Assembly (NCBI RefSeq): GCF_033153115.1
Contig: NW_026889761.1
Span: forward strand, 22,134,001-22,198,000
Length of the DNA: 64,000 bases
DNA from: Saccostrea echinata
Lineage: Eukaryota
Reading direction: 5' to 3'
The notes beneath the pieces were generated by a model. That model was given only the letters and a program-made list of their open reading frames with translations, did not search any database and was not told the DNA's origin. Positions within the stretch are counted from its first letter, which is position 1. Each line of letters opens with the position of its first letter. This document shows, one piece after another, positions 1-64,000 of this stretch. Made by a program: the position numbers and the translations under genes.

Positions 1-825
1 AACAACCCCCCCCCCCCCCCCAAATGGCCCCAATATTAATAGACATTAATGAGCAGAACCATGAAGGAAGCAGAATAATATTCATTTCCCTTCATTCACC
101 AATGTGTGACATTGTTTATCAAAGTAGGGACAGACAAAACAATTAATGTCTGAAAACTATAAACTCAAAAGATCTATTTCAGGAGGTTGTGTATGTGCAT
201 TTGCGTGCATTTCTCTTTTTTAAAAAAAAAAAACACACAGGAAAGGGAGGGGGCTCTTAATAAAATTTTTCATATTTTATGAACACCAAATTAATTTTCT
301 TGGAAAAAATATGTGCATGTTTTTTGGGGGAGTCCCACTCCAACCCTGGTACTAAGTGCATGTCCTGTGTTTTATCACAGACATAAATAATATTTTATTT
401 AATATATGTCTCTGGTTTTATGCAGAAAAACTGTAAGAATATATTTCACATATTATTCCTCACAATTACACTAAAAGCACAGAACTATTTTTCCAAAATT
501 TATTTGGTATAAAATTTCACTTTAGTACATAAAAATATAACAAAAAATTTAAACCCTTCTGTCAACCAGAGACAAGGCAAGTTACGATTCAAATTTTGCC
601 TTTGCCTACAATACAACTTGACTTCTCCAAAGTGAACTCATGACCAGATTATGATTAAGACTAGTGAACTCTTGGCCAGGACCTTGGTTACGAATTTACT
701 TTGCAGTTTGGATAAAAGCTGACATGTTGAGTAGGAGTTGACTTGGTTATAAGTAGGTCAGGTTATGAGTTGATTTAATATCAAGTGCAGCGAGCTGCGC
801 AAAGCGCCGCTCGTCACTGCGAGCT

Positions 826-1142
826 CTTAAAGCAATGCCTCAAGACACACAATGCAATGATTGTTGTTCTCGCTGCTAACTTCGTTCTCGCGGTAACAAC
901 AATTAAAAAATCACAAGAAATAAACTCACTTTAATTTAATGGATATTGCATACAGATATTAAATGGGTTCTTTGTTAAAATTTTGCAATCTTCAAACTTC
1001 GTTTCTGGAAATGCATCTAACATACGACGTCATATGATGTCACAGTCTAGGTGTTCCAAACGTCTCGTGCAGTTTGAAGAGGCGGATCTTAAAATTAAGT
1101 GAACAACTGCGCCCGCCCCAACGGTCGCACAGTCAACATATT
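826..1142 (+). repeat. Interspersed repeat; inverted partner at about 2471-2850
   Basis: For example AAACTCACTTTAATTTAATGGATATTGCATACAGATA versus its reverse complement near 2657-2693. Confidence 0.85.
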
Positions 1143-2320
1143 ACCCCCTTTACATTCAAAATGTCCCATACTCAACAAGTATTTTCAGAAACAGGACAGC
1201 TATATGTTTCATCAAATTGAGCATTTTTTAAAAAAAAGGTCTATTGTTCTCATGACTTGTGAGGATCATACTTTAAAAGTTTGTCATTTAAATGCAGCTA
1301 TGGAAAATGTTCAATTAGAGGACATGGACAGTAAACTTTATTCAAAACTAGTGGCAGAATTCAGCCACGGTTCGGATAACTAGTAACTGTCTGTACTGGT
1401 CTGTACTGAATAGTTCAATACTGTATTTTTTCACAACGTTTCCACGTGGCACAGGTATAAATAATTACCTTAGCAAGTGCTTTTGTTATAATGGACATCT
1501 CATAGGATGGCATTTTCTTCCTTTAATGTGTCTCAACAATATTACAATGGGATGCGTGTTTTCCTTGACTTTCAATTTATTCAGTGTCAAATTTACGCTT
1601 TATTCAGTAAATCGTCTAATAAATTATTCGAATGTGTAGAAGTGGAAAATCCCACATATATTTATGTCATATAATTCACAAGCATTAAAATTATTTTGAA
1701 TAAAAATATGTATGACAAAAATATGAAGATACTTTATCAAATCTAGAATAAAACATATCAGATAAAATGCATAAAAGTACGATTTGACAAAAACTGAACA
1801 AATTATGAAAAAGCGTTCAAGTGACCTTACAACAGCGGTCAAAAATGGCCACTTCGGGACTGGGTCTCTTGGTAAGAACCTTTTTTAATTGAGCTCACTG
1901 TAATTTTTTTTTTTCAAACTGTAAATTGACACTTTGTTTAAATTGCTCTCTATTTAATTACTAAATTTTGCAAATAGTTCTGTGAACAACATTACATTAC
2001 ATGTTTTCTTTTATTTGACCTTTACTCACCGTCAACCGGTGATTTTTTTTTTTTTAAAAAACACTACATTAGAATATGGTTATCAATTTCTAGCTATTTA
2101 AAATAATTTTTAAAAATGTGATTAGTCTCTTTATCAGACTAGTAGAGTTGCTTCCAGGAACATTCAGCATTAGAACTTAAATTATATCAGTAAAGTTCGA
2201 ATTTTCTCCATTGAATACCTAAAATAAAAGCTTCTCTATACTTATCTCAGTTGAATACAACAAAAATGCTTTTTATGTACATGCACATTCTAAAGCACTG
2301 TAACATTTTTTTCTTTACAG

Positions 2321-3362
2321 GCAAGGAGTTTTAGTACATCAGTACGATGCAACAAGCTTGTTCAGGTAACATGTCGTGCTTGATTTCTTTATTTATTGGG
2401 TCCGGAACAATCTTTTGATTAAGTTATATGGCTTGATTTAGGTATTCAAAATACCTTGAGTTAGCTATAACATGTTGACGGTGCAACCGTTGGTGTGAGT
2501 GCAGATGTTCACATAATTTTAAGATCCACCTCTTCAAACCACACAAGACTTTTGGAGCATCCAGACTGTGACGTCACATGCTGTTGTATGTTAGCTGCAT
2601 TTCCATAAAATAAAGTCTGAAAAGTGCAAAATTTGAACAAAGAACATTTAATCTACTATCTGTATGCAATATCCATTAAATTAAAGTGAGTTTATTTTTT
2701 GTGAACTTTTGTTGTTACCGCAAGAACGAAGTTAGCAGTCAGAACAACAAGCATTGCATTGTGGGTCTTGAGGTAACTGGGGGAAAAAATTGTTTGGATC
2801 AATGTGCAAAGTCCGAATTTTCTCTTCGCCCAGGCGTTGCTTTAAGAGTGCAGTTTGCTTTTAAAAAGTTTTATACATTGTCACTTCCATCCACACGAGG
2901 AGCACTACTCGATCATGCTTCTTTTTTTTCTTTAATATTACTTTTGGTACGGGTGAGGTCAGAATGGTAAACCTAGGAGAGGTTTATCTTTCCAGTTGTA
3001 AACCAAGATGATTATGAAAATATTGTATTAATTCAATTCTTCTCTGCTATGTCTCCTTAAACTAAAATAAATATCTTTTTAAAAAATCTTAAAGATTATG
3101 CAGAAAAAAACATAAAATGTAACCATTTCCTTCAATTCATTTCAGTCTAAATCAGTAGAGCTACTGTCTCTCGATAAAGACTTCTGATTGTGATAGTAAA
3201 CTTTCTCTGTTTTACAGACTCCCGTTCAGGTGTATGGTTTGGGTGGCAGCTATGCCTCAGCCCTGTATTCTGCTGCAAGTAAGGAGAAGGCACTCGACTC
3301 CGTAGAAAAGGATCTCAAATCTGTAAAGGTACGTAGCTGATATGACTTCTTAACAAGTAATT

Positions 3363-3443
<81 letters not shown>

Positions 3444-5045
3444 TTTACATGCTTGTAGCTTTAGATTTATTTGATATTTCTCAATTTTGTAGCAACTATG
3501 GGAGAAAGACACCAAATTCAGGGACTTTTTTGCAGATCCCACAGAAAATGCCAGACGAAAAAAGAGTAATAACTTCCTTGCATAAATTAATTGTTTATAA
3601 AGACTCTTAGTTTACCAGGGCTCTAAATATAATTCTGCTAAACATTTTTCCTGCATAAATTTTGATGTTTACTTATTGTAATGAAATAGATACATTGCAG
3701 ATAGACTAAGAGTCCATCAATTTTAACATTGTTACCAATTTCAACATGTTAAATTCTCTCCATCTAGCTTAATACAGAAACTTTCACAAATATTGATTGA
3801 TATATATCATGTACTATAAAGGCTGAGCTGTATTTTCTAAGAGTGGATACTTTATAAATACATATTTGCTTGATTGTACATCTTGTCGTCCTTCTATATT
3901 CAGCTGCCTTTCAGTCTGTTGTGAAGAAGAATGGTTACTCAAAAGTGACACAGAATTTGTTTGGTAAGTATGCAAATTTTGATATATTTTTGTTGAGGCT
4001 CTTGATATTTAAATTGCTTGTATTTAATAACTGTCAGATATGAATTTGTTTAGATTTTGGAAATGATTTTTCCATTTTCATGCTGAAGTTTGTCTCTTTC
4101 AGACACAATGGCAGACAATGGACGGCTAAACAAACTTACAGAAGTGATTAACCTTTATATGGAGCTAATGAGTGCCCATAGGGGAGAGGTCATCTGCAAG
4201 GTCACTGTAGCTAAGGTAACAAAATCTTTTAACATAATGCCAGCTTCAAATCCTTAAAATGCATTGTGAACCCTGAAACCTCTCTTTGTTCAGAAAAAAA
4301 ATTGTAAAAACTAGATATGATCCTATAATTATTTGTCTTGATAGTAGCTGAATAGAAATAATATAAAACATGCAATTAAATCTCTTCTGTGTGTCTCTCT
4401 ATCTCTGCTTAATGTTAAGCTTTAAGCAGTTTGAATTTTTGTAAAATGGATAGGAAACATTAATTTAAGGCATATCAAACTAACACCAGATGTACATGTA
4501 TTTTTGAAAAATTGTTAGAATTAGAAATATTTTTTAATGATTTTTAAGTCATTTCTTGTAGAAAGTACTGACTACAAAAAGAAAATGTCTTTTTCATTTT
4601 TATACCTCGTATTTTTTTCTAGCCTTTAGATGCTAGCACCAGTAAACAACTCCAGACCATTCTAGAGGGATTTCTACAGAAGGGACAGAAACTCTACCTA
4701 GAGACTGAGGTAAAATTGCTTTAAAAATTCTTACTAAAAATTTTTCAAAAATGGATTGTCTGCCTTATTTTTCTCCATATCTGCACTAGCAAACATCTTT
4801 GCCATAAATCCTTTACAAGAAGATAAAACCCCCTGAAATAGGGGAGAAATTTTAAAACTCCTTTAACAAAATTGTATGTAAATGATCATTTTATTGGGAC
4901 ATGAATTATATTTTGTTCTGTGTTTCAGGTTGACCCAAGTCTTGTTGGAGGTATGACGGTGACCATTGGGGATAAGTTTATAGACATGTCCCTCAAATCC
5001 AAGATCAAGCTCTACACCGACATTCTAAAGAGTGCAGCTATCTAA
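2321..5045 (+). CDS. ATP5PO: Mitochondrial ATP synthase subunit O (OSCP); exons 2321-2365, 3218-3328, 3493-3565, 3904-3963, 4103-4215, 4623-4709, 4929-5045; first coding exon not found, probably upstream of the window
   Basis: Manual splicing on AG/GT sites with matching phases gives [68 protein letters not shown]...-DTMADNGRLNKL...MSAHRGEVICKVTVAK-PLDA...-VDPSLVGGMTVTIGDKFIDMSLKSKIK...stop, matching OSCP family motifs. AATAAA at 5105-5110. Confidence 0.95.
3368..3444. repeat. (TA)n microsatellite in an ATP5PO intron
   Basis: Directly visible. Confidence 0.95.
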
Positions 5046-5928
5046 ACAAGACAGCACTAACTTTTATTATAATTTCATACATGTGTTTGTTTACCACTAG
5101 GATGAATAAAAAGGCTATTTAAACTTAAGATTTGATGAGGTCTTACTTTAGATACATTGTATAGATTAGTGATTTTGAAAATGTGTAACACTTTCAACTT
5201 GCTGATAAGAAGATAAGTGAGGAGAAGATTGCTATGACAGTTTTGAATCGTGAGCTGATAAAGAAAAAAAAACCTGAAATTAAAATAGGGATTTCCAGAA
5301 GTGAACAACTGGATGAGGGGATGAACTAAGTGGCACTTTTTTCCCGCTTTTGTATAGAAGAGATTATGCTAACCTCTGAAGGAGGTGTCCTGGATAAATA
5401 ATAGATTGATTGATGATTTGAAGTTTAATGTCTCGGTGGGAATTTTTCATTCATATAAAGAGCTGTAGATGAGTTGCTAAATTTTAAGATGTTTGCTTTG
5501 TATAATGCCAATGCATGGAAACATGCAGTCCCTGTTCTTCAAGCATCAGTTCATAGGTGGGGGACCTACATATCTGAAAGTGATTGCTTTGTATTGGAGT
5601 ACATGTAGTCATAATTTTACAGTCATAGAAATGTCCTGAAAAACTACATTAAACTTGAAGATAACGAGGTCAAAAAATTATAATACATTTGGAAAGATCT
5701 TGTCACAGGTAATACACATGGAACTTCTCTCATTCAAAACAAAGTTATTACCTATGTTGAAATTTTGAAAGTAGGTCAAACGTAAGTCAAAGTCATTAGG
5801 TCAAAACCATGGTACAGTCGGAAAGGTCTTCACAGGCGATGCGTAAATGAGGATGTCAGCCATGAAGTGACAAAGATGTAAAAAATTGATAAATAATATT
5901 CCGTGTGATTTTGTTTTGATCATTATTT

Positions 5929-6273
5929 AGGCCCGTAGCAGCGGTTTAAAAGTGGGGGGGGGGGGGGCTTGCCAAAGAAATCTGACAAGCAAAAAAGAAA
6001 AAAAAAAAAAAAACCTAAATTGACCAAAAGTGGGGGGGGGGGGGGGTTGCAACTCCACAAAATTATCTGACAAAAAAAAAAAAAAAAAAAAACCCTTTCT
6101 ATAGTCCAAATCCTGGAATTTGCCAGTGCTCGACCTTACAAAATCAAAAAATGGGGGGCGAGGTGGGGGTTGCAACTAGCATCTTAACAAAATTTACTAT
6201 AGCTAAATACTATACTCGGAGGAAAAAATGGGGGAGGGGGTTGGCTAGTCCCCCCTTCTCGTTCTACGGGCCT
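5929..6273. mobile_element. G/A-tract-rich MITE; paralog at 26013-26390
   Basis: TIRs AGGCCCGTAG / CTACGGGCCT. Confidence 0.65.
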
Positions 6274-7695
6274 TTTATCTGATAGGTGCTACAAAATGAA
6301 TGTATAACGAACAGCGATAAATCTCATAAATCCTTTGTATTTCCTCTGTATAGCGATCATGTTAACAGAGTTACAATGACCTAACAGTTATCAGTCAAAA
6401 TGCAACCCACAAAAGGTTGTACATGTATTTGCAAAAAAGTTAAGGAATAAAGGCGTTGAATTTAATTTCTTTCAAATGTTATTGTCAGTGGTTTTGAATA
6501 TTTCTGAGGATTTGATGTAAACATGAAAAAAGCCGCAGGAGTGAAAACATAAAAATCCTAAAATATAAAGAAATTACATGTACAAAGTTTCTATGACGTT
6601 CTAACTTTTTACCATTCCCCTTATAAATCTTTGCACTTTTTAAAATCACTAGATATAACACTAATGAGAAATCGTGAACGAAAACTTAACTATATGAATA
6701 AACATTTATTTTACTTGTAAATATAAACATATAGATCTAATACATGCATCTAATGTAATGATTTTTCAAATAAATGTAGCAGTTAGCCATAAAATTTATG
6801 TACACATTTGCCCATAATTGTAAATGACAAAACAAATTCTGAAGAAAAACATAAATAATCCACAGATCATTACAATCAAAGCCTTCTCTCAACCCCGCTT
6901 TGGAAATCACCATGGCTATTTATACGGAAAAAAAAGTTTGTAGAATTGGCCTTAAAATGTATGTACACATTTACAAAATTTAATAATTATAATTGACAAA
7001 ATAAACATAAAAAAAAACAAAACAAAAAACAAAAACAAAAACAAACAAAAACAAAAAACAAACAAACAAACAAAATACAAATAACAATCAAAGCCCTCTC
7101 TCAACTCCACTTTGGAAATCACTATGGCTATTTATAGAATATTTTATTTAGCACAAAGCAGTAATATGCAAATGTTAGAAAAATTCCTACCCCCCCCCCC
7201 CCCCCCCCCCCAGAGAGTATTGTATATATTCTGTTCAGTATGTTAAAGATATCATGGAAGGTCCAAAGAGACTAGGTTACCGCCATGATTGTTACCGCTA
7301 TAATCCTAGTTCAGTATTTGACCTCCCTTTTACTCTTTTTGACTGACAAAGGGGTGTGTCGCCATTTACCTAAGCTGAGAAATTAAAATTAATGAATCAG
7401 GGCTAAGGCGAAATCGGAACTCGATTTATATAATTAAAAAAAATATTACAATTATATCTCATAAAACACCATTAAATGAGAACACATTTGTTCGAATAAA
7501 TATATTAAGAAACCGTATATTTATTTATTTATTTTTTTTTTAAAAATGCTATAATTTGATTGTAATTCCATCATAATATAGGAAGAAATTGATGAAATAT
7601 TAAGATTTTTAAAGGTGCAACATTTCAAAGATATTTGTGAATAAGTCTATAAAATAAGTTATTTTAAAATTCAAATACTATGTTTACTAATACTT

Positions 7696-7798
7696 GTGTC
7701 ATATTGTAATTTTTGAATTTACCGGGTGGTGGTACATACAAAAATTAATTTTTGTATTTACTACCATCCGGTAAATTAAAAAAATTACAATATGACAC
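7696..7798. repeat. About 100-bp spacerless palindrome; paralog at 27810-27912
   Basis: GTGTCATATTGTAATTTTT...TACAAAAAT|TAATTTTTGTA...AAAAATTACAATATGACAC. Confidence 0.9.
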
Positions 7799-8014
7799 TT
7801 GACAAAATTTCACTGAAGTATTAAAAGCAGTTGGGTTTTTTTTTTCATTATAACTTAAACATTTTTTTTTCATTCAGCAAACAACATCTGAAGTGGCAAA
7901 TGAACAAAGATCTGCAGATTATTAACTTCATTTATTTTCTAAAAAGTCCATATTCAAATTTAGAGTATCTTAGAAAGTGTTTACTTGCTTAATACTCACA
8001 GTTTCCTTTCAAAA

Positions 8015-10075
8015 GATAAAATTCTTCAAAATCACCTTTTAGTTTTAAATATACTTTTAACATTCCAGTCCATGGAAGTGAGTTTTATTTACCTTACCTA
8101 TACTGGACTCCAAAAATTCATAAAAAAATCCTTACAAACAAAGATACAGTGTATATTGTAGGGTCTAGTTAATATCCAACCAAGTTTCTATCCTCATTTC
8201 TCACCAAAATTTTAACAGCTGTGAAGGAGAAACTTCAGGAGTACTGTACAACATATTCGAGATGTGGTGTTAATCAGATGTTGATACTGAAGAACTCCAA
8301 GGAAGGTTTAGAAAATTTGAGATCACAAAATTTTACCAGCAATTGCATCAAAACACACGACTTTTCAACACTTATACAACTATTCCTCAGGATGAATTAA
8401 AAACTAACCTTTTTGACATCAAAGAAAACTAGTACTGTTTCTTCAATAAAAATGGTACACGTAAATTTAACATACCTTGTCATTGGTCATCTGCAAACTT
8501 ATTTTATTATGCCCCCGTATCGAAGATTCGGGGATATATAGTTTTTTGCCCTGTCCGCCCGTCTGTCTGTCTGTTCGTCTGTTTGTCCGCAAAAACTTTA
8601 ACATTGCCCATAACTTTTGATTGGTTGGAGCTATGGCTTTGTGGATTTCATATATTCCATTGAACTCGAAAGAGAAGACACCACAGTCTGCCACATCTGT
8701 TTCATATTTGGATATTTTACTAGAATAAGACATTGATGGTAAATTAACATTTAAACTTTATGATAAACACGATGACTTCAACTTTTCTATCGTCAACTTC
8801 ATTCATTTAAATAACAATATAATATTTTCACTGAATATGGGGTTTATGTGAAAGGTAAAGATAACAAACAGTGATCGATCTAAAAAAGAAAACCCATAAA
8901 CAATACAAATATGTGAAGAGGGTGTAAAACATGGACCCCTGGAAATTCCAGAGGTGGGATCACGTGCCTAGGAGGAGTAAGCATCCCTTTCTAAGCAGTC
9001 ACACCCGCCGTGAGCCTTATGTATTGATCAGGTAGATGGAACTATCTGTGGTCAATTCAGTACAAAAACAAAGGCCTAACAATTGTTATGAAATAAGTCA
9101 GCCAAAATTCGACCCAATAATAGGCCATTATAACGACCATAAAATTTACGAAAAGATGACATTAAACGAGGCTGTTGAAATCCCTGTAACATCTACTTAT
9201 CAATGAGTAGCCTGTCTCGCTTTAAAAATTGATCGTTCTCAGAGCAAGCTCTTGAGTATAGAATAAGTTGGTAGACATTAACGCCATAAGCAGGTGATAG
9301 TGGAATGCATGTTTTACTAGATAAATAAGGAAAGTTGACGATGAAAAAGATAAAGTAATTTCGTTTGTCATACAATTTAATTGTTAATTGGCATTTGTCG
9401 TCTATAGTCAGTAAAATATTTAAATATGAAACAGATGTGGCAGACTCTGTGGTATCTTTTATTTCAAGTTCACTTGGATATATCGAGTCGACATACGAAT
9501 GAAAATAACTATTGTTAATTGATAAAACATCATCTATGTATCTGAATGTCGAATTGAAGACCACAGCTAGCGTTTTCCTCTTCTCGTGTAGAAGTTTTTG
9601 AATGCTTCATAGGAATATAAAAACAGGTCGGCTAATAAAGGAGCACTTCGGAATTTCAATAGTTTGTTGGAAAACGGTCTCCGAAGACTACATAAATGTT
9701 GTCAATGTGGAACTCCGACATCCTTTTAATATCAACTTCAGAGTACTTGTGTACAATCAGAGTGGTTTTTAACGAATTAATGTTGCTGATGACCAATCAC
9801 AAGATGTGAAAATTTTCGAGTTCCATAATTTAAGAAGCTGTTGTCTATGATATCAAAAAGTCTTAGGTTTGAATGAATATGTACCAAAAGTATGAAGCAT
9901 GAAGATAATGAACAGTATTCAATCTCGAAAGTCCAATGAAAACGATACGAATTTGGAGCAGAGCAAACACGGACCTAAAAATTTATCAGGTGATCAGGTG
10001 TTATGGAGAAGTGAGCATCCTCTGCTGACCGGTCACGATCGGAAAAAAACGGAAAAATCCGTAGACAGTATCAAA
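8015..10075. mobile_element. Penelope-like RT relics, convergent (+ about 8015-8830; - about 8830-9862; - about 9895-10075)
   Basis: ORF 9193-9564(-) has FRYIDDVLSINN and KLYDKR motifs. The + fragment is homologous to 15165-16150. Confidence 0.85.
8500..8641 (+). mobile_element. HINE 5' fragment inside a Penelope-like relic (unit A only)
   Basis: TATGCCCCCG...CGGGG hairpin plus a GTCT/GTCC microsatellite; absent from the paralog near 28600-28912. Confidence 0.7.
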
Positions 10076-10935
10076 ATCACCCTGCAATTCCTCTTATTCA
10101 AATTGTAAGATACTTCTGCTATGTGTCCGAAAATTATATTTTTGGACACTTTTAAAATCACTGAATTAAAAATACATTCAAATGCAGGTTGAACAACAGA
10201 TACCAGGTATGTCTTTCAAGAATTAACAGTTTTCAATTGCAAATGCGACCATGATTTATTACAACTGCAAGTCAGTAAGATAAGAAGAGTCTTGGACCAA
10301 TAAAGCAACAGAATTGGAGATATCACTTAATTAGTCTTGTACTCATTAACATTTAAAAATTGTTAATTAGTGAAAGACAGATAGATAGACATTATAACAT
10401 TTTTTCTCTCTTTTTCTTATAATTTTATTAAAAAACAATGCATGTTACAGTTTTCAGATCAAAATAGAAACATTTCCACATAGTGTATATTGAAGTTAAT
10501 GTTGTCAATTTATCATAAGAAAAAGAACATTTTATTCATAAGATTTAATGACCAACATGTCATCCCTGTATCTTCATTTTACGAATACCTCAGTTGAGCA
10601 TTTTGGTCCACTGGCCTTTAAATTTATAATTCTTAATCTTTTTAATCAAAAAATGTACATCTTATCAAAATCTACAGGGGTCATTTTTCTCTATGTAGGA
10701 TATGCAGATTTTTTTAGGGTAACGCCACTTTTTTTTTTACAGACAAAAGGGTCTTTTTCGACGTCGAATAATGACCGGGTTTCATTTTTCGATGTAGAAA
10801 AATGACCCCCGGTCATTATTCTATGGGGGTCACTATTCGTCTTTACACCTGCAAACAATTCCATTGCTCTTGTTCTTTTCTCAAATATCCTTCAATCATT
10901 TTTACATTTTTATTTCAATGTTTATCTATGAATGA

Positions 10936-12250
10936 TACGAGGGTCGTTCAGTAGCTACTGCAAAACGTCATCAAAAAATTAAAAAAATAAGAAAAACACA
11001 AAAAGCAATCTTTTTAGATATTTAATCCTTCAAAGTATTCCCTGTTAATCTTTACATAAGTCTCAAGTTTCTTTAAACATAACAGAACTTTTTGGGTGTC
11101 AAAAGACACTGATGGATAGCACTCCCCTCGTCAGATCTAAAATACCAGATTCTTTCTTTGATGGTTTTCTTGAGTTCTTGAAAGAAAAAAAATGTCACAA
11201 AGACTAAGATCTAGCGAATACGGGGGATGTTTAAACTTTGTTCCTTTTTTTTTCAAAATATCCTTTACATCTCTATGCTTTTTTGCAGCAGCATTGTCAG
11301 GTACAAGAAATCACCCTGGGTACGTATACTTGTGTTTGGACTTCTTACAGAAAACCTGCTTATCTTTCCTCAATACAATTTAAACATAAAAGCTAGCTAC
11401 TACTGACGGTCCTTCCTTTGGGTGTCGGCACTGGACATGTCGAGTAAACATAAAACCCGTATAAGACCTGTTTGGAATTCCGGCTATTCTCTGCAATAAC
11501 AGGACGATAACGTCCTCTCTAATTCCGCATTTTATTATTATTGACCTTCCATTTGGTCTAGAAACGGTGCATCCATGTTTTGTTACCCATCACGCAGATT
11601 TATCATACTCTGTTTTGTAAAAATGTTTATATTTTAATACACTCTTGGCACTTTTAACGCGGCTTTTCTTGTACTCAACAGTAAGGGAAAAATGTACTCA
11701 TTTGACAGAAATAATTTTAGATTCATTCTCAATCAACTGTTGTGATGATGAAATGTTTAGTGTCTAAGCAGTGTCTCTCACTGTAAGTCCGGGATTTTCA
11801 AATATCGTGTTACTCACAGCATCGATATTTTTGGTGTCTTTTAAGCCCCTTTTCCATTTTTGAATTTTGCTAATCCACCTGAACACCGTACTGAGTGAAA
11901 GGCTAATTTTTCCAGATATCAAAACCATATCTTCATTTGGGTTCTTCAGCGAGTTTTCTACAAATGAACGGCATAAGCACTCATTTTCATCTTTTTTGAC
12001 AAAGGTCATTTTTAAACAGTTTTCAGCTCAGTGTAGTGACCATGTTTACTTAAAAGTGAATTTCTTTGCTGAGACAGTAGGAAAAAAATGTTGTTTACGG
12101 TGATTACGAGTTCTTAAAGAGAACTTTTCGAGTGTGAAAAAAAGAATTAACTGATTCTACATATATATTGATAAACCGTATGTTGCTCACCAAACATGTT
12201 TTTCTTTTTTGTTCTAGTGTAGTCATTGATATTGATTGAATTCAACTGGA
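10936..12250 (-). mobile_element. Decayed mariner-type DNA transposon
   Basis: TA-CGAGGG terminus. Minus-strand remnants HPPYSLDLSLCD (YSPDL motif), PDNAA (HDNA motif), and HTH STVFRW...LTVRD. Other end approximate. Confidence 0.8.
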
Positions 12251-12627
12251 TGAAATTGAATAACTCTCACTTTTTAAAATGAAATTCATTAACAACAAAA
12301 TTGTGAATATAGTGAAAAATTTTGTTCAGATGAACTTAATTATTTTGGTAATTTTTATCCACAAAAATTAACAAGAGAACTCCAATTATTTGTCTAATAA
12401 GCAACCAAACATTTTGTAAAATATTTATATACTTTCGTTGCACAGTTGTCACGATTATAAGGAAAAGAGGTCACAATCTGTCAGAACAACAGAAATTCTG
12501 CAGACAAACGTGCACCATTTATATTTCAGTCCCAAAATACTTCTTATCAGTTTTCCGATTCCTACTTAAGACAAAGACATACAGAAATTCTGTTGCGAGG
12601 ATATCCCACTTCCTTTGGTTTTTAAAT

Positions 12628-13768
12628 ATGGCCAATGTAAATGCCTGTCTCGGTGTCTTTATTATTGTTTTGGCGTTTCAGACAATTCAAAGCAGTGCGC
12701 AAAGCTCAGACGAGCTGCTGGAAATAATCCATCGACAAGAAGGTTTACTGCAGACTCTAAGTGAGAAAATGCAATCTCTCAGCAACACTGTGAACTATTT
12801 GCGAATTGAAACCCAAAGACAAGAAAGGACAATTAAACACCAAAGCTTGGAATTACAATCATTACGCAAAGCCATTAGTGTGAAGCAGAAAAAAAATTAT
12901 GCAAGCTCCAAATACGGTTCTACCAGAAAATTTGAAGATGAGCATTTTGATTCCTACGTCTGGAGAAATGATGAAAACACAGGGCCATGGCAAAGACAAG
13001 ACTATCAAAACAACGTGACGCAAAGATCTCTTGGTAAGTTTATTTTGGAAATTCAAAGGATCCATAACTAGCACAATAAAACAGATGCAAAGAAATACAT
13101 GTCTAAATCAAAAATACAATGGGTTTCAAATCATATGTGGATTAATAGGGTATATAATGCATCGATATTCTCGCATTCCGTAGTTATGATTGCTAATACC
13201 AAAGCATTATAAAACCTATAAAACCAAATTAAGAAAATAGGGCATTGCACTCACTAACGCTTTTTCCATTATAAAAGCAGCATTCTAGTGTCATCGTAAT
13301 TTATTTGTAGATATGTATCAACAAGAATTGTCAACGAGAAATCTAGGATACAGGCTGTCTAACCAATGTGCATTCTACGCTTACATGAATCAAGCCATGC
13401 ATTCCTTACCACCTCAGCATACCCTCGTCTTTGACATGGTGATGACAAACATTGCAAATGCATACAATAGATACACTGGGGTATTCACGGTTCCTTACAA
13501 TGGACTTTATGCTATAACATGGACTATCTACTCAAATTCTTACAGCTTTGTTTTTTCAAATCTCATTGTCAACTCGGACACCTGGAACAGTGCCTTTGCT
13601 AACTCTGAGGAAAATAATGATCGCCATACCGCCACAGGCTTCGTGGTTGCACAACTGAATGCAGGTGATGTAGTGTTTCTTAAGACACATGAGACAAGAA
13701 AAGGCCTAGGAACATTAGAAAGCTCATTCGAGGCACGTTCAACATTCGCTGGCTGGAAAATTGGCTAG
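12628..13768 (+). CDS. Secreted C1q-domain-containing protein (signal peptide, coiled coil, C-terminal gC1q), about 287 aa; exons 12628-13033 and 13311-13768
   Basis: Hydrophobic N-terminus (CLGVFIIVLAF) and heptad-like region. A phase-1 intron (G|GTAAGT...TGTAG|AT) joins the two ORFs in frame. gC1q motifs AFYAY, LVFD.V.TNI.NAYN..TGVFTVPYNGLY, VAQLNAGDVVFL, STFAGWKI. Confidence 0.92.
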
Positions 13769-13981
13769 TTCCAATCACCATGTAATTAATAAATGAAGTG
13801 CCTGCCTGTTATGATTTTTTTCTATAAATTACACCAGGTATGATCTTTCAGCGTTTGCCTGGACATAAAATAAAATAACCTATAGCTATTAGGTGATGTT
13901 AAAGATATAAAAATAATGAAGTGAATAACCAGAAAACAATTTGTTACAATCTAAATCGAATATATATATATATATATATAT

Positions 13982-14712
13982 TAGGGATGGCAATCGATTA
14001 CAGAATTGCTAATCGGTTAACCGCAAGACGTTCCGACCGATTAACCGGTTAATCGTACATTATATCAAAATACACATTTTCTTGACTTTTTTTTCAAGTA
14101 GCTCTATTCATAGTAAGATGTTAGAAACAATCTGTTTATCTTGATCAGGAAACTACATGTACATGTATTTTACTAGTATTTCAATTTCAATAGGTAAGAA
14201 AAAAAAATTAAAAAAAACCATGAAACATGCCTGAGAAATCAGACGTTGATAATTTTTTAGAGCAGATGTCACACATTCTGCATTGTCGCTATGAACAAAA
14301 CTAAGTCTGAACTTTCCCTTAATATACAATGTTTGTCTAATAATATAATTTGATAGATAACTGCAAAAGATAGATAATGATTCACAGTGCTCAACGGTGA
14401 TTTATTTAACATCATTAAAGAATTACAGGACAGTCGGGGTAACCACATGTTGTTTATACAGTAATTAACACTTCACAAACTGACCAATTACCCCGCGATC
14501 TCAATCAGGAAAACAATAATTATCTCCAAATCAGCTTAAATACATATGTAAAAACTCTAAATTATCCAATGTTTATATAGAAGTTTCATTTTTAAAAATG
14601 AATTGTAAGAAAATTTCGTTCAAATTTACATATATTTTATTTTTTCCGACTAACCGATTACAGATTTTCTAACCGATTACCATCGTTCCGACCGAGTAAT
14701 CGGTTAACCGGT
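13982..14712. mobile_element. hAT-like MITE inserted in (TA)n; right end lost in an N gap; diverged paralog at 34980-35714
   Basis: TAGGGATG terminus and subterminal AATCGGTTAACCG motifs at both ends. Confidence 0.6.
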
Positions 14713-14929
14713 NNNNNNNNNNNNNNNNNNNNNNNNNNNNNNNNNNNNNNNNNNNNNNNNNNNNNNNNNNNNNNNNNNNNNNNNNNNNNNNNNNNNNNNN
14801 NNNNNNNNNNNNNNNNNNNNNNNNNNNNNNNNNNNNNNNNNNNNNNNCTTAAACTAACATAACTGCCCTAAGTGAAGAAATATTAATATTGAAAGCACAA
14901 AGAAATTCACTTTTACAAGGATACCCACT

Positions 14930-15020
14930 TCCGCCGCAACCCGGGGTTGAACTCTCGACCTACGGAATCTGTCTCCTAGCAGTATATGAACAGCGTGCTT
15001 GACCGCTCGGCCATCTAGCA
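14930..15020 (-). other. Degenerate tRNA-like sequence (A and B boxes); not a functional tRNA
   Basis: Minus strand TGGCCGAGCGGTCAAG...GAGTTCAACCCC. Acceptor and anticodon stems do not pair well. Confidence 0.55.
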
Positions 15021-15164
15021 AGTCAAAAAATTTGCTTTCGATGCCGATGAAATTGTCTTTGTTTGTAAGGCTCGTTACACATGCATATAACTTGTATATT
15101 AGAGGAACTGGGATGTAATTCTACAAGTGGAAATCCAACTTATACCCATTGCTCCATTTCTAAG

Positions 15165-16600
15165 GAGAGAATTCTTCAAAATCATATGTCAGTTTTGAAT
15201 ATTTTGTTATATTCCCAACAACCAAAATGAATTTGAATTGCCATATCAATATTGGATTCCGAAACTTCATAAAAATCCTTACAAACAAAGATACAAAGCG
15301 GGTTCCAGTAAATGTTCTACCAAGCCTCTTTCTTTACTCCTCACTAAGATATTAACAGTAGTGAAGGAGAAACTTCAAGAGTAATGTGCAACAATATATT
15401 CGAGAAGTGGTGTAAGTCAGATGTGGGTACTAAAAAATTCCAAAGAACTTTTGGAACATTTGAAATCACAAAATTTTACCAAAATCAACAAATTAAAAAT
15501 TTACGACTTTTCAACTTTATATACAACTATTAATAAAATAAATTAAAGTCCAGACTTTCTGACATCGTTGACTGCTGCTTTTTCAATAAAAATGGAACCC
15601 GTAGATTTACTTACCTTGTCGTTGGTCATTTGCAAATTATTTTGTTAAAAAACAATCTGATTGTACACACAAGTACTCTGAAGTTGACATTAAAAAGATC
15701 CTCGAGTTTCTGATTGACAATATCTATGTGGTTTTTGGAGACCAGGTCTTCCATCGAACTTGGAATTCCCATGGGTATCAATTGCGCCCCTGTATTAGCA
15801 GACCTTTTTTTGTATTCATATGAAGCTGAATTTTCTCAAAATCTTTTACGTGAAAAGAAGAAAACACTTGCTGTGGCCTTCAACTTAACATTTAGATACA
15901 TGTATGTCGACGACGTATTGTCAATTAACAATGGTTATTTCCATTCTTATGTCGACACGATATATCCCGATGAGCTTGAGACAAAAGAGTCTGACACATC
16001 TGTTTCATATTTGGATATCTTTAAAAAAAAAAGAAAAGACGTTAATGGTTATCTAACAACAAAGCTTTATGATAACCGTGATGACTTTAACTTTTCAATC
16101 GTCAACTTCCCTTACCTTTGCAGCAATATACCTTTATCACCTGCATACGGGGTTTATATCTCTCAGTTGATTCGATACGCCAGAGCATGCTCTACGTATG
16201 AACAATTTCTAAAACGAGGTAAGTTAATGACAAAGAAGTTGATGAAACAAGAATATCAGCAATCTCGTTTAAAGTCATGATTTGGTAAGTTCTGTGGTCG
16301 ATACAATGACCTTGTCAGCAAATACAATCTATCATTAAGTCAAATGCTGACCGACTTTTTTCAAACTAATTGTTAGACCATTATTCACACACTGAATTGT
16401 CGACGGATTTTCCCGTTATTTCCCAATCATGACAAGGAGCACACGGCGGGTGTGACCGGTCGGCAGGGGATGCTCACTCCTTCATGGCATCTGATCCCAC
16501 CTCTGATGTCTTAGAGGTTCGTGTTTGCTCTGCTTCTATTTTGTAATGTTTCATGGACTTATGAGTTCGAATACTGTTCGATATCTCCACATATTTCATC
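15165..16600 (+). mobile_element. Penelope-like retroelement RT relic (5'-truncated, frameshifted)
   Basis: WIPKLHKNPYKQ, MWVLKNSKELL, YDFSTLY, GIPMGINCAPVLADLFLYSYE, YVDDVLSINN, KLYDNRDDFNFSIVNFPYL, PAYGVYISQLIRYARAC. Confidence 0.85.
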
Positions 16601-17960
16601 TAAAGACCTTTTTGGGTATTTTACTCGAAATAAGCAATAATTGCAAACTAGCAACAAAACTTTATGAAAATCAAGATGACTTCAATCCATCTATCGTCAA
16701 TTTCCCTTCTTTTTGTAACAATATACCGTCATCACCCGCATATTCCAGTTGATTAGATACGCAAAAGCATATTGTATGTATGAACGATTTCTAAAACAAG
16801 CAAGCTATTGACAAATAAGTTGATGTTACAAGGATATCAATAGTCTCGTTTAAAGCCAACAGTTCGAAAATTCTGTGGTAGATACAATGACCTTGACTAA
16901 TGTTTTTCATATAAATTGTTAAGCCATTCTTTTTCACACTGAATTGTCTACGGATTTGCCCGACCATGACAAGGAGCACAAAGTGGGTGTGACCGGTCGC
17001 ACGGGGATGCTTACTCCTCCATGACACTTATTCCACCTCTGATGTTTTAGAGGTGTTTGCTCTGCTCTTAAATTCTATATATTATTCAAATGACTTTTCA
17101 GCTTGATTGCTGTTGTTATCTTTATATTTCACCTATTGTATTTTACCACATAATAAAAGTCGCACAATAAATAATCAAAGTTTAGTTATTAGTTACATGT
17201 AAAAGTGTTATCTTAATGTTTCTTTATTATCCGTTTGATATTTGGATAATTTAACTAATTTTAGACATACTTGGCCAACTTAAAAGTTGTAAGTTGGCCA
17301 AATATGTCTATAATTAGTTGTAAGTTACAACGTACTAAACAATATAAAAAACGGGATGACTTCCGAATCGGCTTTTCCATAGACAACTTCTTATATGTAT
17401 TAATGTAGTAAAACAAATATTCCACCATCGCTGCATATAACTTATTTCGTGCGCTAGAGCATGCTCTAAGTACGATCGACTTTTAAACAGTGGCAGGATA
17501 TTGGCAAATGAAAAAGGTCTTTAAAAAATATTATAAACAACACAGATCTGTGAAGAGAGCTCAAAACACTGACCCCTGGAAATACCCGAGGTGGATCGGG
17601 TGCCTAGGAGAAGTAATTAAGTAGCTCCTTTTGGCCGGTCACACCCACTATGAACCCTATGTATTGATCTTGTAGACGGAACATTCCGTAGTCAAATTGA
17701 GTATAAAAATACAGGCTAAAATACGACCAAATTATACGACCATAGAATTTTATGAAATGCTAATTTTAAACGAGGTTGTTGAAATTCATGTAGCATCAAC
17801 GCATCTATCAGTAGCCTGCCTCGGTCTAATAATTGATCGTACTCGGAGCATGCTCCGATGATGATGATGATGATAAGATGTAAATAAGATGAGTTTACTG
17901 GGCTTTCAACAGTCATTCAAAGTCAGCATTTCGGAAAAGTTCTGGGTCATTTTAACAACC
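16601..17960. mobile_element. Cluster of short Penelope-like 3' fragments in both orientations
   Basis: KLYENQDDFN..IVNFP at 16655-16710 (+). Shared 3' motif at 16974-17060 (+) and 17562-17650 (-). Confidence 0.75.
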
Positions 17961-18097
17961 TTNNNNNNNNNNNNNNNNNNNNNNNNNNNNNNNNNNNNNN
18001 NNNNNNNNNNNNNNNNNNNNNNNNNNNNNNNNNNNNNNNNNNNNNNNNNNNNNNNNNNNNNNNNNNNNNNNNNNNNNNNNNNNNNNNNNNNNNNNNT

Positions 18098-19117
18098 TCG
18101 TGGACTATGCCAATCTTCGTTATACTGTCTTCAAGAAATTTAAAATGAGCACATTATCATATGTAAAAATATTTATTTTGTTTAAGTGTGAAGTTTCATT
18201 CCATGTGATTTAATAGAATTCATGTTATTTAATTTTAAAATCAACATGTTTTGTAGCCACGGAGCAAACTCAACAACACTGTAACGTCAAAAACATACAG
18301 ACATGAGGTTCTCAAAAATACTATCCCTATACATTTCACACAGTATTGCCCAATACCAGTGCACTCACTAAAAACGTTTCTCTATCACTTGAAATCTATT
18401 TTGCTAACAATTGTCCCAGTAGCATTATTTTGTTTGTCAGTGTTATATTTTTTTCACTGCATAAGTGTGCTTTCACAAGATAAGCATCTGTGAAGCGCCA
18501 AACTCTTAGCATGACGTTACAAACTTTTCGATGTTTTTGAGTAGATTTTTACAGATAATCCGTTTTCTCAGAGATCACTATAGTCTAAGCGGAGTAGTGT
18601 ATCATTCAAATACCGCTTGTACCATGTACACACACACATGCATGGCTCGCTTTTGACATATTTCCTTCTTCCTCCGGCATTTTCAGTTTCAAAATTGTAT
18701 GGATAACTGCTGTTCCGTGACGTTCTTCGATGTTATCTTTTTTTGGCTTTTCAATGAGGACTACCTATCTTCTGAAACTGATTTCTTTTCAACGAAGCAA
18801 AATATTAAGTCATAATTTGGAATTAGAAGAGATGAAACAATGCTTAATTTGAACGTGTAGAATTTTTCAGATTTTGTTTCATTTTACAGAAGATATGACC
18901 TCAGACATTATTTAGTCTCTTGATTGTAAATTACGAAATTTTGACCCGCTCCGTGATCCAATTTTCGCATTTTTTAAGTCTAAATAAGTTTGAAATAAAC
19001 CATGATATTTAAAAAATTTTTAATACACATCATTTAAATTAACTGTTGAAATATTTCTTCCAGCTTTGGATATAATATGACGTTAAGTAAAAAAAGTTAT
19101 GACGATAGTCCACGAAC
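18098..19117. mobile_element. Putative TIR element bounded by N gaps
   Basis: TTCGTGGACTAT at the left edge and ATAGTCCACGAA at the right edge; no recognisable ORF. Confidence 0.5.
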
Positions 19118-19796
19118 NNNNNNNNNNNNNNNNNNNNNNNNNNNNNNNNNNNNNNNNNNNNNNNNNNNNNNNNNNNNNNNNNNNNNNNNNNNNNNNNNNN
19201 NNNNNNNNNNNNNNNNNNNNNNNNNNNNNNNNNNNNNNNNNNNNNNNNNNNNNNNNNNNNNNNNNNNTTCTGGGGTTTCATGGAAGTTTTTCTTCCCGTT
19301 TAGGTTAAAATTGCTTGCATTTCCACTTTCGTTTGCAATATACAATGGATAGTTAATTAATGTTTGTTCTTTCAAGTTTAAATGAAAAATAATTGTAACA
19401 AAGATATCTAAAACATGAAACAATTCTTATTGAAATTGTAGATACTTTTGCTATATGTCCAAAAGTTACATGGATGTACACTGTTTAAATCATTGAATTA
19501 AATATATGCACTCAAAGGCAACTTGATTAACCGGTAGATGAACATTATAAACAATTCTCTCCTTCTCTCTCTCTCCTGAATATATAATGGAAAGATAAAA
19601 AAAATTCTTTAAAACAATGATACATTTGTGAAATCAAAATGAAAGCATTTCTACATAATGTAGATTGTCAATTAATCATAAAAGACAATTTTTCATAAAT
19701 GACCCCGGTCATTCTTCTATTGGGGTCATCAGGCGACAATACGTATCGATGGACGACAAATAAAAAAAATTGCCAGTAACTTAGATCCGTCAAATA

Positions 19797-20949
19797 CGGA
19801 GGCGTATTAGTGCCACGTAACATTTTGTTAAGTTGGTAAGTTGGTAATTTCAACTTTAAAGTTGATAATTCAAACTTTAATCTTGGATTTTCCAACCTTA
19901 AAATTGGTAATTCCAACTCTGAAGTTGGCTTTTCTAACTTTAAAAATTGGTAATTCCAACTTTAATCTTGGCTTTTCCAACTTTAATTTGTGCTTTTCTA
20001 ACCTTTTCTTTAGCTTTTATCCCTTTATTTTAAATTATTGCCAACTTTGTTAAAGCAAAATTAATATACTGAAATAGATTGGTGAGCAATTAATCTGTGT
20101 CAATTATATTTTAACTTGACCTTTCCTGTAGCTTTACTTATAACTTCTAACTTTGAAATCCCCTATAATTTCTTTGGTCCATCTTATATAATTATACAGA
20201 GAATAACTTCATACAACTCCCTGCGTGAAGTATTTCAACCAAACCTCAGACATATACATGTGTATTTTGTTTTTTTTTTTTTTGTGAGGGAATAAGCTTA
20301 AACAAATATTATTTGGTGTTTAATATATGGGATGAATCAACACTACATAACATGCTTCAAATACAACTGAAATGTATCAATTCTGTATGTGAAAACACAA
20401 TGAAATAATTACTTCTTTCATCATAATTTCATAACTGATCTTTTTATTCCCATTGTAATTACATGTGTAAAACAGCAACGCGAGTCCAGCTACAAAGTAT
20501 CTGAATATAACGCATAAAGCCGTACCATAGGCGTCGGAACCGGGAGGGAGCTACTTTTTTGCAAAGATAGACATACTAAAGGCATTAAACATTTGGGCGT
20601 AGGTTTAGCCCCCGCCCCCTACTTTCAACAGACACATAGCAGTGTAATCAAAGAAAGGTAAGTGGTAGCGTTTGAAAAACAAATGGTACTTAAAGAATGA
20701 AAGAAGTTCGATCCCCCCCCCAGCCCCCCACGAAATAGGATTTTCAGGTTTGGACAATTTTTAAATTTTTTTTTAATTGCTTGTCAAGTTTTTTTTTCAG
20801 GTTTGAATTTTTTCTCTCTTTCAATTAGACCCCCACTTTCAATTTGCTTCCGATGCCTATGCGTAGAAATGCCAAGATTGGAAAAGCCAACTTTAAAGTT
20901 GGAATTACCAACTTAAAAAAAAAAATTACGTGGCACTAATATTCTTCCG
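19797..20949. mobile_element. TA-flanked MITE with about 21-bp subterminal repeats and a nested MITE (20526-20861)
   Basis: TIRs CGGAGGCGTATTAGTGCCACGTAA / TTACGTGGCACTAATATTCTTCCG. Inner TIRs CATAGGCGTCGGAA / TTCCGATGCCTATG. Confidence 0.75.
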
Positions 20950-23900
20950 TAGTTAAACCGTGTCGATTTTTTTTTCATGGCTGTCGAAAACGAAATTATA
21001 CTTTTTACAATTATGCGAGTAAACTTAATAAAATATAATTTACAGACATCACCTCATACCTACTGTAATATAAGAACTTAGAATGAAATTTGGTGCAGGC
21101 TTTTTTGCAAAAATACGAGTATATTCATTTGTCATTTTAGATATGCAAATTTTGAGACAGGCAAACACATATTCCAAGACAGTAATGTACAAATAAATTG
21201 TTCAGTATACACTACTTGGTGTGGGATAGCAATATGACAGAGTTGAATCGTCTCTGAGTTACTTTCTCATTTTACCAAAGCAAGAGGCCGATGGGCCACA
21301 ATACTTAAGTCCCCTTGGCTCTCCTTTTAACTCCCGCAAAACATTAATTATTATTCATTATTATTAATGATTCTTTTTTATCGTGTTTGTCAATGTGAAT
21401 AAAAAATAAAAATAAAAACTATTGAATATACACTTGCTGTAATTGTATGGTATGCATTAACCCTATAAAAATTATTTTTTATATTATTTGATTAGTTATA
21501 GTAAAGAGGAGACCCATTTTATTTTCATTATTATTATTTTTTTGTTTAAGTATCTAAAAATACGAACAAGGGGTGTGTGTGTGTGTGTGCGAGGGAGAAA
21601 GAGAGAGGTTGTGTGTGTTTGTGTGAGGGTGAGGGTGTGTGTGTATTAAATCACTAGGTAGAATTTTGTTCTGTATGTGTTGAATGATGATATGGATATA
21701 ATAGTAGAGTAGAGCATAATATCACCACCGTAGTAAAAAACAAATTTGTTGCTTTGTTGGCTGCATTTGTATTTTCCTTTTAGTCTCATCTTGAAGAGGA
21801 GTTCATCATCTTGAATCATCAAATAAAGCTGGGATATAAAATAATTGAATATCCCAGTGTATAACACAACATACATGTAGTTAGGTGTGACATAATGTAT
21901 TTACCATTATATTACCAACGTGAACGCCCACCCTTGTTTTAAAGTTCTACGCTTTGTTCAATGACTTTAATTTCTTTCCGCTTATTGAAGCCACAAAGGT
22001 GGTTTAGTGACTACCATAAAAAGGCGCCTTAATCCCCTTGTACCTCGGAAATAAGTATTTCTTTGATTAGCCCTAAAAGAAGCATTTTTCCTTCCCCGAG
22101 ATAAAAGTTGATGAAAGAGGTCGGAATTAAGCTATTATGATATTTTTACTATAATGTATTTATTAATATTAAACACAATTTGTATATATTATATATTCTG
22201 CTATACAAATATATTTTAAATAACTGCAAATTCCAGGGTTGGAAGGGGGGGGGGTTCCGGACCTCCGATTCCACACCCCCTCTAGATCCGCGCATGATGT
22301 TATTAATAATTCAAGCTCTTATGTATAACTCTGATCTCTGTGTTTTGATATATCCACTGGTAAACTGATAAGATACATATCTAATTGTCAGCTTTTCACT
22401 GAAAAGGTTTTGTTGTATTTGCAACAAAATTAAAATGAGAGAGAGAGAGTATACAGGTAGAGAAATTGCCTTTGTTACAAGGTCTTTATCTATATCTAGA
22501 CTTTCTCTTCACGACTTTTGGTACCAAAGAGGGCTAAGATCGATCATGTAGGTCGTGTGATCTATTAAAAATTCAAAATAATTCAAAAAGAACACATATA
22601 TTAGTTGTCACGCCCCCGTTCATAGAAATAAATCATGAGACGAAACACTTGAAAACCTTTCTTTTTTTTTAAATTTATGCCAACACACGAATTCTTTTTC
22701 GTAGAAACCTGACATGACCCAATTCAATGCTTCTAGAATGTAATTTTTTTGGCCCTGGTGTAGCCTTTGTGAGGAGGGGGGTCATTTCTTATCTTCTGAC
22801 ACACTGTCCTGTGAGTCTGAATGTATAGATGTTCCTGGCCCTAGGGTGAAAAGACACGGGGTAAAAAGGAGAGACGGCAGCTCAGGTCATGTGATTTATA
22901 CTCTGATGAATGAATCCAGCATCTAAAAAAAATGTGTCCTCAATAATGCAATAAATAGCCTTAAAATAATTTAAAAGGAGAAAAAGTTTAGGAGATGATC
23001 CATACCTCGTACCAGTTCCGGAATAAATTGAAAATAACTCCCTTTATAGCTGCTCTTGGTAAAAATAAACATTGTTTTGTCATTTTTTATACAGAAAAAA
23101 TAAGATCTAAGGCGAGCGATCTTCACTGTTGTTACGCTCTGATGATTTGCAATAATTAATCATAAAAAGCCCCAAAATAATTTTTCTATCCATAATTGAT
23201 CACATACGACTAAATTGAATAATTGTAGGCACGCGTCACTTGGGGATTTTGATACGAATCGCGGGAACATAGGGCGTTCACACGAGAAGTTTGCTTCGAA
23301 TTGAAAAAAAAGTGACCCAGGAGTAAATTTATGGTAGTCTCGACAGAAGGACCCTTGAAAGAATCTGTTTATAAACACCCACTGCTTTACTGACGGGACC
23401 CTTAACTGTTCAATCTACAGTGTATAACTCTGAATTCAAATTACAAAATTTTTATGGGAGTGTCTCGTGAACTCCGTGTAAACAAAGTGAGATATACCCT
23501 CGATATCGGTATAATATCAATATTCTGAGGATAATACGAAGTAATAAAGCTTATCTTAACACACAAACAGCCCAGATCAACACCACCCTAACTCTGTTAC
23601 ATGTGATTTATACATACCTCACTAATGAAAGCGGGCCATTAAGAAAGGTAGGTCATTTACATTTATTCCGGGACTCTCTTTTGAAAGAACTTTATTTTCC
23701 TTCATAATATACTACTTAGTGATTTTAGAGAATCCGATTTCAAGATGATGGAAATTAATCAAATATATCGCTATCATCATGGTTATACCTGTAAGTCTAC
23801 GTTATAACCTATCCAATGTGACAGTTACTCATCGCCCGTCAGTCTGTCCTCAACCCCCGAGATGTGAAATTTGTTATTTTTTTTCAAACGACATCTTGTT

Positions 23901-24644
23901 ATTAGATAAATAGTTCTAGCTTGAATGTTCGTTTTGTAGAAGTATGGTGGGAATGGACAGATCTTCGCATATTTGGACTTCTGGATTTTTACTTTTGTTT
24001 GTGATAAAATGTTCAAATTGTCAAGATTTTGTGACAAATGCACCAAAACTAACAAGACAGGGGATATAATAGTATCTTTAAGTATATATTTATGCAATAC
24101 AATGAATAATTTACCTTTTCCTTTCTCCTGTACATGTGCCTTCTTACTTTTCTTCTTGTCAGTGAGAAGAACCGATTAAACGGTAAGGTATTAAAACAAA
24201 GCCATCACACATTTTTCCAAGCAAGATTTAGTTAGAGAACAAACTCCTCTTACAGATTTGCACAAAAGATATCAAACTAATCGTCATTAATATCCTGCGT
24301 CGGACTCTTTTATACACACCAAATAAATTCTACCTCTAATCACGGGAATAAAACAGAGTACATTTCAAAAGCATAAATTTTCCAAAGCATTTTGAATACG
24401 CATAATATCGATCAAGGGTAATTAAACGAGGTATTTTATACTAAAAATCACAGTTTGACTGCGATCTTTTACTTGTACTTTTTACTTTTGAATTTCCTAA
24501 TACATCTGAAAACTATACCGCATGAAAGACTATATATATTTAGTCCTTCTACATATAAAAATCATATCTTTAATATTGGTTCTTTAGCTATTTATGTAAT
24601 GAGGCACAATAATGAACTGACTTGTGCTTTTGCCTAGCCAATGT

Positions 24645-24680
24645 GCTCAGGTGGGCGATGTGGCCCATGGGCCTCTTGTT
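24645..24680 (+). mobile_element. HINE 3' terminus at the duplication junction
   Basis: CTCAGGTG...GGCCCATGGGCCTCTTGTT has the same architecture as the terminus of the 36096-36803 element. Confidence 0.7.
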
Positions 24681-24710
24681 ATTTTTATACCTTGGATATT
24701 TTTTTTCTAG

Positions 24711-25128
24711 CCTTTAGATGCTAGCACCAGTAAACAACTTCAGACCATTCTAGAGGGATTTCTACAGAAGGGACAGAAACTCTACCTAGAGACTGAGGTA
24801 AAACTGCTCAATTCTTACTCCAAATTTTCAAAACTGGATTGTCTGCCTTATTTTTCTATTTATATGTGCTACCATAAATCTTTGCCATAAATCCTTTATA
24901 AGAGGATGAAAATATCTGGAATAGGGGGAGGAATTTAAAACTTCTTTAACAAAATTGTATGTAAATGATCATTTTATTTGGACATGAATTATATTTTGTT
25001 CTGTGTTTCAGGTTGACCCAAGTCTTGTTGGAGGTATGACGGTGACCATTGGGGATAAATTTATAGACATGTCCCTCAAATCCAAGATCAAGCTCTACAT
25101 TGACATTCTTAAGAGTGCAGCTATCTAA
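24711..25128 (+). pseudogene. ATP5PO: Duplicated last two exons of ATP5PO (24711-24797, 25012-25128) with 3' UTR; partial gene copy with frame and splice sites intact
   Basis: Near-identical to 4623-5045: three synonymous changes and one T>I codon change. No copies of the upstream exons precede it. Confidence 0.85.
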
Positions 25129-28124
25129 ACAAGACAGCACTAACTTTTATTATAATTTCATACATGTGTTTGTTTACCACTAGGATGAATAAAAAGGCTA
25201 TTTAAACTTAAGATTTGATGAGGTCTTACTTTAGATACATTGTATAGATTAGTGATTTTGAAAATGTGTAACACTTTTAACTTGCTGATAAGAAGATAAG
25301 TGAGGAGAAGATTGCTATGACAGTTTTGAATCGTGAGCTGATAAAGAAAAAAAAACCCTGAAATTAAAATAGGGATTTCCAGAAGTGAACAACTGGATGA
25401 GGGGATGAACTAAGTGGCACTTTTTTCCGCTGATGTATAGAAGAGGTTAAGCTAACCTCTGATGGAGGTGTCCTGGATAAATTATAGATTGATCGATGAT
25501 TTGAAGTTTAATGTCTCGGTGGGAATTTTTCATTCATATTAAGAGCTGTAGATGAGTTGCTAAATTTTAAGATGTTTGCTTTGTACAATGCCAATGCATG
25601 GAAACATGCAGTCCCTGTTCTTCAAGCATCAGTTCATAGGTGTGGGACCTACATATCTGAAAGTGATTGCTTTGTATTGGAGTACATGTAGTCATAATTT
25701 TACAGTCATAGAAATGTCCTGAAAAACTACATCAAACTTGAAGATCACGAGGTCAAAAAATTATAATACATTTGGAAAGATCTTGTCACAGGTAATACAC
25801 GTGGAACTTCTCTCATTCAAATTTATTACCTATGTTGAAATTTTGAAAGTAGGTCAAACTTAAGTCAAAGTCATTAGGTCAAAACCATGGTACAGTCGGA
25901 AAGGTCTTCACAGGCGATGCGTAAATGGGGATGTCAGCCATGAAGTGACAAAGATGTTAATGTAAAAAATTGATAAATAATATTCCATGTGATTTTGTTT
26001 TGATCATTATTTAGGCCCGTAGCAGCGGTTTAAAAGTGGGGGGGGGGGGGTGCCAAAGAAATCTGACAAGCAAAAAAAAAAAAACAACAAAAAAAAAACC
26101 AAAAAAAAAAAAACAAAACCTAAATTGACCAAAAGTGTGTGTGTGTGTGGGGGGGGGTGCAACTCCCCAAAATTATCTGACAAAAAAACCCCCAAAAAAC
26201 CACAACAACAACCTTTCTATAGTCCAAATCCTGGTATTTGCCAGTGCTCGACCTTACAAAATCAAAAAGTGGGGGGCGGGGTGGGGGTTGCAACTAGCAT
26301 CTTAACAAAATTTACTATAGCTAAATACTATACTCAGAGAAAAAATTGGGGGGGGGGGGGGCTAGTCCCCCCTTCTCGTTCTACGGGCCTTTTATCTGAT
26401 AAGTGCTACAAAATGAATGTATAACGAGCAGCGATAAATCTCATAAATCCTTTGTATTTCCTCTGTATAGCGATCATGTAAACGGAGTTACAATGACCTA
26501 ACAGTTGTCAGTCAAAATGCAACCCCCAAAAGGTTGTACATGTATTTGCAAAAAAGTTAAGGAATAAAGGCGTTGAATTTAATTTCTTTCAAATGTTGTT
26601 GTCAGTGGTTTTGAATATTTCTGAGGATTTGATGTAAAAGTGAAAAAAAGCTGCAGGAGTGAAAACATAAAAATCCTAAAATATAAAGAAATTACATGTA
26701 CAAAATTTCTATGATGTTCTAACTTTTTACCATTCCCCTTATAAATCTTTGCACTTTTTAAATTCACTAGATATAACACTAATGAGAAATCGTGAACGAA
26801 AACTTAACTATATGAATAAACATTTATTTTACTTGTAAATATAAACATATAGATCTTATACATACATCTTATGTAGTGATTTTTCAAAAAAAAATGTAGC
26901 AGTTAGCCATAAAAATTATGTACACATTTGCCCATAATTGTAAATGACAAAACAAATTCTGAAGAAAAACATAAATAATCCACAGATCATTACAATCAAA
27001 GCCTTCTCTCAACCCCGCTTTGGAAATCACCATGGCTATTTATACGGAAAAAAAGTTTGTAGAATTGGCCTTAAAATGTATGTACACATTTACAAAATTT
27101 AATTATTATAATTGACAAAATAAACATAAAAAAAAATAAATAAATAAATAAAAAAGAAATAAAAAAAAACAAACGAACAAACAAACAAAAAACAAACTAA
27201 AAAAAAAAAAATACAAATAACAATCAAAGCCCTCTCTCAACTCCACTTTGGAAATCACCATGGCTATTTATAGAATATTTTATTCAGCACGAAGCAGTAG
27301 TATGCAAATGTTAGAAAAATGCCTACACACACCCCAGAGAGTATTGTATATATTCTGTTCAGTATGTTAAAGATATCATGGAAGGTCCAAAGAGACTAGG
27401 TTACCGCCATGATTGTTACCGCTATAACCCTAGCTCAGTATTTGACCTCCCATTTACTCTTTTTGACTGACAAAGGGGTGTGTCGCCATTTACCTAAGCC
27501 GAGAAATTAAAAATGAATTAGGGCTAAGGCGAAATCGGAACTCGATTTATATAATTAAAACAAAAATATTACAATTATCTCTCATAAAACACCATTAAAT
27601 GAGAACAATTTTGTTCGAATAATTGTATTAAGAAACCGTATATTTATTTATTTAAAAAAATGCTATAATTTGATTGTAATTCCATCATAATATAGGAAGA
27701 AATTGATGAAATATTAAGATGTTTAAAGGTGGAACATTTCAAAGATATTTGTGAATAAGTCTATAAAATTAGTTATTTTAAAATTCAAATACTATGTTTA
27801 CTAATACTTGTGTCTTATTGTAATTTTTGAATTTACCGGGTGGTAGTAAATACAAAAATTAATTTTTGTATTTACTACCACCCGGTTAATTTCAAAAATT
27901 ACAATATGACACTTGACAAAATTTCACTGAAGTATTAAAAGCAGTTGGCTTTTTTTTTTTTTAATTATAACTTAAACAATTTTTTTAATTCATCAAACAA
28001 CATCTGAAGTGGCAAATGAAAATGATTCGCAGTTTATTAATTTCATTTATTTTCTAAAAATTCCATATTCAAATTTAGAGTATCTTAGAAATTGTTTACT
28101 TGATATTCACAGTTTCCTTTCTAA

Positions 28125-31080
28125 AGATAAAATTCTTCAAAATCACCTTTTAGTTTTAATAATTTCAACATTCCAGTCCATGGAAGTGAGTTTGAATTAC
28201 CTTACCTATACTGGACTCCAAAAATTCATAAAAATCCTAACAAACAAAGATATAGTGTATATTGCAGGGTCCAGTAAATATTCAACCAAGTTTCCATCCT
28301 CATTTCTCACCAAAATATTAACAGCTGTGAAGGAGAAACTTCAGGAGTACTGTACAACATATTCGAGATGTGGTGTTAATAAGATGTAGATACTTAAGAA
28401 CTCCAAGGAACGTTTAGAAAATTTGAGATCACAAAATTTTACCAGCAATAGCATCAAAACGCACGACTTTTCAACACTTATACAACTATTCCTCAGGATA
28501 ATATAAAAACTAGCCTTTTTGACATCAAAGAAAACTGTTTCTTCAATAAAAATGGTACACGTAAACGAATTTAACATCCCTTGTCATTGATCATCTGCAA
28601 ACGTAGTTTGTTAATAAAACCAATCTGATTGTACACACAAGTACTCAGAGGTTGATGCATTTAAAAGATGCCCGAGGTTCTCATTGACAATATTTGTGTA
28701 ATCTTTGGAGACCAGGTCTTCCAACAATCTATTGGAATACCCATTAGTGCTCACTGTGCTCCGTTATTAACAGACCTGTTTTTTTTATTCTTATAACATG
28801 TATAAAACAAAATATGTTCAAAGACTTCTACATGACAACAGTCTCCTCAATTCGACATTTAGATATATTGACAACATTTTATTAATGAACAATATTCATT
28901 TTCATTCCTTTGGGGATTTCATATATTCCACTGAACTCGAAAGAGAAGACACCACAGAGACTGATACATCTGTTTCATATTTGGATATTTTACTAGAATA
29001 AGACATTGATGGTAAATTAACATTTAAACTTTATGATAAACACGATGACTTCAACTTTTCTATCGTCAACTTCATTCATTTAAATAACAATATAATATTT
29101 TCACTGAATATGGGGTTTATGTGAAAGGTAAAGATAACGAACAGTGATCGATCTAAAAAAACAAACAAACCCATAAACAATACAAATATGTGAAGAGAGT
29201 GTAAAACATGGACCCCTGGAAATTCCAGAGGTGGGATCACGTGCCTAGGAGGAGTAAGCATCCCCTGCTAAGCAGTCACACCCGCCGTGAGCCCTATGTA
29301 TTGATCAGGTAGACGGAACTATCTGTAGTCAATTCAGTACAAAAACAAAGGTCTAATAATTGTTATGAAATAAGTCAGCCAAAATGCGACCCAATAATAG
29401 GCCATTATAACGACCATAAAATTTACGAAAAGATGACATTAAACGAGGCTGTTGAAATCCCTGTAACATCTACTTATCAGTGAGTAGCCTGTCTCGCTCT
29501 AAAAATTGATCGCTCTCAGAGCAAGCTCTTGAGTATAGAATAAGTTTGGAAACATTAACGCCATAAGCAGGTGATAGTGGAATACATGTTTTACTAGATA
29601 AATAAGCAAAGTTGACGATGGAAAAGTTAAAGTAATCTCGTTTGTCATACAATTTAATTGTTAATTGGCATTTGTCGTCTATAGTCAGTAAAACATCTAA
29701 ATATGAAACAGATGTGGCAGACTCTGTGGTATCTTTTATCTCAAGTTCACTTGGATATATCGAGTCGACATACGAATGAAAATAACTATTGTAAATTGAT
29801 AAAACATCACATAACTATTGTTAATTGATAAAACATCATCTATGTATCTGAATGTCGAATTGAAGACCACAGCTAGTGTTTTCCTCTTCTCGTGTAGAAG
29901 TTTTTGAATGCTTCAAGGGAATATAAAAACAGGTCGGCTAATAAAGGAGCACATCGGAAGTTCAATAGTTTGTTGGAAAACGGTCTCCGAAGACTACATA
30001 AATGTTGTCAATGAGGAACTCCGACATCCTTTTAATATCAACTTCAGAGTACTTGTGTGTACAATCAGAGTGGTTTTTAACGAATTAATTTTGCTGATGA
30101 CCAATTACAAGATGTGAAAATTTCCGAGTTCCATAATTTAAGAAGCTGTTGTCTATGATATCAAAAAGTCTAGATTTTAATTTAATCGTTCGGACGAACA
30201 AGATATTTTCGGTGGATAAATAAGTTCTTTCTTTGTATAAATTAAATACACTTAGAAGAAAGTAGATTATATTGTTTTGAATTGTTCAGACGAACTGGGT
30301 ATTTGCTAGGACAATATGGCGAAGTGTATATTTGTTCGAACAGAATTGATGTTTCTTCTTTACACAGGATTTATCATTCCTCTGATAAAGGAGAACAGGC
30401 ATGAAAATTAAAGATGGTACATGTATAAAGGCTAAAGCACATGATTTAATTGCCCTTTGGGGACGAAATATGGATATCTGCAGCTCAAGTTTTTTTTTAA
30501 TTGACTCCATTCCTTTGCGGTTTCTGTTTGTTTGTTTGTTATTTAACGTCCCTCTCGAAAATTTTTCACCCATATGGAGATGCCACGACTTGCCGGTGGA
30601 GTGCTGCAAATTTATACCTATATTCAACACTCAAGGCCATTGAGCAGTGAGAGATCTTTTTCGTGCCAACACCTACTACGGCACGGGACCTCGGTTTGTA
30701 AGGTCTCATTCGAAGGACCGGTCTCCACGTCCCGCAGTGGATTCGAACCCGCGACGTAAGGATCAGCTACTTACTCCGCCACTGGCGCGACTTGCAGTTT
30801 AAGTTAAAATTGCTTGTGTCTCCACTTATGATTGCTATATACAATGGATAATTAATTAATGCTTTTTCTTTAGGTTTGAATGAAAATGTACCAAAAGTAT
30901 GAAGCATGAAGATAATGAACAGTATTCAATCTCGAAAGTCCAATGAAACGATACAAATTTGGAGCAGAGCAAACACGGACCTAAAAATTTAGAGGTGGGA
31001 TCAGGTGTTATGGAGAAGTGAGCATCCTCTGCCGACCGGTCACGATCGGAAAAAAACCCGGAAAAATCCGTAGACAGTAT
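28125..31080. mobile_element. Penelope-like RT relics, unit B copy (+ about 28125-29122; - about 29123-30190; - about 30900-31080)
   Basis: YIAGSSK, ILTAVKEKLQEYC, FRYIDNIL, YDKRDYFNFSIVNF motifs; paralog of 8015-10075. Confidence 0.85.
30523..30791 (-). mobile_element. tRNA-derived SINE, related subfamily with a shortened head
   Basis: Reverse complement of the same body, B box GGTTCGAATCC, (GTTT)n tail, imperfect TSD TTGCRGTTT. Confidence 0.85.
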
Positions 31081-31962
31081 CAAAATCACCCTGCAATTCC
31101 TCTTATTCAAATTGTAAGATACTTTTGCTATGTGTCCGAAAATTATATTTTTGGACACTTTTAAAATCACTGAATTAAAAATACATTCAAATGCAGGTTG
31201 AACAACAGATACCAGGTATGTCTTTCAAGAATTAACAGTTTTCAATTGCAAATGCGTACTTGATTAATTACAACTGCAAGTCAGTAAGATAAGAAGCGTC
31301 TTGGACCAATAAAGCAACAGAACTGGAGATATCACTTAATTAGTCTTGTACTCAGTAACATTTGAAAATTGTTAATTAGTGAAAGACAGATAGATAGACA
31401 TTATAACATTTTTTCTCTCTTTTTCTCTTTGGAACTTTTTCTTATAATTTTTATTAAAAACAATGCATGATACATTTGTCAAATCAAAATAGAAGCATTT
31501 CCACATAGTGTATATTGAAGTTGATTAATGTTGTCAATTTATCATAAGAAAAAGAACATTTTATTCGAAAGATTTAATGACCAACATGTCATCCCTGTAT
31601 CTTCATTTTACGAATACCTCAGTTGAGAATTTTGGTCCACTGGCCTTTTAATTTATAATTCTTAATCTTTATAATAAAAAAATGTATATCTTATCAAAAT
31701 CTACCGGGGTCATTTTTCTTTATGTAGGATATGCAGATTTTTTTTTAGGGTAATGCCACTTTTTTTCAGACAAAAGGGTCTTTTTCGACGTCGAATAATG
31801 ACCGGGTTTCATTTTTCGATGTCGAAAAATGACCCCCGGTCATTATTCTATGGGGGTCACTATTCGTCTTTACACCTGCAAACAATTCCATTGCTCTTGT
31901 TCTTTTCTCAAATATCCTTCAATCATTTTTACATTTTTATTTCAATGTTTATCTATGAATGA

Positions 31963-33270
31963 TACGAGGGTCGTTCAGTAGCTACTGCAAAACGTCATCA
32001 AAAAATTAAAAAAAAAAATAAGAAAAACACAAAAAGCAATCTTTTTATATATTTAATCCTTCAAAGTATTCCCTGTTAATCTTTACATAAGTCTCAAGTT
32101 TCTTCAAACATAACAGAACTTTTTGGGGGTCAAAAGACACTGATGGATAGCACTCCCCTCGACAGATCTAAAATAGCAGATTCTTTCTTTGATGGTTTTC
32201 TTGAGTTCTTGAAAGAAAAAAATGTCACAAAGACTAAGATCTAGCGAATACGGGGGATGTTTAAGCTTTGTTCTTTTTTTTCAAAATATCCTTTACATCT
32301 CTATGCTTTTTTGCAGCAGCATTGTCAGGTACAAGAAATCACCCTGGGTACGTATACTTGTGTTTGGACTTCTTACAGAAAACCTGCTTATCTTTCCTCA
32401 ATACAATTTAAACATAAAAGCTAGTTACTATTGACTTGGGTGTCGGCACTGGACATGTCGAATAAACATAAAACCCGTATAAGACCTGTTTGGAATTCCG
32501 GCTATTCTCTGCAATAATAGGACGATAACGTCCTCTCTAATTGCGCATTTTATTATTATTGACCTTCCATTTGGGCTAGAAACGGTGCATCCATGTTTTG
32601 TTACATATCACGCAGATTTATCATACTCTGTTTTGTAAAAATGTTTATATTTTGATACACTCTTGGCACTTTTAACGCGGCTTTTCTTGTAGGCAACAGT
32701 AAGGGGAAAATGTACTCATTTGACAGAAATAATTTTAGATTCATTCTCAATCAACTGTTGTAATGATGAAATGTTTAGTGTCGAAGCAATGTCTCTCACT
32801 GTAAGTCCGGGATATTCAAATATCGTGTTACTCACAGCATCGATATTTTTGGTGTCTATTAAGCCCCCTTTCCATTTTTGAATTTTGCTAATCCACCTGA
32901 ACACCGTACTGAGTGAAAGGCTAATTTTTCCAGATATCAAAACCATATCTTCATTTGGGTTCTTCAGCGAGTTTTCTACAAATGAACGGCATAAGCACTC
33001 ATTTTCATCTTTTTGACAAGGGTCATTTTTAAACAGTTTTCAGCTCAGTGTAGTGACCATGTTTACTTAAAAGTGAATTTCTTTGCTGAGACAGTAGGAA
33101 AAAAATGTTGTTTACGGTGATTACGAGTTCTTAAAGAGAACTTTTCGAGTGTGAAAAAAAGAATTAACTAATTCTACATATATATTGATAAACCGTATGT
33201 TGCTCACCAAACATGTTTTTCTTTTTTGTTCTAGTGTAGTCATTGATATTAATTGAATTCAACTGGATGA
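31963..33270 (-). mobile_element. Decayed mariner-type DNA transposon (unit B copy)
   Basis: Near-identical to 10936-12250. Confidence 0.8.
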
Positions 33271-33644
33271 TATTGAATAACTCTCACTTTTTTAAATGAA
33301 ATTCATTAACAACAAAATTGTTAATATAGTGAAATTTTTTGTTCAGTTTAACTTAATTGTTATGGTAATTTTTATCTATAAAAACTAAAAAGAGAACTCC
33401 AATTATTGGTCTAATAAGCAACCAAACATTTTGTAAAATATTTATATACTTTCGTTGCACAGTTGTCACGATTATAAGGAAAAGAGGTCACAATCTGTCA
33501 GAACAACAAAAATTCTGCAGACAAACGTGCACTATTTATATTTCAGTCCCAAAATACTTCTTATCAGTTTTACGATTCCTACTTAAGACAAAGACATACA
33601 GAAATTCTGTTGCGAGGATATCCCACTTCCTTTGGTTTTAAAAT

Positions 33645-34777
33645 ATGGCCAATGTAAATGCCTGTCTCGGTGTCTTTATTATTGTTTTGGCGTTTCAGAC
33701 AAATCAAAGCAGTGCGCAAAGCTCAGACGAGCTGCTGGAAATAATCCATCGACAAGAAGGTTTACTGCAGACTCTAAGTGAGAAAATGCAATCTCTCAGC
33801 AACACTGTGAACTATTTGCGAATTAAAACCCAAAGATAAGAAAAGGCAATTAAACACCAAAGCTTGGAATTACAGTCATTACGCAAAGCCATTAGTGTGA
33901 AGCAGAAAAGAAATTATGCAACCTCCAAATACGGTTCTACCAGAAAATTTGAAGATGAGCATTTTGATTCCTACGTCTGGAGAAATGATGAAAACACAGA
34001 GCCAGGGCATAGACAAGACTATCAAAACAACGTGACGCAAAGATCTCTTGGTAAGTTTATTTTGGAAATTTAAAGGATCCATAACTAGCACAATAAAACA
34101 GATGCGAAGAAATACATGTCTAAAATAAAAATACAATGGGTTTCAAATCATATGTGGATTAATAGGGTATATAATGATGCAAAGGCATCGATATTCTCGC
34201 ATTCCGTAGTTATGATTGCTAATACCAAAGCATTATAAAACCGATAAAACCAAATTAAGAAAATAGGGCATTGCACTCACTAACGCTTTTTCCATTATAA
34301 GAGCAGCATTCTATTGTCATCGTGATTTATTTGTAGATATGTATCAACAAGAATTGTCAACAAGAAATCTAGGATACAGCTGTCTAACCAATGTGCATTC
34401 TAAGCTTACATGTACCTTATCACCTCAGCATACCCTCGTCTTTGACATGGTGATGACAAACATTGCAAATGCATACAATAGATACACTGGTGTATTCACG
34501 GTTCCTTAGAATGGACTTTATGCCATAACATGGACTATCTACTCAAATTCTTACAGCTATGTTTTTCAAATCTCATTGTCAACTCGGATACCTGGAACAG
34601 CGCCTTTGCTAACTCTGAAGAAATGATTATCGCCATACCGCCACAGGCTTCGTGGTTGCACAACTGAATGCAGGTGATGTGGTGTTTCTTTAGACACATG
34701 AAAGAAAGGATGGTAAAGGGGCATTAGAAAGCTCATACGAGGCACGATCAACATTCGCTGGCTGGAGAATTGACTAG
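33645..34777 (+). pseudogene. C1q-domain gene pseudogene, paralog of 12628-13768
   Basis: Colinear copy with premature stops (TAA 33837, TAA 34401, TAG 34507, TAG 34691) and several small frameshifting deletions in exon 2. Confidence 0.92.
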
Positions 34778-36095
34778 TTCCAATCAACATGTAATAAATA
34801 AAGTGCCTGTTATGATTTTTTTCATACAAATTACACCAGATCTCTCAGTGTTTACCTGCATGTAAAGTAATAAGACTATAAGGCTATGCTTTAGAAATAA
34901 AAAAAAAAAAAAACATTGAAGTGCATAAAATTCAGCAAGAACAGTTACAATATTAATTGGGTTATATATATATATATATTAGGGATGGCAATCGAATACA
35001 GAATTCCTAATCGGTTAACCGCAAAACGTCCCGACCGATTAACCGGTTAATCGTATCAAACTACACATTTTCTTGACTTTTTTCAGGAAGTTCTATTCCC
35101 ATGCACAAGAAGTATTTAAAAAAAAGATGTTAGAGGTCAAACACATTCTTGATCAGAAAACTACATGTACATGCATATATTTTTTTATTTCAATAGACAA
35201 GAAAAAATCAGAAAACTATGAAACATGCCTGAGATTTCGTGGATATTTTTCCAGAGCAGATGTCACACAAGTTCATTCTTCATTGTCACCATAATCAAAA
35301 CAAAGATTAAACTGTAACACTTAATTTGCAATATTTGTTTAATAATTTAATTTGATAGATAACTGCAAAAGATACACACACCAATTCACGGGCTCAACGG
35401 CGATTAGTATCAATAAAGAATTAGAGGACAGTCAGGGTAACGACATGATGTTTTAACAGTAATTAACACATCTCGGGTGACCAATTACCCCATAATTTTA
35501 ATCTGGAGAGCCATAATTACCTCCCAATCAGCCTAAATAAATATATGAAAACGCAAAATTATCAACGTTTAAGAAGGAATTTCTAATTTCTTTTTTAAAA
35601 ATGAATTTTAAGATTGCCTTTATTTTTTACATATAGTAAATTTTTTTTCGACTAACCGATTACAGTTTTTCTAACCGATTGCCATCGTTCCGACCGAGTA
35701 ATCGGTTAACCGGTNNNNNNNNNNNNNNNNNNNNNNNNNNNNNNNNNNNNNNNNNNNNNNNNNNNNNNNNNNNNNNNNNNNNNNNNNNNNNNNNNNNNNN
35801 NNNNNNNNNNNNNNNNNNNNNNNNNNNNNNNNNNNNNNNNNNNNNNNNNNNNNNNNNNNNNNNNNACGACACGAACAATTTTCGGGACGCCCTGTCCCTT
35901 CCTCAGGACAAAACAAAAAAAAAGTCATAAAAACAAAGGAAACAGAAAAAAAAGAAAACAAAGACAAAAACAAAACCAAAAAAAAAAAAAAACAAACCAA
36001 AAACAAAAACAACTAGCACTACTACTAAACTACAAAACACTATGTATTTACGATGTTACGTGTTTAATTTGAAGTTTCTAACCAGTTATAAAGAA

Positions 36096-36803
36096 AACAA
36101 GAGGCCCAAGGGCCTTAACGGTAACCTGAGTATAATACAACAATTTAGAGGATCCATAGAGTATAAGATAAACTGAAAGATGAAGCTTTATTGCCCAAAA
36201 GCATAAGAAATAGGATGACCAAGTTCAACAAAATAATTAGTCTAGTATTCAGTAACAACTCGTAAATTATGTTCTAATCTGTCCTCCATTTATCACTATC
36301 ACTATGCAGACTATTAACAAACTATTAGTGCTTCTGTACTATTTTTAACCCCATATCAGAAGCTCTCACACTGGCCTCTCTTAGTCTTCGAAGAACAATT
36401 TATAATATAAGTTATTTTTGTCTCATTTTTATTTATCTATCATATACATTGTACATATAATCAAAAGAGGCCCGCCCTAACACCAGAACCCCTGACCTAG
36501 GGGCCATGAAATTCACAATTCTCAAAGAAGCACCCATTCTCATCATAACGATGTACTAAGTTAGTTTGTTTACTACCCAGGAGCAGAGAAAAAGATTTTC
36601 AAAGAAATAATGCTCTTTCACTATATGATTCATATATCCCCACCCTAGCACCAGAACCCCTGACCCTGGGGCCATGAGTTTCAGAGAAGAAGCTGAAAAT
36701 GTTCTAATGTTAACGGACGACGCACATCGCACAACGCACAACGCAGGACGACGGACGAAAACAGATAGCAATATGTCACCTGATTGACTCAGGTGACCTA
36801 AAA
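36096..36803 (-). mobile_element. HINE (Helentron-associated non-autonomous element) with about 167-bp internal repeats
   Basis: Terminal hairpin GTCACCTGA...TCAGGTGAC, GACG-type microsatellite, two CACCAGAACCCCTGACC units (36481, 36648), opposite end AACAAGAGGCCCAAGGGCCT. Confidence 0.8.
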
Positions 36804-38525
36804 ATCCGGACCGCTATGAAATACGTCCGGTCTCTCGGGTGTACTCTGGTGAATTGCGATTTACATAATTGAACGAATTAATTATCGCTAATTAATTACG
36901 ACCAAGTCGTAAATCGTACACTGTCTTATTCTCTTAAAATAGCATAACTATACATGATAAAAAGAAACCAAAGAAAGATAATATGGACAGGAATTTTTAT
37001 AATATGAATTTGGAAGTATTATACATTTTGGAAATGTTTTTAGGACTGTTTATCGGATAAAAGAAATAATGAAAAAAAATTAAGCAATAAATTTGTGTGT
37101 GACTGTTGCTACGCTTGAGGGCGTGGCTTCATTATTCGGCGGGTAGTAGTGTTTTTTAACAAAATGTTTCTCGACGAATCAGATTCAACTAATTTATATG
37201 AAAGTTATTAAATAAAATATGTCCCCTTCCTCAAGACACTCTAGCTTCAATGCAAAGTAAAGGATGACATTTCAAAAGACTTTTAAAGAGCAATTTTATT
37301 TCTTTAGCAGTGATTCAAATTGATGAAATTGATTTCATTTCTCTTGCACAAACCTTTAAAAAACGATAAAAAAAGGGTCTATGGACTTTTTGTACTTAAT
37401 TTGAGCCATAATCTCTACTATTTTGGCATTGCATTGATGAAATAAACTGTAGTTTCGCTGTAAGATATTATTTTGATACATAGAGAGGAGGGGCACTGTT
37501 TTAAGTTAAAATGTATATATGCACAAAAAGACCATACAACAACCTGGTTTGCATATGAAAAACTAGACTTCTACAGACCCTAAGCGAATTCGGGCTGCCT
37601 TTTCCCCCTGTTTTATAATCCAAGACATTTAAAACACCATTTGTTTTCAATCCCTGCGAAGTTATATAAATTTCACTCGCAGTCATTTTTGTCATATTTA
37701 CTGATATTCTCTGTAATAATTATGTATGTGAAATGAGACTGAACTTTTTACTTCCTGTATAGAGTAAATGTATGTACTATAGTCTTGGGAGCAGTTGTTA
37801 TTTCATACTTAATTTGAATATGTGTTATCACCTATTCAAATAGGGGGTATCACCTATTCAAAAGCTGAATAAGTGATATATCACGAATACGAATATGTGA
37901 TATTACCAACTGAATAGTGATATTTCCTATTTGAATAGGTGATAAACCTTAATGATGATAAATACCAAAACGACCCCTCCTACTACTGCTTGCAATAGCA
38001 TACATTCTAGTCTTGGTCCTTTTTATCATATGTTTCATATTTCGATATCTTTCCGATTATAGACGTTGGTGCTCAAATAACAAACGGGATGACTTCAGAA
38101 GTCTCTAAAACATCAAGTAATTCTTATTTAAATTGTCAGGCACTTATATGTCCGAAAATTTCATGACTTACATATGTACACTGTTTAAATCACTGGCTTA
38201 AAAAGGCATGCGGAGGAAACTGAATTAATCGGTAGATTAGACATTGTAAACAATTCTCTCTCTCTCTCTCTCTGGATAGTATAAGCGAAAATAAAAAGAT
38301 TTTTTTAACACAATGATACATAAGTCAAATCAGGATGAAAGCATTTCTACATAGTGTACAATTAATCGATTAATTAAAAAGTGTCAATTCATAAAAGACA
38401 TTTAAAAGACTTATCGAGAAAAACAGGTCATCGATATATCATCAATTTACCTCATGTGATTTTTTTGAGCCACGGGCTTCTTGATTTATTTATTCTTAAG
38501 TTTTTTATCCTCCCCACCTCCCCCC

Positions 38526-41500
38526 AAATGGGGGGTCAAATGCTGGTTCGGTCTCGAAGGGTGTTACCAATGCCACTAGGTCTCACCTTACAAAACCTTG
38601 AGTAATGCCAACCGTCTCAAACAGGTTCTGCCAGCGAATGTCACACCTCCACGTTTGGTGACCCTGGTAATACCTTGGTAGCTGAGTGACAGTGGTGAAA
38701 GGCGAGTCTCCGGCGCCTTTAAATAACTGGAACATGAGGCTAAGGGAAGGAAAACCCCAACAGAAAACCACTGGTCCTCCGAGTCCAGGGGGTTTCTGCA
38801 TGGCTAATCACCAGGCAGAGTAAAAACCTCATGATTACAGAAACTTCCAAATACACTGAGCACACAGCGGGAGGTTAGCCCTCTAACTGTGACAAATATT
38901 AATGCAGAGGACAACATGACGCTGGTGGATGAAAGCCAGTTGGAAGTCCACAAGCCGAAGTCCCTATGCACACCTAAAGACAACATATACATAGGGAGCT
39001 GGAATGTGAGATCTATGTATGTTACAGGGAAAACAGCCCAGATAGAACAGGAGATGGATAGATACCGACTGGATATAATAGGGCTAAGCGAAGTCAGATG
39101 GCCTATGAATGGAAAAACTACATTGCAAAGTGGGAAACTAGTGCTTTACTCAGGACGAGAGGATGGATTACATCAAGAAGGAGTAGGAATAATGCTGACA
39201 AAGAAAGCTAAGAAGTCATTGATGGAATGGAAACCCATAAATGAGAGATTGATGTATGCAAGATTCTATACATCAACTCTAAAGATAAGCCTGATTGTAA
39301 TGTATTCACCAACAAATGAAAGCCCTGAAGAGACAAAGGAAACATTCACGGAAGAACTGCAGGAAGTTATTTATAACACTCCAAAACATGACATACTGCT
39401 CATTATTGGAGATTTCAATGCAAAGGTTGGCAGCAACAACAAAGGCCATGAAAGTGCTATGGGGAAGCATGGAATAGGAGAGCGAAATGAAAATGGAGAA
39501 CGACTATTAGATATATGCGAGCTCAACAACTTAGTCACAGTTAGAGGAGTTAGAGTTAGTTACAGGAACAATATTTCCTCATAAACCAAGACACAAGATC
39601 TCCTGGATATCACCTGATGGAAAGACCGAAAACCAAATTGATCATGTGCTTATATCAAAACAACACAGAGCATCCGTCTCAGATACAAGGGCGATGAGAG
39701 GAGCTGATGCAAGCAGTGATCATGAACTGATAAGGAGTAAGATCAGAATAAAACTGAAGAAACAAAAGCAAAATTCAGATACATGTAGAAAGAAGTATGG
39801 TGTCACAAAACTACAACAGCTAGAGAAAAGGAGAGCATTCACTTTGGAGCTAAAAAATAGATTCCAAGTGCTAGAAGAATTGGAAAGTGTTGAAGACATC
39901 TGGGAAAATATGATAAAGGGTTACAATGAGACAGCAGACAGCATACTTGGAGTAAAAGAAAAGGGACAAAAACCTTGGATAAGCAGAGACTCTTGGAAGG
40001 TAGTAGAAGAAAGGAAGCAGCTAAAACTCCAACTTGTTAACAGCAGATCAGAAAGGTTAAAAAGAAACTTAAGAAACAAATATTCAGTTAAAGACAGAGA
40101 GGTAAAACGCAGCATGAGGAATTACAGGAGAAAGTGGACAGAAGATTTGATTACGGAAGCAGAAAGAGCAGCAAGCAATGGGCACATGAAAACAGTGTAT
40201 GAGATAACTAGAGTAATAAGTAATGAGAAGAAAAGCACAACAACAGCAATAAAGGACAAAGAGGGCAAGACCCTGAGCAGCCAAGATGAAAGAAAGGAAA
40301 GGTGGAAGGAGCACTTTCAAGAAATATTAAACCGCCCACAACCAGAACACCCATTAGAAGTTGAAAGTGAAGGACAAGTAGTAGATGAGATGGATACAAG
40401 CCCCATTCGGAAAGAGGAAATCATCAAGGCTATAAAGAAACTAAAAAATGGAAAAGCTGGAGGAGTAGATGGAATAACAGCTGAGATGTTAAAAGCAGAC
40501 ACAAAGACAACAGCAAGATATTTGGAAAAAACTCTTCACAACAATTTGGAAACAAGAAACCATACCATCGGTTTGGAATAAAGGCCTGATAGTGAAGATT
40601 CCAAAGAAAGATGATAGATCAATATGTGATAATTATAGAGGTATAACACTTTTATCTGTGCCAAGCAAAGTATTCTCCAGAATAGTGATACAAAGAATCC
40701 AAGATGGAGTGGAAAAGCAGCTGCGTGAGGAACAAGCTGGCTTTAGAAGAGGAAGGAGTACAACAGAACAACTATTTACACTCCGTAACATCATAGAACA
40801 ATGTACCGAATGGATTTCAACATTGTTTGTAAACTACGTTGATTTTGAAAAGGCATTTGATTCCATTCATAGAGAGAGCCTTTGGTCTATCATGAAGTTT
40901 TATGGCATCCCAGACAAACTAGTCAGAATGGTGAAACTCCTATACGATTCATTCCAATGTGCAGTCCTAGAAGATGGAGAAGAATCTGACTGGTTCCGGG
41001 TAACAACAGGAGTGAAGCAGGGTTGCACAATGTCTGGATTCCTGTTTTTGTTGGTTATAGATTTTGTAATGAGAAGAACTACAGAAACGGAACCAACAGG
41101 AATAAGGTGGGATTTCACAACAAAACTTGAAGATCTAGACTTCGCAGATGATCTTGCTCTACTATCCTCAAAATTTCGGGACATCCAACAAAAGACACAA
41201 AAACTCAACGAAACTGGTAGTCAAGCTGGACTCAGAATAAACATTGAGAAACCAAAGTGATGAGACTCAACTCTGACATAATAGAGCCAGTCAAGATTGA
41301 TGGACAAGACCTGGAGGATGTAGAAACATTTACTTATCTTGGAGGTGTGATAACATCAAAGGGAGGATCTGATGAGGACATTACCAACAGACTGGGAAAA
41401 GCTAAGTCTCAATTTGGAAGGCTAAAAAAAAATCTGGAGCTCATCAAAATTTTCCATCCAAACAAAAGTAACGTTATTCAACAGCTTGGTCCTGTCAGTT

Positions 41501-41930
41501 CTAATGTATGGAAGTGAGACATGGAAAATAACGGAGAGAGACAAAAAGAAGATTGACACCTTCCAGAATAGATGTCTGAGAAAAATCCTGAGAGTAAGAT
41601 GGCCCGAAAAAATGTCAAATGAAGAACTCCATCATAAAACGAAGACAACTAGAGCGAGTGAGATAATAATTCTCAGGAAGTGGAAGTGGATTGGCCATGT
41701 ACTGAGGATGAAGAATAACAGGATTTGCACCACCGCACTGACATGGCATGAAGAAGGAAAAAGGAAAGTAGGCCGGCCGAAAACAACCTGGAGAAGAACC
41801 ACGGAAGAAAGATTACAGCTGGGATGGAAAAGTTGGGCGTCAGCGAGGGCAACAGCCAAAGACAGAGACAGGTGGAAGAAGTGTATCGGGGCCTTATGTG
41901 CCAGCGGGCACGAAGAGGATAGGTGAGGTG
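38526..41930 (+). mobile_element. Full-length RTE-clade non-LTR retrotransposon (APE endonuclease + RT), disrupted by a few frameshifts and a stop
   Basis: APE motifs IGSWNVRS, GLSEVRW, GDFNAKVG, SDHELI. RT motifs YRGITLLS, DFEKAFDS, GVKQGC, FADDL. RTE-type C-terminus KWIGHVLR...GRPKTTW. (AGGTG)2 tail. 10-bp TSD ACCTCCCCCC at 38516-38525 and 41931-41940. Confidence 0.95.
38532..38691 (+). ncRNA. HDV-like self-cleaving ribozyme at the 5' end of the RTE element
   Basis: Nested double pseudoknot by inspection: P1 GGGGUC 38532-37/GACCCU 38660-65 (G1.U), P2 UGUCAC 38639-44/GUGACA 38686-91, P3 ACC/GGU, L3 UCCACGUUU, P1.1 CC/GG 38666-67, short P4, J4/2 GCUGA with the C75 equivalent at 38682. Confidence 0.8.
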
Positions 41931-41940
41931 ACCTCCCCCC

Positions 41941-43440
41941 TAAAAAAAGTCTTTTAAAGTCTTTGTACCCATGGCCAGAGAACTTCAGCATACTCATCTT
42001 AGGGACGCCCCAAAGACACTGATAAATAGCATTTTCTATGATATATTCGAAATTGTAAAGTCTTCCATTGATTGTTTTCATATGTTTTGGGAAAAAAAGA
42101 TCTCAAATTTGCTTAGATCTGGCAAAGAAAGGGGGTGGCTAAGCTTTTTAAACTTACTTTTCTTCAAAATTTTATTTATTTCTCTATATGTATGTTTATT
42201 TACAGCAGCGTTGTCAGGCACAGAAAAAATACTCTAGTAACCGGTTTTTGGACTTGCTTTGCAGGAAATCTGCTCACATTTCCTGAGTGAATCTTTAACA
42301 TAAAAGTTACCATTGATAGTTCTTTTTTGGCTGTATGATTGTACGTTTTACTGAACCATATGAATTAAAGAAAATTTATAAAACATATTCGGAGCCCTTG
42401 CTTCTCTTTGCAATAGTAGGACGACAGCCTTCTCTTTGATTCCACATTTTATGCTTGATCTTCCTTTTCGGCTGTAAAAAAACCTTCACCCATGTTACGA
42501 CATCTATCACTCAAGTTTATCAAATCTTTTTTGTAAAAATGTTCATTTTTAAATAGACTATTGCGCATTTAACGTGTGTTTTCTCTTAAATGTTTGTCAG
42601 GAAATAAGGCACCCATCTAATAGAATTATTGTTAGATTTATTTCATCAGTCAGAACTTTGTAAATTGTTGTGACAATGAAATGTTTGGCGTATTAGCAAT
42701 ATCTATCAACGTAAATCTGGCATTTTCAGATATCATGTTGCTAACAGCATTGATATTTTTGGTGCCCCTACAGATTTCGATTGACCAGTTTAACTGCGAT
42801 CTTTTACTTGTACCTTTTACTTGTACTTTTTACTTTTGAATTTCCGAATACATCTGAAAACTATACCGCATGAAAGACTATATATATATAGTCCTTCTAC
42901 ATATAATAATCATATCTTTAATATTGGTTCTTTAGCTATTTATGTAATGAAGCACAGTTTTCACATACGCCCTCATTTTTATCTTCTTGGCATGCAGAGA
43001 TGCTTACTTGTCGTCCGCGTGGCGCAGTGGTTAGAGCGTCTGCTCTAGAGTCGCGAAGTAAGGAGTTGACCCTTACCTCGCGGGTTTGAATCCCACTGTG
43101 GGACGTGGAGACCGGTCCTTCGGATGAGACCGAATAAACCGAGGTCCCGTGTCGCAGTAGGTGCTGGCACGAAAAAGATCCCTCACTGCTCAATGTCCCT
43201 GAGTGCCGAGTATAGGACAAAATTTGCAGCTCTCCACCGGCAAGTGGTGGCGTCTCCATATGAGTGAAAAATTCTCGAGAGGGACGTTAAACAATATGCA
43301 AACAAACAAACAAACCATGCTTACTTTAAAAGTGAATTCCTTTTCGAGAACATTATGTTAGGAAAATGCATTGTGTTTTCTGTGAATACTAGTTCTTTCA
43401 ATAGAACTTTTCATCTGTTATATTACATACTTCTACATTT
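41941..43440 (-). mobile_element. Older diverged mariner relic, interrupted by the RTE, a SINE and a 160-bp insert
   Basis: Colinear similarity to 11040-12140 (AAAGACACTGAT, GCAGCGTTGTCAGG, ACAGCATTGATATTTTTGGTG, AAAAGTGAATT). Confidence 0.7.
43010..43316 (+). mobile_element. tRNA-derived SINE with a Deu/Nin-like central domain
   Basis: A box TGGCGCAGTGG, B box GGTTTGAATCC, TTCGGATGAGAC...AAACCGAGGTCC core, (AAAC)n tail, TSD ATGCTTACTT (43000-43009, 43317-43326). Confidence 0.9.
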
Positions 43441-44845
43441 ATTATGATAAAATGTATATTGTATTACTTACTGAATGACAATCGTATGTACAAAACGACA
43501 TATGTACCGTCACACTTTTTTTAAATCATCAAAATACATGGTCCGATAATTTAATATAGATTGGGGGCTGAATATGCGAGAATGTGCTCATTTTAATTTG
43601 CTTATTAACCAGTTTATTCAAGTTTTGATTAAAATATTCACTACTGACGATTTAACAAATATTAAACCACTGCAAGTCATCGATCAGTTTCATTTAAAAA
43701 TTGTCAGTAAATTAGGTCCGCCAAACCGTTTCACCACACAGTCCTTGTCGAAAACGAAAGTAGCTACTTTATTTACATTTACGATTATTATTGTGCTAGT
43801 TAACTTAAAATTTAATTTACAGACATTGCCATATACCTAGTGTAATATGAAAGCTAAGAATGAACTTTGGTGCAGGGCTTCAGAGTCTATTTGCAAAAAA
43901 ATATATTTATCATTATAGATATGCAAATTTTGAGAGAAACAAACACACATCCCACGGCAGTACTGTGCATATAAATTGTTTAGTATACGAAATTGGGTAT
44001 GGGATAGCATTTAGAGTTAAATTCACTAAGTTGAATCGACTCGGAGTAACTTTCTCGTTTTACCATAACAAAACAAGAGGCCGATGGGCCACAATACTCA
44101 CTTAGGTTCCAGTGCATGGTCTTCCTGTTAACCCCAAAACATTATTTGTTAATTCCCACTTTATATTGCTAGTAAAAAGAATTCTTTGACTTTAACAAAA
44201 ACGTAAATTAACCACACTGACTTTCTAACTGCCACCTTTAACACAGAAATGTATACAGATACGGCTAAAATTTAATCATCAGTGTATGACATGTTATTTA
44301 AATTTTAATTCTTTTTCTTTTTCTTTTTTTTTTTTGTTTGTCACTGTGAATAAAAAACTAACAAATTATTGAACACTTGTAATTGTTTGTTATGTATTAA
44401 TCCTGACTATTTTTAATAAAAAAGGTCACTTTATCTTCCTCCTTATTTTTTAAAGTTTAAAGTTCTAGATTTGTATTTAAAAAAAAAACAACAGACATTT
44501 GTTCAGTTGTGTGTGTGTTTTATTTTTTAAACAAAATCACTAAGCAGAAGCTTGTCCTGTATCTGTTTATTGATCATATCATAATATTATCACTATTATA
44601 TAAATATTGCAGGTAGTTGAGTGTAACATTGAAAATTTTCACCCCAAGAAAACAATTGTTAACAATTGTGAACCTTTCGCGCATAAATTCTGCGCAGTCA
44701 CTATTTTCTGGAATATCACTCGTCGCCAAGCAATGTTGACTGTTGCTACGCAAGAGGGCGTGGCTTTATTATTCAGCGGGTAATAGTGTTTTTTAACAAA
44801 TGTTTCTCGACGAATCGGATTCAACTAATTTACATGAAAGTATAA

Positions 44846-45088
44846 TATTGAATCACAGGTATTTGTGGACAGGACTCCCTCCCCAATATTCCACCCCTAG
44901 GCTTGGACATTTTTTCATATATTATATTTATTACACTTATTCATCATGTGTACCATAGGAAAAAATCGTGAAAACCCCAAAATAATCGTTTCACACAAAA
45001 ATACCCCACTATACATTATAAAAAAGCCCCTGGGTTGAATATCGGGGGGGGGGGGGGTCCTGTCCGCAAGTACCTGTGTATTGAATAA
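44846..45088. mobile_element. MITE with about 55-bp imperfect TIRs
   Basis: CACAGGTATTTGTGGACAGGAC... / ...GTCCTGTCCGCAAGTACCTGTG. Confidence 0.7.
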
Positions 45089-46602
45089 TATTTATCACCA
45101 CGTTATGAAGTAAGCTATGGAAAGCCAGGGGGTAGTCATGTTCTATATATTTCATATATAGAACAAGACTTGGGGGTCCCCTATGACTTTCCATAATAAA
45201 CAATTTGTTGCAATGTTGACTACATTTGTCTTTTCTTTTTAGCTTCATCTTTAAGAGGTGTTCATTATCTAGACGTATCAAAGAAAGTTGTGATATGAAT
45301 AATTGAATATCCCAGTGTATAACACAACATAGTTACATATGTACATGTAGGTGTGAATATACATACTACTGACTTAATGTATTTACCATATTACAAACGT
45401 GAACAGCCACCCTTGCTTTAAAGTACCACGTACGCTTTGTCAAATGACTTTTTGTTTCCGCCTTATTGAAGCCACAAAGGTGGATTAGTGACTACCATAC
45501 ATGTACAAAGGCGCCTTAATCCCCTTGTACCTCGGAAATAAGTATTTCTTTGATTAGCCCTTGAAAAAGCATGTTTCCTTCCACGGGATAAAAGAAGTTG
45601 ATGAAAGAGCTATACTATATATGGGATATTTACTAGTTATTAAATATTAAACACAGTTGGTATATATGTCATATATTCTGCTCACATATTCATGTCAAAG
45701 TTTTATATATAATTGTAACTCTTATGTAACTCTGATCTGTGAGTTTTAATAATAACCAAAGATGGTAATCAACTGGTAAACTGATAAGATACATAACTAA
45801 TTGTCAGCTTTTGCACAGATAGGGTTTTGTTGTATTTGCAATGTTAAAATGAGAGAGAGCGAGAGTATATACAGGTGAAGACATCGCTTTGTTATACGAT
45901 CTTTATCTATATCTAGCCTTTCTCTTCACGACTTTTAGTATACCGAAGAGGGCTAAGATCATGTGGGTCGTGTCATCTATTAAAAATTCAAATTATTCAA
46001 AAATAACATACATTTTAGTTGTCACGCCCCCGTTCATAGAAATAAATCATAAGACGAAACACTAGAAAACTCTTTTTTAAAATTTATGCCAACACATGTA
46101 CACGAATTCTTTTTAGTGGAAACCTGACATGACCCAAATCAATGCTTCTAGAAAGTAGCTTTTTGGCCGTGGTGTAGCCTTTGTGAGGAGGGGGGGTCAT
46201 TTCTCATCTTCTGACACACTGTCCCGTGAATCTAATGTATATGTTCCTGGCCCTAGGGTGAAAAGACACGGAGAAGAAAAAAGGTGAGACGGCAGCTCAG
46301 GTCATGTGATTTATACTCTAATGAATGAATCCAGCATCTTAAAAAAATTGTCCTCAATAATGCAACTGATAGTCTTAAAATCATTTAAAAAGAGACAAAA
46401 TTTAGGAGATGGTCCATACATACCTCGCATCAGCCCCGGAATAAATTTTAATATTATTCCCTTTATAGCTGCTCTTCGTAAAAAATAAACATTGTTTTGT
46501 CATTTTTTTATATAGTAAAAAAAGATCTAAGGCAAGCGATCTCCACTGTTGTTACGCTCTCATGATTTGCAATAATTAATCATAAAAAACCCCAAAATAT
46601 TT

Positions 46603-46633
<31 letters not shown>

Positions 46634-49600
46634 CTACTGATTGTGATGATTAAGATTATTCTTTTTTTTTTTTTTTCCTAGACGCCAACTTTGACGCTTC
46701 ATATCTTCCTCATTTTTAAACAGATTTTGTTCAAATTTTCAGAGCTTTTAGACTTTACAAAACACTGTCAGAATACCATAATACAATTCGGAAATTACCT
46801 TCTGTTCACGAGTTATTCCCCTTTGATTGAATTTTGCATGCCTCCGATTTCCAGACAAAGGCTCAGAAATGGTTATAATTGGAGCACAAAACCCTTTGAA
46901 ATTGAAAAGAGGAAGCATTGAAGTTGTGCACATCGGTTTTTGTTTTTTGATTTTTGCATTAAAAATGGCGCTAGAGAGGGGTCAAAAGTTAGAACGTGGA
47001 AAACAGCAAAAAATTTGACATATTTTCCTTTATAGCTTGAAAACTAGAAATATTTTGTTAAGACATGTAGAACAAAAGTTGTGCATAATTGCAAGGGCTT
47101 TCATATTATACTATTTAAAAGGGGCTGGCCCCTATGATTAGGGATCTTGGGTCCTTAAAAGTTTTTGCTTTATAACTCAAAAACGGTAAATATTTCGATC
47201 TGGATCTTGGGAACAAAATTGTTCTTTTACACCTTTTTGATCTAATGAGAATGTTGTTTTGTTCGAGTATACCATGGGTATTGCGTAATACGTATTAGAA
47301 AGCTGGCCAGGTAAACAGGTAACGTTTTTCATTCGGCAAGGAAATCAGACCTCTTCATGTGTATAACTTAAACAGACTTGCTATCAATAATATACCCTGC
47401 GGTATTTAATGTTAATTTTCTTTTTAATAAGGTTTAAAACGTGGTTTATGGTTCACTATTAAATTATTTATTACAACTAGTCTTTCTTTTCTTCTTTTTT
47501 AAATTAGATTAATAGTGTTCAAAAGCGGAGAATATTAAATCTATCTTTCTACGTTTATTATTACAACAAACTTTGTAAGTGATTTTAAACTGTATGCATT
47601 GAATAATTCACGATCATTAGCTGTATGCATATTACGGTCTCCATGTTCAGCTCGATGTTTAGTTATGTAACCCAACGCGCGAATCCCACGCCTTTGATCG
47701 AGGTCACCAGTGTACTAGCCACCTGTGGCCATAAACAAAGGTAGTATTTGTGATCGCGTATAATGTCAATTTTGTACAAAGAGCTAATAATTAATGGAAA
47801 GTTATGTTTTTAATTATATCGAATCAGTAAGATTACTTTACCGATCTTTTATAATCTTAATTCCAAACACTGGTGCATAAAAATCATTTTGAATTTTAAT
47901 CGCTGTTTTTGTCTGTTCACGCAACAATACATTTACATCGAAATATTTCGAAAAAGCTGCCGTAATTAAAGTTGTTAGTTAACATCTTACTGATCTCAAG
48001 AAAACGTTATTTTGTTTGAGTCTTGTGTTCTAAATGAGCTAGAAGCATAACACATATACAGGTAAGCGTTTTCATTCAGCAAGTAAACAAGAGCTCTTCA
48101 TGCGTGTAATTAAAATAAACTTACTATAAATAATAAACCTAGCTACATTAGATGCTAATATTCTTTAGAATCGGGTTCTTGAAGTGTTCTGAGCTTTATT
48201 TCTAAATTATTTACTGACAACTTTCCCTTTTATTTCGTTTGTTTTCAAATTTGGATAAACCAGTCTACTTAACAGGGAAAAAAGATAACCTTTTCTTCTT
48301 ATCATATAAAAACAAACAATAAAGTTAGAAAATAAAACGAAACTTTAAACATAGAACATTCACAGCCATTAAGTACACGCCTTTTACATTCACCTTGTGT
48401 GTTTACAATTATGTAACCCCTCCCTCGATAGCGCGTGGCAAAGGAGGTCACCGGGGATCAATCGGCGTGTGATCCAGCGACCTAAGGTCATACACAAAAC
48501 AAACCATAGAATGGCCTTTCCAAATACATTTTGTAAACTAAGTGATGAGTGGATGAATATGTTGAATCTTTCAGATTATTTTATAATATCTTTGATTAAG
48601 TCGCTAGTACATTTCAATTTATATTTTATTCGCTGAATTACAAGAATTTGCATATTAATTTTATTTTTATAAACATTGTATTTCTCGATATCGAGATAAT
48701 TGCGCTTTGTGAAAAATTACTTTAAAATAATTCAGAATCTTTCATATTATTTCGTCTTACTGTTTATCACTCGCTCGTTTTAATCAACTAGTCTTAACTG
48801 ACTTCAAATTCAATGCATTTCAAATACCGAAAAGACCACTTTGTTTGCGTATTAAAGAAACAGTTTATTTATCTCTCTAATGTTATTATTTAACGAGTTG
48901 CTATTTCTTTCATGAACATTAAACAGCATGTATATAATTATTACGATAATTGTACGTAGAGGTCACATTTTTAATTGTCAGGAAAATCGAAAATAAAATT
49001 AACTACTTTTGAGTTTGTATTATTTTCTTCCTAACTTACAATATTATTGCATACAAAATACTAGGTCGGACGCATGTAACCTAAATATTTCACTTGTATT
49101 TGAAAATTCTATCGAGCGTCGAATGAATTTTACCCGTTAAAAAGTGTACAAAAAAACCTTCCTATGCAGTTTTCCTTGGGAATCAATTGTCTTAGATAGT
49201 CTACTCCGACATGTGTTGACAAAACTCACGCAATGAGAAGCCATACATTTCAAACTTGTGACCTCTTGGTCAGTGCATGTGAAAATTACGCACGACAATT
49301 AGTGTCTGGAAAACGAAGTATGTTTTATAAATGATTTGACAGGTTAAGATTTGTTCTCATTCCAAATTAAATACAAGTTTACACAATCCCGTTATTTCTT
49401 TGTTATTTTATACCGTCAGTTATATTAGAGATTGTTTTAAAACTGTGTTGTTTAGGAAGATTAACCTTATGCATTTGTTTTATTTCATCTAATGAACTGA
49501 ATTTTCCCATGATACGAATTACTGGTACATGCATGTAAGTACGCGTAAATGCGGTCTTATTTGTTTATGTGGAAGAGCGCCCAAAATAAATACACTTCGA

Positions 49601-52600
49601 ACTCTGGAATTTCCCTATTTTACTGTTTAAATCATAGGTCCGCTCAGCTGACGAGTTGTTTTAATAACGGTTATAAATTATATTCAAAAAAGTCCTGGCC
49701 AGCGATCGTTACGCTTGGTTACATTGCAATCAAACAGGTATATACTAATAAGATATTAAGATACTATCGGTATATATATTTTCACCTAATATGTTTTCAT
49801 TGAGTGTTTTCATAAAAATAAATTGCTGGAGAATATCATGTTCTCCCTGATCATATCGATAGCGCGTAGAAACAGCGGTATATGAACACACGCTTTTGTG
49901 TACAACGCAAACGTGTAAATCAAAAGGATGGGGGAAAACGATGAAATAAAAACATTTCTCTATCAACTGAAATTATTATCTTTAGACAGATAAAAATAAA
50001 TGAATATTCGCCTGAGAACATGTGAAAATTATACCCAAATACAATGTAACGAAGGATTTTCGGTTTAATCCGAGTACACAATAACAATGTTGTGTACATG
50101 TACATGCAGAATACCTCTTTTTTATCCTTCGCCCATGTGTTCCTCCTTAACGGAAAAAATTATCAGTAAATTATATTATACCGAACGAGGTTGAAAAATG
50201 ACGAACTTTATTTCTTAAAATTAACAGCAATTATCAGACTTTTCTCATATCACTGTAAAAATGCCCTAAAAACTAAAACCGTCTGGTTTGACTTTGTCAA
50301 CGCGTTTTAGATCGGGTTCGAGATTTTTATTAAATATCTGGAGTATTTCGCTTATTCTGCAAGTCTTTATAAGAAGATTAGCTTTTTTAAAAAAAAGCTG
50401 AGAGTCAGCCACTGGAATACAGACAGTTTCTTTCTTGGTTTGTGATGGTATATGATTTGTTTTATCCATCATGTTGTGTTCACTAAAAGTCATTGTCGTC
50501 TAAGTTAAAATTCGCCCAGTCGTTTTCTTATCTGTAACATAATTCTGTACATAATAAATAATAAAGCATAGAATAAATTTTAGTTAAACTACATCGTGAT
50601 CATTATGATGACCTCCAATTAATTTCTCGTGGGCGCGGACATCAGATAAAGTTCGTTTCAGAAATGAACAAAGCCACTATGATCCCAATCATTGAACGTG
50701 TAAGAATGTTTACATTTTCATTTTTACTGTTAAATTCTATAAATAATATAGATTATGATGCTGAAAAGGAAGGTAGACCTTGGGTTAGATTGTGTTAATT
50801 ATTATTAGATAAAAGTTTTTTAATCGTGCAGGTTCGAGACAATGCATGATAGGGGAAGGGGGAGGGTGCATACTGTATGTATATTTAATTCAATTTCTAA
50901 AATTAAGCATCCATTTTAGTGTTATTAGGAAAGAAAACAATTGCTTCCAAAATAAAGTAATAAACTGGAGATTCAAAATATTTTATACACACAGTACGTA
51001 TACCCTAAAATGATACTGGATTCCATCTCGCTCACTCTCTCTAATTGGGGGGGGGGCTGTCTATAAATCCGCGCAGTTTCTCTCAACTATCGCAGTTCTA
51101 CTGTGATCAGTTTCTCACCTGTGGGCGCGTTCACGTGCACAAGCGGCACTTACATGTACATGTCTATCATCGTGTAAATTATAAGAATTTACACATCTTA
51201 AGTGATATTCTGACGTTTTCATAACTTTCATCATTAAAGTAAAGAGATTCTTTTTTTTTTCACTGTCTTGGGACCTTTGTGCAAGTGGATTATTGTGTGA
51301 ATTCCGACCCGTACCTGTCTTATGCCAGGTATTGATCGAGGGAGTCTGGCATCAGGCATTCAGAGGAATACACACAAATCCTTGAACTTGCAACGGCGAT
51401 TGAGGGTATAAATCAAGTGTTAAATGTGCTCTGCATATAAACTTCTCATCTTCTATAAGAAGCACTGAAATATTTTCATAGTATCATATTTCCCACTTAG
51501 AACAATCTCTTCTTTAATTTTTCGTCGAGAACGACGAAGAACAATGCAGTCTATAAATAGATCGAGGTCGCGTCTTTGTTTAGAGGTGTTTGTGAAGAAT
51601 CACGCCCTTTGGTCAGCTCTGTTGGTTGGAGCAAATAGCACGAGTTTCTTTAGAACAAGTCGTGTACATCTTTTCCCCAGAATTCCAAATTATGCAAGCG
51701 TACTTGCAGTTTTATCCCACCGTAACTAGTCAACCCGCGGGCTGACTAATGAAAAAAAAAACCACTGGCAGATTTAGAGGAGGTTCAGGGGGCCTGCAAG
51801 CCCCCTTTTTGTATCCAAAATATACACAAGATTTAATAAATCAATTTTTATGTGGCTTTGGGCCCCTACCCCGACCCAAAACTGGTCGGCCCCCTTTTCT
51901 AGATTCCTTTATCCGCCACTGAAAAAAAGAATGTGTTGTTCTCTTGGATGTCGATATCTGAATTATATTTTAAACATCCTGTCTAATATATCATGGGCGC
52001 CCATAATAGGACGATTATTTGTTTTTTAAAATAAAGTGGTTCTTACAAATGTAAAAATAAAAAAAACTTACAAACGGCTAAGTAATTATTTAATTCATCT
52101 AGAACAAAAGTTAGTTTAGTTATTTGCTTATATAATCTAACTTTTATAAATTAACACGAAAGTCGTGCGATCGTATACAAATACTCAGAAGCAATCTTCA
52201 TATTTAACGAACGTATAGCGTATAGGTGAATAAATTGCCTCTCATTGCTATACGTATACCCCCATCCCCGAAATAAATAGAATGTTTTCCTTCGCAGCCG
52301 GTTATGTAAGTACAAGCGAGGATGGAGCTTTACAGAAGCAGGTGATGAATTCCGAGAGAAAGGCACTGCCTATTTTATATACATGTACATTCCTAGGGAC
52401 CTGGTTTTCTGAACCGATGTCACTGTTATTCAAAGACCTAGCTAGAAATTCTCTCTCTCTCTTTGAAATGCAGGCCCGTCGATCGTAAAAAAATGACAAA
52501 ATAATTTCAATTTTTATTATTTACATTTGCAAATATTTTTCTTAGGTGAACCTATTGAAGAGAAAATATGTTCAATTCTGTACAAACTTATTAGGGGGTC

Positions 52601-64000: not shown

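What the first reader, a model, noticed from the sequence alone, without database searches (positions are those of the whole stretch)
38526..38691. Complete HDV-like ribozyme with an approximately 100-nt J1/2 insertion at the 5' end of a full-length RTE retrotransposon
Seen: every element of the HDV fold is present in order. P1 (GGGGUC/GACCCU, G.U at the cleavage site), P2 (UGUCAC/GUGACA), P3 (ACC/GGU), L3 UCCACGUUU with CC pairing to GG (P1.1), a minimal P4 (UAC-CUUG-GUA), and J4/2 GCUGA. J1/2 (38538-38638) is long and closed by its own helix (UGCUGG/CCAGCG). The predicted cut 5' of G38532 lies 6 nt from the element boundary set independently by the TSD. Known: HDV-like ribozymes process the 5' ends of R2, RTE and L1Tc-type elements. 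Inference: this ribozyme releases element RNA from read-through transcripts. The 6-bp P1, tiny P4 and large J1/2 make it an unusual variant. If the copy is still active, it could cut any + strand host transcript passing through.
Basis: partly seen in the sequence, partly recalled or inferred. Interest (0 to 1): 0.78.

Follow-up and report, generated by a model that had tools for sequence, protein, structure and literature searches.

The report
HDV-like ribozyme heading oyster RTE retrotransposon
The first 160 bases of a decayed RTE jumping gene in an oyster genome fold as a hepatitis-delta-type self-cutting RNA that very probably trims the element's transcript to its exact first base, which is a real but already known kind of device.

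Summary
A simple HDV descriptor finds exactly this site and nothing else on either strand of the 64-kb window.

The evidence comes mainly from the element's relatives. The genome is Saccostrea echinata.
- Element starts: 24 of 30 related copies begin with the same GGGGTC after unrelated flanks. In 10 of 14 other copies examined over their full length, the target-site duplication ends exactly at the predicted cleavage G.
- Fold: 96.7% of pair cells are kept across copies, against 23-48% in slid controls. Adding three metagenome RTE lineages gives 19 of 45 pairs with compensatory changes, in P1, P2, P3, P4 and J1/2.

- The element is full-length only in extent. Its ORF has at least 4 frameshifts.
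- This copy has lost the 5' strand of a family-wide P2 extension.
- Its C6 flank can sequester the P1 G-run.
- A 6-bp P1, a small P4 and a structured J1/2 are documented for retrotransposon HDV-like ribozymes (PMC3774820, PMC4908430), so the variant is not unusual.

The scan noted the same family earlier on other DNA of this genome (s1-817790). Cleavage itself is untested. Verdict: a new member of a known kind.

The parts
38516..38525 (.). 5' copy of the target-site duplication (ACCTCCCCCC)
   Evidence: The exact 10-nt repeat recurs at 41931-41940.
38526..38531 (+). Six letters (AAATGG) between the TSD and the first ribozyme base. They are either extra junction nucleotides or, for AAA, part of a longer imperfect TSD.
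   Evidence: In 10 of 14 other copies no such letters exist.
38520..38535 (+). Flank/P1 competitor hairpin: CCCCCC, loop AAAU, GGGGGG
   Evidence: It is predicted in the MFE and centroid folds of 38500-38696. It also surfaced as a spurious Rfam hairpin hit. That it inhibits cleavage is inference.
38532..38537 (+). P1 5' strand (GGGGUC). The predicted cleavage site is 5' of G38532.
   Evidence: It pairs with 38660-38665. Homology among copies starts here. TSDs abut this base in 10 of 14 other copies.
38538..38638 (+). J1/2 peripheral domain (P1.2-like). Its closing helix is 38542-38547 with 38630-38635, and it has inner helices.
   Evidence: RNAalifold and pair counts show compensatory changes in the inner helices. 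Fold z = -1.68 for the window copy and -3.25 for L033. The window copy has mismatches in two inner helices.
38639..38644 (+). P2 5' strand (UGUCAC)
   Evidence: It pairs with 38686-38691. A U-A to C-G compensatory change is present in one subfamily, and A-U to G-C in L121.
38645..38647 (+). P3 5' strand (ACC)
   Evidence: It pairs with 38657-38659. It covaries with AUG/CAU in L121 and ACG/CGU in L119.
38648..38656 (+). L3 (UCCACGUUU). C38649 and C38650 form P1.1 with G38667 and G38666.
   Evidence: L3 is 7-10 nt long across subfamilies and is UCCUCGU in the largest one.
38657..38659 (+). P3 3' strand (GGU)
38660..38665 (+). P1 3' strand (GACCCU)
   Evidence: It covaries with the P1 5' strand in L121 and L119.
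38666..38667 (+). P1.1 3' strand (GG)
38671..38680 (+). Minimal P4 (UAC, loop CUUG, GUA)
   Evidence: The middle pair is G.U, A-U or G-C across copies. L121 has a 7-bp P4.
38681..38685 (+). J4/2 (GCUGA). C38682 is the candidate catalytic cytosine.
   Evidence: The C is kept in 27 of 28 rows of A2, with L017 carrying T, and in 8 of 8 rows of A8. Its catalytic role is inferred from the HDV family.
38686..38691 (+). P2 3' strand (GUGACA)
38692..38696 (+). 3' strand of the family's P2 extension (GUGGU). It is orphaned here because the 5' partner is deleted between 38637 and 38638.
   Evidence: See A2 columns 111-115 with 172-176. There is 1 A-U and 24 G-C at the outer pair, and A-U to G-C in 3 of 7 rows of A8. 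The window row is gapped.
38697..38830 (+). Conserved structured 5' UTR segment downstream of the ribozyme (several hairpins)
   Evidence: It is 80-86% identical among subfamilies whose ORFs are 40-64% identical. It is also present in the metagenome loci L121, L119 and L114. 8 of 28 predicted pairs carry compensatory changes.
38916..41920 (+). Broken APE-RT coding region, spread over frames 1, 2, 3, 2, 3
   Evidence: Pfam finds Exo_endo_phos and RVT_1. tblastn of three open relatives shows frame changes near 39540-39556, 40517-40542, 41248-41251 and 41424-41427.
41922..41930 (+). 3' tail, about two GGTGA units
   Evidence: Other subfamilies end in GTAA or ATG repeats.
41931..41940 (.). 3' copy of the target-site duplication

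Best explanation
The first ~165-172 nt of a family of RTE-type non-LTR retrotransposons in this oyster genome encode an HDV-like self-cleaving ribozyme. It has a 6-bp P1, P1.1, P3, a small P4, a P2 that the family extends to about 11 bp, and a ~100-nt structured J1/2 'P1.2-type' domain.

Inferred mechanism. The element has no need of its own exact start site. When it is transcribed as part of a longer RNA, the ribozyme folds and cuts 5' of its first G. The released element RNA therefore begins at that G and still carries the whole ribozyme. Full-length reverse transcripts then insert with the target-site duplication directly against that G.

The window copy. This is an old, coding-dead member. 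Its catalytic core is intact on paper. However, it has lost the 5' strand of the P2 extension, carries mismatches in J1/2, and sits behind a C-run that can trap the P1 G-run. Its own activity is therefore uncertain; I put it at about even odds.
For: Shown:
- Pairings are at the stated coordinates.
- The descriptor gives a single hit in the window, against 2 hits in 10 shuffles.
- 27 of 40 genomic matches start at query position 7, which is window position 38532.
- 24 of 30 aligned copies start GGGGTC after unrelated flanks.
- TSDs of 10-15 bp end exactly at G1 in 10 of 14 other copies. Two more have a 2-nt offset and 2 have no TSD found.
- Across 27 distinct genomic copies, 96.7% of 1,062 pair cells are paired, against 22.9-48.0% when the partner is slid.
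- RNAalifold by itself predicts P2, P3, P4 and the J1/2 helices.
- Across 5 oyster subfamilies plus 3 metagenome RTE lineages, 19 of 45 pairs have changes on both sides. Shuffles give 8.1 +/- 1.8 (0 of 500 reach the observed value) and slid controls give 2-6.
- P1 reads GGGGUC/GACCCU in the oyster, GGGGUU/AACCCC in L121 and GGGGCU/AGCCCC in L119. P3 reads ACC/GGU, AUG/CAU and ACG/CGU respectively.
- The core of sister copy L033 aligns in register to Rfam drz-agam-1 (22.2 bits, E 0.018) and HDV-F-prausnitzii (20.9 bits).
- A more distant RTE locus, L132, matches drz-agam-2-2 (23.3 bits, E 2e-4).
- The 5' module is 80-86% identical between subfamilies whose ORFs are 40-64% identical.

From papers, passages read. 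HDV-like ribozymes cleave at the 5' end of R4, L1Tc and RTE elements (PMC3774820; PMC6765202). A structured J1/2 plus an extended P2 accelerates the mosquito Agam-2-1 ribozyme (PMC4908430).
Against: - No cleavage assay and no usable RNA data exist. All 20 listed runs are Logan contigs of guessed kind and none is on record as RNA. The laid contigs only show that another copy's flank diverges at G1.
- The window copy has no Rfam match. The matches of its relatives are below gathering scores and L121 has none.
- MFE z-scores are unremarkable.
- Within the genome alone, the number of pairs with compensatory change is not above shuffles: 5 observed against 3.8, with 108 of 500 shuffles reaching it.
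- The A8 alignment was fitted to the model's nested helices, which favours them. P1 and P1.1 were not in the model.
- L119 needs one unpaired U between P1 and P1.1.
- Only 4 of 80 metagenome RTE loci carry the motif, one of them weakly.
- The window copy lacks the P2 extension and has a flank hairpin that competes with P1.
Confidence: 0.88

Rival explanations
1. The family ribozyme is real, but the window copy is a dead relic that no longer cuts. It has lost the 5' strand of the P2 extension, has mismatches in the J1/2 domain, and sits behind a C6 leader that traps the P1 G-run. At this locus it would be a fossil with no effect on host transcripts.
For: - The 5-nt deletion removes alignment columns 111-115 in the window row only: 1 of 28 rows.
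- C.A and A.C mismatches occur in J1/2 helices, and the J1/2 fold has z = -1.68 against -3.25 for L033.
- The MFE fold of 38500-38696 pairs 38520-38525 with 38530-38535.
- The ORF has at least 4 frameshifts, so nothing has selected this copy for a long time.
- In PMC4908430 (passages), an Agam-2-1 construct with P1.2 but without the extended P2 was about 175 times slower.
Against: - All core pairs (P1, P1.1, inner P2, P3, P4) and the J4/2 cytosine are intact.
[quoted passage not shown] In PMC4908430, shorter linkers partly restored the rate.
- MFE prediction cannot weigh the pseudoknot against the leader hairpin.
Confidence: 0.45
2. The uniform 5' end at G1 is a transcription start set by an internal promoter in the conserved 5' module. 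On this reading the HDV-like fold plays no part in making the end.
For: - A fixed start site would also give identical 5' ends and abutting TSDs.
- The whole ~290-nt 5' module is conserved, not just the ribozyme.
- PMC4758252 (passages) interprets a shared ~70-bp LINE/SINE 5' domain in molluscs, including Saccostrea, as a LINE promoter.
- There are no RNA data here.
Against: - A promoter needs no RNA pairing, yet helices show compensatory changes, including P1, whose first base is the element's first base.
- L3 and J4/2 match HDV-like consensus models.
- The two functions are not exclusive. L1Tc's Pr77 is reported to have both (PMC4758252, passage).
Confidence: 0.07
3. The HDV-like pairing scheme is a chance resemblance in a conserved 5' UTR whose real structure or function is different.
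For: - No Rfam hit for the window copy.
- MFE z-scores are near zero.
- The descriptor yields about 0.2 chance hits per window.
Against: - The single hit sits exactly at the element's 5' end.
- The fold is kept in 96.7% of cells, against 23-48% in slid controls.
- Compensatory changes occur in every helix class across lineages.
- Sub-threshold but in-register hits to three Rfam HDV-like models occur in relatives.
Confidence: 0.03

Closest known systems
drz-Agam-2 family of HDV-like ribozymes (Anopheles gambiae; Rfam RF01788 drz-agam-2-2; Webb et al. 2016, PMC4908430)
   Same: - Both are HDV-like double pseudoknots with a long structured J1/2 (P1.2) domain and a P2 extended beyond the usual ~7 bp. 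The family here has 6 + 5 bp with one bulged A.
- A distant RTE relative, L132, matches RF01788 at 23.3 bits, mainly in J1/2.
- That these mosquito ribozymes belong to RTE elements is my recollection of Ruminski et al. 2011, which was not held. PMC3774820 and PMC6765202 (passages) do state that RTE elements carry HDV-like ribozymes.
   Different: - No Rfam match for the window copy or for L121.
- The J1/2 here is a branched domain of about 100 nt with its own sequence.
- The host is a bivalve.
- The window copy has lost the 5' strand of the P2 extension.
R2 retrotransposon HDV-like ribozymes (Eickbush and Eickbush; PMC3774820)
   Same: - They process the 5' end of a non-LTR element out of a co-transcript.
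- P1 is typically 6 or 7 bp, J1/2 runs from tens to hundreds of nt, and P4 is variable or absent (passages of PMC3774820).
   Different: - R2 is specific to the 28S rDNA site and often uses 28S sequence as the P1 5' strand, cutting upstream of the element.
- Here insertions are dispersed with varied flanks, and P1 is wholly element-encoded with the cut at the element's first base.
L1Tc/ingi Pr77 HDV-like ribozyme (Sanchez-Luque et al. 2011; PMC4035085 abstract; PMC4758252 passage)
   Same: A conserved 5' module is shared by otherwise diverged LINE lineages. It contains an HDV-like ribozyme that frees the element RNA from co-transcripts.
   Different: Pr77 is a compact 77-nt unit in trypanosomatids with reported promoter activity. 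Here the ribozyme is about 170 nt and is followed by a further ~135-nt structured segment. Promoter activity was not tested.
Genomic HDV and CPEB3 ribozymes
   Same: - The same order of helices.
- A G at the cleavage site, paired G.U in the oyster copies.
- L3 begins UCC, and UCCUCG occurs in the main subfamily.
- J4/2 reads G-C-N-R-A.
The comparison with the HDV and CPEB3 sequences is from memory.
   Different: Those have a 7-bp P1 and a J1/2 of a few nt or less. Their contexts are a circular RNA replicon and a mammalian intron.

Membership tests
HDV-like self-cleaving ribozymes | Nested double pseudoknot in the order P1, (J1/2), P2, P3, L3, P3', P1', P1.1, P4, J4/2, P2' | tested here: met
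   The coordinates are read and the descriptor hit is. Pairing is kept in 96.7% of cells across 27 distinct copies and 94.6% across 8 lineages, with 19 of 45 covarying pairs.
HDV-like self-cleaving ribozymes | Cleavage immediately 5' of the first nucleotide of P1 (a G) | tested here: inconclusive
   Chemistry was not tested. As a proxy, homology and TSDs start exactly at G1 in 10 of 14 other copies and 24 of 30 copies start GGGGTC. A fixed transcription start would give the same result.
HDV-like self-cleaving ribozymes | Conserved cytosine in J4/2 (the C75 equivalent) within C-N-R-A | tested here: met
   C38682 lies in GCUGA. The C is kept in 27 of 28 rows of A2 and 8 of 8 rows of A8. Its catalytic role is inferred.
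HDV-like self-cleaving ribozymes | A 3-bp P3 closing an L3 whose two cytosines form the 2-bp P1.1 with the two G after P1' | tested here: met
   P1.1 is 98.1% paired. P3 covaries across lineages.
HDV-like self-cleaving ribozymes | Match to curated covariance models (Rfam HDV-like families) at gathering score | tested here: not met
   The window copy has no match at E up to 10. Relatives match only below gathering: L033 to drz-agam-1 at 22.2 bits against 37 and to HDV-F-prausnitzii at 20.9 against 44; L132 to drz-agam-2-2 at 23.3 against 38. The long J1/2 separates P1 from the core, and these models do not allow for that.
HDV-like self-cleaving ribozymes | Mg2+-dependent self-scission giving a 2',3'-cyclic phosphate and a 5'-OH | not testable with these tools
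   This needs an in vitro transcription and cleavage assay.
RTE-clade non-LTR retrotransposons | A single ORF of about 1,000 aa with an N-terminal APE-type endonuclease and a reverse transcriptase; element of about 3.2-3.6 kb | tested here: met
   Pfam finds Exo_endo_phos and RVT_1 in the window pieces. Open ORFs of 1,033-1,057 aa occur in three relatives. Elements measure 3,366-3,402 bp between TSDs. PMC10294476 (passage) gives 3.2 kb as the canonical RTE-BovB length.
RTE-clade non-LTR retrotransposons | Placement inside the RTE clade in an RT phylogeny with reference elements | not tested
No reference RTE sequences were at hand.
RTE-clade non-LTR retrotransposons | 3' end formed of short tandem repeats rather than poly(A), plus target-site duplications | tested here: met
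   Tails are GTAA repeats, ATG repeats, or about two GGTGA units. TSDs of 10-15 bp occur in 12 of 14 other copies and in the window copy. That this tail type is typical of RTE is recalled; see also the title of reference 123 in PMC6765202.

The most novel reading that the evidence does not exclude
The ribozyme may be only the front half of a ~300-nt 5' cassette. The cassette would consist of the HDV-like ribozyme plus a ~135-nt multi-hairpin RNA with its own compensatory changes.

This cassette is kept at 80-86% identity between oyster RTE subfamilies whose coding sequence has drifted to 40-64%. It is also recognisable in RTE contigs from other, unidentified hosts.

On this reading the cassette is a self-contained unit that couples 5' processing to a second RNA function. 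That function could be cap-independent translation start or recognition by the element's own protein. The cassette is either under far stronger selection than the protein or is passed between RTE lineages.
Probability: 0.35. Interest if true: 0.6.

Novelty: new member of a known kind. Interest (0 to 1): 0.36.

Why it matters
- It adds a well-supported, covariation-backed bivalve lineage to the HDV-like ribozymes of RTE elements. Current Rfam models do not detect it.
- It gives a clean genomic signature of ribozyme-defined 5' ends, namely TSDs that abut the cleavage G.
- The family's branched J1/2 domain and bulged 11-bp P2 are natural variants of the 'pinch' architecture studied in the mosquito Agam-2 ribozyme.
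- The window copy is a natural deletion of the P2 extension and could be assayed beside intact copies.
- The conserved structured segment just downstream of the ribozyme is the part that may hold something new.
- For genome annotation, the covariance models built here would mark the true 5' ends of these elements in oyster assemblies.

Tried and rejected
Steps that led nowhere or gave limited results:
- Rfam scans of the window gave only chance-level hits to unrelated families.
- MFE folding is blind to the pseudoknot and gave no signal.
- RNA evidence. The one run search returned 20 runs, all Logan contigs of guessed kind and none on record as RNA. Laying four of them (one study, at most two samples) on L033 placed 26 records. 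Three of these stop at G1 with the same foreign 30-nt flank. None bridges the L033 flank and there is no depth in the flanks. This shows another copy of the subfamily. It says nothing about cleavage or expression.
- The 37 lower-scoring genomic hits to model R1 are mostly decayed old copies and add little covariation. One duplicated locus, L076/L077, reads GGUACC/GGUCCU in P1, which is two compensatory changes and one mismatch. I treat it as anecdotal.
- A second, broader model (R2) found no further ribozymes in the 80 metagenome loci. My relaxed descriptor found only L119 and L121 on the + strands and nothing on the - strands. I did not establish what the other RTE relatives with enough upstream sequence carry at their 5' ends.
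- Host-gene context. 7 flanking ORFs of 89-148 aa have no Pfam match, so whether a + strand host transcript crosses the site is unknown.
- I considered a 7-bp P1 made by taking the last U of P3'. I rejected it because P3 covaries as a 3-bp helix.
- I considered GUCAC upstream of P2 as an alternative P2 register. I prefer the stacked extension, because both can form together and the outer pairs covary. RNAalifold of the downstream part alone pairs the same GUGG with a downstream CCAC instead, so the choice remains open.

Papers not seen:
- Ruminski et al. 2011 (PMC3308841) is not held. What I say of it is recalled, or comes from papers that cite it.
- Supplementary files were not opened. Supplementary Table S1 of PMC4908430 and the figures of PMC4758252 may bear on the comparison.
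- Searches for 'HDV-like' + 'ribozyme' + 'oyster' returned 1 paper, on R2 (listing only). PMC10294476 on bivalve transposons has 0 occurrences of 'ribozyme'. I therefore found no printed description of this oyster RTE ribozyme in the held library.
Full report
**What is in the window.**
- P1 is G38532-C38537 with G38660-U38665, with a G.U at the base.
- P2 is 38639-38644 with 38686-38691.
- P3 is 38645-38647 with 38657-38659.
- L3 is 38648-38656. Its C38649 and C38650 can pair with G38667 and G38666 to form P1.1.
- A three-pair P4 lies at 38671-38680.
- J4/2 is GCUGA, with C38682.
- The 101-nt J1/2 is closed by GCUGGU (38542-38547) with GCCAGC (38630-38635).

I wrote a simple descriptor of the HDV fold. 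It found this one site and nothing else on either strand of the 64-kb window. It found nothing on a reversed decoy and 2 hits in 10 block-shuffled windows. A chance hit somewhere in a window is therefore not rare, at roughly 0.2 per window. One sitting exactly at an element's first base is.

Three results give no support. Rfam gives no HDV-like match for this copy, even when only 351 nt are searched with lax filters. Pseudoknot-blind MFE energies are unremarkable, with z = +0.45 and z = -0.80.

**The element.** The TSD ACCTCCCCCC lies at 38516-38525 and 41931-41940. From G38532 to the 3' TSD is 3,399 bp. Pfam finds an APE-type endonuclease and RVT_1 in the ORF pieces. The coding region is spread over frames 1, 2, 3, 2, 3 when compared with three open relatives, so there are at least four frameshifts. 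The copy is full-length in extent but dead as a gene.

Six letters (AAATGG) separate the TSD from G38532. Because the 3' TSD copy runs on as TAAAAAAA, three of these six may belong to an imperfect longer TSD.

**The genome and the family.** The window's assembly has 923 Mb in 425 contigs. A protein 96% identical to a family ORF is named as a Saccostrea echinata protein. It sits on a contig of 36,248,625 bp, which is the exact length of this assembly's contig C30. I take the genome to be that oyster.

A DNA search of the genome with 38526-38900 scored 40 of 79 candidates. Of those 40 matches, 27 begin at query position 7, which is G38532. In an alignment of 30 loci with 30 nt of flank, homology begins exactly at GGGGTC. 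24 of the 30 rows carry that hexamer, 6 differ within its first four letters, and the upstream sequences are unrelated.

I fetched 14 other copies over their whole length.
- In 10 of them a 10-15-bp TSD ends immediately before the first G.
- In 2 the TSD ends 2 nt before it.
- In 2 I found no TSD.

This is the footprint expected if the transposing RNA starts at the ribozyme's cleavage site and carries the whole ribozyme along.

There are at least three young subfamilies, with copies 97.5-99.7% identical to each other. Uninterrupted ORFs of 1,033-1,057 aa occur in three of the fetched copies. The window copy belongs to a small, older subfamily: 3 of the 30 loci.

**Structure conservation inside the genome.** RNAalifold on 30 copies predicts P2, P3, P4 and the J1/2 helices without being told. 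I then counted the full pseudoknotted structure on 27 distinct rows.
- 96.7% of 1,062 cells are standard pairs, against 22.9-48.0% when the 3' partners are slid by 1-3 columns.
- 0 of 500 shuffles reach the observed paired percentage or covariation score.
- The copies are close relatives, so the number of pairs with compensatory change is not above shuffles: 5 observed against 3.8, with 108 of 500 shuffles reaching it.
- Individual changes fit the fold. One P2 pair is U-A in 17 rows and C-G in 8. The middle P4 pair is G.U, A-U or G-C. J1/2 pairs switch G-C/A-U/U-A. One subfamily has U.G for U-A in P1.

The J4/2 cytosine is kept in 27 of 28 aligned rows. L017 has T.

All other subfamilies have five more letters (GUCAC, or AUCAC in L002) just 5' of P2. 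Beyond one bulged A, these can pair with the GUGGC or GUGGU that follows P2'. This makes P2 about 11 bp. The outer pair is G-C in 24 rows, A-U in 1 and G.U in 1.

The window copy alone has these five letters deleted. Its 38692-38696 is therefore an orphan strand.

**Relatives outside the genome.** A covariance model built from 26 oyster copies (R1) matched 77 of 150 scored candidates in the oyster genome. It matched 4 of the 80 metagenome RTE loci: L121 at 93.6 bits, L119 at 81.1, L114 at 41.4 and L132 at 15.4. A second model (R2) gave the same four.

These lineages supply the covariation that the oyster copies lack.

| Helix | Oyster | L121 | L119 |
|---|---|---|---|
| P1 | GGGGUC/GACCCU | GGGGUU/AACCCC | GGGGCU/AGCCCC |
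| P3 | ACC/GGU | AUG/CAU | ACG/CGU |
| P2 | UGUCAC/GUGACA | UGUCGC/GCGACA | same as oyster |

The P2 extension changes A-U to G-C in 3 of 7 rows. P4 is 7 bp in L121. J4/2 stays G-C-N-G-A in these two loci, and the main oyster subfamily reads GCUAA.

On the 8-row alignment:
- 19 of 45 pairs have changes on both sides, against 8.1 +/- 1.8 in shuffles (0 of 500 reach it) and 2-6 in slid controls.
- 94.6% of cells are paired, against 27-44% in slid controls.

Two caveats apply. The alignment was fitted to the model for the nested helices, although P1 and P1.1 were not in the model. L119 needs one unpaired U between P1' and P1.1, and its true first G lies one base upstream of the model's start.

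**Link to curated families.** The core of L033, the main oyster subfamily with L3 = UCCUCGU, aligns in register to two Rfam models. These are drz-agam-1 (22.2 bits, E 0.018, gathering 37) and HDV-F-prausnitzii (20.9 bits, gathering 44). L132 matches drz-agam-2-2 (23.3 bits, E 2e-4, gathering 38), mostly through its J1/2 domain. L121 has no such hit. All are below threshold. They are hints of kinship, and current models would not annotate this family.

**How it most likely works.** What is shown: the fold, its conservation, and the coincidence of its first base with the element's first base. What is inferred from the HDV-like family (passages of PMC3774820, PMC6765202 and PMC4908430): the element is transcribed within a longer RNA, and the J1/2 domain forms first and brings P1 and P2 together. 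The J4/2 cytosine and a Mg2+ ion then catalyse attack of the 2'-OH of the base before G1. The leader leaves, and the element RNA starts with a 5'-OH G and retains the ribozyme. A further role in translation start has been proposed for such ribozymes (PMC6765202 passage). I did not test that.

**The window copy itself.** Its core is intact on paper. Four things count against activity:
1. It lacks the 5' strand of the P2 extension.
2. It has a C.A and an A.C mismatch in two J1/2 helices.
3. Its J1/2 folds less convincingly than L033's, with z = -1.68 against -3.25.
4. The flank's CCCCCC (38520-38525) pairs with GGGGGG (38530-38535) in the MFE and centroid folds of a read-through transcript, which would sequester four of the six P1 bases.

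In the mosquito Agam-2-1 ribozyme, a construct with P1.2 but without the extended P2 was about 175-fold slower, and shorter linkers partly rescued it (PMC4908430 passage). The window deletion does both things at once. I therefore put the chance that this particular copy still cuts efficiently at about one half. I found no sign of a + strand host gene running through it. The RNA data available were Logan contigs of unknown kind and cannot speak to cleavage.

**Comparison with what is known.** HDV-like ribozymes at the 5' ends of R2, R4, L1Tc, baggins and RTE elements are established (PMC3774820, PMC6765202).
- P1 of '6 or 7 bp' (PMC3774820; PMC4908430).
- J1/2 of hundreds of nt, and a P4 that may be absent (PMC3774820).
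- A helical J1/2 'P1.2' domain with an extended P2 (PMC4908430).

The closest described relatives are the mosquito drz-Agam-2 ribozymes.

What is new here:
- the host, a bivalve;
- the particular branched J1/2;
- the bulged P2 extension;
- the fact that Rfam does not find it.

I found no paper in the held library describing it. The same scan had already noted the family on another piece of this genome (s1-817790). That note agrees with my reading at the family level.

**Seen in passing.** The conserved 5' module does not stop at the ribozyme.
- Among five subfamilies the first ~290 nt are 80-86% identical. The rest of the element is 40-64% identical in the same alignment, or about 67-72% where BLAST can align it at all.
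- The ~135 nt after the ribozyme are also present, nearly unchanged, in L121, L119 and L114.
- This segment folds into several hairpins, with compensatory changes in 8 of 28 predicted pairs.

Its function is unknown. This segment is the part of the locus that may deserve further work.

**Verdict.** This is a genuine HDV-like ribozyme family that heads oyster RTE elements. The window holds an old, coding-dead copy of uncertain activity. It is a new member of a known kind and of moderate to low surprise.

Noticed in passing
window 38697-38830; L033 377-505; L121 953-1080; L119 794-920: A ~135-nt segment directly after the ribozyme is as conserved as the ribozyme itself, across oyster subfamilies and in metagenome RTE contigs. 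It folds into several hairpins, and 8 of 28 predicted pairs carry compensatory changes. Its function is unknown; it could be a translation start, a protein-binding site or a promoter.
   Followed up: partly
window 38637-38638 and 38692-38696: The window copy alone (1 of 28 aligned rows) lacks the five letters that form the 5' strand of the family's P2 extension. The 3' strand is left unpaired.
   Followed up: yes
window 38520-38535: The insertion landed behind a C6 run. Together with the element's G-run this makes a six-G-C-pair hairpin across the predicted cleavage site, which could block P1 in read-through RNA.
   Followed up: partly
L034 (G000:C14:2914450-2918650), element about 1,022 bp: An internally deleted copy keeps the ribozyme end and the 3' end and has its own 11-bp TSD abutting G1. 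A non-coding derivative has therefore been mobilised in trans.
   Followed up: partly
P0014, P0025, P0038, P0041, P0055: RTE proteins named from freshwater fishes (Prochilodus, Paramisgurnus, Cirrhinus) are 57-63% identical to the oyster L033 ORF. That is closer than the window's own subfamily is to L033 (38-51%). This hints at horizontal spread among aquatic animals. I did not check their 5' ends.
   Followed up: no
L017 and L018 (G000:C58:1706164 and C48:463197): These two loci are identical including their flanks, so they are a segmental or assembly duplicate. They carry T in place of the J4/2 cytosine.
   Followed up: no
L076 and L077 (G000:C34): A duplicated old copy has a long C-run expansion in L3 and a P1 reading GGUACC/GGUCCU. 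That is two compensatory changes and one mismatch relative to the main family.
   Followed up: no
L132 797-931 (metagenome contig OMJW01000141.1): A more distant RTE relative (40% protein identity) carries a shorter HDV-like candidate with a 7-bp P1 and a ~60-nt J1/2. It matches Rfam drz-agam-2-2 below threshold.
   Followed up: partly
3' ends of L032-L044 and window 41922-41930: Subfamilies that share the 5' module end in different short tandem repeats: GTAA units, ATG units, or GGTGA units in the window copy.
   Followed up: no
PMC4758252 (passages): A ~70-bp 5' domain shared by mollusc 'LP-SINEs' (including Saccostrea glomerata), two Nimb LINEs and a turtle RTE was read there as a LINE promoter. 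I could not compare it with this module because figures are not held. It may or may not be the same sequence.
   Followed up: no
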